From the IMG/VR virus record IMGVR_UViG_3300032309_002614, positions 1 to 64,000 of that record: 64,000 bases of DNA. One strand, 5' to 3'. Shown here piece by piece: positions 1 through 64,000 of the stretch. Position 1 is the first letter of the stretch. Each line of letters opens with the position of its first letter. The notes beneath the pieces were generated by a model that was given only the letters and a program-made list of their open reading frames with translations, ran no database searches and was not told where the DNA came from. Source of the stretch: a virus. Lineage: Duplodnaviria; Caudoviricetes. The translations under genes and the position numbers were made by a program.

Positions 1-1
1 C

Positions 2-946
2 AATGGATCTTCAGGAACTTCTGGATCATCAGGGACAAGCGGATCTTCTGGTACTTCTGGATCATCAGGGACAAGCGGGTCTTCTGGTACTTCTGGTTCA
101 TCAGGAACAAGTGGGTCTTCAGGAACTTCTGGATCATCAGGGACAAGCGGATCGTCTGGTACTTCTGGCGGTGGCGGTGGAATATCTGGTACAACAAATT
201 ATATTGCAAAATTTACTTCAAGCACAACAATTGGTAATTCTTCTATTTATAATTCTAGTTCAGGAGAAGTTGGAATTGGAACCACTTCTCCAGCACAAAT
301 TTTTGATGTATCGCCATCTACTGCCACAACAAAATTAGGCAATGCCCGTGTTGGCTCTTGGCCATACGCTTCTGCTTATGCTCTTTTTGGGCATGATGCT
401 TTAAATCAATCAGCAATTGGAAATTACGCAATAATACAAAATAATGATGGAACAACATATGTAAATGCCGCTGCTAGTAGAGCTTTATATTTAAGAATAA
501 ATAATGGTGATAGAGTGTATGTAGATAATAGTTATGTTGGTATTGGAACTACTGGTCCAGCTTACGCTTTAGATGTTAATGGTCAATGTCATGCAACATG
601 TTTTCCAACATCATCTGACGTACGTTTTAAAAAGAATATAGTTCCATTAGAAAATGCATTAGAAAAAGTTTTAGCTTTAAGAGGTGTTTCATATGAATGG
701 AATGAATTTATTCATTCTGTAAGAGGTGGATATGAGTTAAACACCCCTATTATTGGAATGATTGCACAAGAAGTTGCAGAAATTATTCCTCAAATCGTTG
801 GAACATGGAAATTAAATGATGAATTAACAGATGCAAAATCTCTTGAATATCAAAGAATAATTCCTTATTTAATCGAAGCGGTCAAAGAACAGCAAAAACA
901 AATTGATCAATTAAAATCAGATGTAAAAATCTTAATGAACAAATAA
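2..946 (+). CDS. Tail fibre protein, 3' part (5' truncated by the window): collagen-like repeats, GxGIGTTxP repeats, C-terminal peptidase S74-type intramolecular chaperone
   Basis: Frame +2 is open from base 2 into the listed ORF 515..946; translates NGSSGTS...GEVGIGTTSP...YVGIGTTGP...SSDVRFKKNI...IGMIAQEV...YLIEAVKEQQKQIDQLK. Confidence 0.85.
   Translation, partial: NGSSGTSGSSGTSGSSGTSGSSGTSGSSGTSGSSGTSGSSGTSGSSGTSGSSGTSGGGGGISGTTNYIAKFTSSTTIGNSSIYNSSSGEVGIGTTSPAQIFDVSPSTATTKLGNARVGSWPYASAYALFGHDALNQSAIGNYAIIQNNDGTTYVNAAASRALYLRINNGDRVYVDNSYVGIGTTGPAYALDVNGQCHATCFPTSSDVRFKKNIVPLENALEKVLALRGVSYEWNEFIHSVRGGYELNTPIIGMIAQEVAEIIPQIVGTWKLNDELTDAKSLEYQRIIPYLIEAVKEQQKQIDQLKSDVKILMNK
5..166 (+). repeat. 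Nine tandem GSSGTS units (18 nt each), Gly-X-Y collagen-like
   Basis: Direct translation in frame +2; codon choice alternates, giving a 36-nt higher-order period. Confidence 0.95.
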
Positions 947-953
947 TATATTT

Positions 954-1640
954 GTGGCCGACATATTTAATTCTTTTGATAAAATATACTGTATAAATCT
1001 ATCAACTAGAAAAGATAGGTGGCAGAATTGCTTGCTTCAGTTTGCGAAATACAACATATCGAATAATGTAGAAAAATTTAATGGAATTATTTACAATAGT
1101 TTTTCTTTCGATAGGAAGCTAAATGCTCAGTTAGGATGTTGGTTTTCTCATTATAGTATTTTAAAACACGCTCAAACCATGCGTTACAATAAAATATTAA
1201 TATTAGAAGACGATTTCGTTTTTAATATTGAACCTGAAGATTTAAATTCAAAACTAATTTGTTGTATAAATGAATTGCCGCAAAATTGGGATTTGTTTTA
1301 TTTGGGGGCTTATTTTGTCAAAGGATATGATTACGAAGCTAAAATAGATTATTCTGAAAATTTATATAAAGTTAATACTGCTTTTTGCACTCATTCTATT
1401 TGTTACTCCAAGTCGGGAGTTGATAAAATGATAAAGTGTATGGAAAAAGCTTTTTTAAATTCATCTTCTCTGCTTTTAAATTATGACGGTCTTGGATGGT
1501 TTTATGTTAAAGAATTCTTGTATGAAAATAATTGTTATGCTAGTAAAGACTTTTTATGTGGACAAATAAAAGACTTTTCAGATATAGAAAATAGAGTGGT
1601 TGATTATAACGATTATTTTTTAAAAGGTTATGCCTCGTAA
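954..1640 (+). CDS. Glycosyltransferase family 25 (Lex2/Lic2-like)
   Basis: YCINLxxRxDRW, GCWFSHYSI, ILILEDD motifs. Confidence 0.85.
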   Translation: MADIFNSFDKIYCINLSTRKDRWQNCLLQFAKYNISNNVEKFNGIIYNSFSFDRKLNAQLGCWFSHYSILKHAQTMRYNKILILEDDFVFNIEPEDLNSKLICCINELPQNWDLFYLGAYFVKGYDYEAKIDYSENLYKVNTAFCTHSICYSKSGVDKMIKCMEKAFLNSSSLLLNYDGLGWFYVKEFLYENNCYASKDFLCGQIKDFSDIENRVVDYNDYFLKGYAS

Positions 1641-1643
1641 TAA

Positions 1644-1649
1644 GTGTAA
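1644..1649 (+). promoter_or_regulatory. GTGTAA motif (putative phage-specific promoter)
   Basis: First G is 14 nt before ATG 1658. Confidence 0.6.
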
Positions 1650-1657
1650 TATTTAAT

Positions 1658-2761
1658 ATGCCAATTACTAGAAATAGAGTTATTTATGCAGGAACAGATG
1701 TATTAGTTTCAGATTCGCCATCTTGGAGTGGACAAACTGGAGCTAAATCTTTGAAATTATTAAAGAGAGTTCAATCAACTAGCATATCTATAAGCAATCC
1801 TATAACTAGACCAAAACAAATTGGCAGTTCTGATTTTGCATTTGAAAAATATATTACTATTCCAGAGATTTCTGTTAATTTAAATTATCTTGTTTCTGAT
1901 AACTCTAATGAATTGCTTTTAGGATTGAATGCTACTGGCAACGAGTCTTTCTTAAAAAATATGGCAGTTACTGGTCAAGATAAGAATTTATTTTTTATTT
2001 TAACTGATACCAATAATCAGGATGCGGATACATTAACTAATATGGTTGGTAATGATATATTTGCTGTTGGCAATACTTTTTTAACTAATTATTCTTTATC
2101 TGCGGAGGTTGGATCAGTGCCAACTGTTTCTACTTCTTTTGCTTGTTTGAATATGACTTTTCAGACTTATAATGGAACCGGAACAAATGGAAGCGAAGTT
2201 CCAGCAATCAATTTAACAAATGGAATAAAATCAACAGAGAAATATTTATTGACTGGAGCTAATATGTCTCCATCAAATTATTTATCAAATCAAAATTCTA
2301 GACCATCTGCTATTAGACCTGGAGATATAGTTCTTCAGTTGCCGCAAACTTTCATGGGTGGAATAAGATATTCTGGAGATGTGCCAGCTAGTATATCTTC
2401 TTTGCAAATAGATGTTCCAATTGAAAGAAGAGACTTATTAGGTTTTGGAAGCAATTATCCTTACGATAAAAGAATAATGTATCCATTAATTGGTACAATA
2501 AGTTTTAATGGAACTTTTGATGAACCAGTTACAGGAGATTTTAGCAGTATTTTTACAAATGACACTGCTTATGATTTAACATTCAATTTAAAAAATTATA
2601 ATGGCGCAACTGGTTTAAGAGTTGAAATTTTAAACGCTAGAATAGAAGATCAATCTTTTGATTTATCACTTGGGGATAATATGAGTTTCCAATCTAAATT
2701 TTCTTTTAAGATTTTCGAAACAGATGGAATGAGAATAAGTGGTGCGGCAAGATTAACTTAA
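1658..2761 (+). CDS. Probable virion structural protein (tail-tube-like)
   Basis: S/T/G/N-rich beta-strand composition, RVQSxSISISNP and VPIERRDLLGFG segments reminiscent of tail tube proteins, next to tail fibre; family not confirmed. Confidence 0.45.
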   Translation: MPITRNRVIYAGTDVLVSDSPSWSGQTGAKSLKLLKRVQSTSISISNPITRPKQIGSSDFAFEKYITIPEISVNLNYLVSDNSNELLLGLNATGNESFLKNMAVTGQDKNLFFILTDTNNQDADTLTNMVGNDIFAVGNTFLTNYSLSAEVGSVPTVSTSFACLNMTFQTYNGTGTNGSEVPAINLTNGIKSTEKYLLTGANMSPSNYLSNQNSRPSAIRPGDIVLQLPQTFMGGIRYSGDVPASISSLQIDVPIERRDLLGFGSNYPYDKRIMYPLIGTISFNGTFDEPVTGDFSSIFTNDTAYDLTFNLKNYNGATGLRVEILNARIEDQSFDLSLGDNMSFQSKFSFKIFETDGMRISGAARLT

Positions 2762-3150
2762 AACTCAATTCTTGCATTCTTTGTTTCAATCTTCTTTGGA
2801 ACATCTTTGACATGTTTTTTACCATTCGTTTTCTTTTTGTAATCGTCAAAATATTTTCGCTTCAAAGGATCTTCGCCACCAGCCAACGCTGCTCTTCGAT
2901 CAGATAGTTCAGAAGAGTAATCCAAAAGATCACCGTATCTGCCTTTCATATTTCCAGTCTTGTTTACAAACGCCTTATTATCAAATGGATCAACGACTTT
3001 AGCATCTCCTAGATTTACTTGAGGCACATCATAAATTCTTTCCCAAAAATCATCGTTGCCGCTTTCGCCGCGATATGGCTTATAATCTTTCATAGACATA
3101 ACTATATCTACAATCTTACCAGTCTTTTTATTCTTGAATTGATAAACCAT
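2758..3150 (-). CDS. Hypothetical protein (N-terminus like an FmdB-type ribbon without cysteines)
   Basis: ORF track; MVYQFKNKKTGKIVDIVMSM pattern. Confidence 0.55.
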   Translation of the reverse strand: MVYQFKNKKTGKIVDIVMSMKDYKPYRGESGNDDFWERIYDVPQVNLGDAKVVDPFDNKAFVNKTGNMKGRYGDLLDYSSELSDRRAALAGGEDPLKRKYFDDYKKKTNGKKHVKDVPKKIETKNARIEF

Positions 3151-3170
3151 ATCTATTATATGATATGTAG

Positions 3171-3202
3171 AAAAAATTAAAGCGCGACTTTCATCGCGCT
3201 TT
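3171..3202 (-). terminator. Intrinsic terminator after Hsp20
   Basis: AAAGCGCGA-ctttca-TCGCGCTTT hairpin followed by a T-run on the minus strand. Confidence 0.7.
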
Positions 3203-3207
3203 GTTCG

Positions 3208-3486
3208 TTATTCTATTTCTATTTGTTTTTCTACTTTTTTGATTTGCGGCACTGTAATGGTTAACAGGCCATTTTTCATCTTAGCTCTCACATTATCAAA
3301 ATCATATTTTGATTTTAGAATATAATCTTCATAGCTGATTCTATATTTGCTGTCATTAACGTTGATGGCTATAGAATAATCTTCCTTAAAGATTTTTACA
3401 TCTTCTTTAGATTTTCCAGCGAGTTCGACCTTGAATGTTAAACCGTCTTCTGTTACTTGATATTTATATACTAATTTATTGTACAT
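3208..3486 (-). CDS. Small heat-shock protein (Hsp20/alpha-crystallin domain)
   Basis: KVELAGKSKEDVKI...VRAKMKNGLLTITVP...IEIE motif. Confidence 0.85.
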   Translation of the reverse strand: MYNKLVYKYQVTEDGLTFKVELAGKSKEDVKIFKEDYSIAINVNDSKYRISYEDYILKSKYDFDNVRAKMKNGLLTITVPQIKKVEKQIEIE

Positions 3487-3500
3487 AGTAATTAAGCTAT

Positions 3501-3517
3501 AGCAAGAATCGTGCCAA
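3501..3517 (-). promoter_or_regulatory. Sigma54 (RpoN) -24/-12 promoter of Hsp20
   Basis: Minus strand reads TTGGCACG-ATTC-TTGCT, matching YTGGCACG-N4-TTGCW; ATG lies 15 nt downstream. Confidence 0.75.
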
Positions 3518-3579
3518 CTTTTTATAGTGTTTTAAAGCGTCTTTTAAGGCGTTTTAGAGAATATATGACACATAATACG

Positions 3580-4668
3580 TCACATCTGGCTACTTATGGC
3601 ACACAGTATTGTCTCAACTGTTTTTTCATAAGTAAATTGTTTTTGAAGTTTTAATCCTTCTGGATTTGGTTTCTTAGCATAAGAAACGGACTTCAGAATA
3701 GCGTTTTCCATTTCTTGATCAGTAATATCAAAGAATTGCCCTTGATTAAAAGACTGTCCTTTCTTAAAAAAGACATCATCATAACAATCCTTTAGAGAAG
3801 AAGGTTCTATTAGGATGCTGTTATCCTTGGTCGCCCAGTCTTTATGCGCTGTTGCGTTTATAACGACACTCCATTTGCCAAGCGCAGTGGCATTGAATGA
3901 TGGAAGATTCCATCCTTCCGCTCCACTCAATCCGCCAAGATCGATATCTATACTGTTTAGATAGTCATTGACTTCACTGTTTGTTTGCATGTATGGAACG
4001 AAGTTTAAATTGTTGTAATGTTTTCCTTCTAACAATTTCAACATTTCATTTTGAAACTTAGCTTTATCTAAAAACGGATTGGTGATAGCGCAGCTTAATT
4101 GGTATTTAGAATTGTTGCCAAAAAGTTTTAGCCATGTTTTAATTATACGAGCGGTGTTTTTTCTACTTTCAAACTTGCCAAGAATTCCAAAATGAATTTT
4201 ATCTTGTAGATAAGTTTTATTAGTTATCTGAAAGTCGTTGTCAAAACCTAATGGCACATGAGTTACATTGTCTAACCCGTTAAGATTAAAAATGTTTTTG
4301 GTGTAATTAGAGCTTACAAATATTCTATCTTGCAAACTTAAAAGGTTCTTTTCAATCGCTGTCACTTCGGAAACTTCATGAAAAGTGAATAAAGATTGAT
4401 TCTTTGAATATCTAGTTTCACTGCCAAAAAGATGCCACAATTTTAAAGAAGGAATATCTTTTGAAATTTTACTGTACCTATTGTTTGTGGCTGCTTGTAA
4501 ATATTTTACAAAATCAGGTTCAATCTTATCATAAGCGTCCATTTCGGCCTTTTCGCCGATAGGAAAAAATATTAAATCGATATTTTTCTTAAACAATTCT
4601 CTAAGAATGTTTACAGATACATTACCAAAAGATAATGCGTTAATTGGAGCGTTGACTAATAATCTCAT
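3580..4668 (-). CDS. Glycosyltransferase family 4 (GT-B)
   Basis: FGILGKFESRKN and SGAEGWNLPSFNATALGK (EGFGLPxxEA-like) motifs. Confidence 0.8.
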   Translation of the reverse strand: MRLLVNAPINALSFGNVSVNILRELFKKNIDLIFFPIGEKAEMDAYDKIEPDFVKYLQAATNNRYSKISKDIPSLKLWHLFGSETRYSKNQSLFTFHEVSEVTAIEKNLLSLQDRIFVSSNYTKNIFNLNGLDNVTHVPLGFDNDFQITNKTYLQDKIHFGILGKFESRKNTARIIKTWLKLFGNNSKYQLSCAITNPFLDKAKFQNEMLKLLEGKHYNNLNFVPYMQTNSEVNDYLNSIDIDLGGLSGAEGWNLPSFNATALGKWSVVINATAHKDWATKDNSILIEPSSLKDCYDDVFFKKGQSFNQGQFFDITDQEMENAILKSVSYAKKPNPEGLKLQKQFTYEKTVETILCAISSQM

Positions 4669-5245
4669 ATTTTGATCTTATATTTTTAGAGATAGAATTT
4701 AAAGCTGCGTTATGAATATTTATACATCCTTGAATACTAAGGTTCATTGACTTGCTAATTTTGCGCCAAGGGGTTAATTTCTTGTTTCCTGAATAGCGCA
4801 TTGAGAAGATTTTTTGAATGCGCTTGTCTGGGTGCTTGCTTATTTCTTCGTTGAATTCTTTTAGAATTTGATCTTGAAAGTTCACTACGGTATGTTCGTA
4901 ATTATCTTTTATGCATTCAAAATCATAAGTATTATCATTTAATTCGACATATTTTTTATTCTTATTAGAAGCATTTAAACACATCCATTTCGCTTCATTT
5001 CCTAAAAACGTAGAAAACTTTGTACCCCGATTCTCGTCGTATTTGAGAACTGAATTATATATAGCGTACTCTTTATCATTTATAATCTCATCTCTTAAAG
5101 AGTCGTTATTGCAGTTTCTAAGAAAAGAATTTACTATATCCAAGTAAATTCCTGAGTGCCTGTCGATAAGTTCTTGTAGACATTCGTCTACTTTCTTTTT
5201 TCTTTTGATATTTTTTATTAAATCTAAATCACTTAAAATCTCCAT
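4640..5245 (-). CDS. Phage-encoded sigma70-family sigma factor
   Basis: Region 2 (SVLKYDENRGTKFSTFL) and region 4 HTH (WRKISKSMNLSIQGCINIHNAAL). Confidence 0.8.
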   Translation of the reverse strand: MEILSDLDLIKNIKRKKKVDECLQELIDRHSGIYLDIVNSFLRNCNNDSLRDEIINDKEYAIYNSVLKYDENRGTKFSTFLGNEAKWMCLNASNKNKKYVELNDNTYDFECIKDNYEHTVVNFQDQILKEFNEEISKHPDKRIQKIFSMRYSGNKKLTPWRKISKSMNLSIQGCINIHNAALNSISKNIRSKYEIISQRSN

Positions 5246-5858
5246 ATGTTGACCATCCTTTTTCGTAGAATAACTTGCTCAAGTGATAATTGCAAGTTTC
5301 TTTTTCATCAGTAAACGTTTTCCATCTAATTATATGATCAGAGTTACGTTTTACAATAGGATCATTTAATCTTTCTTGAAAATTAGAAGGTTTTTGCCCC
5401 ATTCTACTTAGGTGTATCATAAAGCCGCCGTTATCTTTAATCCATTTAACTTCATTTTCATAACGTACATCAGTTATGACAACGATGATTTTATTATTAA
5501 TTGAGGACTTAACTTGTTTTTCTATCTTTTTAATCCAATAGTCAGGATCGATTTTTCTGCAAGTGTCTGTTCCCCAACATACAAGCATTGGACGAATAAG
5601 TTCTTTTTCAGAATTAATATCTGTAAAAGCTGAGATATTCAATTTCTCTTTTAAGAACGGATCAAGATCTTTTTTTAATTCGGTAGCGAATGATATATTC
5701 AATGCTGGAAAACCAGACTTATTTAACTTGTTAATAAGATGTTTTCCAAGAGTGTCTTTTCCACATCTTGCGACTCCACCTATTCCAAATATTAATGGCA
5801 GTTCTTTAAATATCACTTTTTTTCTTCTTCGTATTAAAAATTTATGTGTCTTGTTCAT
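5229..5858 (-). CDS. Deoxynucleoside monophosphate kinase
   Basis: P-loop GVARCGKDT, ISFATELK, RPMLVCWGTD, VITDVRYENE. Confidence 0.8.
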   Translation of the reverse strand: MNKTHKFLIRRRKKVIFKELPLIFGIGGVARCGKDTLGKHLINKLNKSGFPALNISFATELKKDLDPFLKEKLNISAFTDINSEKELIRPMLVCWGTDTCRKIDPDYWIKKIEKQVKSSINNKIIVVITDVRYENEVKWIKDNGGFMIHLSRMGQKPSNFQERLNDPIVKRNSDHIIRWKTFTDEKETCNYHLSKLFYEKGWSTYGDFK

Positions 5859-5990
5859 TCTCTTAGGTTTCGCTCTCTTAGGTATACCTTACCGATTTGT
5901 TAAGGTTAACCTTATTTTTTATTAAGATTTAGACTTAGATATTGCGTATGATTTTCGTAAGATGAATTAAACTCTTTCGCTTCGCTCCAG

Positions 5991-6019
5991 AGTTTAATGA
6001 GGATTTTATCCTTTGTCAA
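5991..6019 (-). promoter_or_regulatory. Sigma70-like promoter for dNMP kinase/sigma/GT4 operon
   Basis: Minus strand TTGACA-17nt-TAAACT. Confidence 0.6.
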
Positions 6020-6299
6020 GGAAAAAATCGCTCAGAGATTCCAAATCTTTTGCCAATTTAAAATGACCAAGATCGTTTAAAATACTTGATGTATAAAAAA
6101 CAAATGTTTCATTTTCTTTTTTATTTATAAAATTAACACTGGTTATAAAAGAAAGATTGGTCTCTTGACCTTTTTTATTAAGAATATTTTTCAATCCAAT
6201 ACATGAAGCTTCTTCAGGTGAATTTGCCATAACCATACATTCTAAGTCTGCACATGTTACTAAATAAAAATAATCTTGACTTTCTAAACACCTAATCAT
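6006..6299 (-). CDS. Hypothetical protein
   Basis: ORF track; divergent from glycan island. Confidence 0.55.
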   Translation of the reverse strand: MIRCLESQDYFYLVTCADLECMVMANSPEEASCIGLKNILNKKGQETNLSFITSVNFINKKENETFVFYTSSILNDLGHFKLAKDLESLSDFFLDKG

Positions 6300-6319
6300 A
6301 AGATTAGTATATTCTTAAT

Positions 6320-7183
6320 ATGATAGATGTCAATAACAAAATATTATGGTTAGCAGATTATGATTTAGACGTTGCTCCAGGTGGCGCACAAAGAAGTGAC
6401 AAGATCATAATAGATCAAGGAAAGCTGTTTGGTTTTAATATTTTAAAGGTAAATCATGAAACTTTTGGAAAACATATCAATATTCATGATTACGATGTGT
6501 TAGTTACATCAAACGTTTGCGCTATTACACAAAAATATCCTTGGATTTTAGATGAGATAACTAAGCATAAATATCATGTTCGAATTGAACACGATTCAAA
6601 TGATTATTTAAGTCAAGAAAATAGACTAAAGTTATTTTCATTCTGTAAAAAAACATTTTTCTTAACTGATTACCATTTTTGGTTCTTTAAGCAACTATAT
6701 GGAGATATTTTTAAGAATGTAGAAATCATTCCTGATCCAATTGAAACAGATAAATTTTACGATTATGGTCAGCAACGTGAAGATAAGATTTTGTATGTTG
6801 GATATATGCATCCATTGAAAGGGACAAGCAACTTCTTTGAATTAGCCTTAAGAAATCCAGAAAAGAAATACGTTGTTGCTGGATGGAGCGATTATCAGAC
6901 TTATAATTTTCTAAGCAGTAATGTTCCAAATATTGAATGTCTTGGGCTTATTAAATACGAACAAATGCCTCAAGTTTATAATAAATACAAGACTCTTTAT
7001 TACGAACCAAATTTAAGAGAGCCTTTTTGCAGATCAGTGGCCGAAGCAATTACTTGTGGAATGGCGATTATGACTAGCAGCCAATCTAAAATTGGATGTC
7101 TTCATGATGTAGAAAAATATGGAATAGAAAAGTTTAAAGATAATTGCAAAAACGCTTCAGTTTATTTTTGGAGTAAAATATGA
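6320..7183 (+). CDS. Glycosyltransferase family 4/1 (GT-B)
   Basis: APGGAQRS, YVGYMHPLKG, EPFCRSVAEAITCG. Confidence 0.8.
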   Translation: MIDVNNKILWLADYDLDVAPGGAQRSDKIIIDQGKLFGFNILKVNHETFGKHINIHDYDVLVTSNVCAITQKYPWILDEITKHKYHVRIEHDSNDYLSQENRLKLFSFCKKTFFLTDYHFWFFKQLYGDIFKNVEIIPDPIETDKFYDYGQQREDKILYVGYMHPLKGTSNFFELALRNPEKKYVVAGWSDYQTYNFLSSNVPNIECLGLIKYEQMPQVYNKYKTLYYEPNLREPFCRSVAEAITCGMAIMTSSQSKIGCLHDVEKYGIEKFKDNCKNASVYFWSKI

Positions 7184-7869
7184 ATAGAATCTCTATAATT
7201 TGTTCAAATTATAATTCAGACAAATGGGTTGATGAATATCTTCAATACGTTAATAATCAAGATTTTAAAGAATTTGATATTATATTTGTTGATGCCAATT
7301 CTACTGATCAGTCTTTAGAAAAAATTAAAAATTATAAATTTGATTCGAAAATAAATAAAAAAATAATAGAATGCAACAGTAGAATAGGACTGTATTCTGC
7401 TTGGAATATAGGGATAAGAGCTTCCACCACAGAATATATAATGAATTATAATACTGATGATATGTTATATAATAATGCTATTTCAATATATAATAATCAT
7501 CTTGTAAACAATCCAGAAATAGATTTATTTTATGGTCCTTGCGTATCGACTTTAAATAGAAATATTAATGATATTAATTTAATTTATGATTGGCCTGAAT
7601 ATTCTCATGAAACTATGTTGCAATTTTGTTTTTGTGGTCCATTTCCATTAGTTAAAAAAGAAGTTTTTAACAAGATAGGTTATTTTGATGAACGCTTCGT
7701 CTCTTCTGGCGACTATGAAATGTGGTTGCGAATGTCTAAATTTAATTGTAAATTCAAGAGAATTCCAGAAACTATCGGAGTATTTCATTTTAGACAAGAT
7801 TCTATAAACCAAAGCAATAAACAAAAAGCAATAGAAGAAGATATTTTAATTCAACAATTTTATAAATAA
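7180..7869 (+). CDS. Glycosyltransferase family 2
   Basis: ISIICSNYN, IIFVDANSTD, YNTDD, GDYEMWLR. Confidence 0.85.
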   Translation: MNRISIICSNYNSDKWVDEYLQYVNNQDFKEFDIIFVDANSTDQSLEKIKNYKFDSKINKKIIECNSRIGLYSAWNIGIRASTTEYIMNYNTDDMLYNNAISIYNNHLVNNPEIDLFYGPCVSTLNRNINDINLIYDWPEYSHETMLQFCFCGPFPLVKKEVFNKIGYFDERFVSSGDYEMWLRMSKFNCKFKRIPETIGVFHFRQDSINQSNKQKAIEEDILIQQFYK

Positions 7870-7870
7870 T

Positions 7871-8725
7871 ATGATAGTTCAAATAACAATGGCGAGAGAT
7901 GAATTGGTTTTTATAAAAGAGCTTTTACCAATTTGGCAGAAATTTTCAGATGGATTTGTTTTCTGTCTTGATTCTACAACTGATGGAACTAAAGAATATT
8001 TAGAGAGTGTAAAAGAAAAATTCAATATATTAGAAATTATTGAAAACCAACAGACAGACAATGACATGATGGTCGAAACAGACATTCGACAAAAACTCTT
8101 TGATACTGCAATGAAGTATTCTAATAAAATTATTTGCCTCGATGCTGATGAATATTTAGACGGAACAATCAACAAAAAACAACTAGAAAATATTTTAGAT
8201 TCCGAAAAAGAAGTTGTTTATCATTTACAATGGATTCAATATACTAGCAAAAACACTATTCGTACTGATGGGCCTTGGAAGATTAATTTTAAAGATCGTA
8301 TTGGATCTTATGATGGTCCAGCTAAGTTTAATTGGGCGCAAATGCACTCGTCTCATTTGCCTCTATTAAATAATCAAAAAACTATTGATTCTCAATATCT
8401 TTTCATAGCTCATCTTCAATGGTTAAGCAAGATTCATGTCGCTGTAAAACAATACTATTGGAAAACTGTAGACCATGTTAATAATACAAAATACAATATT
8501 TATGTTGCTGGAACAGCAGCTTATGATGCATCGGTAAATGACTTTAATTGGGAATATTCAAATTTCCCTTATGAACTAAAAATAAATGAAAAAATCTTTG
8601 ATAAAATTGATATTTTACAAAATTATAAATATAAAGAAATTAAACGGTTGCACAATCTACATCAAATTCCAGATTTGAACGACTGGGGATACAATATATT
8701 AAATCTAGATAAAAATCTTAAATAA
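7871..8725 (+). CDS. Glycosyltransferase family 2-like (GT-A)
   Basis: TMARDE, LDSTTDGT, ICLDADE motifs. Confidence 0.75.
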   Translation: MIVQITMARDELVFIKELLPIWQKFSDGFVFCLDSTTDGTKEYLESVKEKFNILEIIENQQTDNDMMVETDIRQKLFDTAMKYSNKIICLDADEYLDGTINKKQLENILDSEKEVVYHLQWIQYTSKNTIRTDGPWKINFKDRIGSYDGPAKFNWAQMHSSHLPLLNNQKTIDSQYLFIAHLQWLSKIHVAVKQYYWKTVDHVNNTKYNIYVAGTAAYDASVNDFNWEYSNFPYELKINEKIFDKIDILQNYKYKEIKRLHNLHQIPDLNDWGYNILNLDKNLK

Positions 8726-8738
8726 TTAATTTTAACCA

Positions 8739-10346
8739 ATGAACTTCTGCACTATTAGCGACGACAAGCATTTTCCTCTATTATTGAATTTAATAGGAAG
8801 CGTACATAAACATAATTATAATGAATTAAATGAAATTATGGTTTTTAATCTTGGTTTGAGAGAAGATCATATTCAAGAATTAAACAATATTGACAAGGTT
8901 AAAATTTATGAAATTGAAAAAACTAATCCAGATATATTAAAAGATATTCAAACCGATAAAAATAGATACGTTAAAGGGCTATTTTCTTGGAAGCCAGTTA
9001 TAATCAAGCAAGCATTAGATATACATAATGAAATATTATATTTAGATGCCGGTACAACATTACTGAAACCAATAAATATACTTTTTGAGCATATAAAAGA
9101 AAATGGTTATTTATTTTTTGATTGCGGTCATTCTATTAAATGGATGACTACAAATCATGTTATAAACAAATTTGAACTTAATAAAGAAGAAAATAAATGG
9201 CTATTAGATGATAATATATTTGGAATCGATGCTGGATTTCAAGGAATTTCAAGAAAAATATATAATGATTACGTTTTGCCTATGTATGAGTTATCTAAAG
9301 ATATAAATAATTTTGTAGATGATGGAACCTGCCCTCAAGGATGGGGAACTGGTAGACACGATCAAACTTTATTTAGTATTTTAGTTAGAAAACTTAAATA
9401 TAATATTTTAACTCACGGTAAAGAAATTTCATATTTAAATATAAACAATAAACAATTTCCATTTCATTTAACACATTTACTAAATGAATTAAAATCTGAA
9501 ACTCATGTTTTTAGATCAAGATGGAATATTACTAAACAATCATTAAATAATTCTTTAGTTTTTATAAAACCTAAACAAGAAAAACAAATTAAATCTTTAA
9601 ATCTTAAAGTTTTAAAAAACGATTTTGAATATTATTTAAAAATATGGGAAAATAATAATTATATAAATGAAAAGATGTACATAGATTTTGAAAATAAAGT
9701 TGATGAATATCCATTTCTTAAAAATCATTGCAATATAGTTTCTATGTTTAATTTAGGATATGGTGAAAAAGCTTTTAGATATCTATGGTTATTACTATTT
9801 GCTCAAGCTCCTGAAAAAATTAAATTCTTAGAAATTGGTGTTTTTAAGGGTTCTATATTAGCGTTATCTCAAATGTGTGCTTATTATTTGAATAAAGATA
9901 TAGAAACTTATGGATTGACTCCATTAAATTCCACTGGCGATAAGTATTCTAAATATATCGAAGACGATTATTTTCAGTCTATTTCTTTTTTATACGATAA
10001 ATTAAACATTAGAACCGATAAAACGCATATTATTCATGGATTATCAACTGATGAAATAATAAAACAAAATTGTATAAATAAAGGTCCATATGATATAGTT
10101 TATATTGATGGTGGGCATGATTATGACACAGTAATTAATGATATAGAATTAGCGAATAAAATTTTAAAACCTCAAGGATTTTTAATAATGGACGACGCTT
10201 CTTCTTATTTAAATTTTAATGATAACCATAAAGGATTTAAAGGGCATAGTGATGTCGGCATAGCAATAAAAGATAAATTAGATTTAGATAACAACTATAA
10301 ACATTTATTTGCATGTGGCCACAATAGAGTTTGGATTAAGTTATGA
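8739..10346 (+). CDS. Fusion of GT-A-like domain and class I SAM methyltransferase
   Basis: N-term FSWKP, ILYLDAG, RHDQTLFS; C-term FLEIGVFKG, IVYIDGGHDY, IMDD. Confidence 0.7.
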   Translation: MNFCTISDDKHFPLLLNLIGSVHKHNYNELNEIMVFNLGLREDHIQELNNIDKVKIYEIEKTNPDILKDIQTDKNRYVKGLFSWKPVIIKQALDIHNEILYLDAGTTLLKPINILFEHIKENGYLFFDCGHSIKWMTTNHVINKFELNKEENKWLLDDNIFGIDAGFQGISRKIYNDYVLPMYELSKDINNFVDDGTCPQGWGTGRHDQTLFSILVRKLKYNILTHGKEISYLNINNKQFPFHLTHLLNELKSETHVFRSRWNITKQSLNNSLVFIKPKQEKQIKSLNLKVLKNDFEYYLKIWENNNYINEKMYIDFENKVDEYPFLKNHCNIVSMFNLGYGEKAFRYLWLLLFAQAPEKIKFLEIGVFKGSILALSQMCAYYLNKDIETYGLTPLNSTGDKYSKYIEDDYFQSISFLYDKLNIRTDKTHIIHGLSTDEIIKQNCINKGPYDIVYIDGGHDYDTVINDIELANKILKPQGFLIMDDASSYLNFNDNHKGFKGHSDVGIAIKDKLDLDNNYKHLFACGHNRVWIKL

Positions 10347-11314
10347 ATTATATTATAGTTACTTCTATAAATCCAATAACCGAAGCTATTAAAAAATTTT
10401 CTAAAATTAATGACTGGCATGTTATCGTAATTGGAGATCAAAAAAGTCAAAATTATAATTATGAAAATTTAAGTTTTTTTGATATTCAAAATCAAAAAAA
10501 CATGGATTTCTATAGTTTTAACACAACACCAATCAATCATTATTCCAGAAAAAACTTAGGTTATTTATATGCTATTAAAAATAAAAGCAATTTAATTTAC
10601 GATACAGATGACGATACATTGCCTTATGATTTTTGGAAGACAGAAGATTTCACTTGTGATAATAACATTTATGGAGATTTATTTATTAATCCATTTATTT
10701 TCTTCACAAAAGAAAAATGCTGGCCAAGAGGAACTCCACTATCATATATAAATAAAAATACTAATTATTCACAAAAACTCGCAAATAAAAAGATTGGCGT
10801 TTGGCAAGGAATTATTGATGACGATTCAGATTTTGATGCTATTTATAGACTAACAAATAATAAACATATTAAATTTGATAAAAATATAAAAATTAATATT
10901 GAAAAATTCTGTTACAGCCCTTTTAATTCTCAAAGTACCTTATGGAATAATCAATTAAATTGTTTATTGTATATACCAACAACTGTTGATTTTAGATTCA
11001 CGGATATTCTAAGAAGCTATATAACTCAAAGAATTATGTGGGAATTTGATTTTCATCTTGGATTTCATTCTCCTAATACATTTCAAATTAGAAATGAACA
11101 TGATTATTTTAAAGACTTTATTGGAGAAATATCGATGTATACAAATCTTACAAATGTTATTGAGCTTTTAAATAAATTAAATTTAAAAAATAAAACAATG
11201 CAAGATTGTTTATTTGAAAGCTATGTTTCATTATATGATAATAAAATAGTCAAAAAACAAGAACTTGAAAATGTTACTAATTGGATAAAAGATTATAATT
11301 TAATTACAAAATGA
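10343..11314 (+). CDS. STELLO-like glycosyltransferase
   Basis: IIVTSINP, YSRKNLGYLYAI, YDTDDD, WPRGTPL, PFNSQSTLW, RFTDILRSY. Confidence 0.75.
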   Translation: MNYIIVTSINPITEAIKKFSKINDWHVIVIGDQKSQNYNYENLSFFDIQNQKNMDFYSFNTTPINHYSRKNLGYLYAIKNKSNLIYDTDDDTLPYDFWKTEDFTCDNNIYGDLFINPFIFFTKEKCWPRGTPLSYINKNTNYSQKLANKKIGVWQGIIDDDSDFDAIYRLTNNKHIKFDKNIKINIEKFCYSPFNSQSTLWNNQLNCLLYIPTTVDFRFTDILRSYITQRIMWEFDFHLGFHSPNTFQIRNEHDYFKDFIGEISMYTNLTNVIELLNKLNLKNKTMQDCLFESYVSLYDNKIVKKQELENVTNWIKDYNLITK

Positions 11315-12147
11315 ATAAAACAGCACACTATATAATTACTATTCATAATAAACAAGATTTAATTTCTGACGTATTAAAAGGAATAGAAAATGCAACTAAA
11401 AATTCATCATATAATATTAATATAATCTGTGTTTTAGATGGATGCACGGATGATTCAGAACAAATGATTGACATCGTTTTTAAAGAATTTTCTAGCAAAT
11501 ACAAATTGCATAAAATTTATGAAAACGATGTCCATGAATTACTATCATTAAACACTGCTATAAAATATTTAAGGACAATAGAAAATTCAGATGATGATTT
11601 AATTTTCTTTTTACAAGATGATGTGGTATTAAAAGATGATAATATTAATGAAAAAATTAATTTTTTATATGAAGAAGTGAAAGATTTAGGATATATCTCT
11701 TTTAGATGTGGATTATCTACTAATTTAGATAATAATGGCATTTTATTTGAACACTCATTTTTAGAATCTGAATGCGGACATTGGAAACAATTAAATCTAA
11801 ATCATTTTCATGAATTTCAAAATAAACAGTTCGCATTTTGTGAAATTGTTATTAAAAGCCCAACTTGTATTAAAAAATTTATATTAGATAAAGTTGATAT
11901 GTTTGATGAAAAATTAGCTCCTTTTGGTCACGATGATCTTGACATGTGCATTCGTTTGAATAAACTAGGTTATAAAAACGCTATATACGGTATAAATTTT
12001 ATTAGCAAACTAGATTGGGGAGGGACAAGAAGCCCAAAAGATCCCAATAAAGAGTATCATAAAAAATACAATGAAATAGTTTATAGAAATAAATGTTATT
12101 TAAGCAATAAGCATCTAAACTATTACATGGCTAAATTCAAAAATTAA
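11311..12147 (+). CDS. Glycosyltransferase family 2
   Basis: VLDGCTDDS, FLQDD, GHDDLDMCIR. Confidence 0.75.
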   Translation: MNKTAHYIITIHNKQDLISDVLKGIENATKNSSYNINIICVLDGCTDDSEQMIDIVFKEFSSKYKLHKIYENDVHELLSLNTAIKYLRTIENSDDDLIFFLQDDVVLKDDNINEKINFLYEEVKDLGYISFRCGLSTNLDNNGILFEHSFLESECGHWKQLNLNHFHEFQNKQFAFCEIVIKSPTCIKKFILDKVDMFDEKLAPFGHDDLDMCIRLNKLGYKNAIYGINFISKLDWGGTRSPKDPNKEYHKKYNEIVYRNKCYLSNKHLNYYMAKFKN

Positions 12148-12148
12148 A

Positions 12149-13471
12149 ATGAATCCTGAATTACAAAATATTCTTAATCTTGTTTCTGATTATATCAACA
12201 AAAAACATAACTTAAAAACATGGACTCCAGGTAAAGATTGGGTTCAATATGCTGGACCTTATTTTTCAGATAAAGAATATATAGCATCAATTAATTCTCT
12301 TCTTAATGAATGGCTTGTTCTTGGACAAGATGCAATAACTTTTGAAACCAAATTTCCTCAACATCTTGGAAAAAAATATGGAATATTAACTAATAGCGGT
12401 AGTAGTTCTAATTTAATAATGATGTCAGCTATGACATCAAAAAGACTTTATAATTTTCCAAAAGCAACGAAAGTTATCACTCCAATTGCAGGTTTTCCAA
12501 CTACTCTTAATCCTATATTTCAAGCTGGATTTGAACCTGTATTTGTTGATATAGATCTGGATACTTTAAATCTCAATTTAGATCAAACCGAAGAAGCTGC
12601 AAAAAAAGGTGCAAAAATAATTACCTTCGCGCATGTTCTTGGAAATCCTCCAAACATGAATAGATTAATGGAGATTGTAAACCAATACAATCTTGTATTA
12701 CTTGAAGACTGTTGTGACGCTCTTGGTTCGACTTACGACGGAAAACCGCTTGGTAGCTTTGGCGAACTCGCTAGTTGTAGTTTTTATCCTGCTCATCACA
12801 TGACAATGGGTGAAGGCGGTTTTGTAGCTTGCAAAACTCAACTGCAAGAAATAGTTACTAGAAGTTTCAGAGAATGGGGTCGCGGATGTTATTGTGTCGG
12901 AAAGAAAGCCAATCTATTAAAGAACGGTTCATGCGGCAAACGTTTTTCTAATTGGCTTCCAGAACTTCCAGACGAAGAGTTTGATCATAAATATGTTTAT
13001 GATGAAATTGGATACAATTTAAAACCAATGGAGCTACAAGCGTCAATGGGTCTTGCTCAGATGGTTAAGCTTCCTGAAATACATGCGTTAAGAAAACGTA
13101 ATCACGCTTTGCTTTGCCAAGCTTTTAGCCAGTATGAAGATTATTTTATAATTCCAAAAGCCACCGCTTTAGCAGATCCAAGTTGGTTTGCTTTTGCTGT
13201 AACCATTAAAAATGGCGCACCATTCAAGCGTAAGCATATTGTCCAATATCTTGAAAACGCCAAAATTCAAACTCGTCCTTATTTCGCTGGCAACATTATG
13301 TTGCAACCAGCATACTCAGGAATAATGAGTTCTAAAGATGTTATTGAAAAATTTCCAATAGCTCGTAAAATTACAACAGATACATTTTTCTTGGGAGTTA
13401 GCCCTGTAATAACAGAAGAGCAAATCCGTTATATAAAGAAAAATCTAGATCTATTTATTATAAGTTTATGA
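12149..13471 (+). CDS. rfbH: NDP-4-keto-6-deoxyglucose 3-dehydrase (RfbH/DdhC, E1)
   Basis: NSGSSSN, EDCCDALG, SFYPAHHMTMGEGG (His in place of the aminotransferase Lys), WGRGCYC...CGKRF Fe-S cysteines, FDHKY. Confidence 0.9.
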   Translation: MNPELQNILNLVSDYINKKHNLKTWTPGKDWVQYAGPYFSDKEYIASINSLLNEWLVLGQDAITFETKFPQHLGKKYGILTNSGSSSNLIMMSAMTSKRLYNFPKATKVITPIAGFPTTLNPIFQAGFEPVFVDIDLDTLNLNLDQTEEAAKKGAKIITFAHVLGNPPNMNRLMEIVNQYNLVLLEDCCDALGSTYDGKPLGSFGELASCSFYPAHHMTMGEGGFVACKTQLQEIVTRSFREWGRGCYCVGKKANLLKNGSCGKRFSNWLPELPDEEFDHKYVYDEIGYNLKPMELQASMGLAQMVKLPEIHALRKRNHALLCQAFSQYEDYFIIPKATALADPSWFAFAVTIKNGAPFKRKHIVQYLENAKIQTRPYFAGNIMLQPAYSGIMSSKDVIEKFPIARKITTDTFFLGVSPVITEEQIRYIKKNLDLFIISL

Positions 13472-14424
13472 AAGTAGTATATATTACTGGGTGTTTAGGA
13501 TTAATTGGCTCTTACCTTACAAGGCTATGCCTACAAAAAGGTTATTATGTTATAGGAATCGATAAAGTTACATATGCAGCAAGAACTGATTTACTCCATG
13601 AATTTTATGAAAATGAAAGATTTAAATTTGAAGAAAAAGATATTTGCGATCTTGACAGATTAGTTGATTGTGACTATTTTATAAACGTAGCCGCTGAAAC
13701 ACATGTTGATAATTCCATAAGAAAAAGCGATGACTTTGTTAATTCTAATATAAACGGTGTTTATAATATTCTTGAATTGCTTAAAACTTATAAAAGAGAA
13801 GGAATGATAGTTCCAACTCTTTTACATTTTAGCACTGATGAAGTTTATGGCGACATCTCTGAAGGAGAACATATTGAAACAGATATTTTAAAACCAAGCA
13901 ACCCATATTCAGCAACAAAAGCCGCTGCCGATCAATTAATACTTGCTTGGGCTAGAACATACAAAATTAATTATGTTATTGTTCGTCCAACAAATAATTA
14001 CGGAATAGGACAATATGTTGAAAAATTAATACCAAAGGCTTGCAAATCTTTAACTCTTGGCAGAAGAATTCCTCTTCATAATCAAGGCACACCATTTAGA
14101 AACTGGCTACATGCTAAAGATACCGCGAGTGGAGTAGTAAAAATTATCGAGAGCAATGTAAAAAATGAAATATTTAATATTGCTGGAGGATTTGAGCAAA
14201 GCAATATAGTTACAGTGGAAAAGATTATCTCTGAATATCTTGGTCATCTTCCTTCTGACTACAAAGAAAAATATTTAGACCTTTCTATTTCTAGAGAAGG
14301 CCAAGACGTAAGATACGCCTTGAACGATAATAAACTAAGATCTTTAGGATGGAGACCTGTTTGCAATTTTGATCAAGAATTAAAAGAAATAACTCAATTC
14401 TACAAAAATAATTTTATATGGTAA
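13468..14424 (+). CDS. NDP-glucose 4,6-dehydratase (RfbB/RmlB-like SDR)
   Basis: TGCLGLIG, AAETHVDNS, STDEVYG, PYSATKAA, NNYG, RNWLH. Confidence 0.85.
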   Translation: MKVVYITGCLGLIGSYLTRLCLQKGYYVIGIDKVTYAARTDLLHEFYENERFKFEEKDICDLDRLVDCDYFINVAAETHVDNSIRKSDDFVNSNINGVYNILELLKTYKREGMIVPTLLHFSTDEVYGDISEGEHIETDILKPSNPYSATKAAADQLILAWARTYKINYVIVRPTNNYGIGQYVEKLIPKACKSLTLGRRIPLHNQGTPFRNWLHAKDTASGVVKIIESNVKNEIFNIAGGFEQSNIVTVEKIISEYLGHLPSDYKEKYLDLSISREGQDVRYALNDNKLRSLGWRPVCNFDQELKEITQFYKNNFIW

Positions 14425-15053
14425 CAGAGCAAGAAATGATCGAATTTGAAAATGAAATTGGCGATTTATTTAATAATAAACAAATTAAAGCTCCCATTCA
14501 TCTTTATCATTCAAATGAAAAACAAATGCTTAAGATTTTTAAAGATATCGATTGTAAAAACGATTGGGTATTTTGTACATGGCGAAATCATTATCAGGCA
14601 TTATGTAAAGGAATTCCTAAAGAATTACTTAAAAATGAAATATTAAAAGGCAAATCTATGGTTATGAATTTGCCAGAATATAAATTTGTATGCAGTTCTA
14701 TCGTAGGAGGTGTAGCTTCAATTGCTCTTGGGGCGGCTCTAGCAATAAAAAAGAAAAACCTCAAATCCAAAGTTTGGTGTTTTATTGGCGACATGTCTGC
14801 GGAAACAGGATCTTTTCACGAAGCCTATAAATACAGCTTAAACTTCGATCTTCCTATTAATTGGATAGTGGAGGATAATAGAAAATCAGTCTTAACTCCA
14901 ACTGATAAAATTTGGAATAGAGACCTTCCATATTATATTGACGCCACACAATATAAAGATAATGAAATATATTATAAAGATAAAATTATTTATTATCAAT
15001 ATTCAAACAATAAGTACCCTCATGCTGGCGCTGGATCAAGAGTGCAATTTTAA
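14418..15053 (+). CDS. TPP-dependent dehydrogenase E1-alpha-like subunit (short)
   Basis: IGDMSAETG...EDN TPP-binding motif, WRNHY, YPHAG. Confidence 0.8.
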   Translation: MVTEQEMIEFENEIGDLFNNKQIKAPIHLYHSNEKQMLKIFKDIDCKNDWVFCTWRNHYQALCKGIPKELLKNEILKGKSMVMNLPEYKFVCSSIVGGVASIALGAALAIKKKNLKSKVWCFIGDMSAETGSFHEAYKYSLNFDLPINWIVEDNRKSVLTPTDKIWNRDLPYYIDATQYKDNEIYYKDKIIYYQYSNNKYPHAGAGSRVQF

Positions 15054-15054
15054 T

Positions 15055-15591
15055 ATGAAATATATAGACGAAATAAAAAAAGCAATGGTTTTGCTTTCTC
15101 AAAATGAAAAAACAATTTTCATTGGTCAATCTATTAAATATGGCGGCACTGGATTATACGACACTTTAATTGAAGTCGATGATTCTAAAAAAATTGAATG
15201 GCCTGTTGCAGAATACTCACAACTTGGCGCATCTATCGGAATGGCATTAGAAGGCTTTATTGTAGTTTCTCTTTTTCCAAGATGGAATTTTTTATTAATG
15301 GCCACCGATCAAATAGTAAATCATCTTGATAAATTGCCCATTATATCTGAAGGCCGTTGTACTCCTAAAGTTATTATTCGCGTTTCTGTTGGAAGCGAAA
15401 ACCCAGTAGATCCACAATGTCAACATAAAGGAAATTTTTCTCAAGCTTTTCGATTAATGTGCAAGACAATTGATATAATTGAACTTATGGAACCAGAAGA
15501 TGTGGTCCCTGCTTATGAAAAAGCTTTGAACAGAACTGACGGTAAAAGCACAATTCTTGTAGAGTTTGCTGATTTTTTAAAGACTAAATGA
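15055..15591 (+). CDS. TPP-dependent E1-beta-like subunit (pyrimidine-binding domain only)
   Basis: ATG 15055 preferred over the track start 14938; FIGQSI, PVAE, GMALEG, PQCQH. Confidence 0.8.
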   Translation: MKYIDEIKKAMVLLSQNEKTIFIGQSIKYGGTGLYDTLIEVDDSKKIEWPVAEYSQLGASIGMALEGFIVVSLFPRWNFLLMATDQIVNHLDKLPIISEGRCTPKVIIRVSVGSENPVDPQCQHKGNFSQAFRLMCKTIDIIELMEPEDVVPAYEKALNRTDGKSTILVEFADFLKTK

Positions 15592-16409
15592 ACGTTTTAG
15601 TTACTGGATCAAATGGATATATTGGAAGATCAATTATCAATTCCAGTATTAAAGATGTTGTTTTTTTTCATGGAAGCAGACAAACAATAAACTTGTTCGA
15701 CAAAGAGTTGATTAAAACTTTTATCAAACAAAATAAAATAGATTGCGTCATTCATTGCGCTATACAAGGAACAAGCAGATTAAAAATAGAAGACGCTAAT
15801 AGTTTTTATAATAATATTTTAATTTTTGAAAACCTTTATTATTGTAGAAATTTATTACATAAAGTAATTAATTTAGCTTCTGGAGCCGAGTTCGATAGAG
15901 AAACAAACATTGATTTTATAAATGAAGAAAATATCTTTGAACGCATCCCAAAAGATTACTACGGTTTATCTAAAAACATAATAGCCAAAAAAACATTAAC
16001 CACAAATAATTTTTTTAATCTTAGGTTGTTTGGGTGTTTTGATGAAAACGAACTCGACAACAGATTCATAAAAACTTGCATTTTGAAAAGCAAACAGAAC
16101 GAAACAATAACAATTCATGAAGATAAAATTATGGATTTTTTTTATATTCAAGATCTGATTTCGATTGTTAAATATTTCTTGTTAGTTAATCCTGTATATC
16201 AAGATATAAACCTTAGTTACAAAAATAAATATAAACTATCTGAAATTGCTAAAAAAATAATAAACGAAACAAATTCTAAAAGCAATATAATAATGCAAGA
16301 TCAAAACGGACTAAATTATAATGGAAATTTTGATAAATTACTATCCTTACCAATAAAACTTGAAGGTTTTGAAAATGGTCTTAAAAAAACAATAATTAAT
16401 ATAAAATGA
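15588..16409 (+). CDS. NAD-dependent epimerase/dehydratase/reductase (SDR)
   Basis: VTGSNGYIG, YYGLSK, NLRLFGCF. Confidence 0.8.
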   Translation: MNVLVTGSNGYIGRSIINSSIKDVVFFHGSRQTINLFDKELIKTFIKQNKIDCVIHCAIQGTSRLKIEDANSFYNNILIFENLYYCRNLLHKVINLASGAEFDRETNIDFINEENIFERIPKDYYGLSKNIIAKKTLTTNNFFNLRLFGCFDENELDNRFIKTCILKSKQNETITIHEDKIMDFFYIQDLISIVKYFLLVNPVYQDINLSYKNKYKLSEIAKKIINETNSKSNIIMQDQNGLNYNGNFDKLLSLPIKLEGFENGLKKTIINIK

Positions 16410-16474
16410 AAATATTTATAGCAGGGCATAAAGAAATGGTTTGATCAGCTATTTTTAAAAAATTAACAAATGAA
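16406..16474 (+). pseudogene. Degenerate 5' fragment of a GDP-fucose synthase gene
   Basis: Translates MKIFIAGHKEMV*SAIFKKLTNE versus SKIFIAGHKGMVGSAILKKLTNK in the intact gene at 17204. Confidence 0.75.
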
Positions 16475-17156
16475 ATCACTATCACAATACTCTCAAAATA
16501 TCTATAGTCAAAATGGAGAAGACGGCATTATTCGAGAGATTCTCAGAAGACTTGAAATAAAGAAAGGTCAATTTGTTGAGTTCGGAGCTTGGGACGGTAA
16601 ACATCTTAGCAATACTTTTTTATTATGCACTACTGGATGGAATGGCGTTTACATAGAATATGACGAAGTGAAATTTGAAGATCTCAAAAAAACTCAAGCA
16701 GAATATCAATCACAACTTCAAATTATACGGTCAATGGTTACTCCAAATGGAGAAACTAGTTTAGACTCTCTTCTTGCTAAAACATCTCTCAAAAAAGATT
16801 TTGATCTTTTAAGTATTGATATTGACGGTGAAGATTATTTAGCTTGGGAATCTTTCAATAATTACACCCCCGCAATTGTTATAATTGAAGTTAACAGTTC
16901 CATTCCTTTACATATTAAATATATCGGTGTGTCTTGGCAATCAACAAATTTAAAAATAAAAGGCAGCAGTTTTTCTGCTCTTGTTGATTTAGGATATCGT
17001 AAAGGTTATGTTCCTGTTTGTCACACAGGCAATCTTATATTTGTGCGTAAAGACTTAATAAATAAACTTAATTTGCCGCTTGACGAACTTATAAATCCGT
17101 TTGAATTATTCTATTCTGGTTGGGTGCAAAACTGGGATGAAACAAATAATAAATAA
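16470..17156 (+). CDS. Putative SAM methyltransferase (FkbM-like)
   Basis: YSQNGEDGII, VEFGAWDG, LSIDIDG, IIEVN. Confidence 0.7.
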   Translation: MKSLSQYSQNIYSQNGEDGIIREILRRLEIKKGQFVEFGAWDGKHLSNTFLLCTTGWNGVYIEYDEVKFEDLKKTQAEYQSQLQIIRSMVTPNGETSLDSLLAKTSLKKDFDLLSIDIDGEDYLAWESFNNYTPAIVIIEVNSSIPLHIKYIGVSWQSTNLKIKGSSFSALVDLGYRKGYVPVCHTGNLIFVRKDLINKLNLPLDELINPFELFYSGWVQNWDETNNK

Positions 17157-17203
17157 AAGCTATTTTTTAAAACGCAAGCGGCAACAATAACACAATAAAC
17201 ATA

Positions 17204-18166
17204 ATGAACAAAACGTCAAAAATTTTTATTGCTGGACATAAAGGAATGGTTGGATCTGCTATTTTAAAAAAACTAACAAATAAAATAGATGTTGAAATTC
17301 ACACGGTCGAAAAAAATACTTTAGATTTATTAGATCAAACGAGAGTTTTTGAATATTTTTGCTATTATAATTTTGATTTAGTTATTGATTGCGCTGCCAA
17401 AGTTGGTGGAATTCATTCTAATAATACTTATCGCGCCGATTTCATTTATGAAAACTTACAAATACAAAATAATCTAATCCATGCTTCGCATCTTTCCAAT
17501 GTTAAAAAATTTTTATTTCTTGGCAGTTCTTGTATTTATCCAAAATTTGCAGAACAACCTATTAAAGAAGAGTATCTGTTGGCTTCTCCTTTAGAATACA
17601 CTAACGAGTCTTATGCAATAGCTAAAATCGCTGGCATAAAAATGTGTGAAAATTATTATAAACAATATGGATGTAATTTTATTTCTGTGATGCCTACTAA
17701 CTTATATGGGCCAAACGATAATTTTCATCCAATGAATTCTCATGTTCTTCCTGCATTACTTCATCGTTTTCATTTAGCCAAAATCAACAACGAACCATTT
17801 GTTGAAATCTGGGGAACTGGTAATGCTAAAAGAGAATTTATGCATGTTAATGATATGGCTGATGCGTGTTTGCATATAATAAATAATTTAGAAGCAAAAG
17901 ATTTATATTCTCAAAACATTTCTCAAATAAATATTGGCAGCGGTTTTGAAACAACGATTCATGAACTAGCAGAAAAAATATCACTTACAGTCGGTTACGA
18001 AGGATTAATAAAATTTGATTTATCTAAACCCGATGGAACCATGAGAAAACTATTAGATTGCACCAGATTAAAGAAGCTCGGATATGTTGCAAAAATAAAA
18101 TTAGAAGATGGATTAAAAGATACTTATAATTGGTATTTAAATAATCAAGACAAACTTAAACTATGA
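17204..18166 (+). CDS. fcl: GDP-L-fucose synthase
   Basis: AGHKGMVGSA, AAKVGGI, GSSCIYP, YAIAK, MPTNLYGPNDNF. Confidence 0.95.
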   Translation: MNKTSKIFIAGHKGMVGSAILKKLTNKIDVEIHTVEKNTLDLLDQTRVFEYFCYYNFDLVIDCAAKVGGIHSNNTYRADFIYENLQIQNNLIHASHLSNVKKFLFLGSSCIYPKFAEQPIKEEYLLASPLEYTNESYAIAKIAGIKMCENYYKQYGCNFISVMPTNLYGPNDNFHPMNSHVLPALLHRFHLAKINNEPFVEIWGTGNAKREFMHVNDMADACLHIINNLEAKDLYSQNISQINIGSGFETTIHELAEKISLTVGYEGLIKFDLSKPDGTMRKLLDCTRLKKLGYVAKIKLEDGLKDTYNWYLNNQDKLKL

Positions 18167-19218
18167 AAGTAATAACAACTGGAATACTCGGTCAAGATGG
18201 GTCAAATATGGTTGAATATCTTTTGAAGAATACAAATGCTAAAATTTTTGGAATGATTCGACGAACATCTAATCCTAATTTTATTAATTGTAGATCATTT
18301 CTTAATAATGAAAGATTTCAATTGGTTTATGGAGATTTGTCTGATAATGTTAGTTTAGATAATTTAATAAGAGAAATACAGCCTGATTATTTTATTAATT
18401 TTGCCGCTCAAAGCTTCGTTGGATGTAGTTGGGAAATACCTCTTCAAACTTTTGATATAAATGCAAATGGTGTTGCAAGATGTTTAGAGGCTATTCGTCG
18501 TTTTCAACAAAAGTGTCGTTTTTATTCTGCCGGTTCTAGCGAAGAATTTGGAGATGTGCAGTATAGCCCTCAAGACATTCTTCATCCAGTAAGACCAAGA
18601 AGCCCATATGGAGCAAGTAAAGCAGCAGCCAGACATTTAGTTAAAGTATACCGCGAGTCTTATAATTTATATGCGGTTCATAGTATTCTTTTTAATCACG
18701 AAGGGACTAAACGCGGAGAAGAATTTGTGACTAGAAAAATCAGCAAAGGCGTTGCTCGCATATACCATGCTATTAGAAATAATCAATCATTTTCTCCGAT
18801 TGAACTTGGAAATTTAGACGCTCAAAGAGACTGGTCAGATTCTGAAGATTTTGTTGATGGCGTTTGGAAAATAATGAATCAAGAAAAACCAAAAGATTAC
18901 GTTCTCTCAAGCAACGAAACACACACAATTAGGGAATTTATTAATAAATCTTTTCTTTGCGCTGGCATAGATGGAGTTTGGCACGGCTTTGGACAACAAG
19001 AAGAAATGAGTGTTTCTACTGAATACGCCATTAAAAATGAAATTCAATCTTCAGTTTTAATTAAAATTAATCCTAAATTTTATAGACCCGCTGAAGTCGA
19101 ACTTCTTTTGGGAGACTCAACTCCAGCCAGACAAGAATTAGGTTGGAAACCAAAAATTTCCTTTGACAACCTCGTAGAACGCATGGTAAAGTATGACATA
19201 GATAATTTTAAAATCTAG
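18163..19218 (+). CDS. gmd: GDP-mannose 4,6-dehydratase
   Basis: TGILGQDGS, AQSFV, SSEEFG, SPYGASK, FNHE, FVTRKI, RDW, FYRPAEV. Confidence 0.95.
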   Translation: MKVITTGILGQDGSNMVEYLLKNTNAKIFGMIRRTSNPNFINCRSFLNNERFQLVYGDLSDNVSLDNLIREIQPDYFINFAAQSFVGCSWEIPLQTFDINANGVARCLEAIRRFQQKCRFYSAGSSEEFGDVQYSPQDILHPVRPRSPYGASKAAARHLVKVYRESYNLYAVHSILFNHEGTKRGEEFVTRKISKGVARIYHAIRNNQSFSPIELGNLDAQRDWSDSEDFVDGVWKIMNQEKPKDYVLSSNETHTIREFINKSFLCAGIDGVWHGFGQQEEMSVSTEYAIKNEIQSSVLIKINPKFYRPAEVELLLGDSTPARQELGWKPKISFDNLVERMVKYDIDNFKI

Positions 19219-19223
19219 TGTAA
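19218..19223 (+). promoter_or_regulatory. GTGTAA motif
   Basis: First G 16 nt before ATG 19234. Confidence 0.5.
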
Positions 19224-19233
19224 TATATAATCC

Positions 19234-20220
19234 ATGAATAATAAAGCATTAATATTCGACGAACAAATTTCACGCAAGCCAGATTATTATCCATTTTGTC
19301 AGGAATTTATATCAGCCATGTGGGCTGGTCATTGGACACCAAACGAGTTTAACTTTAAAAGCGACGTTCACGATTTTAAAACTAAACTTACAGATGAAGA
19401 AAGAAAAATAATAGAAAAAACTCTATCAGCGATTGGTCAAATAGAAGTTGCAGTAAAAACATTCTGGGCAAAAATGCCAGAAGTATTAAAACACCCATCG
19501 CTTTCTGACTTGGGTTATACTATGGCAAATGTTGAAGTTATTCATAATATAGCTTATGAAAAACTTTTAAATGTTCTTGACCTCAATGAAATTTTCGAAC
19601 AAAATCTTAAACTAGATATTATTCAAGGTCGCGTAAAATATCTTCGCAAATATTTGGAAAAAAACTACGATAATGAAAAAAAACAATATGTTTACGCTCT
19701 TATCCTTTTTACTTTGTTTGTAGAAAACGTCTCTCTATTTAGTCAATTTTATACCATTTTATGGTTTGGACGATATAAGAATGTATTAAAGGACACTAAT
19801 CAACAAGTTCTTTACACAAAGAACGAAGAACTTATTCATGCTCAAGCAGGAATAAAGATCATCCAAATTATAAAAGAGCAGTATCCAGAGCTTTTCGATA
19901 GAGATCTTGAAGATAAAATCATTTCAGAAGCTAAAGAAGCTTTTAAAGCAGAGTCTAAAATTATTGATTGGATGATTGGTGACTATTCTGACAAGCGAAT
20001 CAATAAAGATATTGTCAAGGAATATGTGAAGTTTAAAATCAACGATTCTTTGAAGCAAATTGGTTTTAAGGAAATTTACGATATTGATGATAATTTATAT
20101 AGAGATTTTGAATGGATGAATGAAGAAGTCTTAGGAAATAATATGACTGACTTTTTTTATAAACGCCCAGTAGATTACTCAAAGAAACACACTAGTTTTG
20201 AATCGGCAGATTTATTTTAA
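19234..20220 (+). CDS. nrdB: Ribonucleotide reductase class I beta subunit
   Basis: WTPNE, EVIH, VENVSLFSQF, EELIH di-metal ligands; DFFYKRPVDY tail. Confidence 0.95.
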   Translation: MNNKALIFDEQISRKPDYYPFCQEFISAMWAGHWTPNEFNFKSDVHDFKTKLTDEERKIIEKTLSAIGQIEVAVKTFWAKMPEVLKHPSLSDLGYTMANVEVIHNIAYEKLLNVLDLNEIFEQNLKLDIIQGRVKYLRKYLEKNYDNEKKQYVYALILFTLFVENVSLFSQFYTILWFGRYKNVLKDTNQQVLYTKNEELIHAQAGIKIIQIIKEQYPELFDRDLEDKIISEAKEAFKAESKIIDWMIGDYSDKRINKDIVKEYVKFKINDSLKQIGFKEIYDIDDNLYRDFEWMNEEVLGNNMTDFFYKRPVDYSKKHTSFESADLF

Positions 20221-20273
20221 TTAAAATAAATTTTTTGATATTCTAAATTAAACATCTAACATTGTCTTAAAAA

Positions 20274-23042
20274 ATGATATCTAATACAGAAAAATATTAT
20301 TGGCTTAATGAAAAATCTCGTGATTTTCTAAGTAAAGATTATCTTGCTGAAGGACAAACTCCAGAACAAAGAATTCGCGTTATATGCGAAACTGCTGAAA
20401 AAATCCTTAACAAGAATGGATTCGCCGATAAGCTAGAAAGCTATATCGCCAATGGATGGATCAGCTTATCCACTCCAATTTGGGTAAATTTTGGAAATGA
20501 AAGGGGATTGCCTATTTCTTGTAATGGAAGTTTTGTTCCAGATACTATGGAAGGTATCCTTGAAAAGGCTTCTGAAGTTGGCATGATGACAAAGTATGGA
20601 TCTGGCACTTCCGCTTATTTTGGCGACTTGAGGCGTCGCGGCGCTTCAATTAGCGTAGGCGGAACATCTTCTGGATCTGTCCATTTCATGGAACTGTTCC
20701 AATCGGTTAGCGATATAATTTCGCAGTCAAATGTTCGTAGAGGTTCTTTTGCTGCCTACCTTCCTATCGACCATCTTGATATTGAAGAGTTTTTGCGTAT
20801 AAAAAGCGAAGGTCACACTTTGCAGCATATTTCTTTTGCCGTATGCATTGGAGATGAGTGGATGAAACAAATGCTCGCTGGAGACAAAGATAAACGAAAC
20901 ATTTGGGCTAAAATTATTCAGAAACGTTTTGAGTCTGGTTATCCTTATCTTTTTTTTACAGATAACGCTAATAATAATAAACCTCAAGTTTATAAAGATA
21001 AAAACGCAAAAATTTACGCTTCAAATCTTTGCGTCTCTGGCGATCAAAGAATACCTACTCAATTTGGTCTTTTAACTGCTAAAGAGCTTTTTGAAAAAGG
21101 TGCAAATCTTTCGCTTTTCGATAATGAAAAAATCGTTTACGCTACGAAGATGGAATTGATTGAAAAAAATGCAAAAACTTATAAAATTACACTTGAAAAT
21201 GGAATGACTCATACGGTTACTGATTATCATAAAGTAAAATGCAGTATTAGAGATGGCTATAACGAAATAGAAGTAAAAGATGTTCAATGTAAGGATTTAA
21301 CTATTGGCGACTTTGCAGCTATACAAACAAATAAAGGAGTTTTTGGTCCAAAAGATATGCGTCAAGAAGCCTTTCTTCTTGGTTTGTATCAAGGAGATGG
21401 AACTCAAAATGGAAACAATGTATTTTTCGATATTTGGGAAAATGATTTTGATTTAGAAGAAGAAATTAAAACTGCTCATGATTTTCTTTGCGATAAATAC
21501 AAGACTCAAAATTCATTAAAAAATAATAGAACTTATCTTAAATCTTGTTTTCATGATTGCTATGTATCTCAAAGCGAAGTTAAAAAGCGCCGTCTTGGTA
21601 GCAGCGCTGCAAAAAAAGCTTTAAATTTTGAAAAAGGATATATACCACAATGGATTTGGGAGTCTAATGAAAAAACTCAATGGCAATATTTAAGGGGTCT
21701 CTTGTATACAGATGGAACTGTTGGAATTTATTCTGGCAAAGGAGATGCAATTCAATTATCTATTTGTAATATTAATTATGAATGGCTTGAAGAAATTCAA
21801 CTTTTAATGGCAAATTTAGGAATCCAAACCTCAATTAAAATTTGCAGAAAGTCTGGCAAAAATCTTCTCCCTAATGGAAAAGGAGGACATCAATACTACA
21901 ACACTAAAACATTATGGAGAATAATTGTAAGTAATAAAAATGACTGCCTAGAAATCGAAAAAAACACAAAATTTCTTTCTAGAAAAGGAGTATTTATAAA
22001 TAATAGGGAATATCGGAACAATACTAAAAAATATTATAAAATCAAAAATATTGAATATGTTGGCAAGCAGGATGTTTATTGCTGCACTGTTAAGTCTGAT
22101 AGTCATTATTGGGTTTGTAATGGCGTTATCACTCATAATTGCAATGAAATTTGTTTGCCATCGAATCCTGAAGAATCATTCGTTTGCGATCTTTCTTCAG
22201 TTAATCTACTGCATTATGATGATTGGAAGAGTACGGATCTTGTAGAAACGTTGGTTTATCTCCTTGACGCTGTCATGGAGGAATATATTCAAAAAACAGA
22301 AAATATCGCATTTATGAAAGCTGCTAATAATTTTGCTAAAAATCACAGAGCGATTGGCATCGGTGTTCTTGGATGGCATTCTTATCTTCAGTCTAAATTA
22401 ATAGCCTTTGAATCTTTAAACGCTAAACTTCTTAATGTAGAAATTTGGAAATTTATTAAAGAAAAGTCCCATCTCGCCAGTCAGCAGCTTGCAAGGGAAT
22501 ATGGCGAACCATCAATCCTCAAAGGATATGGATTTAGAAATACGACAACGATGGCTGTAGCTCCAACCACTTCATCTTCATTTATTCTGGGTCAAGTATC
22601 ACCATCAATTGAACCTTTGAATAGCAATTATTTCGTAAAGGATTTAGCCAAAGGAAAATACACTTACAAGAATCCTTATCTTAAATCTTTATTGCAATTA
22701 AAAAATCAAGACACAAAAGAGATCTGGCAAGATATACTTAAGAAAGGTGGATCAGTTCAACATCTTTCTTTTTTAACTGAAGAAGAAAAAAACGTATTCA
22801 AAACTTTTGGAGAAATTTCTCAAAAAGAAATAGTGATTCAAGCCGCTCAACGTCAAAAATATATTGATCAATCTCAATCGTTGAATTTAATGATTCATCC
22901 CAAGACTTCTCCAAAAGAAGTTAGTCAACTATTAATTTATGGTTGGGAAAATGGCGTTAAAGGTTTTTATTATCAAAGAAGCACCAATCCAGCACAAGAG
23001 CTAGGAAGAAATCTGACCGAATGTAAAAGTTGCCAAGCTTGA
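20274..23042 (+). CDS. nrdA: Ribonucleotide reductase class I alpha subunit with intein
   Basis: LPISC, ASNL|intein|CNEI, APTTSSS, FYYQR, C-terminal ECKSCQA. Confidence 0.95.
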   Translation: MISNTEKYYWLNEKSRDFLSKDYLAEGQTPEQRIRVICETAEKILNKNGFADKLESYIANGWISLSTPIWVNFGNERGLPISCNGSFVPDTMEGILEKASEVGMMTKYGSGTSAYFGDLRRRGASISVGGTSSGSVHFMELFQSVSDIISQSNVRRGSFAAYLPIDHLDIEEFLRIKSEGHTLQHISFAVCIGDEWMKQMLAGDKDKRNIWAKIIQKRFESGYPYLFFTDNANNNKPQVYKDKNAKIYASNLCVSGDQRIPTQFGLLTAKELFEKGANLSLFDNEKIVYATKMELIEKNAKTYKITLENGMTHTVTDYHKVKCSIRDGYNEIEVKDVQCKDLTIGDFAAIQTNKGVFGPKDMRQEAFLLGLYQGDGTQNGNNVFFDIWENDFDLEEEIKTAHDFLCDKYKTQNSLKNNRTYLKSCFHDCYVSQSEVKKRRLGSSAAKKALNFEKGYIPQWIWESNEKTQWQYLRGLLYTDGTVGIYSGKGDAIQLSICNINYEWLEEIQLLMANLGIQTSIKICRKSGKNLLPNGKGGHQYYNTKTLWRIIVSNKNDCLEIEKNTKFLSRKGVFINNREYRNNTKKYYKIKNIEYVGKQDVYCCTVKSDSHYWVCNGVITHNCNEICLPSNPEESFVCDLSSVNLLHYDDWKSTDLVETLVYLLDAVMEEYIQKTENIAFMKAANNFAKNHRAIGIGVLGWHSYLQSKLIAFESLNAKLLNVEIWKFIKEKSHLASQQLAREYGEPSILKGYGFRNTTTMAVAPTTSSSFILGQVSPSIEPLNSNYFVKDLAKGKYTYKNPYLKSLLQLKNQDTKEIWQDILKKGGSVQHLSFLTEEEKNVFKTFGEISQKEIVIQAAQRQKYIDQSQSLNLMIHPKTSPKEVSQLLIYGWENGVKGFYYQRSTNPAQELGRNLTECKSCQA
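21030..22139 (+). mobile_element. 370-aa intein with LAGLIDADG-type homing endonuclease in nrdA
   Basis: Starts CVSGD, block B VTDYHK, LLGLYQGDG and LRGLLYTDG, ends ITHN|C. Confidence 0.95.
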
Positions 23043-23111
23043 TAATTCAATATAATTTCATCAAAGTTGAAAAACATTTTTGCAAATATAACATAAACTA
23101 CATATACAAAT

Positions 23112-23228
23112 ATGAGCAAGACTACTGCAAAGACACTTAATAAGACTGCCACTGCTTCAGTTAAGACTGCAAAGCCACTTAGCAAGCCAGCCGCTCCAGC
23201 AAAGCCAAGTGGTGGCAAGAAGAAGTAA
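23112..23228 (+). CDS. 38-aa Lys/Ala/Thr/Pro-rich basic peptide
   Basis: MSKTTAKTLNKTATASVKTAKPLSKPAAPAKPSGGKKK, followed by a terminator; below the ORF-track cutoff. Confidence 0.7.
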   Translation: MSKTTAKTLNKTATASVKTAKPLSKPAAPAKPSGGKKK

Positions 23229-23246
23229 TATAAATAAAACAACGAT

Positions 23247-23277
23247 AAAGCCGCCCTAAAAAGCGGCTTTATTTTTT
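23247..23277 (+). terminator. Intrinsic terminator
   Basis: AAAGCCGC-cctaaaaa-GCGGCTTT-atttttt. Confidence 0.8.
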
Positions 23278-23295
23278 CTATGTATGATTAAAATA

Positions 23296-23301
23296 GTGTA
23301 A
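23296..23301 (+). promoter_or_regulatory. GTGTAA motif
   Basis: First G 14 nt before ATG 23310. Confidence 0.6.
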
Positions 23302-23309
23302 TTTTAAAT

Positions 23310-23600
23310 ATGAATTTAATCGTGGATTTTAGTGAGCAGATTAAAGCTGCTCAAAAAACATATAGCGGCAAAAAGCGTAGCGAATTGAAAGATAATGACT
23401 TTCTTTTTCCAGAAAATAGATCTTTTCCCATTGTCAGCCCACAAGATGTTCTCGATGCAATTAGCAATTTTGGCAGAATGAAATCAACAATGTCTTATGA
23501 CACATTTATTAAAAAGCTTTATAATTTTGCTAAAAAGAAAGGTAAAGCTTTTATTGATGCTATTCCAGAATCAACTAAAAAAGAACATAAATTATCCTAA
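23310..23600 (+). CDS. Hypothetical protein, putative head-associated
   Basis: KRSELKDNDFLFPENRSFPI...DAISNFGR pattern recalled from phage head-module proteins; shared N-terminal motif. Confidence 0.55.
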   Translation: MNLIVDFSEQIKAAQKTYSGKKRSELKDNDFLFPENRSFPIVSPQDVLDAISNFGRMKSTMSYDTFIKKLYNFAKKKGKAFIDAIPESTKKEHKLS

Positions 23601-24070
23601 TGAATATTATAGTCGATCTCTCACAATTAATTGCTAAAAAAAGACAAGGCCCAAAAAGCTCCGCTCAAACTCCAGCTAAACCAGAAGAAAAAAAGAAAGG
23701 TTCAAAAATAAATGAACCTGGATCTGCTGGTACTACTCCTGATGCAAAAGAAAGAGCAAAGGAAGTTTTAAAAAGAAAAGATGAAAAACAACTTGTCAGT
23801 AAAGCCGAAATAACTTTCAGTAAAAAAGTAATAAACACTTTAAAAGAAAAAGTTAAAAACCATAACGCTAAACACTCTAAGAAAGTAACTCTTGAACAAT
23901 TAAAAAAGGTTTATCGCAGAGGCTCAGGCGCATTTAGCTCTAGTCACAGACCGGGACAATCAAGAGCAGCTTGGAGTATGGCGCGTGTTAACACATTTTT
24001 AAGAATGCAAAGCGGCGGTAAAGTTAAAGATGCTTATCGTCGCGCAGATCAAGATATAGCTAACTCATAA
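23600..24070 (+). CDS. Hypothetical protein, putative head-associated
   Basis: LKKVYRRGSGAFSSSHRPG...WSMARVNTFL pattern; shared N-terminal motif. Confidence 0.55.
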   Translation: MNIIVDLSQLIAKKRQGPKSSAQTPAKPEEKKKGSKINEPGSAGTTPDAKERAKEVLKRKDEKQLVSKAEITFSKKVINTLKEKVKNHNAKHSKKVTLEQLKKVYRRGSGAFSSSHRPGQSRAAWSMARVNTFLRMQSGGKVKDAYRRADQDIANS

Positions 24071-24071
24071 T

Positions 24072-24209
24072 ATGAACGAAAAAATAGTAGATATTTATTC
24101 ATTTAATGATTTTGAAGAAGCTGATTTTAATGAAGCTCTTTCTGATCTTAAACAATTTGGTGTAAATGAAGATGAATTAAATGTTAATTTTATTAATATA
24201 GAAGATTAA
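24072..24209 (+). CDS. 45-aa acidic hypothetical protein
   Basis: MNEKIVDIYSFNDFEEADF...IED fills the gap between neighbouring genes. Confidence 0.55.
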   Translation: MNEKIVDIYSFNDFEEADFNEALSDLKQFGVNEDELNVNFINIED

Positions 24210-24211
24210 AC

Positions 24212-24577
24212 ATGAATATCGTAACAAAACTATTAACTTATCAAAATCAAGTCAAAATTCTTCATTGGCAGACCACTTCTTATTCTGAACATAAAACTCT
24301 TAATAAATTATACGAAAGTTTGTCAGAAAACATTGACACATTTATTGAAACGTTCATGGGTAAATATGGCAGAATAATGTCTGAAACCACTTTTAATCTT
24401 AAGTTGGAAAATTATAAAAACATGTCCCCAATGGGACTGATGCTAGAAATGGAAGCTTATTTTATCAATGAATTGCCAACAATGCTTAATGCAAAGACTG
24501 ATACAGATCTTCTTAATATTAGAGATGAAATGCTTGCTTCAGTTAATCAAACAAAATATCTATTAACTTTAAAGTAA
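24212..24577 (+). CDS. Dps/ferritin-like four-helix protein
   Basis: LHWQT..YSEHKTLNKLY...IDTFIE matches the Dps ferroxidase H/H/D/E spacing. Confidence 0.65.
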   Translation: MNIVTKLLTYQNQVKILHWQTTSYSEHKTLNKLYESLSENIDTFIETFMGKYGRIMSETTFNLKLENYKNMSPMGLMLEMEAYFINELPTMLNAKTDTDLLNIRDEMLASVNQTKYLLTLK

Positions 24578-24581
24578 AAAA

Positions 24582-25436
24582 ATGAATATATCGGTAAATT
24601 TTAGCAACGAGATTCGTGCTGCAAGAGACAAGAAAGCTCTCAACAAGCCTTTTAGAACTCCAAAAGGCCCTAAGAAGTTTTCTGTTTACGTTAAAAACGA
24701 AAAAGGCAATGTCGTAAAGGTGAACTTTGGCGATCCAAATATGGAGATCAAGCGCGACGATCCATCCCGTAGAAAGAGTTTTCGCGCTCGCCATAAATGC
24801 GATACAAATCCTGGACCTAGATGGAAAGCAAAGTACTGGAGCTGTAAATTTTGGGAGACAAAGAAAGGAGTTTCAGATTATTTAACTAAAGGAAGTGTTG
24901 ATGACGTTATTCATCAATGGGATGGTATCACTCTTTGGAATGAAGACGATCTTCTTAAAATTGCTCCTCACTTAGCTCAAGCTCAAGAAATTACTGAAGA
25001 TGTAGAAACTGAATCTGAAGATGTAAACGAAGAAGCTGCTGAAATGGCTATGGCACAATTAGCTTATATCGCAGATAATTCTAAAGACCTTCTTGAAAAA
25101 CTTCGCTCCAATCCATCTATGGCTGAAGAAATTGAACCTTGGGTTCAAAGTAAAATTACATTGATGGAAGATTATCTTTTCGCTGTATACAACTATCTTG
25201 TTTATTCTCAAGAATCAGAAAATGAAAACGAGAAACAAGTCATGGAAGCTGGCATGAGAATTTTGAACATCAATGCTTCATGCAAACATTATAACAGTGA
25301 AGGCATTATTAAAGAAATCAAAGATCTTCCAAACGATATGGGCAAAATAGTTGTTTATGAAGTTCTTAATGATGGAAACAACTTTAAAAAAGGTGATATT
25401 TTAACAAAAACAATAGATCAAATAAAAATCCTATAA
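24582..25436 (+). CDS. Multi-domain hypothetical protein, putative head-associated
   Basis: VNFGDP...RRKSFRARHKC...YWSC module plus EMAMAQL...WVQSKIT module; shared N-terminal motif. Confidence 0.55.
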   Translation: MNISVNFSNEIRAARDKKALNKPFRTPKGPKKFSVYVKNEKGNVVKVNFGDPNMEIKRDDPSRRKSFRARHKCDTNPGPRWKAKYWSCKFWETKKGVSDYLTKGSVDDVIHQWDGITLWNEDDLLKIAPHLAQAQEITEDVETESEDVNEEAAEMAMAQLAYIADNSKDLLEKLRSNPSMAEEIEPWVQSKITLMEDYLFAVYNYLVYSQESENENEKQVMEAGMRILNINASCKHYNSEGIIKEIKDLPNDMGKIVVYEVLNDGNNFKKGDILTKTIDQIKIL

Positions 25437-25449
25437 GGTAATAAACAAC

Positions 25450-25980
25450 ATGAAATCAAATTTAAAATTCGACAATAAAAATTTTATCGCTGAAGTCTCC
25501 ATCTCTAATATGATGGAAGATGATGAAATGGAAATGCATGATGAGTACATGAATGAGTGCATGATGCAAGACGAAGCTTTTGTCAACACCGCTGGAATGT
25601 CCAGCAGCGATGCTAAATATATGTGCGGCATGTCATATATGAAAAATCGCCCAATGCTTTCTGAGATGGCTGGACAGCTAACAGAAAAGCAAAAAACCCT
25701 TCCTCCTGCTCTTCAAAAAGCCATTCTAAAAAGAATGCAGAAGAAGGGTAATTTAAATGAAGAAGGCAAAAAAGAAGCTGGAGAAGCTCCTGAAAATGAA
25801 AAAGCTGAAGCCGCACAAATCGCTGTTTTCCCTGAAACACCCGCTCCCCCTACTGGCAATATCACTCCTGATGCAACTATCGAAGGATTAAAAATTGATG
25901 AAAAATTAAAAAAAGAGCAAGAAGCCGCAGCCCCAAACAATCCCGGTTTACAAAGTCCGAGGTTCAATCCAAAAGCCTAA
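25450..25980 (+). CDS. Hypothetical acidic Met-rich protein
   Basis: ORF track; EYMNECM...MCGMSY, LTEKQKTLPPALQKAI. Confidence 0.55.
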   Translation: MKSNLKFDNKNFIAEVSISNMMEDDEMEMHDEYMNECMMQDEAFVNTAGMSSSDAKYMCGMSYMKNRPMLSEMAGQLTEKQKTLPPALQKAILKRMQKKGNLNEEGKKEAGEAPENEKAEAAQIAVFPETPAPPTGNITPDATIEGLKIDEKLKKEQEAAAPNNPGLQSPRFNPKA

Positions 25981-25987
25981 TTTAAAT

Positions 25988-26015
25988 AAAACCGCTGGGC
26001 AACCAGCGGTTTTTT
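25988..26015 (+). terminator. Intrinsic terminator
   Basis: AAAACCGCTGG-gcaa-CCAGCGGTTTTTT. Confidence 0.85.
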
Positions 26016-26019
26016 GCTG

Positions 26020-26047
26020 TTGACATCTTGAGTTTCTCTGTTACTCT
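26020..26047 (+). promoter_or_regulatory. Sigma70-like promoter of recombination/replication operon
   Basis: TTGACA-16nt-TACTCT with TG extension; ATG at 26056. Confidence 0.65.
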
Positions 26048-26055
26048 TAATACAG

Positions 26056-26376
26056 ATGAATAAAAGAGAGCTATTAAATAAGCTTTTGCATATTCCTAAA
26101 AAAGTTCATCCGTCATTCTGGGGTAAACAATTCAGAATATTAAACTCTCTTCTCAAAAAGTTTCCAGATATGAAATTCTGGGAACAGGTTGTAGTTATTA
26201 GAGTTGATTGCCTCACTTTATATGCTGGAGAAGATGCCAATGGAATAGCTGATAAATATAAGAAATATATTTTTCAACCTGAATTAAAGAATATAGAATT
26301 TCAGCTTGGTGAAAAAGCTGGACAAGACTATAATATTATGGTAAAACCTAAAACAATTAAAGACTTTCTAAAATGA
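26056..26376 (+). CDS. Hypothetical protein
   Basis: ORF track; overlaps the start of recA. Confidence 0.65.
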   Translation: MNKRELLNKLLHIPKKVHPSFWGKQFRILNSLLKKFPDMKFWEQVVVIRVDCLTLYAGEDANGIADKYKKYIFQPELKNIEFQLGEKAGQDYNIMVKPKTIKDFLK

Positions 26377-27548
26377 GTAAAAAGAATAATAATAAAGAAG
26401 AAGTAGATAGTGGTAAAATTACTACATCTCAAGATCAGCTAAAAAGCTTCTTGAAGCAAAATAAAGAATCTCATTATAATTACGAACCAACTATTGATTA
26501 CAAGGTTTCAAGCGGCAGTCTCCTGCTTGATTACTTTCTAGCTGGTGGTATCGGTACTGGATTGCATCGATTCTGTGGAATCAATGAAGGAGGAAAAACG
26601 AGTTGCGCTCTTCAATTCATGAAGAACTTCTTAGATCAACCTAAGAAGCGCAAAGGATTTTATATCAAAGCTGAAGGTCGATTGAGCAATGAAATGATCA
26701 CTCGCTCTGGAGTTAAGTTTGTATTCAATGAAGAAGAATGGGTCGAAGGTACATGTTTTGTTTTTGAGTCAAATATTCATGAAACGGTATTTGATGCAAT
26801 GCGAGAACTAGTTGGTAAGAATGATGAGAAAATGATGTATTTCTTTCTCCTAGATTCTGTCGATGGTTTAATTAGAAAGGGTGATCTTGATAAAACCTTC
26901 GAAGAGTCGCAAAAGGTTGCTGGCGGTGCAGTAATCGCAGCAGATCTTATGAAGCGCATGTCTATCGCACTTCAAAAGCGTGGACATATTGCAGTATTTA
27001 TTTCTCAAGTTCGTGCTGATATCAAACTTGATCCATACAGCAAGGCTCCAATTCGTCAAACGACTGCTACAGGTGGTAACGCTTTGCTACATTTTGCTAA
27101 CTGGATTTTTGAATTTGATGCTCGTTTTAAGGGTGATCTAATTCTTGAAGATCCTAACGCTTCTTACGATGAGCAAAAGAATCCATATCTTGGACACTTT
27201 GTGAAGATCGTTGTTAAGAAGTCTCCAAATGAAAGAACTAACTGCACTATTCGATATCCAATTAAATATGGAAGAAAGAATGGTACTTCTAATTGGGTAG
27301 AAAAGGAAATCTTTGATTTTCTAACTATGTGGGAAATCGCTATTAAGAAGGGAGCTTGGATTAGCTTTGATGAAGAGTTTCTTAATACTTTAAAAGAAGC
27401 TGGCTTTACAGAATTTCCTGCTCAAATTCAAGGAGCAGCTAAGTTTGAACAAATTGTCAACGACAATGAAAAACTTAAGAATTTCTTCTTTAAGTATATC
27501 AGCGAAAACCTACTAAATTTTGGCGATGGAATTTCTATCTCTGAGTAA
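26373..27548 (+). CDS. recA: RecA/UvsX-like recombinase
   Basis: SSGSLLLD, GINEGGKT Walker A, LLDSV Walker B, FISQVR, TGGNAL. Confidence 0.9.
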   Translation: MSKKNNNKEEVDSGKITTSQDQLKSFLKQNKESHYNYEPTIDYKVSSGSLLLDYFLAGGIGTGLHRFCGINEGGKTSCALQFMKNFLDQPKKRKGFYIKAEGRLSNEMITRSGVKFVFNEEEWVEGTCFVFESNIHETVFDAMRELVGKNDEKMMYFFLLDSVDGLIRKGDLDKTFEESQKVAGGAVIAADLMKRMSIALQKRGHIAVFISQVRADIKLDPYSKAPIRQTTATGGNALLHFANWIFEFDARFKGDLILEDPNASYDEQKNPYLGHFVKIVVKKSPNERTNCTIRYPIKYGRKNGTSNWVEKEIFDFLTMWEIAIKKGAWISFDEEFLNTLKEAGFTEFPAQIQGAAKFEQIVNDNEKLKNFFFKYISENLLNFGDGISISE

Positions 27549-27933
27549 TAAGAAAAGACGTTGCAAAAATGCTCGCAATTATTTAATTAATTGGAGCATG
27601 GATAGCCGTAGTAAATTTCAAACTGAAGCTAAAAAATTTTTACGAAACTATTGGCAGCATAATATTGTGTTTGAAGAGTTTCCAATTGTTGGCACTCGTC
27701 TTACCTTGGATTTTTATAACGCTAATAAAAAAATAGCTATAGAAGTTCAAGGTAGGCAACACACTGGTTTTGTTAAATTCTTCCATGAAAATAGAATGAA
27801 TTTTCTTCATCAATTAAATAGAGACAAGAAAAAAGAACGTTTCTGCGAACTTAATGAAATTACACTTGTAACTATTTTCGAAAACGATACAATAAATAAA
27901 GATCTTTTCGAAAGTCAAGGTGTAATATTATAA
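27520..27933 (+). CDS. DUF559/Vsr-like endonuclease
   Basis: EEFPI...LDFY...IAIEVQGRQH...RDKKKE. Confidence 0.7.
   Translation: MAMEFLSLSNKKRRCKNARNYLINWSMDSRSKFQTEAKKFLRNYWQHNIVFEEFPIVGTRLTLDFYNANKKIAIEVQGRQHTGFVKFFHENRMNFLHQLNRDKKKERFCELNEITLVTIFENDTINKDLFESQGVIL
27920..27925 (+). promoter_or_regulatory. GTGTAA motif
   Basis: First G 15 nt before ATG 27935. Confidence 0.45.
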
Positions 27934-27934
27934 T

Positions 27935-28195
27935 ATGAAGAAGGACTCTCAATCAGAGAATTTTAAACAGTTCAAAATTCCTGAAAACTATTTTAATAAA
28001 CTATACGAGTTTAGTGGGTCCGATGAATCCTCGAAAGGATTTATAGTGGCTTATGTCTCTCAAGATGGATGCCCCATGATTTATACTAAAGTTGCTAATC
28101 CAATCGTAGAAATGGGCCTAGTTAAAGCTTTGGAAAAATATTTAGACGAAGTTAACAACGAACAGAATTCCATTGACATGACTGACGAGCCATGA
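27935..28195 (+). CDS. Hypothetical protein
   Basis: ORF track. Confidence 0.6.
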   Translation: MKKDSQSENFKQFKIPENYFNKLYEFSGSDESSKGFIVAYVSQDGCPMIYTKVANPIVEMGLVKALEKYLDEVNNEQNSIDMTDEP

Positions 28196-28201
28196 TAAAG
28201 T
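28173..28201 (+). promoter_or_regulatory. Sigma70-like promoter of dnaB
   Basis: TTGACA-17nt-TAAAGT with TG extension; ATG at 28211. Confidence 0.6.
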
Positions 28202-28210
28202 GCGCTCGGA

Positions 28211-29725
28211 ATGATTTATTCGTATGATTTAGAGACTCAGTTGCTCGCTGGACTGATTAAATATCCAGAAAGATACGCAGATGTCGCATCTTTCGTGACA
28301 GAAAAAGACTTCTGGAGTGAAAGCTCTAAGATAAATAGAACTATTTTTTGTGTGCTTCGTCAAGCAATTGACAATGGTGAAAAAATTGATGACGTAGTAA
28401 TATCTCAAAGAGTAAAGAATTTTGGGGTAACTTTTGAGGACAATATCAATCCATCTGATTATATTGAATCTTTGTCTCTCAAGAAGTTGTCCCCAGAATC
28501 TATTATAAGCGTTGCTAAAGAGTTAAAGAAGTACACTATTCGTCGCGAAATTGCGATGTGTGGTGCAGAGATCAACAAGAAGATGAAGTCTATATCTCCA
28601 TCTTCTGATTATAATGTTATCATTGAATGCGCTGATAAGCTTTATAATGATCAAATTAATCTCTATGAAACTGGTGCAGATCAACCAGAAAATATTTTTG
28701 ATGAAATGGAAGCTCTTGTTGAAGAGCGTGGAAATAATCCAGTCACTGAATTTGGATTCGCTGGACCGCATCCAAAAACTCAAGACATGTACGGTTCTCT
28801 TTTGAGACCGGGAAATATCACTGTTATCGTCGCTCGTTCAGGTGTTGGTAAGACTCAATTTTGTTTGGATTTTACTACAAAAGTATCTGAACAATATGAA
28901 GTACCAGTTCTTCATTTCGATAACGGTGAAATGAGCAAAGAGGAACTTATTTTTAGACAATGTGCTGCAATGTCCAAAGTTCCAATGTATCTATTAGAAA
29001 GCGGAAATTGGCGTAAGGCTGGCGCAGAAATTGTAGATAATGTTAGATCAGTATGGAAAACTATTAATAAACGATATAAGCATCTATATTATTATAATGT
29101 AGGCGGCATGAGCGTTGATGCACAAATCAGCGTTCTTAAAAGATTTTACTATTCCAAGATAGGTCGCGGAAATCCAATGATTTTTAGCTTTGATTATATC
29201 AAAGCTACAAGTGAAAATGGAGGTAATAAAACCGAATGGCAGCTTGTTGGAGAGATGGTTGATAAATATAAGCGTTGTATTCAAAGAGATATCGTAAGCG
29301 ATAAAGGCCCATGTATATCAATGATGACATCAGTGCAATCTAATCGTGCTGGTATCGTCACCAATAAAAATTCATCAAATATCACTGATGATGAAAGTAT
29401 CGTTTCTCTTTCTGATCGTATTACTCAATTTGTTTCTCACTTGTTTATTTTGCGACAAAAAACTTCTGATGAATTGCAGAATGAAGTTGGTTTTGGAACA
29501 CACAAATTCATTAATATAAAAGCTCGCCATCTTGGTAAAGATATAGCTGGAGCAATTAATCCAGTAAAACTTGCAGATGGAACTCTTAAAAAGAATTTTG
29601 TTAATCTTGAAATTGCTAATTTTTGTGTCTCAGAAAAGGGTGATTATAGAGATATCGTTGATGCTCTTGGTACAAACGCAACTGTAATTAAAGATAACGA
29701 TGACGACGTACCTAACCTCGATTAA
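28211..29725 (+). CDS. dnaB: Replicative DNA helicase (DnaB family)
   Basis: ARSGVGKT, DNGEMS, FDYI, SVQSNR, SDRITQ, KARH. Confidence 0.9.
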   Translation: MIYSYDLETQLLAGLIKYPERYADVASFVTEKDFWSESSKINRTIFCVLRQAIDNGEKIDDVVISQRVKNFGVTFEDNINPSDYIESLSLKKLSPESIISVAKELKKYTIRREIAMCGAEINKKMKSISPSSDYNVIIECADKLYNDQINLYETGADQPENIFDEMEALVEERGNNPVTEFGFAGPHPKTQDMYGSLLRPGNITVIVARSGVGKTQFCLDFTTKVSEQYEVPVLHFDNGEMSKEELIFRQCAAMSKVPMYLLESGNWRKAGAEIVDNVRSVWKTINKRYKHLYYYNVGGMSVDAQISVLKRFYYSKIGRGNPMIFSFDYIKATSENGGNKTEWQLVGEMVDKYKRCIQRDIVSDKGPCISMMTSVQSNRAGIVTNKNSSNITDDESIVSLSDRITQFVSHLFILRQKTSDELQNEVGFGTHKFINIKARHLGKDIAGAINPVKLADGTLKKNFVNLEIANFCVSEKGDYRDIVDALGTNATVIKDNDDDVPNLD

Positions 29726-30779
29726 TAATCAAGCAGAGGCTATTGAAAAAACGTTGATTGATCTTGGATATCAATTATCAGATCGCGGCAAATACTGGCA
29801 ATGCAATGCCGTTTATCGTGATGGTGACAATAGAACCGCTCTACAAATTTGGAAAGATACTGGAATCTGGAAAGATTTTGTAGCCAACACTTCTTATCAA
29901 CCTTTTAAAAGACTTCTTGAGCTTACTTGTAATGATGATTCAAAGATAGAAGAAATCTTGCAATCAATTAAGACTAATAATGATCCCTGTATAGAATCAA
30001 TCAGAACACCCAAAATGGAATCAGATCAATTTTTTGACCATGATGAAGTAAAAACTTTGCTTCCTCACTATGATTTTTACAACAAGAAGAACATTAGCTC
30101 TGAAGTTCTTGAGCTTTATCGTTCTGGTTTTTCTATGTCTGGAAAGATGAATGGTCGTTTCGTATTTCCAATATTCGATGAGAATAAAAAAGTAATCGGC
30201 ATCAGTGGACGACATCTATTGTGGAAGCCAAACAATTCTGCTCCTAAGTGGAAGCATATTGGCAGAAAAGGTAATTGGATTTATCCTATAAATCTTCAAG
30301 GCGAAGAAGATAATGTGTTTAAGAAAACTATTGAAGAGAAGCGTTCGATTATTCTTGTCGAAGGAATTGGCGACAGCTTGGCTTTATCTCAGCAAGGATA
30401 TTATAATCATCTAGTAGTTTTCGGCTTGGAGATAAGCTCTAAACAATTGTCTTATCTAATGTCATTGTCTATAGATGAGGTTGTTATTTCCACAAACAAC
30501 GATGCAGATAAAACTGACAATCGCGGACTTCAAGCTGCCATTAAAATATTCTTAAAACTTATTAAGTATATCGATATTGATAAAGTTAAAATCAAGCTTC
30601 CTATTTGTAAAGACTTTGGTGAAATGCTAGAGAAAGGTATTACAATGGAAAGATGGCACAATAAGAAAAGAGATAGAATAACTCAAGTAGAATACATTCT
30701 TGATTATGTATATAATAACGATAAGGATAAAAAGACAATTTCTATTCTTAAAGATTATTTAGAAAGTCTAAAGCTTTGA
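29700..30779 (+). CDS. dnaG: DNA primase (TOPRIM)
   Basis: GRFVFPI, ISGR, KWKH, LVEGIGD, NNDAD, KDFGE. Confidence 0.85.
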   Translation: MTTYLTSINNQAEAIEKTLIDLGYQLSDRGKYWQCNAVYRDGDNRTALQIWKDTGIWKDFVANTSYQPFKRLLELTCNDDSKIEEILQSIKTNNDPCIESIRTPKMESDQFFDHDEVKTLLPHYDFYNKKNISSEVLELYRSGFSMSGKMNGRFVFPIFDENKKVIGISGRHLLWKPNNSAPKWKHIGRKGNWIYPINLQGEEDNVFKKTIEEKRSIILVEGIGDSLALSQQGYYNHLVVFGLEISSKQLSYLMSLSIDEVVISTNNDADKTDNRGLQAAIKIFLKLIKYIDIDKVKIKLPICKDFGEMLEKGITMERWHNKKRDRITQVEYILDYVYNNDKDKKTISILKDYLESLKL

Positions 30780-31828
30780 AGGAAATATTATCAGCCAGTA
30801 AAATCAAGACACTAAAATCCTGCTCATGGCAGTATTGGTGCAAGTATCTTTTAAAGCTTCCAGATAAAACAAATTCTGGAGCTTTGATTGGCGATACTGT
30901 GCATATTATTCTTGAATGTCTTGGCCTAGCCAGACACAAAAAACATTATGACATTATTATAAAAAAACAAAATATCTTCGCTTCAAAAGCCATCAAGAGA
31001 ATGGTTTATAAACACATCAAGCGAAAGAATCTTAATGAACAAGAGAATCTGCAAGATATTTGTTCAATGGCTCTAAAAGGATTGATGTATGACTTTTTTG
31101 GCAAAAAGTTTGGTGAACCAACGGAAGTCATTTCAGAAAAAGATTTTGAGATCACCGTTCAAGAAGAAGATATTAATTATAAGATCAAGGGTTTTATTGA
31201 TAAACTCTTTATTTATGGTGATCATGGAGTTGTATTAATTAGAGATTTCAAAACGAATAAAAAGAAATATGAAGGCAAGGAAGTAACTGATAATCTACAA
31301 GATTATATGTATACTCTTGCTATTAGAAAGCTATACCCCCATCTTAAAGATATTAAGATGGAATTCTTGTTCTTGAAACAAGATTTAAATACTGATGGAG
31401 TTATACCCATGCAAGCTAAAGATAAATATGAGCTTCTTGGCTTTGAGCATGAACTTACTGGCTATCAAAAATATGCCGATTCTTTTACAGATAAAACTGC
31501 TATATCTAACATGGCGGCAAAGCAAGGAATGCCTAAAGATGGTAGTTTTGCTGGAAAACTTTTATGTGGCTTTGCTAAACAACCTAATCAAATTAAAAAA
31601 GACGGTACTCCAATGTGGTATTGTACTTATAAATTTGGATTTGATTATTTTGCAATTGTAGACAAAGATGGCAAAGTAAAAAAATCAGCATTTACTAAAA
31701 AAGAATTGCAGAAAATTAAACTTCAAGAAGGAGAAAAATTAATAAAAAGCAAGTACGATGGATGCCCATGTTTTAAACCTGTTGAAACTCCTGACGATTT
31801 TGATGCTTTCGATCTTGACAAGTTCTAG
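30776..31828 (+). CDS. PD-(D/E)XK exonuclease (AddB/RecB-nuclease-like), TTG start
   Basis: SASKI...C, GDTVHIILE, KGFIDK, IRDFKT, QDYMY. Confidence 0.8.
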   Translation: MKEILSASKIKTLKSCSWQYWCKYLLKLPDKTNSGALIGDTVHIILECLGLARHKKHYDIIIKKQNIFASKAIKRMVYKHIKRKNLNEQENLQDICSMALKGLMYDFFGKKFGEPTEVISEKDFEITVQEEDINYKIKGFIDKLFIYGDHGVVLIRDFKTNKKKYEGKEVTDNLQDYMYTLAIRKLYPHLKDIKMEFLFLKQDLNTDGVIPMQAKDKYELLGFEHELTGYQKYADSFTDKTAISNMAAKQGMPKDGSFAGKLLCGFAKQPNQIKKDGTPMWYCTYKFGFDYFAIVDKDGKVKKSAFTKKELQKIKLQEGEKLIKSKYDGCPCFKPVETPDDFDAFDLDKF

Positions 31829-31842
31829 TTCTTCACTAGAAT
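31815..31842 (+). promoter_or_regulatory. Sigma70-like promoter of polymerase operon
   Basis: TTGACA-16nt-TAGAAT; favours ATG at 31852. Confidence 0.6.
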
Positions 31843-32610
31843 TTGGACGACATGCTACCATTGTTTAAATCTCATTTCAGTATAGGAAAATCTATACTGA
31901 CTTTAGATGATCCAAAGAAGGTCACTGAAGGAGGATCTGATAGTGTATTTAAGATCGCGAAAGACAACGGTCTTAAACAGGTTATATTAGTCGAAGACTC
32001 GTTGATTGGATTCTTTGAAGCGTACAAGCGCAGCAAAGAAATGGGTATTCAATTAATATTTGGCCTAAGACTTTCAATGAGAAACTCTGCTCTTCCAGAA
32101 GATGAAGGCAGTCAACATAAAGTAATTATATTTGCTAAGGATGATATTGGGTGCAAGTTACTCAATAAAATCTATTCAAAAGCCTTTTGCACCAATTCTG
32201 GATTTCTAAGCTATAGCGACTTGAAGGAGTTGTGGAACGAAACTTCTCTCAAGCTCGCTATTCCATTTTATGATTCATTTATTTATATAAATAATCTATC
32301 TTTTGGAAATGCTGTTCCTGATCTTTCTTTCACTAAAGCTACTTTGTTTTACGAAGATAACGCCTTAGCTTTAGATTATATTCTTCAAGAGAAGGTAAAA
32401 GAATTTTCTATCAATAACGAGATGCCAATGGTTAAAGTTCGCAGTATTTATTACAATAAGAAATCTGATGTCAAAGCTTTTATGGCATACAAGATAATTT
32501 GTAATCGATCTTTCGGCAAAGACCGTTCACTAGAAAAACCAGAGTTGCCTCATTTTTGCAGCGATAAATTTAGTTTCGAAGCTTGGAAGGAAGAAAATGC
32601 TACGATTTAA
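31843..32610 (+). CDS. Stand-alone PHP domain of DNA polymerase III alpha (probable start 31852)
   Basis: SHFSIGKS, AKDNGLKQVILVED, KEMGIQLIFG, IIFAKDDIG match the DnaE N-terminus. Confidence 0.8.
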   Translation: MDDMLPLFKSHFSIGKSILTLDDPKKVTEGGSDSVFKIAKDNGLKQVILVEDSLIGFFEAYKRSKEMGIQLIFGLRLSMRNSALPEDEGSQHKVIIFAKDDIGCKLLNKIYSKAFCTNSGFLSYSDLKELWNETSLKLAIPFYDSFIYINNLSFGNAVPDLSFTKATLFYEDNALALDYILQEKVKEFSINNEMPMVKVRSIYYNKKSDVKAFMAYKIICNRSFGKDRSLEKPELPHFCSDKFSFEAWKEENATI

Positions 32611-33226
32611 TAAAGAACAAAAGTATATTTGTTTCGATTTTGAAACCTGTCATCTAAATCTGCTTGATGATAGCAATAAGCCTTGGCAATTAAGTTATCT
32701 GATTGCTAAAGGCAGCAATATACTTAAAGAAGTAGATAATCATATCTATTGGCCCGATCTTAAGCTCTCAGAAGGAGCAAAGATTGTGACTCATTTTGAT
32801 GAACGTAAATACCATTCGTTAGCTGCCGATCCAAAAGAAGTTCTGGAGGCTTTTGAAGATTATATTTATAATGATGAGTATCTGATTATTGGACAAAATC
32901 TATTGGGCTTTGATGTGTATATTCATAATACATATAGAAGACTGATGGGTAAGAAAAGCGACTTCTCTTATGTTAAGAGAATTATAGATACAAACTGTAT
33001 CGCTAAAGCTATTAAAAAGAATCTCAAACCTCAAAGAGATTCTGATTTTACTTTTTGGCAGTATAGATTAAATGATTTTCGCGAGAAAGGTCTAAAGACA
33101 AGCATTAAAACTCAGTTGAAAGAATACAAGATTGACTTCGATGAGAACATGCTTCACAATTCCATGTACGACGTTCAGATGAATTTTAAGATTTTTCAGA
33201 AGCAGCTTTGGCAAATTGAAATATGA
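32597..33226 (+). CDS. DEDDh 3'-5' exonuclease (DnaQ/epsilon-like)
   Basis: FDFET, GQNLLGFD, HNSMYD. Confidence 0.85.
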   Translation: MLRFNKEQKYICFDFETCHLNLLDDSNKPWQLSYLIAKGSNILKEVDNHIYWPDLKLSEGAKIVTHFDERKYHSLAADPKEVLEAFEDYIYNDEYLIIGQNLLGFDVYIHNTYRRLMGKKSDFSYVKRIIDTNCIAKAIKKNLKPQRDSDFTFWQYRLNDFREKGLKTSIKTQLKEYKIDFDENMLHNSMYDVQMNFKIFQKQLWQIEI

Positions 33227-34983
33227 ATTTTTTACAAGACATTAAAACTTATGATAACGCCATGCTTCCCGGCGTTCGATTGCCACAAATCTCCATCGAA
33301 AGTAAATATTACGATTTGTTGAGCATACCCACTTCTTCAGATAATTTTACATTTCTGAAGACTTTGTGTTGCAAGAGTTTAAATAACTTAGGATTAAATA
33401 ATAATCAATATGTTGAGCGAATGGAGATGGAATTGGAAATCTTCAGAGAGCTTGATTTCGTTGATTATGTACTTCTCAACTGGGATATTCTTAATTACTG
33501 CCATGAAAATAATATTCCAACTGGTGCTGGTCGTGGTAGTGCTGCGGGTTCTTTGGTTCTATTTATTGTGGGTGTTACGAAAGTTGATCCCATAAAATAC
33601 GAACTATTCTTTGAGCGTTTCGTTAGCCGTTCTCGCGCTAAGAAGATTATCAAAGATGATATTACTTATCTTGATGGTTCTCTTCTTCCTGACGTAGATA
33701 ACGATATCAGCTATGATAGACGCGCAGAAGTAATTAAGTATATTGAGCAGAAACATCTTGGCAAAACATCGAAGATCTTAACTCTCAATACTCTTTCTAG
33801 TAAGCTTTGTATTAAAGAGTGCGGAAAGATTGTTGGCGCTTTATCAGAAACAGATGTTAATGAAGTCAGTGACAATATTCCTAAATTATTTGGACGGGTT
33901 TTTGATTTGGAAGAGGCTTACAAAGCTAATGATAAATTTAAAGCTTGGGTTGATCAAAATAAATTCGTATTTGAAATAGCTAAGAAGATCGAAGGACTGA
34001 ATAAGAATACTGGTGTTCATCCTTCTGGTATTGCTATTTCTTATTATAAGATCGAAGAAGTTTGCCCAGTTCAAAAGACTTCTGATGGTGATTTAGTTAG
34101 CGGCTATGATATGAATTATGTAGCCGAACTAATGGTTAAGTTCGATGTTCTTGGCTTGAGAACTTTGACTGTAGTCAGCGAAGTTTGTAAAAGACTTAAT
34201 ATTGAAATGACTTCTATTGATCCAGAAGATCCTTTCATTTACGAAAGCTTTCAGAATCTTCGTACTCCACAAGGTCTATTCCAAATTGAAGCGGAAACCA
34301 ACTTCAAGGTATGCCGTAAAGTTAAGCCCAAGTCTCTTGAACAGCTTAGTGCGGTAGTTGCTATTGCTCGTCCCGGTGCATTGGACTTCGCTGATCAGTA
34401 TGCTACATATTCAGCTTCAGGAGTATTTCAGCTTGTTCACGATTTCTTTAAAGAAGAGCTTTCATATACTGGTGGCATTCCTCTTTATCAAGAGCAGTTG
34501 ATGAAGATGGCTGTGCGTTTGGGATTCACTCTTGATGAGTCAGAGCAGTTGCGACGTATCGTTGGTAAAAAGAAGGTTGATCAAATGCCAGCATGGCAAG
34601 GAAAAATTCGTCAGAAAGTTACAGAGCAGAATTTAGATATAGCAATTGGAGACGTATTATGGAAGGTGGCTGAAGACTCAGCGAATTATTCATTTAACAA
34701 ATGTTTATTACCAGAAACTGTAGTTGAAAGCAAAGATGGTCTAAAATGTTTAAGTGAGATTAAAAAAGGAGATTCTGTTTTAGCTTATGATGTAGAAAAT
34801 AATATTGATCATTTTGTACAAGTTGTAGATATTCATAAGAATGAAGTTGAAGTCTACGAAGTGGAAATGGAAGACGGAACAAAAATTTGCTGTTCTATGG
34901 ATCATAAATTTCTATGTGGAGATAAAAAAATGCATACTCTCAGAGATATTATTTCTCAACGTTTAGAGATTATGTGTAAATAA
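33223..34983 (+). CDS. dnaE: DNA polymerase III alpha catalytic core, N-part, fused to split-intein N-half
   Basis: GRGSAAGS, LFFERF, PDVDND, GVHPSG, KFDVLGL, LYQEQ, YSFNK|CLLPET; no PHP domain. Confidence 0.95.
   Translation: MNFLQDIKTYDNAMLPGVRLPQISIESKYYDLLSIPTSSDNFTFLKTLCCKSLNNLGLNNNQYVERMEMELEIFRELDFVDYVLLNWDILNYCHENNIPTGAGRGSAAGSLVLFIVGVTKVDPIKYELFFERFVSRSRAKKIIKDDITYLDGSLLPDVDNDISYDRRAEVIKYIEQKHLGKTSKILTLNTLSSKLCIKECGKIVGALSETDVNEVSDNIPKLFGRVFDLEEAYKANDKFKAWVDQNKFVFEIAKKIEGLNKNTGVHPSGIAISYYKIEEVCPVQKTSDGDLVSGYDMNYVAELMVKFDVLGLRTLTVVSEVCKRLNIEMTSIDPEDPFIYESFQNLRTPQGLFQIEAETNFKVCRKVKPKSLEQLSAVVAIARPGALDFADQYATYSASGVFQLVHDFFKEELSYTGGIPLYQEQLMKMAVRLGFTLDESEQLRRIVGKKKVDQMPAWQGKIRQKVTEQNLDIAIGDVLWKVAEDSANYSFNKCLLPETVVESKDGLKCLSEIKKGDSVLAYDVENNIDHFVQVVDIHKNEVEVYEVEMEDGTKICCSMDHKFLCGDKKMHTLRDIISQRLEIMCK
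34702..34980 (+). mobile_element. Split intein N-half (93 aa)
   Basis: CLLPETVV (block A)...CSMDHKF (block B) then stop codon. Confidence 0.9.
34974..34979 (+). promoter_or_regulatory. GTGTAA motif inside the last IntN codons
   Basis: First G 14 nt before ATG 34988 of the endonuclease. Confidence 0.55.
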
Positions 34984-34987
34984 TAGC

Positions 34988-35935
34988 ATGAGCGTTTTTA
35001 AAGATGAAGGTTTAAAAAAAATCATACCTATAGATATTTTTAATTATTGTATAATAGACAAAAAAACAAAAAAAGAAATTACAAATCTATTTCCTTCTAG
35101 GAATGAAGGTATTTATTATTTAAATAAATTTATAAATTTTTTATCAAAATATCATAAAATTTCTATTCAAGAATATATTGAAAAATATTTTAATGAAAAA
35201 TGGCCTATTTGTCCAATATCTAAAGAACCAGTTGGCTATAAAACCACAGGAATTGGACTTGTTCTTTCTAAGTTTAAAAGAGGCAAAGTAGACAAAAACA
35301 ATAGCGTGGCTTTTAGAAAAGCTTGTGAAAAGTTTTCCCAAGAAAGACTTGGTAAAAACAATCCTATGTATGGTAAAAAAGCTTGGAATACTGGATTAAA
35401 AAAAGAGACTGATGAAAGAGTGGCTATAGTAGCAAAAAAAAGAACTGGTAAAAAAATGTCTCAAGATTCAAAAGATAAAATGAAAGAAGCTAGAGAAAGA
35501 CATCCTTTAAAAGCTAGGCACACTACAAAACATTCGGAAGAATCAAAAGAAAAAATGAGAAAAGCCACCATTAATCGTTGGCAAATTGGTGAATTTTCAT
35601 TCAAAATTACTTCTATAGAGAAAAAAGTAGATCAATGGCTTAAAAATAACTGCGTTAACTACGTTTTTCAACACGGTATCGGCGGTTTTGTTGCCGATTT
35701 CGTTTGCTTAGATGAAAAAATTATAATAGAATGTCAAGGAGACTTCTTCCATTGCAATCCGTGTTTTGAAAAATATGCAGAACCAAAATACGATATACAA
35801 AAAAGAAATCTATATAGAGATAAAATAAAGAAACAGAAGTATAAAGATTTAGGATGGAAGTTGATAGAATTGTGGGAAAGCGACATTAACTCTGGAGAAT
35901 TTAAAAACATTTTAAGATGCGAACTCAAAAAATAA
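34988..35935 (+). CDS. Free-standing homing endonuclease (NUMOD3-like repeats + Vsr/DUF559-like domain) between the intein halves
   Basis: GKNNPMYGK, GKKMSQDSK, HSEESKEKM; ADF...IIECQGDFFH...RDKIK. Confidence 0.8.
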   Translation: MSVFKDEGLKKIIPIDIFNYCIIDKKTKKEITNLFPSRNEGIYYLNKFINFLSKYHKISIQEYIEKYFNEKWPICPISKEPVGYKTTGIGLVLSKFKRGKVDKNNSVAFRKACEKFSQERLGKNNPMYGKKAWNTGLKKETDERVAIVAKKRTGKKMSQDSKDKMKEARERHPLKARHTTKHSEESKEKMRKATINRWQIGEFSFKITSIEKKVDQWLKNNCVNYVFQHGIGGFVADFVCLDEKIIIECQGDFFHCNPCFEKYAEPKYDIQKRNLYRDKIKKQKYKDLGWKLIELWESDINSGEFKNILRCELKK

Positions 35936-36030
35936 TTTCGATTAAACCTTTAGGTTTAAAAAATACTTTAGATTTAGAAGTTAACCATTCAGATCATAAT
36001 TTTTATGCTGAAGGCTTAGTTTCTTCGAAC
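35917..36030 (+). mobile_element. Split intein C-half (38 aa)
   Basis: Block F DLEV..DHNF, terminal SSN followed by Ser+1. Confidence 0.9.
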
Positions 36031-37104
36031 TCTCACTCTATCTCTTATGCTATTTTGGCTGCGTGGACTGCTTATCTAAAATTCAAGTATCCGCATGAAT
36101 TTTTCTTGGCATTGCTTCAGTTGTCTAAATATGAGCCTGATTCACATCAAGAAATTAACAAGATTTCAAAAGAGCTAGTATATTTTGATATCAAACTTTT
36201 ACCTCCTGATCTAGCAAAATCTGCTCTTGATTTTAAGATTGAAGATGGCAATATTCGTTTTGGATTAAATTCTATTAAAGGCGTTTCTGAAAAGACGTTA
36301 CAAGCTCTTCAGAGTTTCAGAGAAACGAATACTCCAACAAAGTTTGATATTTTTATCGCCGCTAAACAAGCTGGTATTAATATCGGTCTACTTTCTTCTT
36401 TAATTCAAGCTGGAACTCTAAGTTCATATACTCATAGACGATCACGCTTAGTTCTTGAGGTGCAAACTTTTAATATCTTAACTGATAAAGAAAAGAAGTT
36501 CGCTTGTAGTGTTGGGCCTAAATATGACTATGATATTTTAACTATCGTAAGTGAATGCGCTTTCAAGGGTCAATCTCTTAATGAAAGCGGTAAACCTTTC
36601 ATGAATGAAAAGCGAAAAATTACATTCAAGAAAAAGTACGATGAATACAAGAAAATCTATGAACAGAACAAAGATCATGAGAAGTTCGCGAACTGGGTTT
36701 TTGAAAATAGGCTCTTAGGTTATACTCCAACTATTCGACTAAAGACTATTTTTCAGCAATCTGAGTGTACGTTTACAGATACAATGGAATTTCAATCTGC
36801 TTTTAAAGAAGACAGAGTAAAGATGGTTGGAGTGATAGATGATGTTTATAAGGGCAAAACTAAAAAGTCTAATTCTACATTCTATAGATTCCAATTGAAA
36901 GATGAAGTTGGCAGCGTAAGTGCGATGTTTTTAGATGGTGGAAAACACCAAAGATTAACAGAGTATCTTGAAGACGGTCTTAAAATTCCAGATAAGGAAA
37001 GTATTGTAGTTTTCACTGGCAGAAAGGGTGACGATGTGCTATGGATAGAGAACATCGGAATCTTGGACGACAAGATCTACATGAAGTTATCTGACATAGA
37101 ATGA
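35917..37104 (+). CDS. dnaE: Split-intein C-half fused to DNA polymerase III alpha C-part (HhH, OB fold)
   Basis: MRTQKIISIK...HNFYAEGLVSSN|SHSISYA...YLKFKYPHEF, IRFGLNSIKG. Confidence 0.95.
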   Translation: MRTQKIISIKPLGLKNTLDLEVNHSDHNFYAEGLVSSNSHSISYAILAAWTAYLKFKYPHEFFLALLQLSKYEPDSHQEINKISKELVYFDIKLLPPDLAKSALDFKIEDGNIRFGLNSIKGVSEKTLQALQSFRETNTPTKFDIFIAAKQAGINIGLLSSLIQAGTLSSYTHRRSRLVLEVQTFNILTDKEKKFACSVGPKYDYDILTIVSECAFKGQSLNESGKPFMNEKRKITFKKKYDEYKKIYEQNKDHEKFANWVFENRLLGYTPTIRLKTIFQQSECTFTDTMEFQSAFKEDRVKMVGVIDDVYKGKTKKSNSTFYRFQLKDEVGSVSAMFLDGGKHQRLTEYLEDGLKIPDKESIVVFTGRKGDDVLWIENIGILDDKIYMKLSDIE

Positions 37105-39506
37105 AAAATTTAAATTTAACACCAAGAGCGCAAAAGCTAATCAAAGAAGCTTATAAAATAGCTGTAGATCTCAAGCATACAGAGATCACGCATCTTCATT
37201 TATTTATAAGTTTTTTGAATCTTAAGCAGAGTCAGATAGAAGAAGCATTTGGAAATTTTGGCATAGATTCTTTAAAAATAAAAAACAGTGCTATAACATT
37301 TTTAAAAATCAACACTACAGCACAAAAGAAAGCGGTAACTAAACCTTTATTATCTGAAGGCATAAAGACTATTTTTAAATGCGCCAAAACTATATCTTCA
37401 AAATTTGATCATAAATATATTGGACTAGAACATGTATTTTTAAGTTTATTTGAAGTTCCTAATCAAACTTTTGAACTTTACTTGATTGATTATAATTATG
37501 ATTTTGTTAAAGTCGTGGACTATGTTGAGCAAAAGCTAGAAGATGATGATATGTTACCAAGCGTTGAGGAGGAAATAAACAGTCCTAATGAAGCGAAACA
37601 AACTTTTGATATAAAGAAGTATAAGGTTTTAAATACTTATGCTAATAATCTTAATATACAAGTTGTTAATGGTAAAATAAATAATCTACATCTTAATAAA
37701 GAACTGATTCAAAAGATCTCAGAAGTTCTTTGTCGCAAAAATAAGAATAATCCACTTATTGTAGGCGAAGCTGGTGTTGGTAAAACAGCTTTAGTCGAAT
37801 CATTAGCGCAAGCCATCGTTAAAGGTGAGGCTTCCGATCTGCTTAGTCTAAAGCAGATTTATAGCTTGGATATTCCAATGATGATTGCTGGTTGTAAATT
37901 TCGTGGTGAATTCGAAGAGAAGATTAAAAACCTTTTAAAAGAAATCACAGATGATCCATATATTGTTCTGTTTATAGATGAAATCCACACAATCATTGGT
38001 GCTGGAAATCCAGAAAATGGCAACGATGTTGCTAATATTCTAAAGCCTTATTTAGCTAGAGGAGAAATTAGCTGCATTGGTGCTACTACTTTCGACGAAT
38101 ACAAGAAGACTATATCTGATGACCCAGCTTTATCTAGGCGTTTTCAGATTATTAAAATCGAAGAACCCACTAAAGAACAAACCTTTAATTTAATCAAGAA
38201 TATTAAAGGTGGATATGAAAATTTTCATGTCATAGATTTTTCTGATGATGTTATTCATTTTATCATTAATAGTGCTGAAAAGTATATTGAAGGAAGATTT
38301 CCTGACAAAGCTTTAGATATTATTGATCAAGTAGGAGCTAAAGTTAAATTAAAGAATTTTATAAAGTCTCCTGAAATGCTTAAAATAGAAAAGAAGCTCA
38401 GTAAATTTGTTGATTCTAACAAGCAAATACGAGATAAGAAAAAGATTACTTCTTTAGAAGATCTTCTTATCGAGTATGAAGAGTCTACAAAAAAGATGAT
38501 TGCTAATTGGCGCAATAACAGATATCAAGTTACAAATTCAGACATATTAGAAGTCGTCTCTGATAAAACCAATATTCCGGTTAATGATTTAAAATTACAA
38601 GACTTTGATAAAGTCAAGTTACTTAAAACCAGACTAAAAGAACAAGTACTTGGTCAAGACAATCAAATAGAACATATATATAAATGTTTAATAAGAGCGA
38701 AAGCTGGTTTTCGAAATCCAAATAAGCCTATTTGTTCAATGCTTTATGCTGGGCCGACAGGCGTTGGAAAAACAATGACTGCAAAAATAATTGCAGAAAC
38801 TATATTTATAAATAAGAATAATTTTATAACAATTGACATGTCTGAATACACAGACAAGACCGCCGTAAATAAACTAGTTGGATCTAGTCCCGGTTATATT
38901 GGATTTGATAAAGGTGGAGTATTAACTGAAAAGGTAAGAAAGAATCCATATTCTTTAATTCTTTTCGATGAAATTCAAAAAGCCGATCAAGATGTTTTGT
39001 ACTCTTTGTTACAAATCCTTGAAGAAGGAAAGATAACAGACTCTTCTGGAAAGACGGTTGATTTCTCTAACACTATGATTGTTATGACAACTAATATCGG
39101 TGCTGAAGTCGTCAATCATTCTGCTATAGGATTTGGAAAGCAGAAAGCTGGCAAATCTGATGTCCTTTCTTCTATCAAAAAGCATTTTCCACCTGATTTG
39201 TTAAACCGTATTGATGAAGTAGTTATTTTTGAGAGTCTTGAGCAAGAACAAATTAAATTAATCATTGATAAAGAATTACAATTATTTAAAACAGATCTAG
39301 CAGATAGAAATGTCAATATTAAATATTCTCCAGAAATAACTAACTTTATTTTTGATAAAATACAATTTAATAACTTTGGCGCACGACAAGTTATTAAAAC
39401 TATTCAACGAGAACTGCAAACACAAGTTGCAGAAAAAATGCTTGATTCTGATGAAAAATTAAATTTGGAAATTTCAGTTAAAGACAACAATATTTGTGTA
39501 ATTTAA
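37101..39506 (+). CDS. ClpA/ClpC-family AAA+ ATPase
   Basis: Clp N-domain repeats, [32 protein letters not shown] loop, FGARQ. Confidence 0.9.
39496..39501 (+). promoter_or_regulatory. GTGTAA motif
   Basis: First G 16 nt before ATG 39512. Confidence 0.5.
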
Positions 39507-39511
39507 TTTGT

Positions 39512-39715
39512 ATGCCTTTACCTACTAAACATAAAAAAGAAACTGAACAAGAATTTGTGAATCGCTGTATGAGCGACGATATGATTAAAAATGATTTTAA
39601 AGATCAAAAACAAAGGTTAGCTGTTTGTTATTCTCAATATAAGATTCGTCACAAAGCTAAGGGCGAAACTAGTTGGGACGATGTTCGCAAAGGTGACAGT
39701 CTAAATATTCTATAA
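39512..39715 (+). CDS. Hypothetical protein with EFVNRCM...AVCYSQY motif
   Basis: ATG 39512 (MPLP) preferred over 39494. Confidence 0.6.
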   Translation: MPLPTKHKKETEQEFVNRCMSDDMIKNDFKDQKQRLAVCYSQYKIRHKAKGETSWDDVRKGDSLNIL

Positions 39716-39718
39716 TAT

Positions 39719-40867
39719 ATGAACGATCATAATCCTATTTACGGTATGAATCCAAATCCTCCAGTATCAAACGATACGTTTGATTTTGCGATGCCAGATA
39801 TTCCTGAGCCTCCTCAATCAGAAAAACCAGAACCAAAGGACAAAGATGCGGTTGGTTTTAAATTTGGCTTTATTGGTGCTGGTCAAGGTGGCGGCAAACT
39901 AGCTGAAACGTTCTCTCAAATTGGTTATGCTCGCGTTGGCGTAATTAATACTGCTGATCAAGATCTTGCTACTATCAATGTACCAAACAAGATGAAGTTT
40001 GGTGAGCAACAAGGAGCGGGTAAGAATAGAGAGTTTGCTAAACAAGCTTTCTTGAATAGTAAAGAAGATGTCGTTGATTTTATTAAATCTTCTGTTGGTA
40101 CGGATATTGATCGTATTTTTGTAACAGTTGGTGCTGGTGGTGGAACTGGTGCTGGTGTTTGCTCCGAACTTGTTAAGACGGTTAAGGAATATCAAAATAC
40201 TGTAAAGGCAAGTTCTCCTTATGTTGGTCTAATTCTCGCTCTGCCAAAGCTTTCTGAAGGTAAGAAAGTTAGTCAAAATGCTTACGAGACACTAAAGGAA
40301 GCTTGTGAACTAGTAGAGCAAAAGATTGTTTCTCCTCTTATTATTCTTGATAATGAAAGAATTAATACTCTTTATCCAAAGCTATCTGTAAATAAATTCT
40401 GGCAAGTTGCAAATGCCAATATTTGTTCTCTATTCCACTTGTTTAATAATATTATAACAAAGAATAGTCAATATAGCACATTCGATACAAATGATTTCAG
40501 AACTGTTCTCGATTCTGGTATTATGGTTTTTGGTGCAGCTAACATTACTAATCATAGCAGTGAAGCCGAAATCAGTAAGGCAGTACGCGAAAATCTCAAG
40601 AGAAATGTTTTGTGCGGCGAACTTGATCTTTCTACTGGTAGCACCGCTGCTGCTGTGGCTATTTGTGACGAAAAGACGTTAGACTATATTCCTCAAGAAT
40701 ACCTAGACAATGCTTTTAATCAATTAAATAGAACTTTAAAGACTAACAGCACGGTTCATCAAGGTGTTTACAAGGGTGTTAAAGAAGGTCTTTCTATTTT
40801 TACTGCAATTGGCGGCATCACGACTCCAACTGGTAAACTAGAAGCTCTTCTAAAAGCTAGTCAATAA
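39719..40867 (+). CDS. FtsZ/tubulin-superfamily GTPase
   Basis: IGAGQGGGK, INTA, GAG, GAGGGTGAG signature, ILDNE, FDTND T7-like loop. Confidence 0.9.
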   Translation: MNDHNPIYGMNPNPPVSNDTFDFAMPDIPEPPQSEKPEPKDKDAVGFKFGFIGAGQGGGKLAETFSQIGYARVGVINTADQDLATINVPNKMKFGEQQGAGKNREFAKQAFLNSKEDVVDFIKSSVGTDIDRIFVTVGAGGGTGAGVCSELVKTVKEYQNTVKASSPYVGLILALPKLSEGKKVSQNAYETLKEACELVEQKIVSPLIILDNERINTLYPKLSVNKFWQVANANICSLFHLFNNIITKNSQYSTFDTNDFRTVLDSGIMVFGAANITNHSSEAEISKAVRENLKRNVLCGELDLSTGSTAAAVAICDEKTLDYIPQEYLDNAFNQLNRTLKTNSTVHQGVYKGVKEGLSIFTAIGGITTPTGKLEALLKASQ

Positions 40868-40873
40868 GTGTAA
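40868..40873 (+). promoter_or_regulatory. GTGTAA motif
   Basis: First G 14 nt before ATG 40882. Confidence 0.6.
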
Positions 40874-40881
40874 TTAAATAT

Positions 40882-41109
40882 ATGGCTAACAATCAAGACA
40901 TAGAATTTTGTTATTTTAATACTGGCACAACTATCACTCCAACAATCGATAGAGATATTTATATCGTTTCTGCTTTAGCTTCATTTAGTGGAGATTTTGG
41001 AACTGTAACTGTAGGAGCGAATCAATCTTTGAATCCTGCTTTTCCAATTAAAATTTCTAGTCCAGTTGTCAGCGGAACTGCTAGAAGTTTGTTTTATTAT
41101 TTCGATTAA
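40882..41109 (+). CDS. Small beta-rich hypothetical protein
   Basis: ORF track with upstream GTGTAA motif. Confidence 0.6.
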   Translation: MANNQDIEFCYFNTGTTITPTIDRDIYIVSALASFSGDFGTVTVGANQSLNPAFPIKISSPVVSGTARSLFYYFD

Positions 41110-41120
41110 TTTTATTAGAA

Positions 41121-41153
41121 ATATCGCAGGATACTCATAATATCCTGCGATAT
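41121..41153. repeat. Perfect 13-bp inverted repeat abutting ATG 41154
   Basis: ATATCGCAGGATA-ctcataa-TATCCTGCGATAT. Confidence 0.9.
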
Positions 41154-41747
41154 ATGAATCTTCAGATCTATAAGCCAAACCCTAAGAATCAGGGTTGCGC
41201 CATCAGCTTCCAAATCTCACAAAAGCCAAGTAGTGAGCCACAGTTTTATGTAAACTGTATTGCTCAACATTCTTGGAATGATCAGGCTAAGACAGGCTCA
41301 TTCGCCGAGAGCCGTAACAATCCTTCAAAGACTATCGCTATTAAGTTCAACGAGTTTGAACTTGGAGAAATGATCAACGCATTTCAGCAGAAGACTTCTT
41401 ACTCTTCTTTTCATTCTAGCGAGTCAAACAAGACTCAAATTAAGCTCGCTCCCTATGAAAAGACTAAGGGAACGGGAGAGTATGCTGTTAAGTATACTGC
41501 TTTTGGTTTGTCATTTACGCGAAATGGTGCAGACACTTTCAAGGTTCCACTAGAGCCGGGAGAAGCTGTGCGATTGATTGCTTTCATTAATAAGTTTTAT
41601 TCTGTTCTTGATGACTCACGCAAGCTACCAACAAAGAGCGAACAACCCGCTCCAATAGTAAAGCGAGAAGCCGCTACTCAAAAAACTCCTCCAAAGTCCA
41701 AGAAGCCAGAACCAGTTGCTGCCGATTCCGAAGAAATGGATTTCTAA
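41154..41747 (+). CDS. Putative ssDNA-binding protein (Whirly/PC4-like pattern, acidic tail)
   Basis: QIYKP...AISF...KFNEFELGEM, Pro/Lys linker, ends ADSEEMDF. Confidence 0.5.
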   Translation: MNLQIYKPNPKNQGCAISFQISQKPSSEPQFYVNCIAQHSWNDQAKTGSFAESRNNPSKTIAIKFNEFELGEMINAFQQKTSYSSFHSSESNKTQIKLAPYEKTKGTGEYAVKYTAFGLSFTRNGADTFKVPLEPGEAVRLIAFINKFYSVLDDSRKLPTKSEQPAPIVKREAATQKTPPKSKKPEPVAADSEEMDF

Positions 41748-43642
41748 TGCGTAAAAAACGGGTTTTAATTCATAGCAATTTTTGCAAAATGTTTACTGGC
41801 TTTGGTAAGCATAAAAAGAATCTATTATCTTATCTATACAAGACCGGCAAATACGATATTATTGAATTAAGTAATGGATATACTTGGGAATCTGAACAAT
41901 TAAAATTTGTTCCTTGGAGGTCTTATGGTACTTTACCAGACGATCCAGAGATTCATAAGGAAATTGCTATTGATGAAAGGCGTAAAAATGCTGCTGGTTA
42001 TGGCGCAGAAATGATTGATCATGCAGTAAAAGAGTTAAAACCCGATATTTATTTAGGCATTGAAGACGTTTGGGCGTTCAACGGTTTTGTAGAAAAAGAA
42101 TGGTGGAATAAAGTTCATTGTATTATTCATACCACTTTAGACAGCTTACCAATCCTTCCTGATGCTGTATCAATAGCCCCTAAAATAAATCATTATTTTG
42201 TATGGGCTTCTTTTGCTGAAAAAGCAATGCACAAACTTGGACATACTAATGTAAAAACAGTACATGGCACATTGGATACAGATTCTTTTTATAGACTTAG
42301 CGATGAAGATAGAAAAAAGATTCGTGCGCGTTTCAAGTTAGATCAAGAATTTATTATTGGTTTCGTTTTTAGAAATCAATTACGAAAGTCAGTTCCTAAT
42401 TTGCTTGATGGATTTAAATTATTTCAAACTGCGAATCCAAATTCAAATGCCAAACTTCTTTTGCATACTTATTGGAATGAGGGGTGGGATATTCTTAAGT
42501 TATTGAAGGAGAAAGAAATTGATCTAAAAAATATATTAACAACTTATGTTTGTAAAAACTGTAATGGATATCATGTTAAACCATTTGCAGCGCACATTAT
42601 AAATTGCGATTATTGTCGCGCACAAAATAGTTGTGAAACAACTAATGTAAAAACAGGAGTAAATGAACAACAGTTGAACGAAATATATAATCTTATGGAT
42701 GTATATTGTCATCCATTTACTTCTGGTGGGCAAGAAATACCTATTCAAGAAGCAAAGCTTACTGAATTGATAACACTTGTTACTAATTATAGTTGCGGTG
42801 AAGATTGTTCTACTGAAGAGAGTGGCGGCTTTCCTCTTGAATGGGCTGAATACAGAGAGCCGGGAACGCAATTTATTAAAGCGTCTACTTTGCCAACAAG
42901 TATTTTTTCTTATTTGCAGTATGTATATAATTTATCTTCAGAAACTAGAAAACTATTAGGTAAAAAAGCTAGACAATTCGTAATAGATAATTATAGTATA
43001 GAAGTTGTTGGCAAGTTTTTCGAAGATTTATTTGATAGTCTGCCTGAAGTAAATTATGTCTTTGAAAATAAAAAGACAAAATGCAATCCATTTTACGATG
43101 TAAATGAAAATTTAAAAGATAAAGAATGGGTGGAGTCTTTATACGAAAACATTTTAACTAAAAAAGATCCTGTTGGAGTAACTCATTGGGTTCAAAGATT
43201 AAACACTGATCTTAAAAGATCTGATGTTCTAAATTATTTTAGAAAGATAGCTACGATAGAAAATCAAAATGCATTTCTTAATGAAATGTTAGAATCTTTG
43301 AAAGAAAATAATAATTGTAAAAAAATTGCTTTTGTACAACCTGAAGGTGCAGAAGAAATAATTATAGCAACATCTTTGGTATCATCAATTAAGAAGCTTT
43401 ATCCAGAACACGATATTTATTTTTTTACTAAATCAGAATACTTTGATATTATAAATTCTCATCCAGATGTGAAGAAAGTTCTTAATTACTTCGACAAAAT
43501 GAATGATCCTTTATTTTTTGAAGGCAAAGGATCTGGTACTAAATATTTTGATATAGTTTATGCCCCTCATTTGTCAATAAATAACAATTATTTTAGAAAC
43601 GGCGAAGATAAGCTACAATATAACGTTTATGAATCTAACTGA
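41747..43642 (+). CDS. Multi-domain glycosyltransferase (GT4 with Cys-rich insert plus GT9-like N-segment)
   Basis: TGFG, RNQLRK, GGQEIPIQEA; CKNC...CDYC insert; IKKLYPEHDIYF. Confidence 0.7.
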   Translation: MRKKRVLIHSNFCKMFTGFGKHKKNLLSYLYKTGKYDIIELSNGYTWESEQLKFVPWRSYGTLPDDPEIHKEIAIDERRKNAAGYGAEMIDHAVKELKPDIYLGIEDVWAFNGFVEKEWWNKVHCIIHTTLDSLPILPDAVSIAPKINHYFVWASFAEKAMHKLGHTNVKTVHGTLDTDSFYRLSDEDRKKIRARFKLDQEFIIGFVFRNQLRKSVPNLLDGFKLFQTANPNSNAKLLLHTYWNEGWDILKLLKEKEIDLKNILTTYVCKNCNGYHVKPFAAHIINCDYCRAQNSCETTNVKTGVNEQQLNEIYNLMDVYCHPFTSGGQEIPIQEAKLTELITLVTNYSCGEDCSTEESGGFPLEWAEYREPGTQFIKASTLPTSIFSYLQYVYNLSSETRKLLGKKARQFVIDNYSIEVVGKFFEDLFDSLPEVNYVFENKKTKCNPFYDVNENLKDKEWVESLYENILTKKDPVGVTHWVQRLNTDLKRSDVLNYFRKIATIENQNAFLNEMLESLKENNNCKKIAFVQPEGAEEIIIATSLVSSIKKLYPEHDIYFFTKSEYFDIINSHPDVKKVLNYFDKMNDPLFFEGKGSGTKYFDIVYAPHLSINNNYFRNGEDKLQYNVYESN

Positions 43643-44822
43643 AAAAATGGCCTTGGATTGTGGAGTTAAGATTTCACAACCTTATCTTGATAGATATTTT
43701 CTTCCAGTAAGAAATGATAATTATATAATAATTGATACACGTTGCAAAAGTGCAACTGGTGAATACGATTACTTTAACGATGTTCTTGATTTAATAAAGC
43801 CATATTTAAAAGAAGCTGGTATTGATATTTTTCAAATAGCTACTGATAAAAACGTAAAACTAGCTTGCGATAAATGTTTCATCACGATTAATAAAAAACA
43901 AGAAAACTATTTAATATCCAAAGCTAGACTTTTAATTTCTAATGAGAATTATAGTTTGCATATAGCTTCGGTATTTAATACGAAATCTATTGGCTTATAT
44001 TCTTTATTTAATCCAATCAATACCAGACCAGTTTGGAACACGAATTCTCAAATCATCCTTGAATCACATAGAGATGGTAATCTTCCTTCTTATGGACGAT
44101 TAAATGAATCGCCAAAAACGATTAATTTTATTAGTCCATACGTTATAGCAAAAAATATTTTAGATTCTCTTGGCATATCTAACGATCTTGAGCGTTTTGA
44201 ATTGGTTCATTTGGGCAAGAGTTTTAATCAAAAAATTGTAGAAATTGTTCCTGATTTTATTTCTGATGCGAATTTCATGAAAGAAAGATCTATTAATTTA
44301 AGGCTCGATTACGTTTCTAACTTAAATTCGTCTGTTTTTAATTATTGGATGACCAATAGAAAGGTGAATATTATTACTAATAAAGATATTAATATTAATA
44401 TGATTGCTCCTTATAGAAATAATATTCTATTAATGACTATAATATTGTCTGAAAATATTTCTGAAAAATTTTTAAAACACTGTAAATCTATAGGTTTAAA
44501 ATTAAAAATCTTTTGCGACGTTAAAGATAAGCTGGAAGAGTATAGATTTAAATTTTTAAATTGGGAAGTTCATCAAGATTTTGAAAATGAAGGTTCTTTA
44601 AATAAACTAGACACTCTTTCTCAAAAGTCTAAATTTATAAGCTCAAAAATTTTAATTTCCAAGGGTAAACAATTTTCTTGCAAAGCTAACTATTTCGCAA
44701 ATAAACATCTTGACAATTCTGAAGAATCTGTTATTCTGTCAAAAGAATTCGAACAAGAAATAGAATTCTTTAAAATTTACAATGAGCGAAAAGAATCCAC
44801 ATCTAGTACCTCAGTCGCGTAA
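43629..44822 (+). CDS. Hypothetical protein, GT9-like segments
   Basis: YDYFNDV, ARLLISN, IGLYS resemble heptosyltransferase C-domain. Confidence 0.45.
   Translation: MNLTEKMALDCGVKISQPYLDRYFLPVRNDNYIIIDTRCKSATGEYDYFNDVLDLIKPYLKEAGIDIFQIATDKNVKLACDKCFITINKKQENYLISKARLLISNENYSLHIASVFNTKSIGLYSLFNPINTRPVWNTNSQIILESHRDGNLPSYGRLNESPKTINFISPYVIAKNILDSLGISNDLERFELVHLGKSFNQKIVEIVPDFISDANFMKERSINLRLDYVSNLNSSVFNYWMTNRKVNIITNKDININMIAPYRNNILLMTIILSENISEKFLKHCKSIGLKLKIFCDVKDKLEEYRFKFLNWEVHQDFENEGSLNKLDTLSQKSKFISSKILISKGKQFSCKANYFANKHLDNSEESVILSKEFEQEIEFFKIYNERKESTSSTSVA
44710..44737 (+). promoter_or_regulatory. Sigma70-like promoter
   Basis: TTGACA-16nt-TATTCT with TG extension, inside the 3' end of the upstream gene. 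Confidence 0.5.
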
Positions 44823-45531
44823 CGCATGGGGTTTAATTGAAGGCGTAGACTATAAAACAAATGAAGACGGCTCAATCAACTGGCGAGCAATGGTTAAGGC
44901 AGAGCATCTGTTCCCGAATAGAGGATGGTTTGAGTCTCGTAAGCAGCAGATGCCCACTTCCATTGAAGGTCTTGCTGATAACCAGCTTCTTATCAAGCTT
45001 GCTGGCATTAAAGAGCTTGCAAAACTCCGAGGATACACAAGCGTAAAATATGATGTAGTTAAGTGTGAAGCTTCTTATGTATCTATTAAGTGCGGTATAA
45101 CTTGGATTCCAAATTATGAATCAGAATATGAAAGTTACTACGAAGATATCGCAAATGCTACAGTCAATAATACTTCAGATTTTGCTGTCAAATTTTTGGA
45201 GACGATTGCAGCTAATCGTGCATTCGTTAGGGCTGTAAGAAATTTCCTTAACGTACACATCGTAGGTAGCGATGAAATTGACGCTTCCAAGAAAGGCACT
45301 CCTTCAGTATTTGAAGACGACAATGAAGTAGCTCTACCTTCTTCTCAAGGAATGCTGGAGAAGACTGCTAAAAATTCTGGATTATCTTCGTTTGAAGAGT
45401 TTCAAGAATATCTTCGAAATGCTTGGAAGGTTGGTGTTTACAAGAATTCTGATGCTAAAGTCTGGACTTGTTACAACGATATTCCTGCAAAAGAAGCTAG
45501 AATTCTAATGTCAATTCTAAAAGATAAGTGA
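44782..45531 (+). CDS. Putative single-strand annealing protein (Rad52/Sak-like)
   Basis: LAGIKELA...ETIAANRAFVRAVRNFL...DE helix pattern. Confidence 0.5.
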   Translation: MSEKNPHLVPQSRNAWGLIEGVDYKTNEDGSINWRAMVKAEHLFPNRGWFESRKQQMPTSIEGLADNQLLIKLAGIKELAKLRGYTSVKYDVVKCEASYVSIKCGITWIPNYESEYESYYEDIANATVNNTSDFAVKFLETIAANRAFVRAVRNFLNVHIVGSDEIDASKKGTPSVFEDDNEVALPSSQGMLEKTAKNSGLSSFEEFQEYLRNAWKVGVYKNSDAKVWTCYNDIPAKEARILMSILKDK

Positions 45532-45532
45532 T

Positions 45533-46009
45533 ATGGATACTATAGCTACAATAACTACACATCTTAGTAATATTGAAAAAGTTTTATCAATCAATATTAA
45601 GAAGCTTTCTGACAACGCAATTATACCTAGCAAAGGAACGAGTTTTGCTGCTGGATATGATTTATATGCAGCGGAAGATGCGCTAGTTGTTTGCGGCAGC
45701 AGAAAACTAATTAAGACAAACATTTCAATGCAGATTACTCGCGGTTATTATGGACGTATTGCTCCTCGTTCTGGCCTAGCTTACAAGAGTGGAATTGATG
45801 TTCTAGCTGGCGTAATTGATTCTGATTATCGTGGAGATATTGGAGTTATTCTTTATAATACAGACAAGAACATTGATTTTGAAATTAAGAAGGGCGATAG
45901 AATTGCTCAGATTATTTTTGAAGCTTGTTATACCGCTACTTTAAATAATGTAGAAAACTTAGATAATACCTTGAGACAAGGTGGCGGCTATGGATCTACA
46001 GGCGTATGA
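45533..46009 (+). CDS. dut: dUTPase (trimeric)
   Basis: AAGYDL, IAPRSG, GVIDSDYRG, RIAQ, RQGGGYGSTG. Confidence 0.95.
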   Translation: MDTIATITTHLSNIEKVLSINIKKLSDNAIIPSKGTSFAAGYDLYAAEDALVVCGSRKLIKTNISMQITRGYYGRIAPRSGLAYKSGIDVLAGVIDSDYRGDIGVILYNTDKNIDFEIKKGDRIAQIIFEACYTATLNNVENLDNTLRQGGGYGSTGV

Positions 46010-46287
46010 ACGACAAACATATTAAAAAGATTTTAGATAAACAATTTAAGATAGCTAATTTAGATCTTAAATATGAAGATGTCCGCGACGATCAAACTCC
46101 AAATTGGCTCACAAAGTATTCTTGCACCGAAGAAGACAATGAAAAGTGGAAGAATTGGACTATGAAATATATGCGCGAAAAGATGAAACTCACTAAAGAT
46201 AAAGCATTGATAGAAACAGCGTGGATTGATTTGAATTTCGGACTACGAACTTCAACTCATTCTGTCAAGAAATCTAAAAAGAAGTGA
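46006..46287 (+). CDS. Hypothetical protein
   Basis: ORF track; coupled overlap. Confidence 0.6.
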   Translation: MNDKHIKKILDKQFKIANLDLKYEDVRDDQTPNWLTKYSCTEEDNEKWKNWTMKYMREKMKLTKDKALIETAWIDLNFGLRTSTHSVKKSKKK

Positions 46288-46559
46288 AGCGAGATCTTAA
46301 ATTATTAGATCTATGCAAGATTCTTGATACAGATTATTCTGATTATGGAGGAAAAATACGTCGCCACAGCGATCCAGATTACAATTATAGCGATTGTAGT
46401 TGTGGCTGTAAGTATTTTATTCCTTTATACAATCAGAAATATAGAGATGCAGACGTTGACTTCGGAGTCTGCACAAATAAAAGAAGTAAAAGATGCGGAC
46501 TACTTACATTCGAACACCAAGCTGGCTACGGATGTTTTGAAACAGAAAAATTAAAATAA
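46284..46559 (+). CDS. Cys-rich hypothetical protein
   Basis: DCSCGC...GVC...GLLTFEH..C. Confidence 0.6.
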   Translation: MKRDLKLLDLCKILDTDYSDYGGKIRRHSDPDYNYSDCSCGCKYFIPLYNQKYRDADVDFGVCTNKRSKRCGLLTFEHQAGYGCFETEKLK

Positions 46560-46599
46560 TTATATAAAAGTTCTAGATTTTTAGAATATAAAAATTTAT

Positions 46600-46684
46600 G
46601 GTTGAATGGCTGAGTGGTTTAAAGCAGAAGTTTACTAAACTTCAGTGCGTAAAAGCACCCAAGGTTCGAATCCTTGTTCAACCT
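46600..46684 (+). tRNA. tRNA-Ser with ACT anticodon (class II, no encoded CCA)
   Basis: GGTTGAA/TTCAACC acceptor, GAAGT-ttACTaa-ACTTC anticodon arm, GTGC/GCAC variable arm, CAAGG-TTCGAAT-CCTTG T arm. Confidence 0.8.
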
Positions 46685-46689
46685 AGAAA

Positions 46690-46765
46690 TGGGAGTTCGT
46701 ATAATGGCTTATTATGTCTCGCTTTGAACGAGAAGAAGGGGTTTCGATCACCTCACTCCCAACCA
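46690..46765 (+). tRNA. tRNA-Gln(TTG) with encoded CCA
   Basis: TGGGAGT/ACTCCCA acceptor, TCTCG-ctTTGaa-CGAGA, TTCGATC T loop. Confidence 0.9.
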
Positions 46766-46772
46766 TTTTATA

Positions 46773-46967
46773 ATGCAAGAAGTAGATAATATAATAAATA
46801 AACTAATCGAATCAATCAAAACAGTTGATTCTAATAAAGCTATTCCTCATTTAGTAAAAGATTTAGATAAACATGTTCAAGAAGCTTATGCTGAACTCTA
46901 TAAATATAGAGAACAAAAATTAGTGTATAAAACTGTTAATGACGACAAACGAGGTCACTGCTGTTAA
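46773..46967 (+). CDS. Hypothetical protein
   Basis: ORF track. Confidence 0.55.
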   Translation: MQEVDNIINKLIESIKTVDSNKAIPHLVKDLDKHVQEAYAELYKYREQKLVYKTVNDDKRGHCC

Positions 46968-47142
46968 AATATCTACTCCTTGCACTAGAAAATGCAAGTT
47001 AATAGACAATCATTGTGTAGGCTGTGGTCGAACTTGGCAACAAATACGAGACTGGACTATTTATAACGAGTCTGAAAGACTTTCAATAATGAACGATCTA
47101 AAGCCAAATATACAATTAAAAGATCAATATGAGTGCTGGTAA
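46939..47142 (+). CDS. DUF1289-like Cys-rich protein
   Basis: TPCTRKC...CVGCGRT..QIRDW. Confidence 0.75.
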   Translation: MTTNEVTAVKISTPCTRKCKLIDNHCVGCGRTWQQIRDWTIYNESERLSIMNDLKPNIQLKDQYECW

Positions 47143-47308
47143 AGGCGATAAACCAAGAAATTGTTTTAGCAAAAAATATAAATCTAATTACGATTCAATT
47201 AATTGGGGCGATATAACTGCTTGCCCATCTTGCAAAACAAATATGAAAAAACATTTTAAAACTTGCCCAAGTTGCGGCAAAGAAAATAAGGTCAATAGTG
47301 AGCGATAA
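47129..47308 (+). CDS. 59-aa zinc-ribbon protein
   Basis: MSAGKGDKPR...CPSC...CPSCGKE; below ORF-track cutoff. Confidence 0.6.
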   Translation: MSAGKGDKPRNCFSKKYKSNYDSINWGDITACPSCKTNMKKHFKTCPSCGKENKVNSER

Positions 47309-47519
47309 TTCTTCAAATATACATAGAGCAGTTAATATAACTACTCTTAGTGAAAAAGATATTAAAAAACATTCGCTAGTAAAAACTGGTGACTTATTCG
47401 AAAAAGATGATTATCTATTGTTATATGATGATCAATATGTAAAAATTGGCGAAGGAAATAAGCTTCTTAAACATAAAATCATTAAAGAAAATACCGTATA
47501 TAGAAAGAAGCAAGTGTAA
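47298..47519 (+). CDS. Hypothetical protein
   Basis: ORF track. Confidence 0.5.
   Translation: MSDNSSNIHRAVNITTLSEKDIKKHSLVKTGDLFEKDDYLLLYDDQYVKIGEGNKLLKHKIIKENTVYRKKQV
47514..47519 (+). promoter_or_regulatory. GTGTAA motif
   Basis: First G 14 nt before ATG 47528. Confidence 0.6.
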
Positions 47520-47527
47520 ATAATTTT

Positions 47528-48838
47528 ATGGCTCAATTGTTCGCCGCTCAGTTTCCTCAGAATGTACATACTAATTTGATTTATGATACTCAAAAAGAGT
47601 ATTATAGACCATTCAAGGATAGTGATTTTTATGGCGGAAATTCAGTAACCAATCCATCTAACGACGCTTTTGGTCGTCAAAGAGTTTCAAATCCTTTTAC
47701 TTTATTTGATAGCTCTCATAGATTTAAAGATAATAATCTTTGGAGTACGGCGACTACAGGAACAGCATCAGCGACATTTGACGCTAATGAAGGTCTAGTT
47801 GATTTAGAAGTAGATAACACCATTAATTCTGAAGTGGTTAGAGAAACTGTAAAAGTGTTTTCTTATCAACCGGGAAAATCTTTGCTAACAATGAATACTT
47901 TTGTAATGCAATCAGCAAAAACTGGTCTTCGTCAAAGAGTTGGATATTATGGCGCTAATAATGGAATATATATTGAACTTGCCAATTCTGTTTTATATAT
48001 TGTTAAAAGAAGTTCTATAAGTGGTTCTATAGTAGATACTAGAATATCACAATCTTCTTGGAGCAACGACAAGTTAGATGGAAGTGGGCCTTCTGGTTTA
48101 ACTTTAGACATTTCTAAAGCTCAAATTTTATGGATGGATATTGAATGGTTGGGTGTAGGTTCTGTTAGAACAGGATTTATTATAAATGGTCAGTTTGTTT
48201 TGTGTCATATATTTCATCATGCAAATTTAATAACCTCAACATATATAACATCAGCATCTTTGCCGCTTCGTTATGAGATTAAAAATACTGCCGCAACTTC
48301 TGGTAATAGCACATTAAAACAAATTTGCTCTACTGTTATTTCTGAAGGCGGTTTTGAACTCAATGGATTGCAACAATCAATAAACATACCGATCACCTCT
48401 CCAAGAGCTTTGACTACCGCTGGAACTTATTATCCAATAATTAGCATAAGATTAAAAAGTGCTTTTTTAGATGCAATTGTGATTCCAACTGCATTTTCTA
48501 TGATGGGAACTGCTAATGGCATTAATTACAATTGGCGAATAATAGTAGCTGGAACAACATCAGCAGGAACTTGGGTCAGTGCTGGAAGTGATAGCGCAGT
48601 TGAATATAATATCACTGGAACTTCTTTTAGCGGAGGAAAAATACTCGCAAGTGGATTTTTAAATTCATCAAATCGAGGTTCCCCAACAATTGAAGTTCTC
48701 AGAGAAGCTGTTTTTAAATTTCAACTAGAAAGAAACGGTCTAACTTCGACTCCGAATGAACTAACACTTGTTGTTACCGCTGCGACTGCTAATGAAACTA
48801 TTTTTGCGGCTATAGATTGGCAAGAAATAAGCAGATAA
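47528..48838 (+). CDS. Probable virion structural protein
   Basis: DAFGRQRVSNPFTLFDS, YQPGKS, WLGVG, LPLRYEI; S/T-rich beta composition. Confidence 0.55.
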   Translation: MAQLFAAQFPQNVHTNLIYDTQKEYYRPFKDSDFYGGNSVTNPSNDAFGRQRVSNPFTLFDSSHRFKDNNLWSTATTGTASATFDANEGLVDLEVDNTINSEVVRETVKVFSYQPGKSLLTMNTFVMQSAKTGLRQRVGYYGANNGIYIELANSVLYIVKRSSISGSIVDTRISQSSWSNDKLDGSGPSGLTLDISKAQILWMDIEWLGVGSVRTGFIINGQFVLCHIFHHANLITSTYITSASLPLRYEIKNTAATSGNSTLKQICSTVISEGGFELNGLQQSINIPITSPRALTTAGTYYPIISIRLKSAFLDAIVIPTAFSMMGTANGINYNWRIIVAGTTSAGTWVSAGSDSAVEYNITGTSFSGGKILASGFLNSSNRGSPTIEVLREAVFKFQLERNGLTSTPNELTLVVTAATANETIFAAIDWQEISR

Positions 48839-48869
48839 TTATTTTATATTTTCTTTTTTGCAATTATTT

Positions 48870-48875
48870 GTGTAA
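48870..48875 (+). promoter_or_regulatory. GTGTAA motif
   Basis: First G 14 nt before ATG 48884. Confidence 0.6.
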
Positions 48876-48883
48876 TTATAGAT

Positions 48884-49843
48884 ATGACAACCAAACTGCC
48901 AATATTAATACTATTGGTTTTTTTATTTACTGGATGCTTTTCTACGATCAAACCTTCTAAGCAGATAGATGATAACCAAAAAGTTATTGCTAAAGAAGAG
49001 AAAAAAGTAGACGCTACTATAGTAGAGATAGAAAAAAATGACAAAGGAAAAAAAATACAAACTTCTACTTTAGCTCAAGGCATTCAATATTCTCTTAATC
49101 AAGTAACTAACCCCCCAATTCAAGTAGACACAGCAAAGTCTTTAAATGAAAGAGTAGTTTCTATTGTCGGCTCTCCTCACATTGATGAAATAAATAGAAT
49201 CAAAGCCACAGTTGATTTATTAAATTCCGCAGTAGAAGAAGAACGTAAAAAAGGGCAAGAGATGCTTGCGAAAAGAGACGAATTAATTAATAAACTACAA
49301 AAAGAAAAAGTAGATTTAAGTGAACAATACGATGATCAACTTTGGCAATTAACAGACAAAGCTAAAGAAGTCGCTAAAGAAGCTGATCAAAATAAAGCGG
49401 TTTTAGATACGATGAGCGGAATGTTTGGTTTGAATGCTGTATTTTGGGGATTGAAAAAGTTCTTTTTTAGCACTTTGACTGCGATAATTATATTTACTGT
49501 AATTTTTACTATTCTTCGTGTGTTAGCTGCAATAAACCCTATTGCTGGTGCAGCTTTTTCTATATTTAATATATTTGGATCTGTATTGATATCTGCCGTC
49601 AAAACTTTAACGCCTAAAGCTTTTGAAATGAGCAAATTAGTCAGTGCAGATAAATTTGATGAATACAAATCTCCGTTGGTAAAGATTGTCGATGTTGTGC
49701 AAAAATTTAAAGAAAAAGCTAAAGAAAATCCAGAAAAAGTTTTTACTCTTAATCATGTCTTAGATGAACTTGATAGAGACATGGATAAGCCTGAAAAAGA
49801 CTTGATCGATGACATTTTAAAAGACCTAAAGTGGAAAAAATAA
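48884..49843 (+). CDS. Lipoprotein with coiled coils and C-proximal transmembrane segments (spanin-like)
   Basis: Signal with lipobox FTG|C, long heptad region, hydrophobic FFFSTLTAIIIFTVIFTIL and AGAAFSIFNIFGSVLI. Confidence 0.55.
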   Translation: MTTKLPILILLVFLFTGCFSTIKPSKQIDDNQKVIAKEEKKVDATIVEIEKNDKGKKIQTSTLAQGIQYSLNQVTNPPIQVDTAKSLNERVVSIVGSPHIDEINRIKATVDLLNSAVEEERKKGQEMLAKRDELINKLQKEKVDLSEQYDDQLWQLTDKAKEVAKEADQNKAVLDTMSGMFGLNAVFWGLKKFFFSTLTAIIIFTVIFTILRVLAAINPIAGAAFSIFNIFGSVLISAVKTLTPKAFEMSKLVSADKFDEYKSPLVKIVDVVQKFKEKAKENPEKVFTLNHVLDELDRDMDKPEKDLIDDILKDLKWKK

Positions 49844-49880
49844 TACATAAAAAAATGATGCTCCCAATGTTTATTTTTTA

Positions 49881-49886
49881 GTGTAA
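49881..49886 (+). promoter_or_regulatory. GTGTAA motif
   Basis: First G 14 nt before ATG 49895. Confidence 0.6.
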
Positions 49887-49894
49887 AAAACGAT

Positions 49895-50116
49895 ATGTCT
49901 GAAGATTATAATAATAATAGTTATGATGCAGTCCTATCAAGGATGGAACAAAAATTAGACACTATTGTTGAAAATATTGACAACATTAAAAAAGGCCAGA
50001 AAGATTTGGAAATGCGAGTTTCTGGTCTGGAGTATTTTAAATATTATTTAGCGGGAATAGTCGCAGCGGTTTCAGTTGGTGCTAATTATTTAATAAATAA
50101 AGTCAAAAACGGCTAA
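49895..50116 (+). CDS. Small coiled-coil plus single-TM protein (holin-like)
   Basis: Heptads then YYLAGIVAAVSVGANYLI and a basic tail. Confidence 0.45.
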   Translation: MSEDYNNNSYDAVLSRMEQKLDTIVENIDNIKKGQKDLEMRVSGLEYFKYYLAGIVAAVSVGANYLINKVKNG

Positions 50117-50130
50117 TCAAAGAAAACTTC

Positions 50131-50158
50131 TTGACTTCTTCTGAAAATGGCATAATAT
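50131..50158 (+). promoter_or_regulatory. Sigma70-like promoter of beta-barrel gene
   Basis: TTGACT-16nt-TAATAT. Confidence 0.55.
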
Positions 50159-50161
50159 CGT

Positions 50162-50872
50162 ATGCCTATGATTAAGTCATTTAAGTTATTTATCGCGTCA
50201 CTTCTGACCTCAGTCGCAGTTTTTGCTGCGGATACCGAGTCAACAATCAATGCCAGCATTAATGCTGGTTACAATAATCACTACATCGTTAACGGACTAG
50301 CAAAGACTAGCGAATCGGCATTTGCTGGTTTCGACATTGGAAAGGTCTATTTTGGTGTGGATACTTATGTCGGTGGTGTCATTCTTCCTAATTCTAACAA
50401 TATTGATGAATCTCACTGGAAGGTCGGAGTTGGTAAGTCTCTAAAAATTACTGAGAAGTTTTCACTTCGTGGCGATTTGCAAGCTCTTCGTCACCAGAGT
50501 TCAATTGTTGGAGGTCGTAATTCTACCGAAATCGCTCCAAAGATTGCATTAGTAAATCCATATCTAACCCCTTACATCCGTGGTTCACATGATTTTAACA
50601 TTGGTCAGTCAGGTTATATCGTTGGTGTCGAACGCCCAACCGATGTATTTGGTTGGTTCACGCTTACTCCTACCGTCGAATATGGCAAGTTTACTGATTA
50701 TGATGTCGTGGCTGCTAAGATTGGTGTCTCTCGCACCTTCTTCAATCATCTTCAACCTTATGCTGAAGTTGGATACTATGACAATAATTTTCAAGCCTCT
50801 AAATACAACTTTGCAAGTCAAGAGTTCAGCGGTGATGTAGTCGTTCTAGCGGGAGTTCGCTGGAACTTCTAA
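50162..50872 (+). CDS. Outer-membrane beta-barrel protein
   Basis: Sec signal (VFA|AD), alternating amphipathic strands, C-terminal beta-signal GVRWNF. Confidence 0.85.
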   Translation: MPMIKSFKLFIASLLTSVAVFAADTESTINASINAGYNNHYIVNGLAKTSESAFAGFDIGKVYFGVDTYVGGVILPNSNNIDESHWKVGVGKSLKITEKFSLRGDLQALRHQSSIVGGRNSTEIAPKIALVNPYLTPYIRGSHDFNIGQSGYIVGVERPTDVFGWFTLTPTVEYGKFTDYDVVAAKIGVSRTFFNHLQPYAEVGYYDNNFQASKYNFASQEFSGDVVVLAGVRWNF

Positions 50873-50897
50873 TAGTGAACGATATTTAGTCAAATAC

Positions 50898-50925
50898 ACC
50901 GTCAACGAAAGTTGGCGGTTTTTTT
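50898..50925 (+). terminator. Intrinsic terminator
   Basis: ACCGTCAAC-gaaa-GTTGGCGGT-tttttt. Confidence 0.85.
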
Positions 50926-50926
50926 G

Positions 50927-50954
50927 TTGACATTTCAAGATTTTTTGTTAACCT
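50927..50954 (+). promoter_or_regulatory. Sigma70-like promoter
   Basis: TTGACA-16nt-TAACCT with TG extension; ATG 50961. Confidence 0.6.
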
Positions 50955-50960
50955 CGTTCA

Positions 50961-51554
50961 ATGTCAAGTTATTCTAATAAAATAACAACTTTACTTTTAG
51001 ATTCATCGTTTATGCCTTATACCTTTTTAACTGGTAGGGCTACCTTCTTACATTTATTAAAAAATAATATTAAATGTTTTGATGCAAGTGAGAATCTTAT
51101 AGATAATAATCTTCAATGGTTTTCTAATCAGGGAGTTAATTTTTATGAAGATCAACCTTTTTTGACCTCTAAAGATAGAATTTGGTTTTTACCTACAACT
51201 GCTGTTATTAAAGCTTCATTTTATTCTAAGAGAAAAAGACTACCTCGCACACTAAGTCTTCAAAAATTGTGCATGATTTTTGATTATACTTGTCAGATTT
51301 GTCACGAAAGATTTGACAAGAAGGACATGACTGTGGAACATATATTTCCTCGCTCTAAAGGAGGAACAAAGGAAATAGAAAATATCACCTTAACTTGTGC
51401 GCAGTGTAATCAAATAAAGAAAGACATGTATCCATTCTTTGATAACAAGAATCGCGATATCAAATCTGTTCCCATGCCGATTCCCGTTCTTCCTAATAAA
51501 CCAATTAATAATCGCGAAGAGTGGCAGAAGTATTTTATATATAAAAAACTATGA
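50961..51554 (+). CDS. HNH endonuclease (McrA-like)
   Basis: TCQIC...TVEHIFPRSKGG...NITLTCAQCNQIK. Confidence 0.85.
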   Translation: MSSYSNKITTLLLDSSFMPYTFLTGRATFLHLLKNNIKCFDASENLIDNNLQWFSNQGVNFYEDQPFLTSKDRIWFLPTTAVIKASFYSKRKRLPRTLSLQKLCMIFDYTCQICHERFDKKDMTVEHIFPRSKGGTKEIENITLTCAQCNQIKKDMYPFFDNKNRDIKSVPMPIPVLPNKPINNREEWQKYFIYKKL

Positions 51555-51736
51555 ACCCGTCTGAATTCGAAAGAACAAAATCAGTCAACATTTTTAAAAA
51601 AATAAAAGAGCTAGAAAAACTAATTAAAGAAGAACAAGTAAAAACTGAAAATCTTTATGCAAACCGCATTGCCACTCTTGATACGATGTTAAAAGGTATT
51701 CATGACCTCATGTACACATTTAAAAAAGGCGAATAG
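51551..51736 (+). CDS. Hypothetical protein
   Basis: ORF track. Confidence 0.5.
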   Translation: MNPSEFERTKSVNIFKKIKELEKLIKEEQVKTENLYANRIATLDTMLKGIHDLMYTFKKGE

Positions 51737-52395
51737 TGAGCTACCTTTCAACAAATATACCAACTCAGTTAGGATATTTAGACGCATCTTTTCTTAATGA
51801 CAGTGCGCCCAGAACAAGTGGAAAATTTATTCCTGTAGAAATTTTTTCAATTGTATCTATTCCTCGACGTTGTTTGATGTTTAATGTTATGAGTGAATAC
51901 GGCGCACAATTTGCAAGAGTGCCTATTCATTACCTTTCCAATAGTGAACAACCAATTACCAAATATGACTTAGATTGGTTGCAGCTATGGGACAGTTTTA
52001 GTTATTATTTTACAATTCAAAGATTTGAGTATTTAAAAAATGGTAGTGCATATATTTATCTTAAAGATAAGAAAATGCACGTTGGAAAATATCTATTCAC
52101 AATTGATTGGTGCAATGGCGAAGATTATAATCTAGGCTATTCTGAAATATCCGCTGGACACAAATGCGCTCACGTTTTTTGGGGCGAAGGCGGACAAATG
52201 TTTGCTCAACCAAACAATAGAATAATATTTAGAGACAGTGGAGCTTGGATTTCAAGCAAACTGCCTCCCGAATCAAAAATTTGGAAACCGTTTTCTAAAG
52301 AATTTTCCTGTGAAGGTTTAGCTCACAAGTGGACCGCAGGTGACGATGAATTAATGTATTATGAGTTTCAACCCCAACAATCCGAGATTAAGTAA
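51736..52395 (+). CDS. Conserved-looking hypothetical phage protein
   Basis: GAQFARVPIH, LQLWDSFSY, HKCAH, QPNNRI. Confidence 0.65.
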   Translation: MSYLSTNIPTQLGYLDASFLNDSAPRTSGKFIPVEIFSIVSIPRRCLMFNVMSEYGAQFARVPIHYLSNSEQPITKYDLDWLQLWDSFSYYFTIQRFEYLKNGSAYIYLKDKKMHVGKYLFTIDWCNGEDYNLGYSEISAGHKCAHVFWGEGGQMFAQPNNRIIFRDSGAWISSKLPPESKIWKPFSKEFSCEGLAHKWTAGDDELMYYEFQPQQSEIK

Positions 52396-52879
52396 GCCTG
52401 AGTATGGTTGTTATCTTGCCTTATCCGCAAGATCCCGCTCAGAAGACCCTCACACTCAAGTAGGCGTTGCCTTATTTGACGAAGAATGGAGAACTGTATC
52501 CACTGGCTTTAACGGCTTTGGCCCCGGTTTTATACCTACAGAAAATATTTTTAAAGATCGTGAAACAAAGTCTTGTTTAATTAATCATGCTGAAATAAAT
52601 GCTATTTTATATTCATCTCGTCAGGCGCATTATGCTTGCATGGTTTATAGTCCATGTGTTCATTGCGCCAAAACAATCGCTGCTTCTAAAATTAAAAGTG
52701 TATATTTTATTCAACAATATGTAAAAGGCTCAGATCAACAAGTTGATTTGAAATTTGAAGAAATCTTTAAATTTTATGGAATAAACAGCATTCAATTGAA
52801 TAATAAGAGTATCGGAAAAATCTTGCACTGGAACAAAAAGGACCAAGATTTTTTAGAAGCTCTATATGTTAAACCATAA
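52361..52879 (+). CDS. dCMP deaminase
   Basis: RSEDPHTQVG, TGFNG, HAEINA, PCVHC. Confidence 0.85.
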   Translation: MSFNPNNPRLSKPEYGCYLALSARSRSEDPHTQVGVALFDEEWRTVSTGFNGFGPGFIPTENIFKDRETKSCLINHAEINAILYSSRQAHYACMVYSPCVHCAKTIAASKIKSVYFIQQYVKGSDQQVDLKFEEIFKFYGINSIQLNNKSIGKILHWNKKDQDFLEALYVKP

Positions 52880-53045
52880 AAAAATCATGGAAGATTCTGC
52901 TGTATTTTTTAATAAAGAAGTTGACAAAGTTATTTTAAAAGTTGCGACAGCAAAAACCGGAAAAGCTAGATCAAAGTATTTGAAACAATTGATGGCATTA
53001 AAAAACAGATTAGTTCTTGAAGTTAAAATGATCGATGAGCTTTGA
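52866..53045 (+). CDS. 59-aa hypothetical protein
   Basis: MLNHKKIMED...MIDEL; below ORF-track cutoff. Confidence 0.45.
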   Translation: MLNHKKIMEDSAVFFNKEVDKVILKVATAKTGKARSKYLKQLMALKNRLVLEVKMIDEL

Positions 53046-53063
53046 AATTTTTGAAAATACTCC

Positions 53064-53091
53064 TTGACACACTCAAAAAATATGATAAATT
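53064..53091 (+). promoter_or_regulatory. Sigma70-like promoter
   Basis: TTGACA-16nt-TAAATT with TG extension. Confidence 0.55.
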
Positions 53092-53192
53092 GGTTTAGCG
53101 TAAATAATTGCTAACATGAAGATAAAAATTAGTGCTACTATTAATAATAATATTCGTTTCGTTAGCTTTAGTTTTTTACCACAATAAAAAAT

Positions 53193-53519
53193 ATGAGTAA
53201 TACTACAGATAAGCAATCAGACTGGAAGAATCGTGAAGTTGGCGCACTTTGGAAGAAGGCTGCTGCCAATGGCAAGAGTTCGTTTTGCACTGGCTATATC
53301 GTTTCCGACGAACTTGGGAATAAGGTTAAGCAGCGTGTAATTATGTTCTCTAACAAGACAAAGAGTAATGAGAAGTCGCCAGACTTTATTATTTATTTGT
53401 CTAATGAGCAAGAGAATGGTGAAGCCGCTCCTGCACCAAAGGCTAAGGCTTCTGCTCCTCCGAAGCGAACGCCGCAACCAGCAAGCGTTGACGCTGATGA
53501 CGATAACGTTCCGATGTAA
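53193..53519 (+). CDS. Putative ssDNA-binding protein (DUF736-like OB pattern, acidic tail)
   Basis: VGALWKK...FSNKTK...PDF; tail DADDDNVPM resembles the SSB tip. Confidence 0.6.
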   Translation: MSNTTDKQSDWKNREVGALWKKAAANGKSSFCTGYIVSDELGNKVKQRVIMFSNKTKSNEKSPDFIIYLSNEQENGEAAPAPKAKASAPPKRTPQPASVDADDDNVPM

Positions 53520-53525
53520 ATAAGC

Positions 53526-53552
53526 AAAGCCCCCAGAAATGGGGGCTTTTTT
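53526..53552 (+). terminator. Intrinsic terminator
   Basis: AAAGCCCCCA-gaaa-TGGGGGCTTT-ttt. Confidence 0.85.
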
Positions 53553-53557
53553 GCGCC

Positions 53558-53585
53558 TTGACATCTTCCGAAAATCTGATATCGT
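53558..53585 (+). promoter_or_regulatory. Sigma70-like promoter of uvsE
   Basis: TTGACA-16nt-TATCGT with TG extension; ATG 53593. Confidence 0.6.
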
Positions 53586-53592
53586 GACCAAA

Positions 53593-54534
53593 ATGAAATA
53601 CGGACTCGTTTGCATTTCGGAACTTTTGCGGGATAAAAATCCCGAATTGGCGTTCAAGACTATGACTCGTACTCAATTCCTTAAAAAGAATCGTGACGAA
53701 TCTATCGCTGAACTTTCTCGCCGCATCTCCCATAATCTTACAGTTACGCTTGAGACTATAAAGCACTGCAAGGAAGTTGGTATTAAACATTATCGTTTGT
53801 CTTGTAAGTTGTTTCCTCTTGTTACTGATCCTACTTTGAAGATTCAAGTGGAATTACTTCCATATTGGAATGTGCTTGAACAAAAGTTAATGGAGATTGG
53901 TCGAGTTGCGCGTGAACTAAATATTACAATGTCAATTCATCCTGATCAGTTTGTCGTTCTTGGTTCTGACTCCGATGATGTTTGTGCAAAATCTATTGCT
54001 GAATTGAATTTTCATGCTTGGGTGCTTGACCAAATAAAGATGCCGCAATCGCATCTATGCCCGATCAACATTCATCCTAGTTTGTCCAACTTTGAATCTG
54101 TTCAGAAATTTGTAGATAAGTTTGTGCGTAATTTCTTTCGATGTGATATCGGTGTTCGCAATAGACTTGTAATTGAAAATGAACATCATGCGTTTTGGAA
54201 TTGTAATAATTTACATGAATACTTTCATAATTATATGAAACACACTTATAATTTTTATTTTCCACTCACACTTGATAATCTTCATGATAAATGCAATCCT
54301 AGTTATGATACCAATAATAACATCATTCCTTACGAGAAACATTTTATTAAGTTTTATCAAACATGGTCTGTTATGCCAGTTTTCCACTGGAGCGAAAGTG
54401 ATGATAATTCATTTAAACACGCAAAAAAAGTAATTAATCCTCCTGTGGATCTTGGTTTAGATTGCATTTATGAAATGGAATACAAAGCTAAAGATAAAGC
54501 TTTCATTCATCTAATCAAGCAAATTGCTAATTGA
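53593..54534 (+). CDS. uvsE: UV-damage endonuclease (UvsE/UvdE)
   Basis: MKYGLVC, HYRLS..LFP, SIHPDQF, INIH, LVIENE, LDNLH, FHWSE; start moved from 53539. Confidence 0.9.
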   Translation: MKYGLVCISELLRDKNPELAFKTMTRTQFLKKNRDESIAELSRRISHNLTVTLETIKHCKEVGIKHYRLSCKLFPLVTDPTLKIQVELLPYWNVLEQKLMEIGRVARELNITMSIHPDQFVVLGSDSDDVCAKSIAELNFHAWVLDQIKMPQSHLCPINIHPSLSNFESVQKFVDKFVRNFFRCDIGVRNRLVIENEHHAFWNCNNLHEYFHNYMKHTYNFYFPLTLDNLHDKCNPSYDTNNNIIPYEKHFIKFYQTWSVMPVFHWSESDDNSFKHAKKVINPPVDLGLDCIYEMEYKAKDKAFIHLIKQIAN

Positions 54535-54564
54535 AAAATTAATAAGCCAATATATTATTATTAC

Positions 54565-54735
54565 ATGAAGCATGTAACAATTAAGATTGGGGACAAAGAC
54601 ATTGAAGTATTGAAAGATATTTTCAAAAACGAAGCTGATTTCAAGCCTCAAGCTCAACAAGACTTACTTATTATTGAGATCCTCAAGCAAGTTCTAAATA
54701 ATCCTAAGAGCGAAATTACAGATATCGATCTATGA
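54565..54735 (+). CDS. 56-aa hypothetical protein
   Basis: MKHVTIKIGDK...DIDL; overlaps next start. Confidence 0.5.
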   Translation: MKHVTIKIGDKDIEVLKDIFKNEADFKPQAQQDLLIIEILKQVLNNPKSEITDIDL

Positions 54736-55031
54736 AGTTTATTCTTAATGTAGAAGGTGCAAATGCTGGAGGCAAATTCTTGGAAAACTATGTTGGACAA
54801 GAAGTAAATATTGATTCCTTGTATAAGGATATTGATATCAATTCGCCGCCACTTGCTACATTAAGAACTTCAGATAATAGACAGCATAGTATTCAATTGA
54901 TAGATATCAGATTCATTAATGAGTTTATTTTTATTAATTGTTTTGTTATTCAGCATGATGATAAACACGGCGGCAAAGCTTTGCTAAGATTGAAGCCTGT
55001 TTGTGATTTAGAAAAGATCGTTAATCCATAA
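54732..55031 (+). CDS. Hypothetical protein
   Basis: ORF track. Confidence 0.55.
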   Translation: MKFILNVEGANAGGKFLENYVGQEVNIDSLYKDIDINSPPLATLRTSDNRQHSIQLIDIRFINEFIFINCFVIQHDDKHGGKALLRLKPVCDLEKIVNP

Positions 55032-55038
55032 TTTTAAA

Positions 55039-55112
55039 GCATCATTAGCATAAAAGTAATGTTCCTGTTTTCCAAACAGGACAAATCGGGGCAGTACCGA
55101 TATGATGCTCCA
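55039..55112 (+). tRNA. tRNA-Gly(TCC) with non-canonical D and T loops, encoded CCA
   Basis: GCATCAT/ATGATGC acceptor, T73, CCTGT-ttTCCaa-ACAGG, ATCGG-GGCAGTA-CCGAT. Confidence 0.85.
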
Positions 55113-55117
55113 ATTTC

Positions 55118-55402
55118 ATGACTCATAAATTTGCAGTAATTGTAGATAAAAAATCATACTATAAACTTCAACAAGAAGATGATTTCTATTTGCGAGTTAT
55201 GATATTAGATATAATAAGAGTATTGTCAGATAAAAAAGAATCTTTAGAAAAATACAAAGACGATTTGTTTTATAAATGCGCTAAAAGCATCGCTAATGAA
55301 GTAAGAATGTTCGAAGATGAAAATTCAGTTATTTTTTACGCTGAATTGAGTAATGGATACCTTGATGATTTTTTTGAAAAACCCCTTGACGATTTGGAAT
55401 AA
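55118..55402 (+). CDS. Hypothetical protein
   Basis: ORF track. Confidence 0.55.
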   Translation: MTHKFAVIVDKKSYYKLQQEDDFYLRVMILDIIRVLSDKKESLEKYKDDLFYKCAKSIANEVRMFEDENSVIFYAELSNGYLDDFFEKPLDDLE

Positions 55403-55413
55403 ATCAATAAATA

Positions 55414-55419
55414 GTGTAT
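55414..55419 (+). promoter_or_regulatory. GTGTAT motif upstream of structured RNA
   Basis: Same motif; position +14 falls at the 5' edge of the RNA fold rather than at an ATG. Confidence 0.5.
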
Positions 55420-55428
55420 TATATAATA

Positions 55429-55544
55429 GATCCTACACTACCCGAGAAATCGGAGGATGAAAAATCAATTTTTAGCGGCAATCGCTAAATAGGTGCGTTT
55501 ACGCATCGTCCCTTTTTCGAGTAGTGTCGGAAAGGGGATTTTTT
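55429..55544 (+). ncRNA. Structured RNA leader/sRNA with alternative terminator and antiterminator folds
   Basis: P1 55432-41/55521-30, hairpins 55442-53, 55471-89, 55492-507; competing 12-bp hairpin 55509-38 plus T6. Confidence 0.65.
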
Positions 55545-56182
55545 ATGAAAATATGTAAAATATGTAACGCAACAGAAGATTTAATAGGATTTAGAAAAGA
55601 TCGTATAATTTGTAACGATTGTTTAAAGAAAAATAAACAAGAATATTATTTCTCTAATCTTGAAAGAATCAAAGAAAAAAGAGATCAATATAGAGAAGCT
55701 AATAGAGAAAAAATAAATACTCAGAAGAGGGAGCATTATCAATTAAACAAAGAACGATTAATAAAAAATTCTTCTGATTATAAAAAAATAATAGAAAGAG
55801 ATATAACGACTTAAAAATCAATAGAAAAAAGAATGATCCATTGTATAAATTAAGAATTACTGTTAGTGAAAGAATAAGACAAGCTTTAAAATATCATCTA
55901 GCAGGTACATACAAAAAGAAAGATTCTACTATAGAATTATTAGGTTGCAGTATTGATGAATTAAAAACTTATTTACAAAATCAATTTAAAGAAGGCATGA
56001 CTTGGCAAAATCACGGCGAATGGCATATTGATCATATAATTCCATGCGCGGCTTTCGACCTATCAAAAAAAGAAGATTGTTTAAAATGTTTTAATTATAA
56101 AAATTTACAACCACTTTGGGCGCATGAAAATCTTTCGAAATCCGACAAAATACCCATTGACAGGTTTCAAGAAATCGTCTAA
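55545..56182 (+). pseudogene. HNH-type endonuclease split by a frameshift (ORFs 55545..55814 and 55841..56182)
   Basis: CKIC..C N-terminus; -1 shift in the A7 run 55782-88 joins it to LGCSIDELK...WHIDHIIP...NLQPLWAHENLSK. Confidence 0.7.
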
Positions 56183-56185
56183 GGT
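56157..56185 (+). promoter_or_regulatory. Sigma70-like promoter of rIIA
   Basis: TTGACA-17nt-TAAGGT; ATG 56194. Confidence 0.6.
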
Positions 56186-56193
56186 CTTCGCGA

Positions 56194-58386
56194 ATGAAAC
56201 TAGATGTTGCTGATCGAATCGTTGCTACTTCGCACGATTTTCCCACCGTAAACTGCACGATTGATCCAGAAGATATGAGGTACATTTCCTCGCTTCTGCG
56301 AAATAATTATTCAAACACGATTCTTGCGACCATTCGTGAGCCTTATGCGAATGCAGTTGACGCTAATAAAGAAAATGGATTATCGCCAGAACTTATTGAA
56401 GTCAAATCCCCAACCTCTCTTGATCAGACTTTTTCTATTCGTGACTTTGGTCCCGGTTTGAGTCGCGATCAGATTTTTAATCTATATAGTAAGTTTGGTA
56501 AGTCTACAAAGCGCGATTCTAATACAAAGCTTGGAGCTTTTGGCATTGGTAAGTTCGCACCTCTTTCTTATAAAGATAGTTTTACTGTTACTTCTTATCA
56601 CAATTGTCTTAAAACCATCTATAGTATTTATATCTCAGAAGACAACGATACTAAGATCGATGAAATTTTTTCTGAAGTCACGTTAGAAGCTAACGGTATC
56701 TGCATTTCTGTAGGTGTTTCGAGCGGCGATATCAACAAGTTCAATCAGGAAATTTCTTCATTCTTTAGTAATTTTGAAGTTCAACCTCATTTCTTGAATT
56801 TGCAAGTTGACATTGCAAAGCCTGAAATCGTTGCTTCTGGTACTAATTGGCAAATTCGCAAATCTGTTAATGGTTATAATCTTTATTCAGTGGGCGAGCA
56901 TGGGATTGTAATGGGCGGCATTTATTATCCTATCAATCTTGAACTTGTTGATTTCAAGAGTGACGATGATTACGCATGGACTAAGTTTCTTAATAAGCTT
57001 GTTTTTATTGCTGATATTGGATCTGTTTCGCTGCATCACTCACGCGAAACACTTGAGTATAACAAGACTACTAAGACTTATTTGAAGTCTCGTTATCAAG
57101 CTTTCTGTAAAGAGTTTACGGATTCAATTAAGAATAAGATCGCGCAATTTGATTGTTTGCGTGATGCTATGTCTTACTATAAAGACATTAGCGAGACGTT
57201 TCCTCGAAATGCTTTTGACCGACTTCAAAATCAAAATGTTTTTGTTTTCAAAGGTCATAAAATTATTACTTGGAATTTCAATCGTCCTAGTTATGAAGAG
57301 AATGATAAAGCGATCAGGATTCCTGTTTATGCTAAAACTTATAGCTTATCTGGTGATCGTGTAGCTATTGCCAAATGTTATACTATTGGTAATGATAAAA
57401 ATACTTATATTGTATTTCATGATTTGCCAGACAATACGAAGGTCGTTCCTCGCGTTTACGAATTAGTTAAAAAATACAAAAACGTAGTCGTTGTTGCTCA
57501 CGATCAATCAATCATTAGTTCTGCTACTCTTAATGGTGTTGACAAGTTTAAAGAGGTTAATCGATTTGATCTTGTCAAGTCTGGTTACTGCAATCTTAGT
57601 GAATTGATTCCAGTAAAGCTTCCTTCTACTAAAAAAGGTTCTGCTAGTTCATATACTGCTAATTATTTTTATAAGGTTGAGAGTTGTTATTTTCGGTGTT
57701 CAAGTGTTTTTGCTAAAGAAATTAATGATAGTTCTATTACTAAACTTTATTTTCCTGTTTCTAATGGTAAACCAGTTAATAACTATTCCTTTTTTTATCA
57801 GGAAAAGAATAAACTTAATAGCTACTTTTTTAGTAAAGTAGGTAAACTATTTAATGTTAGTATTTATGCAGTATCAAATAATGTAGCCGCAACTGTTAAA
57901 TTTAAAAATCGCGCTGATTTCGTTGATATTATTAAGTATATCCAAGATAAATGGAATGCTTGTTCTGATGAAGTTAAGTCGTTGATTCTTGAATATATTT
58001 CTTGCAAGACTGATGATGGGTATAATATTATGACTTTTACTGTCATGGTTGCAGATATCGACACTTACCAAAAATACGACTACAAGCTAAATTTTTGTTC
58101 AGAAAATCTTAAGAAAGCAGGTGCGCTTGAATTTGCAGATTTTATTGAAAAATGGCGGAATGCGTTAGAAATTCTTAAAATTAACATGTCTCACGACAAT
58201 GAAACTCCAGTTTCTATCTGCGGAAAATATCTAAGACAAGCAACCGAAGAAATTTATAAAAATTATCCAATGCTTGAAATTCATGCCGACATGTACAATA
58301 GTGATCGCATCAAAAATGAATTAAAATATAAGGAGTATATTTCCTTCATGAATCAACAGAATTCTGTTGACTTTTCAGAAATTTGA
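56194..58386 (+). CDS. rIIA: rIIA-like protein (N-terminal GHKL ATPase)
   Basis: IREPYANAVDA, IRDFGPGL, FGKSTK, GAFGIG; directly upstream of rIIB. Confidence 0.8.
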   Translation: MKLDVADRIVATSHDFPTVNCTIDPEDMRYISSLLRNNYSNTILATIREPYANAVDANKENGLSPELIEVKSPTSLDQTFSIRDFGPGLSRDQIFNLYSKFGKSTKRDSNTKLGAFGIGKFAPLSYKDSFTVTSYHNCLKTIYSIYISEDNDTKIDEIFSEVTLEANGICISVGVSSGDINKFNQEISSFFSNFEVQPHFLNLQVDIAKPEIVASGTNWQIRKSVNGYNLYSVGEHGIVMGGIYYPINLELVDFKSDDDYAWTKFLNKLVFIADIGSVSLHHSRETLEYNKTTKTYLKSRYQAFCKEFTDSIKNKIAQFDCLRDAMSYYKDISETFPRNAFDRLQNQNVFVFKGHKIITWNFNRPSYEENDKAIRIPVYAKTYSLSGDRVAIAKCYTIGNDKNTYIVFHDLPDNTKVVPRVYELVKKYKNVVVVAHDQSIISSATLNGVDKFKEVNRFDLVKSGYCNLSELIPVKLPSTKKGSASSYTANYFYKVESCYFRCSSVFAKEINDSSITKLYFPVSNGKPVNNYSFFYQEKNKLNSYFFSKVGKLFNVSIYAVSNNVAATVKFKNRADFVDIIKYIQDKWNACSDEVKSLILEYISCKTDDGYNIMTFTVMVADIDTYQKYDYKLNFCSENLKKAGALEFADFIEKWRNALEILKINMSHDNETPVSICGKYLRQATEEIYKNYPMLEIHADMYNSDRIKNELKYKEYISFMNQQNSVDFSEI

Positions 58387-58409
58387 GTTAGCATAGTCGA
58401 AGAATAAAG

Positions 58410-58415
58410 GTGTAA
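58410..58415 (+). promoter_or_regulatory. GTGTAA motif
   Basis: First G 14 nt before ATG 58424. Confidence 0.5.
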
Positions 58416-58423
58416 AAAATATT

Positions 58424-59533
58424 ATGAATAAGCCAGCATATATTGCCACTAGCAACGCAATCACGGTCATTTGGGAGGGTAAGCCTTATACGGTTAATAC
58501 CGACAATCCCAATTATACTGGACTGAAGAACGCTCTAATCAATGCAGAATACGACAGTATTGGTCGTTTTCTTGATATTAAGAAGCAAATCGAAGACTTC
58601 TCTCATGGCAGCATCAAGGTTGTCGCCGAGAAGGTTTATTATGGCAATCATGAACTCAAGGGTTTTGTAATTGATAAGCTACTTGAGTTTTTGCGCTCAG
58701 GAGCTAAGGACGCTCAACCTATTCTCAATTTTATTGAGAAGCTTATGTTCAATCCTAGTAAGAATAGTGTTGATCAACTATATACTTTTCTTTCTTATAA
58801 GACTTTGCCATTGACTGAGACTGGCAATGTTATTGGATATAAGGGTGTTAATTGTCTTTACTATTCTCATCGTGGCAATACCAGTACTGTTGTCATTACT
58901 GGCACTGTAGATAAAAATGGTCGCATTCTTAATAAGATTGGCGAGACTATTGAAGTCGCTCGTAATAGTGTTGATGATAACAAGGACAATCATTGTTCTC
59001 ACGGTCTACACGTTGGCAGCTATGATTATGCAAAGGATTGGGCTGATAACGACGGCCATCTAATGATGGTTGAATTCAATCCTTCAGATGCAGTTAGTGT
59101 ACCTACTGATTGCAACTTCCAGAAGCTTCGTGTTTCTAAGTACAAGGTCATTGGAGAAGTTCCTTTCGAGCGTGTTAAGGAAACTGAAGCTCCGCTCAAT
59201 GAGCCTTATTACAACACTGATAAAGAAATCAGCGTTGATGATGACAGTAATGATTGTTTCGACGGTTGTGGTTGCAATATCAACGAAGGCTATGAATATA
59301 GTGATGCTACTATTCTTGCCATTAAGAATTACGTTGAGGGTCGCGTTGAAGGTGGAACACCTGCTACCCTCAAGTCCATTCAGTCCCGCCTAAAAGGAAC
59401 GCATATCACTTGTCAAGAAATCAAGGATATTTGTTTGGATCTAGGATTTACCGTTCATGAAGATGACAACATTGCTTTGTCTAATAGTCTTGTAACTATT
59501 GTGACAATCAGTGAAAAGTCTGACTATCAGTAA
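58424..59533 (+). CDS. rIIB: rIIB-like protein
   Basis: NPSKNSVDQLYTFL, IGYKGV, CSHGLHVG, VSVPTDCNFQKLRVSKY. Confidence 0.85.
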   Translation: MNKPAYIATSNAITVIWEGKPYTVNTDNPNYTGLKNALINAEYDSIGRFLDIKKQIEDFSHGSIKVVAEKVYYGNHELKGFVIDKLLEFLRSGAKDAQPILNFIEKLMFNPSKNSVDQLYTFLSYKTLPLTETGNVIGYKGVNCLYYSHRGNTSTVVITGTVDKNGRILNKIGETIEVARNSVDDNKDNHCSHGLHVGSYDYAKDWADNDGHLMMVEFNPSDAVSVPTDCNFQKLRVSKYKVIGEVPFERVKETEAPLNEPYYNTDKEISVDDDSNDCFDGCGCNINEGYEYSDATILAIKNYVEGRVEGGTPATLKSIQSRLKGTHITCQEIKDICLDLGFTVHEDDNIALSNSLVTIVTISEKSDYQ

Positions 59534-59542
59534 TATTATAAC

Positions 59543-59806
59543 ATGAGTGAAACAGCTACAGTTACAGAGCCAGTTGTCTTGTTGAATGCCATCACTAAGG
59601 CAACTCCAGAACAAGTTGACACATTGTGGTCAATTCTAAAGTATAAGGAGATTGGTATTTACCGAAAGATTAAGTGCATGAGTTCCGTTCTTGGGCTTAA
59701 TTTTGATAAGGTTGTCACTGATCTTCCGAAGGATGAAACAGGTCGAATTCTTGATCACAAGACTCGCCATCTGATTCACGACATTCTAATTAAGATTCAT
59801 TCCTAA
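59543..59806 (+). CDS. Hypothetical protein
   Basis: ORF track. Confidence 0.6.
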   Translation: MSETATVTEPVVLLNAITKATPEQVDTLWSILKYKEIGIYRKIKCMSSVLGLNFDKVVTDLPKDETGRILDHKTRHLIHDILIKIHS

Positions 59807-59807
59807 A

Positions 59808-60005
59808 ATGAATAAACGATATATCGTTAGAGACAAGGATGGTGCGTATCAGTCAGCTTACAATCTTGCGCTAGGAAAGAAGCAAGCGTATGATTGGGCC
59901 ATGCAATGCGCTAAGTCTGTAAATGGTGTTATCTATTATGTAGAGGGTGACGCCAATAAGGAACAAGAAGTGTTTCGCGCTCCTGATAGTTACCGTCGCA
60001 ATTAA
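59808..60005 (+). CDS. Hypothetical protein
   Basis: ORF track. Confidence 0.55.
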   Translation: MNKRYIVRDKDGAYQSAYNLALGKKQAYDWAMQCAKSVNGVIYYVEGDANKEQEVFRAPDSYRRN

Positions 60006-60016
60006 CAAACAAGGTT

Positions 60017-60046
60017 TGCGGTCATCCTTAAAACCGCACTTTTTTT
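60017..60046 (+). terminator. Intrinsic terminator
   Basis: TGCGGT...ACCGCA followed by a T-run. Confidence 0.6.
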
Positions 60047-60051
60047 ATTTT

Positions 60052-60258
60052 ATGGCTCATTTTGTAAAATTGCATCAACTAGATTTGCATCACGATAATA
60101 GTATGGCATATACGCCAATTCTTTTTAATATGGACACTGTTGTAAGTATTGAACCGAGTCCTAGCAAGAAGCATAGTATTATTATTACTCGTTGGAATAA
60201 CAATGGTATTAGAGTAAAAGAAACTCTTGATGATATTCTTAAATTAGCAAATCAATGA
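60052..60258 (+). CDS. Hypothetical protein
   Basis: ATG 60052 (MAHFVKL) preferred over 59947. Confidence 0.55.
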   Translation: MAHFVKLHQLDLHHDNSMAYTPILFNMDTVVSIEPSPSKKHSIIITRWNNNGIRVKETLDDILKLANQ

Positions 60259-60398
60259 ACTGCGATTACTGCGGCAAAAAAACCGCTTTCTTAGAAGATC
60301 TTAATTATTGTTCTGTTTGTGTAGACTGTCTTGGAGAAATTGATGAACAAGACGATAGCCCTTTCGATTTAAACCAAAACGATAGAAATCATGACTGA
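60255..60398 (+). CDS. 47-aa zinc-finger-like protein
   Basis: MNCDYC...CSVCVDC; overlaps both neighbours. Confidence 0.5.
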   Translation: MNCDYCGKKTAFLEDLNYCSVCVDCLGEIDEQDDSPFDLNQNDRNHD

Positions 60399-60762
60399 TA
60401 AAAATACTGAAAAACTCGTTAATAGATTTCCCTCTATTTTTAAAGAGGATTTTTATTTTGAATGTGATGATGGATGGTTTGATATCATCTTTGATCTTTG
60501 CAAAGACATGCAACATGAAATTAATAACTCTGGTTGCCAACAAGTCGTCGCGGCTCAAGTCAAGGAGAAATTTGCAGGACTTCGGTTTTATGCAAGCGGC
60601 GGAAACGAAGTGACCTCTGCTATGATTGATAAGTATGCAAAACTTTCGTCTAAAACTTGCGAAGTGACTGGCGGCAAAGGATATCTTTGCGAAAAACATG
60701 GATGGTACAAAACACTATCTACACAATCGGCATTGCTACTGGGTTTTAAAAAACTTAAATAA
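60391..60762 (+). CDS. Conserved-looking hypothetical phage protein
   Basis: CDDGW...QVKEKFAGLRFY...CEVTG. Confidence 0.7.
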   Translation: MTDKNTEKLVNRFPSIFKEDFYFECDDGWFDIIFDLCKDMQHEINNSGCQQVVAAQVKEKFAGLRFYASGGNEVTSAMIDKYAKLSSKTCEVTGGKGYLCEKHGWYKTLSTQSALLLGFKKLK

Positions 60763-60811
60763 TTAACTTGTTTGTCACTTACAAATTCAATTTTTTATAT
60801 AAAATATTTTA

Positions 60812-61108
60812 ATGATGAATACTTTTCTAAAAAATCTTAAATCTATATTTTTAAGTGAAAATAAACAGATTAAAAAGATCGCAGATAAGCAAGCATCGTT
60901 ACAAAAACAAATAGAACATATTATGTCCTCACTAACTAACCTACAAGAAGCAGTAACTCGCCTAGCTTCAATCACTGATGAAGCTGTAAAGGTACTCAAC
61001 ACTCCACATCCTACTGAAGAAGCTATTCAAGCTGCCGCAGACTTGATCAATGCTCAGGCAGATCGCCTACAGGCCGCTTCTGATAACGACCCAAACACTG
61101 TTGCTTAA
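60812..61108 (+). CDS. Coiled-coil hypothetical protein (start uncertain)
   Basis: ORF track. Confidence 0.5.
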   Translation: MMNTFLKNLKSIFLSENKQIKKIADKQASLQKQIEHIMSSLTNLQEAVTRLASITDEAVKVLNTPHPTEEAIQAAADLINAQADRLQAASDNDPNTVA

Positions 61109-61129
61109 TAATTATTGTTATAAATAAGC

Positions 61130-61159
61130 AACCCACAGAGTTAAATCTGTGGGTTTTTT
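61130..61159 (+). terminator. Intrinsic terminator
   Basis: AACCCACAGA...TCTGTGGGTT-tttt. Confidence 0.8.
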
Positions 61160-61277
61160 ATTATTTTTTTTGAGCAAATGCGTTTTTGCGACGATTTTCC
61201 CTTGACTTAAAGGGTGATTTGGTATAAATTTTGCGTTAAGTAAGAACTTCAACGCTACAAATTTTACTTTAAAATTC

Positions 61278-61949
61278 ATGAAATTACTTGATTTATTTTG
61301 TTGCGCTGGTGGAGCGAGTATGGGTTATAGCCAAGCTGGATTTGAAGTAACAGGAGTTGATATTAAAGATCAACCAAGTTATCCTTTTAAATTTATTAAA
61401 GGCGATGTCATGGAAATCATAAAGGATAAAGATTTTCTTAATTCTTTTGATGTTATTCATGCGTCACCTCCTTGTCAGGGATACAGCAACGCTACAAAGC
61501 CCGATTCAGTCTACGTTCATTACTCTCAAGGCAAAGACACGCCGAAACTAATTGAGCCAGTTCGCAATGCATTAATTAATACTGGTAAATATTACATTAT
61601 TGAAAACGTTGCTGGCGCAAAAGAATATCTTATAGAACCATTTAAGTTAACTGGCTATATGTTTAATATGCCAATCGAACGAGCAAGATATTTTGAATGC
61701 AACTTTCCAGTTGCGCCATTAAAAAATATCACTAAACGTGGATATTCTAAAAAATATGCCGAAGAGAATGGTATTGATTATCGCGACATGAGCGTTACCG
61801 GCAAGAGTCGCCGCAAAGGCTCAATCGATATTTGGCGCAAAGTCATGGATATGCATTGGCCTAAGCGAGGATGGGAGTTGACAGAAGCTATTCCACCTGC
61901 TTATACTAAATATATCGGCGAACAACTTTTAAAATATGAAAATAAATAA
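61278..61949 (+). CDS. DNA cytosine-5 methyltransferase (short, orphan)
   Basis: DLFCCAGG (motif I), ASPPCQ (IV), IENV (VI). Confidence 0.8.
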   Translation: MKLLDLFCCAGGASMGYSQAGFEVTGVDIKDQPSYPFKFIKGDVMEIIKDKDFLNSFDVIHASPPCQGYSNATKPDSVYVHYSQGKDTPKLIEPVRNALINTGKYYIIENVAGAKEYLIEPFKLTGYMFNMPIERARYFECNFPVAPLKNITKRGYSKKYAEENGIDYRDMSVTGKSRRKGSIDIWRKVMDMHWPKRGWELTEAIPPAYTKYIGEQLLKYENK

Positions 61950-62487
61950 ATTACCATCTTTAGAATATCTTAAAGAGTGTTTTGTTTTAGAAGGTTCTTT
62001 GCCAAGTGGACTTAGATGGTCTGCTAATAGACCTCTTTCTCACTTTAAGAGCGAAGCTCTTTTCAAAAGATGGAAGACAAATAATTCAAATCAATCAGCA
62101 GGTTGTATTTTAGGTAATGGATATTATTATTCAAGACTTGATAAAAATAGATATGCAAATCATCGAATTGTATTTGCTATTTATAATAACAATGTAGATT
62201 TTCAAGATAAACAAATAGATCATATAGATGGTAACGTATTAAATAATTCTCCTCAGAACTTAAGGCTTGTAACAGCATCTCAAAATCAATTTAATCGTAA
62301 AAAACAAAAAAATAATTCCAGCGGACATAAAAATATTTCTTTTGTTAAAAAATTAAATAAGTATCGCTGTGCTATGCAAATAAATGGTGAAGATATTTAT
62401 ATTGGTTTATTCAATACTGTAGAAGAGGCCATTGTAACAAGAGATTTAAAATTTAAACAATTAGCTGGAGAATTTTATAAATCATGA
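61936..62487 (+). CDS. HNH homing endonuclease with C-terminal AP2-like domain
   Basis: HRIVF...IDHIDGN..NN...NLR...QNQFN; GHKNI...YIGLF..EEA. Confidence 0.85.
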   Translation: MKINKLPSLEYLKECFVLEGSLPSGLRWSANRPLSHFKSEALFKRWKTNNSNQSAGCILGNGYYYSRLDKNRYANHRIVFAIYNNNVDFQDKQIDHIDGNVLNNSPQNLRLVTASQNQFNRKKQKNNSSGHKNISFVKKLNKYRCAMQINGEDIYIGLFNTVEEAIVTRDLKFKQLAGEFYKS

Positions 62488-62705
62488 AAGCAATATTAGA
62501 ATTTAATTTGCCCGAAGATCAAAAACGATTTGAGATGGCTAATCAAGCTATCGATATGTTTTCTGCTATTTGTCATTTTGAAGATAGACTACGAAGCTAT
62601 CATAAATTTGGACACGATTTTAAAACAGCAGATGAAGCTATTGAAGCTATTCGCACTCTTCTATATGAAGAAATTAACATTCGACGCATAAATATTCATG
62701 ACTGA
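62484..62705 (+). CDS. Hypothetical protein
   Basis: MKAILEFNLPED pattern. Confidence 0.65.
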   Translation: MKAILEFNLPEDQKRFEMANQAIDMFSAICHFEDRLRSYHKFGHDFKTADEAIEAIRTLLYEEINIRRINIHD

Positions 62706-62985
62706 CGATATACAAAAAGAAATTCTCGCATTAACTGAAGAATGGCATGAACTTGTTTGTGCTGAAATTCATAAAGATCGTGATTGCCATTGGTACATAG
62801 AAACTCGCTGGTCTTATGGCGAAAAACCTAAGTACAGAGTCTTTCATAATGGTTATATTACTGATGATATAGAAATAGCTTGCGACTCTTATGAAACAGC
62901 TTTGACAGAATTGCGAAATATTCTAAAACGAGCTATTGAAAGAGAAAAAGAATTAGAAAAACCACCAAAACACAATAACTGGTAA
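62698..62985 (+). CDS. Hypothetical protein
   Basis: ORF track. Confidence 0.6.
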   Translation: MTDDIQKEILALTEEWHELVCAEIHKDRDCHWYIETRWSYGEKPKYRVFHNGYITDDIEIACDSYETALTELRNILKRAIEREKELEKPPKHNNW

Positions 62986-63015
62986 ATTTAAATAATTTAC
63001 TATTGTAAAAACATT

Positions 63016-63021
63016 GTGTAT
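63016..63021 (+). promoter_or_regulatory. GTGTAT motif
   Basis: First G 14 nt before ATG 63030. Confidence 0.5.
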
Positions 63022-63029
63022 TATATTTT

Positions 63030-63473
63030 ATGGCTGTTTTCACATATAGAGGATCTATAAAAAATCAAGGTTTTTGTGTTTTTTTTGAAGAAGAAATAGG
63101 AATGCCGCTGACTCAATATGAAGCGGAAGTAGTGGTGGACTGGTTAAACAATACTCAATTCAGTATTAATTCATATACTTTTTTTTCTTTCGAACAGGTT
63201 AAGGATAAAAATTCTGAAGATGTCTATCAAATACTTGATCAAACAAAAAAAGTAGGAGACATCATTATCTCTAAAAGAGATGTAGTCGCTATAGTTAATT
63301 GGTTAAATAGTTCTCTAAAAAAACTTAAAGAAAAACTCGATAAAAGAATATACACTCCTATTACGGGCGAAGAACCTACAGAAGAAGAAATTAAAGCGCA
63401 CATGATTTCTAAAAAGATGGGTTATTATATAGCTAAAGAAGATCTTAGAAAAATAAAATATAAAAGGCTATAA
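63030..63473 (+). CDS. Hypothetical protein
   Basis: ORF track. Confidence 0.55.
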   Translation: MAVFTYRGSIKNQGFCVFFEEEIGMPLTQYEAEVVVDWLNNTQFSINSYTFFSFEQVKDKNSEDVYQILDQTKKVGDIIISKRDVVAIVNWLNSSLKKLKEKLDKRIYTPITGEEPTEEEIKAHMISKKMGYYIAKEDLRKIKYKRL

Positions 63474-63482
63474 TATACAACT

Positions 63483-63830
63483 ATGAAATTTACTCGTAAA
63501 GGATTCTTTAAATCTATATTCGGCGGTTTTGTAGCGGCAGCAGCGACTCCATCTCTAATCAAAGCAGAAGAAAAGCCACAAACAAAAGTAGAATCTTACC
63601 CTTTAACTCTTGATACAAATGCCTATCTTGGTTTAGGAACTTCACACCAGAATATTCCATTGGTAGTATCTAGCCTCGTCTTTCAAGTTGGGGAAAGACA
63701 ATTACTAATGTCAGGAAATGAAAAAGGCGACTTTGAAATTAAATGGCTAGATGTTAAAGAAGACGAAAACGCTGCTACTCTCAGTTTTCGTAAACCTGAA
63801 AAAGATCGTTTTCCAATACTTTATAAATGA
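63483..63830 (+). CDS. Hypothetical protein with Tat-like signal peptide
   Basis: MKFTRKGFFKSIFGGFVAAAATPSLIKA|EE. Confidence 0.55.
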   Translation: MKFTRKGFFKSIFGGFVAAAATPSLIKAEEKPQTKVESYPLTLDTNAYLGLGTSHQNIPLVVSSLVFQVGERQLLMSGNEKGDFEIKWLDVKEDENAATLSFRKPEKDRFPILYK

Positions 63831-64000
63831 AATTCGATAGTCACAATAAAAAAATACTATTACTTTCTGATCTTCACAATAATATTGAGAAGTTTAATAA
63901 GATTATTCAGCACGAATCGGCAGACATAAACCTTTGTCTCGGCGATTGGTTTGATAGTTTTAATTTGGATGATTCCGATGATTATAAAAAGACTGCTGAT
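63827..64000 (+). CDS. Metallophosphoesterase, 5' part (truncated by window)
   Basis: LLSDLHNN and LGDWFD motifs. Confidence 0.8.
   Translation, partial: MKFDSHNKKILLLSDLHNNIEKFNKIIQHESADINLCLGDWFDSFNLDDSDDYKKTAD

Follow-up and report, generated by a model that had tools for sequence, protein, structure and literature searches.

A phage dnaE gene divided by a split intein with a putative homing endonuclease gene between the halves

How can a DNA polymerase be obtained from a dnaE gene that breaks off in one intein half, resumes behind another and carries a further gene in between? The question is raised by an uncultured phage (Duplodnaviria; Caudoviricetes; IMG/VR virus record IMGVR_UViG_3300032309_002614, positions 1 to 64,000), of which the 64,000 nucleotides analysed are called the window below. 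Most likely the intein halves stitch the pieces of the replicative polymerase together. Judged from the sequence and its relatives, the locus very probably holds an active, class-1-type naturally split mini-intein with a free-standing EDxHD homing endonuclease gene in the gap, which is the usual place of nested endonuclease domains in inteins. This split-intein, free-standing endonuclease and fractured-gene reading, already put forward in the initial annotation, held at every point that could be tested.

Anatomy of the split dnaE locus

According to the ORF list and the sequence, a DnaE-IntN ORF, an endonuclease ORF and an IntC-DnaE ORF follow each other on the + strand (Table 1). A polymerase ORF ending in a 93-aa IntN and a third ORF opening with a 38-aa IntC had been described initially, and both matched base for base; the reported overlap of the IntC start with the 3' end of the endonuclease gene measures 19 nt (35917-35935). 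The N-half starts with CLLPET, contains CSMDHKF and ends with EIMCK before the stop. The IntC-DnaE ORF starts with MRTQKII and reaches HNFYAEGLVSSN/SHSISYA, the C-half ending in DLEVNHSDHNFYAEGLVSSN.

The break in the gene falls within the FNKSH motif, after K and before S. Since the upstream piece (N-extein) covers positions 319-751 of the NCBIfam DnaE model PRK05673 and the C-extein begins at position 752, no DnaE residue is missing or duplicated. The expectation that the joined exteins restore FNKSH is borne out by intein-less relatives of 850 aa, which read ANYSFNK-SHSISYA unbroken. The polymerase is moreover assembled from several genes: the PHP domain is an ORF of its own in almost every one of the first 80 related loci, and a DnaQ/epsilon-like ORF sits between the PHP and polymerase-core genes, an arrangement found family-wide in the related loci.

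Table 1. Features of the split dnaE locus (positions in the window)
Feature	Position	Strand	Evidence
PHP domain ORF of DnaE, 255 aa	31843..32610	+	PF02811 PHP and DnaE N-terminal models
DnaQ/epsilon-like 3'-5' exonuclease ORF, 209 aa	32597..33226	+	PF00929 RNase_T, NCBIfam epsilon subunit models
DnaE-IntN ORF, 586 aa (DnaE core 1-493, intein 494-586, stop)	33223-34983	+	
DnaE N-extein, residues 1-493, palm/NTPase and finger, ending ANYSFNK	33223..34701	+	PF07733 E=2e-57, PF17657 E=3e-29
Intein N-half, 93 aa and TAA stop, Cys1, block B S-M-D-H	34702..34983	+	phmmer, allele conservation
GTGTAA start-associated motif of endonuclease gene	34974..34979	+	position-locked motif, allele conservation
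Free-standing (putative) homing endonuclease gene, 315 aa	34988..35935	+	Pfam, NCBIfam, Vsr match, AF2 model, Foldseek
IntC-DnaE ORF, 395 aa	35917-37104	+	
Intein C-half, 38 aa	35917..36030	+	alignment to Npu IntC and Spl DnaX, allele conservation
DnaE C-extein, 357 aa, starting SHSISYA, HhH and OB-fold part	36031..37104	+	PF14579 HHH_6 E=1e-15

Intein halves and endonuclease

The class 1 N-terminal nucleophile Cys1 directly follows YSFNK in the window and in 12/12 alleles. Block B reads S-M-D-H in the window and pairs with T-K-D-H of Npu DnaE in the alignment; its His is invariant, and Ser replaces Thr in every allele (n=12), the position being occupied by Thr in most inteins. The intein ends VSSN/SHS in the window and (S/T)SN/SHS in all 12 alleles. 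Taken together, Cys1, S-x-x-H, DxxVxHxDHNFY, (S/T)SN and Ser+1 are kept in every one of the 12 alleles at IntN identities of 41-100%, and for the HINT blocks too the initial reading holds. The N-half matches Npu DnaE IntN (E=1.2e-6) and gp41-1 (E=2e-4) in phmmer, and the C-half can be aligned from one end to the other with Npu IntC (36 aa) and with the C-terminus of the Spl DnaX mini-intein. Values of dN/dS are 0.11-0.20 for IntN, 0-0.16 for IntC and 0.02-0.06 for the exteins. The net charge is -7 for IntN and 0 for IntC, and any charge complementarity of the halves is therefore one-sided.

The HINT fold was examined on a natural contiguous relative, P0011, standing in for the window's own halves. 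Its model, of medium confidence (with pLDDT falling to about 30 in the intein's final strand and at its C-terminal junction), is a predicted HINT domain with Foldseek matches to inteins at TMt 0.62-0.76, including Ssp DnaB; gp41-1 (6qaz) is matched at TMt 0.76 (rmsd 2.6 A) and Npu DnaE (2keq/4kl5) at 0.70-0.74. The full-length alignment for folding left out row L112:9031-10221. A MAFFT alignment of the IntN and IntC pieces against the read-through of another allele, L081, misplaced the second IntN half onto IntC and was not used for folding.

In the endonuclease an N-terminal domain is followed by a NUMOD3 motif and, at the C-terminus, by a Vsr-like nuclease domain of the EDxHD type. Its initial description as NUMOD3/Vsr-like is confirmed by Pfam and NCBIfam matches (NUMOD3 PF07460, DUF559, Vsr-like; TIGR00632 vsr at E=5e-7) and by Foldseek matches of the AF2 model (pLDDT 89) to the Vsr structures 1cw0 and 1vsr and to 3r3p (E=1e-4 to 4e-4). 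PF07460 covers residues 117-132, N-terminal to the nuclease domain, and R120, G122, N125 and P126 are invariant (32 homologues). Putative catalytic positions were set by a Vsr alignment (E=0.003) and the description in PMC3239194: E248, H255 and D278 are invariant and D237 nearly so (32 homologues), while dN/dS amounts to 0.13-0.19. All putative splicing residues, and those assigned to nuclease catalysis, are kept by purifying selection (dN/dS 0.1-0.2).

The prototype of the EDxHD homing endonucleases, I-Bth0305I, lies in a group I intron of recA (PMC3239194; PDB 3r3p). The window's enzyme shares with it the NUMOD-type DNA-binding region, the C-terminal Vsr-like nuclease domain (Foldseek TMt 0.74-0.77) and the Asp/His/Asp catalytic positions with an extra acidic residue, at about 19% identity in the nuclease domain. 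Unlike I-Bth0305I, it is free-standing within a split intein and has a further N-terminal domain of roughly 100 aa.

As proposed initially, the endonuclease has a GTGTAA motif inside the last IntN codons. The codons Met-Cys-Lys (ATGTGTAAA) form it 8 nt upstream of the ATG, and in the window the motif is position-locked: 13/25 GTGTAW sites on the + strand have the ATG of an ORF of at least 67 aa 8-10 nt downstream, as against 0/12 sites on the - strand. This promoter-like GTGTAA-N8-ATG element is kept in all alleles with the EDxHD endonuclease. In the fractured genes of Dassa and colleagues an RNA hairpin, often with a late-promoter-like element, precedes the endonuclease start in 15/16 loci (PMC2677866). 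Here a hairpin is predicted over the start in the window (-13.6 kcal/mol, z = -0.78), but it shows no conservation across the 7 alleles compared, for which RNAalifold gave no consensus pair. The translational control known from other fractured genes is therefore not supported by this comparison.

From these data we infer the splicing chemistry, a dependence of replication on trans-splicing, and the activity and target of the endonuclease, as follows. Two polypeptides, DnaE(1-493)-IntN and IntC-DnaE(494-850), would be made; the acidic IntN and IntC would associate into the HINT fold, Cys1 would form the thioester, Ser+1 (the Ser of FNKSH) would attack it and the terminal Asn would cyclise. Ligation of the exteins would then yield the 850-aa polymerase core with FNKSH restored and a junction peptide ANYSFNKSHSISYA. 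The endonuclease would rely for its expression on a GTGTAA-N8-ATG signal of its own within the final IntN codons, and would drive copying of the IntN-endonuclease-IntC cassette into the intein-less dnaE of co-infecting relatives.

Alleles at one codon and probable movement of the cassette

Of 160 related environmental loci, 139 have the gene unbroken at 850 aa, precisely the sum 493+357, and 15 carry an insert at the same dnaE codon; intein-less alleles of this length reach 95% identity. Three protein clusters (P0011, P0005, P0199) have a contiguous mini-intein of 132-142 aa at this site, with IntN 73-83% identical to the window's. In diverged inteins a reverse-strand GIY-YIG gene or a DUF285 gene occupies the same intra-intein position. 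L081, from its 447-nt insert length a candidate contiguous intein, contains two in-frame stops and was reassigned to a split form: the endonuclease is absent and the gene still split. Pattern scans for the contiguous-intein junction gave no match in viral or metagenome contigs, and the three contiguous clusters were absent from the matches of the protein-guided metagenome scan that gave L081 to L114. A word-based search with IntN alone found relatives solely at this DnaE site. The locus DNA had no match in 50,697 phage records, and a protein search of the same records gave only DnaE, up to 33% identity; hence no cultured relative is known.

Several observations indicate that intein and nuclease move as one cassette: its dS lies below that of the exteins in every computable comparison, its flanks are mosaic, and intein and extein identities are discordant. 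Compared with L033, the window has 1 mismatch over the 1329-nt insert and 0 within -208..+168 of the junction, against 23-38 mismatches per 150 nt further downstream; there the window matches the intein-less L001 exactly. Against L001 itself, the 150 nt immediately preceding the junction contain 20 mismatches (those nearest to it at third codon positions), compared with 1-4 per 150 nt in the 600 nt before. As for discordance, the exteins of L110 and L031 show 64% and 45% identity to those of the window but IntN 77%; in L085 the N-extein is 96% identical and IntN only 41%. The GC content is 27-29% in the cassette and 35-37% in the exteins. By these sequence patterns the layout is probably mobile between phage lineages.

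Given that stop and insert were initially described with the reservation of an assembly artefact, it matters that the identical 1329-nt insert layout, with its three frames intact, recurs in independent assemblies at 0.1% to >15% nucleotide divergence. With the same architecture in at least 15 independently assembled, divergent loci and an extein dN/dS of 0.02-0.06, and with nothing found in its favour, we regard an assembly or sequencing artefact or a dead pseudogene as ruled out for practical purposes. The intein halves might instead be dead for splicing and hold the two DnaE pieces as a non-covalent clasp, an arrangement reportedly proposed for other fractured polymerases and demonstrated for the NrdA of phage Aeh1, which is split without an intein. 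The conservation of Ser+1 is uninformative on splicing, as DnaE itself conserves this residue. Nevertheless Cys1, the terminal Asn, the His of block B and the Asp and His of block F persist in 12/12 alleles, even at 41% identity; neither half is truncated, and each can be aligned over its whole length with active inteins; and polymerase from the contiguous alleles would require splicing. We regard a mere clasp as highly improbable.

If splicing is accepted, the endonuclease may still behave differently from what we propose. It might home alone into a contiguous mini-intein at the IntN/IntC boundary and not into intein-less dnaE, which equals step II of the Dassa model as opposed to homing of a composite cassette. 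We consider this a minority possibility, though a serious one: contiguous alleles with a similar IntN exist, and unrelated cargo sits at the same intra-intein position in diverged inteins. Yet endonuclease and intein diverge together (identities of 93/94, 82/86, 63/76, 56/77 and 40/46% by allele), and the tract in common with L033, like the cluster of mismatches to L001, reaches into the exteins, fitting whole-cassette movement into intein-less genes, by far most of the possible targets (139/160 loci). It is also conceivable, but improbable, that the locus is a frozen relic in which trans-splicing is needed and an immobile endonuclease is kept only because the IntC ORF takes its start region from the 3' end of the endonuclease gene. 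The overlap couples the two ORFs and L081 remains split after endonuclease loss, as such a relic would have it; against this stand purifying selection along the whole endonuclease, the constancy of all its putative catalytic residues, the low cassette dS and the nearly identical cassette in a different flank background.

More tentatively, it might be argued that this one dnaE codon keeps a complete, reversible intein life cycle in living alleles, from empty site over contiguous mini-intein and EDxHD fracture to a cargo swap (for a reverse-strand GIY-YIG gene or a non-nuclease DUF285 gene) and to cargo loss with the gene still split. The last state may possibly be re-fusion to a contiguous intein, given that the 11-residue linker of P0005 (..SKNNYR-M) is similar to the end of the endonuclease (..FKNILR) when that is read with a one-base frame shift. 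To this doubtful reading belongs the idea that the last IntN codons are kept partly for the GTGTAA-N8-ATG signal, which would be the phage's own, borrowed by the parasite.

Relation to known systems and significance

A fractured dnaE was already described in 2009 by Dassa, London, Stoddard, Schueler-Furman & Pietrokovski, with three loci (GOS DnaE-1/-2/-3; PMC2677866); the initial annotation rightly named gp41-1, NrdJ-1 and IMPDH-1 as precedents of the layout but left out DnaE. As in those DnaE loci, IntN and IntC lie on adjacent same-strand ORFs of dnaE with a free-standing endonuclease gene between them, and the insertion point is not the cyanobacterial one, from which theirs also differ (PMC2677866). 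The overlap of 19 bp lies within the 6-69 bp by which endonuclease 3' ends overlap the IntC ORF in their fractured genes, and their DnaE-2 endonuclease, going by its published description, is likewise Vsr-like with 315 residues (PMC2677866). Their DnaE loci are incomplete read assemblies outside the five full-length pairs (PMC2677866), whereas the present locus is complete, is embedded in a large phage contig and has a full series of alleles beside it. It is this series at one site (intein-less, contiguous, and split with EDxHD, GIY-YIG, DUF285 or nothing) that is new here. DnaE does not appear in the text of Pinto et al. 2020 (PMC7090010), and we found no sign of a phage DnaE split intein having been tested in that study.

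With the cyanobacterial split DnaE intein (Npu, Ssp; PDB 4lx3, 2keq, 1zd7) the window shares host protein and split position, and Npu supplies the best sequence match of its IntN. The cyanobacterial C-extein begins Cys-Phe-Asn (PMC3585056), and the halves are encoded at distant loci without endonuclease (PMC2677866). The window has neither the AEY/CFN site with Cys+1 nor separate loci: its insertion lies 4 residues downstream, between FNK and SHS, with Ser+1, and its two halves flank the endonuclease gene at a single locus. The Ser+1 difference noted initially therefore stands, but the penultimate Ser is not distinctive, given that Npu IntC also lacks a penultimate His (ASN, here SSN). The window's predicted intein is like the characterised metagenomic split inteins gp41-1 (PDB 6qaz), NrdJ-1 and IMPDH-1 in its fractured-gene origin and similar half sizes, and differs from gp41-1 in host protein. 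Ser+1 is also used by gp41-1. At about 28% identity to each, the intein stands about as close to gp41-1 as to Npu DnaE; the comparisons showed no special kinship to the cyanobacterial intein, with sequence slightly favouring Npu and structure slightly favouring gp41-1.

With a 93-aa IntN, a 38-aa IntC, Ser+1 and the junction FNK/SHS, the intein is a candidate for the split-intein toolbox and may prove an orthogonal tool; its natural variants at 41-94% identity are usable for probing orthogonality. For the biology of these phages, the locus provides a complete, genome-anchored fractured dnaE, of which the 2009 description had partial read assemblies only, and a mobile element whose expression signal is written within the coding sequence of the intein that it fractures. 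The one-site allele series is natural material for the gene-breaking model of split-intein origin, and could separate targeting of the empty gene by the endonuclease from targeting of the contiguous intein.

Two dnaE pieces and their intein halves

The polymerase gene of the phage is spread over two open reading frames (ORFs) on either side of an endonuclease gene (see the table of features). In the 586-aa ORF, PF07733 (E=2e-57) and PF17657 (E=3e-29) mark the palm and finger domains of DnaE, and residue 493 is the last to match PRK05673, a model of full-length DnaE, at model position 751; in the 395-aa ORF the match to this model begins at position 752, at residue 39. Since these positions abut, the 93 aa after ..ANYSFNK (the intein N-half, IntN) and the 38 aa before SHSISYA.. 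(the C-half, IntC) are extra residues and nothing of DnaE is lost. The two exteins (493 and 357 aa) add up to 850 aa, which equals the length of the intein-less protein, and in the alignment such 850-aa relatives (at most 95% identical) show an uninterrupted ..ANYSFNK-SHSISYA... Both halves and the FNKSH motif restored by joining the exteins had been proposed in the initial annotation, and these results bear them out.

IntN starts with Cys, contains S-M-D-H-K-F and matches the N-half of the Nostoc punctiforme (Npu) DnaE split intein (4lx3_A, E=1.2e-6) up to the natural C-terminus of that half, next to a match with gp41-1 (E=2e-4). IntC and the 36-aa Npu IntC align over their full lengths, and a further alignment is obtained with the C-terminal end of the Spl DnaX mini-intein; the last residue of IntC is Asn and the next residue is Ser. 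In 12 alleles (IntN 41-100% identical to that of the window) Cys1, S-x-x-H in block B, D-(L/F)-E-V-x-H-x-D-H-N-F-Y, the terminal (S/T)-S-N and Ser+1 are all kept. Values of dN/dS (Nei-Gojobori) are 0.11-0.20 for IntN and 0-0.16 for IntC, and the net charges are -7 and 0, respectively. A search with IntN alone found no relatives outside this DnaE site.

The HINT domain was modelled on P0011, a contiguous relative that stands in for the two halves of the window, using a 20-row alignment (row L112:9031-10221, from a diverged relative, was left out of the full-length alignment for folding). The model is of medium confidence, with a mean pLDDT of 70 (56-85 for most of the intein, ~30 for its last strand). 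By structure search, the modelled intein domain is similar to gp41-1 (6qaz, TMt 0.76, rmsd 2.6 A), to Npu DnaE (2keq, 0.74; 4kl5, 0.70) and to many other inteins. We infer that the two DnaE pieces undergo protein trans-splicing; the spliced product would carry the junction peptide ..ANYSFNKSHSISYA...

The cyanobacterial DnaE intein sits before Cys-Phe-Asn (PMC3585056). There these residues are 3' of the intein, whereas in the window Phe-Asn-Lys is found 5' of it; the site is therefore located four residues downstream of the cyanobacterial one and Ser+1 is used, in agreement with the suggested difference from Cys+1. The penultimate Ser (instead of His) had been put forward as a further peculiarity, which is incorrect: as Npu IntC also ends in ..ASN, this residue is common to the classic DnaE intein.

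Separate, overlapping PHP and DnaQ-like exonuclease ORFs 5' of the polymerase core recur, with few exceptions, in the first 80 related loci (L001-L080), whether or not an intein is present, and this layout is a lineage trait that is independent of the intein. The ClpB/ClpA-like AAA+ protein and TubZ-like tubulin (37101-40867, + strand) are unusual neighbours for a phage replication module. The large subunit of ribonucleotide reductase contains an intein of the classical type, contiguous and with a LAGLIDADG endonuclease domain nested in it (PF14890 over residues 268-622; PF14528 at 472-544), so that, together with the split DnaE intein, two intein architectures occur in one phage.

Features of the window and of related dnaE loci (positions without a locus name refer to the window)
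Feature	Position	Strand	Remark
Example start-associated GTGTAA/GTGTAT sites	1644, 19218, 47514, 48870, 58410, 63016	+	
Ribonucleotide reductase large subunit, 922 aa	20274-23042	+	contiguous intein
RecA-like gene	26373	+	replication module, from here to the TubZ-like tubulin
DnaB helicase	28211	+	
DnaG-type primase	29700	+	
PD-(D/E)XK nuclease	30776	+	
PHP-domain ORF, 255 aa	31843-32610	+	
DnaQ-like exonuclease ORF, 209 aa	32597-33226	+	
586-aa ORF	33223-34983	+	N-extein and IntN
315-aa ORF	34988-35935	+	endonuclease
395-aa ORF	35917-37104	+	IntC and C-extein
ClpB/ClpA-like double AAA+ protein, 801 aa	37101	+	directly 3' of dnaE
TubZ-like tubulin	39719	+	downstream of dnaE
GIY-YIG gene between intein halves	L036:9772-10608	-	
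GIY-YIG gene between intein halves	L037:9743-10591	-	
Intein halves 54 nt apart	L081:7444-7890		no intervening gene
DUF285 protein, 377 aa	L112:7784-8914	+	in place of nuclease; PF03382, E=7e-103; diverged relative

Allele states at one dnaE codon

The proteins retrieved with the 586-aa ORF as query fall into three groups by length, of about 586 aa (the N-extein with IntN), about 850 aa and 982-992 aa. The protein clusters collected comprise 85 intein-less ones, ~42 ending after IntN and 3 with a contiguous intein. Among the latter, IntN and IntC are present in one chain with a linker of one residue in P0011 (982 aa; ..EIMCK-S-MRTQ..) and of eleven residues in P0005 (992 aa); the third, P0199, reads ..EIICK-Q-IRTQ...

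At the DNA level 160 related loci from IMG/VR and metagenomes were classified: 139 are intein-less, 15 have an insert at precisely the codon interrupted in the window, and the remaining 6 are partial. Between the intein halves, the insert may hold a forward endonuclease gene of the EDxHD family, always giving a length of 1323-1329 nt (the window, L033, L084, L083, L082, L011, L110 and L034, with L031 cut by the contig end); a reverse-strand GIY-YIG gene (L035-L038, L113 and L114); or, in L112 only, a DUF285 gene. L085, a close extein relative (96% identical to the window), carries an intein of the GIY-YIG-allele type. In L081, finally, IntN and IntC are in the same frame with two in-frame stops between them, and the spacer resembles the 3' end of the endonuclease gene. 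L081 represents the endonuclease-lost state of the split intein, for which gp41-7 in Dassa et al. 2009 (PMC2677866) is a parallel.

The endonuclease and its putative start signal

The initial annotation of a NUMOD3/Vsr-like endonuclease between the halves is confirmed at several levels: NUMOD3 and DUF559 are found with Pfam and Vsr with NCBIfam, while phmmer matches residues 204-302 to Escherichia coli Vsr (E=0.003). Invariant in 32 homologues (26-82% identity) are R120, G122, N125, P126, W133, H182, E248, G251, H255, Q271, D278, K281, W296 and E297, and D237 is nearly so. In the phmmer alignment D237, H255 and D278 fall on Asp51, His69 and Asp97 of Vsr, and E248 corresponds to the extra acidic residue of the EDxHD family (PMC3239194). 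The AlphaFold model (pLDDT 89.4) matches Vsr (1cw0, 1vsr) and the catalytic domain of I-Bth0305I (3r3p, TMt 0.74-0.77). With a dN/dS of 0.13-0.19, the gene is maintained rather than decaying.

As had been noticed initially, the last IntN codons contain a GTGTAA (34974-34979, built from ATG-TGT-AAA), located 8 nt 5' of the endonuclease ATG. Of the 25 GTGTAW sites on the + strand of the window, 13 precede the ATG of a 67-436-aa ORF by 8-10 nt, against 0/12 on the - strand. Judged by its placement, GTGTAA/GTGTAT may be a promoter or start signal yielding mRNAs nearly without a leader. All eight alleles with an EDxHD endonuclease, among them one where that protein is just 40% identical, share ATGTGTAA..AATAG.ATG with little variation, and the DUF285 allele has its own GTGTAT 8 nt before the DUF285 gene ATG. 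A hairpin pairing the endonuclease start codon is no better than in shuffled sequences for the window (z = -0.78), and shows no conserved pairs across the 7 alleles tested. At the other end, the overlap noted between the endonuclease and IntC ORFs amounts to 19 nt, which fits the 6-69 bp overlaps in the fractured genes of Dassa et al. (PMC2677866).

Signs of cassette movement and relation to known fractured genes

In every computable comparison the dS of the cassette (both intein halves with the endonuclease gene) is lower than that of the exteins: 0.18-0.28 against 0.48-0.70 for L084, and 0.52-0.81 against 1.14-2.18 for L083. The exteins of L110 and L031 are 64% and 45% identical to those of the window, yet their IntN is 77% identical; for L085 the N-extein is 96% identical and IntN just 41%. 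The GC content is 27-29% in the cassette versus 35-37% in the exteins. The window differs from L033 at 1 position of the 1329-nt insert and at none from -208 to +168 around it; beyond +750 there are 23-38 mismatches per 150 nt, a stretch in which the window and the intein-less L001 have the same sequence. Compared to L001, the window has 20 mismatches in the 150 nt immediately upstream of the junction, against 1-4 per 150 nt over the preceding 600 nt, and the eight nearest the junction (-4, -10, -16, +32, -34, -37, -43, -49) are all at third codon positions (8/8). Homing with co-conversion of the flanking sequence would leave such a pattern, though ordinary mosaic recombination could also yield it. 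The endonuclease may instead home on its own into contiguous inteins; as endonuclease and intein diverge in step across the alleles, however, transfer of the cassette as a unit into empty dnaE genes is the preferred reading.

Fractured genes were defined by Dassa et al. 2009, with DnaE among the hosts (PMC2677866). While the initial observation and its interpretation hold, its claim of novelty is thereby partly lost. The DnaE-2 locus in that study has a Vsr-like endonuclease modelled at "positions 196-315" (PMC2677866), with a length of 315 aa as in the window and most homologues; the DnaE loci are absent from the five full-length pairs reported there (PMC2677866). Compared by published description, the window locus is of the same kind as these fractured DnaE genes and possibly belongs to the same allele family. 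It provides a new, complete and well-populated example of its kind, and adds an allele series at one codon, evidence for movement of the cassette between phage lineages and a putative endonuclease start signal within IntN.

Follow-up and report, generated by a model that had tools for sequence, protein, structure and literature searches.

The roughly 117 nt that precede the ATG of an HNH nuclease gene in this stretch of phage DNA (hereafter the window; 64,000 nt, 32% G+C) are a real, non-coding and unusually conserved region of structured RNA. This leader and the HNH gene together are a free-standing homing-endonuclease cassette of uncultured phages, for which a role in cleavage and copying is putative. 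We favor, with about even confidence, the reading that the RNA is the cis-acting attenuator of this cassette, for which termination and low expression of the nuclease are predicted from the sequence. The features discussed below are collected in Table 1.

Table 1. Features of the leader, the cassette and the neighboring genes, in positions of the window.
Feature	Position	Strand	Remarks
-35 hexamer TTGACG of the resident rIIA promoter, stranded	55386..55391	+	within the 3' end of orf94, upstream of the insert
Present/absent cassette (leader and HNH gene), ~790 bp	55403..56193	+	from filled versus empty loci
GTGTAT box, putative phage-specific -10-like element	55414..55419	+	probable promoter; start predicted near 55427-55429
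Leader RNA, ~117 nt	55428..55544	+	precedes the HNH ATG
P0 (AUCCU/AGGAU), 5 bp, with H1 on top	55430..55458	+	7-nt internal loop ACACUAC at 55435-41; RNAalifold consensus
H2 hairpin, 7 bp, TTTAGCG/CGCTAAA	55471..55489	+	no variation among variants
H3 hairpin, 6 bp, GGTGCG/CGCATC	55492..55507	+	compensatory change in L043 and L048
Intrinsic terminator, 13-bp stem	55508..55544	+	6-nt loop GUAGUG 55521-26; U6 tract 55539-44; terminator scan
P1 3' strand (terminator loop plus 4 nt)	55521..55530	+	complementary to 55432-41; duplex -10.2 kcal/mol
HNH gene, N-terminal Cys-rich and Lys/Arg-rich part	55545..55814	+	truncated here by a frameshift at 55782-88
HNH catalytic part	55784..56182	+	-1 frame in the window; matches phrog_1035 and phrog_28061
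Replacement rIIA promoter TTGACA-17-TAAGGT (predicted)	56158..56186	+	within the last codons of the HNH gene; 8 nt ahead of the rIIA ATG
rIIA homologue	56194..58386	+	phrog_612 2.1e-86, phrog_609 4.8e-60
rIIB	58424..59533	+	next gene after rIIA

Related loci (numbered with L) were gathered both through the HNH protein and through rIIA. In the window and in ten fetched loci, not all of them separate records, the cassette occupies the interval between orf94 and rIIA; together they give nine distinct variants. Beside the window, the cassette-bearing loci are L025, L027, L028, L033, L037 and L043 to L048, and the carriers of the leader comprise the window, five viral contigs and six metagenome contigs, some of which are the same record. 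Five empty loci (L026, L031, L032, L035 and L036) share orf94 and rIIA with the window at 79-96% identity; leader and HNH gene are both absent from them, and the stop codon of orf94 stands 19 nt from the ATG of rIIA. It is from this double absence and the 19-nt gap that we delimited the insert. Leader and HNH gene form a single indel unit, and the leader is always linked to this HNH gene. A first-pass annotation had placed the RNA directly upstream of an HNH nuclease; the linkage is indeed constant, but the ORF that opens at 55545 is frameshifted in the window. One locus, L048, has the same leader, HNH gene and rIIA, but an unrelated gene upstream. Presence or absence at one intergenic site in close relatives with the same flanking genes, and a nuclease belonging to a homing-endonuclease family (phrog_1035), are what identify the insert as a homing cassette. 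Similarity of the leader to the empty target site is not above that of shuffles, and on this comparison we rejected operator or target-site mimicry of the kind seen in I-TevI autorepression.

The insertion point falls within the resident rIIA promoter, between its -35 and its -10. At empty sites the sequence is TTGACG-16-CATAAT-8 nt-ATG(rIIA), a 10/12 match, and filled sites keep TTGACG at the end of orf94, with the resident -10 replaced by cassette DNA. At the right end, all nine variants carry TTGACA (TTGACT in L048), a 17-nt spacer, one of TAAGGT, TAAAGT, TAGAGT or TAAATT, and 8 nt before the rIIA ATG; the L001 version, TTGACA-17-TAAAGT, scores 10/12. The cassette would appear to split the old rIIA promoter and to supply a replacement of the same geometry, whose promoter function we infer from these hexamers.

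Another promoter-like element stands at the left end. The window has nine instances of GTGTAW-N8-ATG, where 1.09 +/- 1.04 would be expected, and none of 100 shuffles reaches nine. Its 8-nt spacing is that of a sigma-70-like -10, and we therefore read the box as a -10-like promoter element and the motif as a probable phage-specific promoter class giving leaderless or near-leaderless mRNAs. The box before rIIB is conserved in eight relatives, and in L048 the box is kept as GTGTAA although the surrounding bases differ. GTGTAT at 55414 is exceptional in that a 117-nt leader follows it, not an ATG. Sites of the GTGTAW-N8-ATG form tend toward operon starts, some of them right after terminators. An upstream inverted repeat, TAGTGTA-N15-TACACTA, was rejected as a selected hairpin or operator: L048 alters two bases of its left arm without compensation and keeps the GTGTAW core.

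Re-checking of the window sequence confirmed every coordinate that the first-pass annotation had given for the leader region, and the three hairpins and the paired strands that it described are present at their positions. H1 is CCGA-GAAA-TCGG at 55442-53, and CCTACACTAC (55432-41) and GTAGTGTCGG (55521-30), the two strands of the helix called P1 here, are complementary at nine of ten positions. The minimum-energy fold of 55405-55550 has -45.8 kcal/mol, against -27.1 +/- 3.6 for dinucleotide shuffles; the leader fold has a z of -5.26, and none of 200 such shuffles was as good. RNAalifold, run independently of our model, recovers the same hairpins as well as P0 beneath H1. The leader has four hairpins, the last of which is the intrinsic terminator. 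No ORF of note crosses the leader region on either strand, and a leader peptide encoded by an 11-codon ORF at 55458 was rejected, codons 4-5 showing only non-synonymous changes and third positions being otherwise invariant. There are no tandem repeats in 55403-55543, the sole repeat row touching the region starting at 55544, within the ORF. We likewise rejected a rod-like long hairpin, which would melt H1 and H3: natural changes weaken it, its energy in L048 being -32.3 rather than -37.4 kcal/mol, and the L001 substitution hits one of its A-U pairs.

Conservation in homologous regions upstream of related HNH genes had been put forward as a check on the original proposal, and it was found: across the nine variants, 12 of the 117 leader positions vary (10%), whereas the figures are 21-28% and 53-68% for second and third codon positions of the HNH gene and 63% for orf94. 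In sliding identity, the leader is an island of 95-98% between flanks of 64-88%. Pairwise, it is 90-100% identical where the HNH gene is 76-92% identical, and it is the most conserved stretch in every comparison; the window and L045, for example, are identical throughout the leader and 81% identical in the HNH gene (71% at third positions). Even the most distant pairs retain 90% in the leader against 65% at HNH third codon positions. Variation is due mainly to L048 and to the bases at the predicted start, and four adjacent changes fall in the linker immediately 5' of H2.

Substitutions give consistent but thin support to the structure, the comparison covering nine variants that are effectively one lineage. 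All 180 of 180 stem cells (sequence by pair, four hairpins, nine variants) are paired. H3 shows one compensatory change, G-C to A-U at 55497/55502, together with G.U to A-U at 55493, in L043 and L048. The terminator stem is kept through a change of G.U to A-U at 55534 in L048, and the H1 loop changes from GAAA to GUAA in L001, by which the GNRA tetraloop is retained. The stems of H1 and H2, and P1, are without variation in the nine variants. With this one compensatory event, the covariation score is reached by 38 of 500 shuffles. Covariation, also proposed at first as a check, thus gives a pair in H3 and is uninformative for P1: both strands are invariant in nine of nine variants, so that it neither supports nor rejects this helix.

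Mosaic blocks of near-identity occur within the HNH gene and elsewhere in these genomes. Gene conversion at the left end of the cassette could add to the apparent conservation of the leader. This raises an explanation that dispenses with selection on the RNA altogether, in which the region is a mere terminator or insulator with incidental hairpins, kept alike by recent spread and left-end gene conversion. The mosaic blocks, the single known lineage and the solitary compensatory event all fit such a view, but we consider it very unlikely, since the leader tops conservation in each pairwise comparison, with the margin over third positions persisting in the most distant pairs, pairing is maintained through every stem substitution, H1 stays within its tetraloop class, and L048 retains the leader in a different left-hand context.

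The terminator hairpin, the six Ts and the ATG at 55545 described in the first-pass annotation hold, the stem being counted here as 13 pairs (55508-39), which include five G-C pairs. In the terminator scan, the consensus is matched in two loci, the window and one relative; the U tract is U5 in L001 and L044 and UUUUUC in L048. No promoter-like site was found between terminator and ATG, within 55508-55544, and because the nuclease ORF lacks its own promoter downstream of the terminator, it would be made only from read-through transcripts. There are 5 nt between the end of the hairpin and the AUG. The hairpin does bury the purine-rich tract GGAAAGGGG in its 3' arm as first proposed, but a ribosome binding site is an unlikely role for that tract, as genes of this phage are without Shine-Dalgarno sequences (none were found within the window).

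In the attenuator reading, transcription from the GTGTAT box, with its predicted start, or from farther upstream would produce the ~117-nt leader, which would fold into P0/H1, H2 and H3 and then meet a strong intrinsic terminator. By default, most transcripts would probably end there as a short stable RNA. Those that read through would alone carry the nuclease ORF, with the AUG 5 nt from the foot of the 13-bp hairpin. The likely outcome would be a low dose of nuclease, with rIIA presumably insulated from upstream transcription. This attenuator needs the terminator alone; the near-invariant H1 to H3, linkers and loops are left over. It is this conservation beyond what attenuation uses that keeps alive two further readings, one in which the leader is a small-RNA partner and one in which it is a factor-dependent antiterminator.

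The second of these develops the initial suggestion that terminator and antiterminator are mutually exclusive. The complementarity of the P1 strands is beyond chance, a duplex of -10.2 kcal/mol being reached by 37-63 of 5000 shuffles (p about 0.01, for a helix chosen post hoc). The exclusion itself is only partial, as P1 overlaps only four of the 13 terminator pairs, although together with a possible 7-bp P2 (55458-64 with 55513-19) it would clash with eight. Compared with the terminator state, the P1 state is less stable by 7-10 kcal/mol; the four-way junction containing P1 has -31.0 kcal/mol, the hairpin state -38.3 and the minimum-energy fold -41.3. In an RNA prefix ending at 55530, when the 3' arm of the terminator has yet to be made, the minimum-energy fold (-36 kcal/mol) contains P1. 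A conditional antitermination switch could act here if a ligand, a phage or host protein, or RNA polymerase itself (cf. put RNA) stabilized P1, the four-way junction and the 55458-64/55513-19 pairing; the stabilized fold would let polymerase pass the terminator and would free the start region. Such a switch would account for the better-than-chance P1 complementarity and the P1 fold of the prefix, its invariant junction and loops resemble an aptamer or protein site, and the nuclease requires some expression route past a strong terminator. We nevertheless rate it as unlikely, given the small overlap with the terminator, the energy deficit of the P1 state, P1 strands whose invariance allows no covariation, the loss of 5 kcal/mol by the rod-like fold in L048 together with the L001 change on its A-U pair, and the lack of a known riboswitch class or of any metabolic gene logic in one selfish cassette.

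Ligand sensing, which the first-pass annotation had entertained, is unsupported: the leader belongs to no Rfam class and is restricted to a single lineage of homing-endonuclease cassettes. Among the versions of the switch, a metabolite riboswitch is the least likely because there is no known class, no gene logic and a single selfish cassette, and we would grant the small-molecule version only a minor share of an already low probability.

Against Rfam 15, the leader has no match at the gathering threshold, and at E values up to 10 it has only a weak match to the L10 leader (21.5 bits, E 0.5). That match rests mainly on the terminator, which is the sole base-paired part of the alignment; the initial impression that the RNA belongs to no known riboswitch or ribozyme class agrees with this search, in which no family matches. 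A covariance model of the leader (R1), run on 33 and then 58 related loci (~470 kb), finds it only beside HNH genes at least 75% identical to that of the window; HNH relatives at 58% identity or less have neither an R1 match nor a common upstream fold. Exact-pattern scans of the viral collection, four in all, brought up the same five contigs and no others. A pattern scan of 185,579 species genomes gave six matches, which we take as chance because their R1 scores are at most 15.7 bits; the one inspected was unlike the leader. Across the viral pattern scans, the genome scan and the covariance-model search, the leader turned up in one HNH cassette lineage only, a distribution unlike that of a metabolite riboswitch.

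The unpaired segments are so extremely conserved that a further specific contact is implied, be it a tertiary pseudoknot or a bound factor. The terminator loop GUAGUG is the perfect complement of the H1-adjacent internal loop ACACUAC, and both hairpins can be kept when the two pair; a loop/internal-loop pseudoknot in the terminated RNA therefore fits equally well as P1. This bears on the possibility that the region is a discrete small RNA gene, composed of the box, a compact pseudoknotted RNA of ~117 nt and the terminator, whose product would act in trans or bind the HNH protein as antidote or cofactor. Several observations point that way: the RNA lies exactly between a promoter-like box and a terminator, its unpaired segments are conserved as strongly as its stems, the GUAGUG/ACACUAC complementarity is perfect (p about 0.01), RNA and HNH gene always co-occur, and type III toxin-antitoxin loci have a similar layout of promoter, RNA, terminator and harmful gene. 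Yet the tandem repeats of type III antitoxins are missing, the protein falls in a DNA-nuclease family and not among endoribonucleases, no target complementarity was identified, and the leader is unlike the empty target site, so that a separate small RNA gene seems to us improbable. The leader is intact beside the frameshifted HNH gene of the window, but this is a single recent event and proves nothing.

A bolder form of these ideas, which we consider rather doubtful, is that the leader is a self-contained, pseudoknotted 117-nt partner of the endonuclease, acting either as a factor-dependent antiterminator that allows the nuclease to be expressed only in a given infection state or as an RNA that restrains or guides the HNH protein. 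If so, RNA and nuclease would be a two-component mobile unit, undescribed for free-standing homing endonucleases.

The attenuator that we favor has its closest counterparts among homing endonucleases of the T4 type, which are held down by start-site RNA hairpins and terminators (PMC2988022). Hairpins are found at I-TevI, I-TevII, I-TevIII, segB and Aeh1 mobE, and terminators at mobE and segF; the T4 hairpins act through a late promoter inside them, which yields late transcripts without the 5' arm, and the mobE and segF terminators are weak and lie within the coding region (PMC2988022). The present cassette resembles these in having a stable hairpin at the start region of the endonuclease or an intrinsic terminator near its 5' end, and in sitting within a host operon, where the essential or conserved gene downstream has its own promoter (mobE/nrdB in T4; HNH/rIIA, with a predicted promoter, here). 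It differs from them in that the box is 90 nt upstream and no late promoter is nested in the hairpin, so every transcript has both arms, and in that the terminator stands before the AUG, looks strong and follows ~80 nt of near-invariant structure. There is no sequence homology between the T4-type elements and the leader.

T4 mobA and the gene 60 bypass element provide a case in which a structured RNA and a homing endonuclease form one mobile insert, with the RNA strongly conserved (bioRxiv 10.1101/2022.08.31.505936). The two systems share a conserved structured RNA that travels with a homing endonuclease, but the gene 60 element is located within a coding sequence and acts by reprogramming ribosomes, whereas the RNA described here is an untranslated leader upstream. 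With transcriptional riboswitches and attenuators, the leader has in common a conserved structured RNA, a terminator just before the ORF and a 5' strand that can pair with part of the terminator; unlike riboswitches, it has no known aptamer class, its competing helix is the weaker one with marginal terminator overlap, and it is tied to one cassette.

Type III toxin-antitoxin loci (ToxIN-like) consist of a promoter, a structured RNA of tandem repeats, a terminator and a gene for a ToxN-type RNase. The order of elements is the same here, and the terminator would likewise give an excess of RNA over mRNA, but the leader has no tandem RNA repeats and the protein is an HNH DNA nuclease rather than a ToxN-type RNase. 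IscB-type proteins have RuvC and HNH domains and about 400-500 aa, and their HEARO or omega RNA is an Rfam family. This RNA, too, is structured and directly upstream of an HNH-containing ORF, but our leader has no Rfam match to it at E values up to 10 and is 117 nt long, and the protein has 212 aa; a search for RuvC in it gave no match in PHROGs or Pfam.

Homing endonucleases need enough expression to spread and too little to harm the phage, for which the T4 solutions are short hairpins and weak terminators. Here a multi-hairpin RNA, conserved above the second codon positions of the nuclease itself, moves with the gene, in a cassette that also appears to rewire the rIIA promoter. If the conserved unpaired parts bind a factor or form a switch, the leader would represent a new class of regulatory RNA associated with selfish nucleases, and also a compact terminator-control module from a phage expression system that is without Shine-Dalgarno sequences and largely leaderless; if not, the leader would be a further tidy example of expression control in homing-endonuclease cassettes.

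The HNH gene is an intact ORF of ~212 aa in all ten related loci. Relatives (L001 and L043) read AAAAAGAA where the window has AAAAAAA at 55782-88, so that the ORF from 55545 ends at 55814, leaving the catalytic part in the -1 frame. As the relatives with AAAAAGAA have a single ORF, a programmed frameshift was rejected, and the window has a simple 1-nt deletion or a homopolymer sequencing error. Pfam gave no significant match on the HNH fragments of the window. The catalytic part matches phrog_1035 ("endonuclease VII"; 1.7e-12) and phrog_28061, and by blastn it is similar to HNH endonuclease genes of Flavobacterium phages. The neighboring rIIA has only about 27% identity to the rIIA of any cultured phage.

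The window holds nine GTGTAW boxes that stand exactly 8 nt before an ATG, against 1.09 expected (positions are listed in the table with those of near-variants). The 8-nt spacing is the same as that of the sigma-70-like -10 hexamers preceding other genes, and the box that precedes rIIB is kept in relatives. No Shine-Dalgarno sequence was seen upstream of any gene in the window. The GTGTAW box probably serves as a phage-specific -10-like element of promoters that yield leaderless mRNAs.

The structured leader RNA and the HNH gene form a cassette that separates the -35 of the resident rIIA promoter (55386-55391 in the window) from its -10; L032, a related locus lacking the cassette, has the undivided promoter at 2465-2492. 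Inside the last HNH codons lies TTGACA-17-TAAGGT (56158-56186), a predicted cassette-borne replacement promoter that stands 8 nt from the rIIA ATG, as does the resident one. The rIIA product shares only ~27% identity with that of cultured phages, the best matches being from Vibrio schizoT4-like phages.

Features of the window and their positions
Feature	Position
UvdE UV-endonuclease gene	53539-54534
rIIA and rIIB homologues	56194-59533
GTGTAW-8 nt-ATG sites	1644, 23296, 34974, 40868, 47514, 48870, 49881, 58410, 63016
Near-variants of GTGTAW-8 nt-ATG	19218, 27920

Sequence comparison further revealed that the HNH gene is frameshifted in the window, which carries AAAAAAA at 55782-55788 where two related loci (L001 and L043) have AAAAAGAA. 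As a result, the 212-aa HNH ORF is broken in two: one part covers 55545-55814, and the other runs in the -1 frame to 56182. Either the homing endonuclease is in decay or the homopolymer was misread in sequencing.

Within the leader, AUGAAAAAUC (55457-55466), which lies in the linker between the H1 and H2 hairpins, is 90% complementary to GAUUUUUUAU (55537-55546), a stretch covering the terminator U-tract and the beginning of the HNH start codon. This pairing could cover the HNH AUG in read-through transcripts.

A tRNA-like sequence lies at 55039-55109. Against the Rfam tRNA model it reached 42.2 bits in a local search, but ARAGORN made no call there. L026, L031 and L035, all cassette-free loci, retain it with 93-100% conservation, and blastn did not detect it in several close relatives besides these.

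A different extended hairpin of ~70 nt, with no sequence relationship to the leader of the window cassette, precedes a distant HNH homologue (~45% identical) in two further related loci, L014 (2600-2750) and L016 (300-445). These hairpins have folding energies of -39 and -42 kcal/mol and differ from each other at several stem positions.
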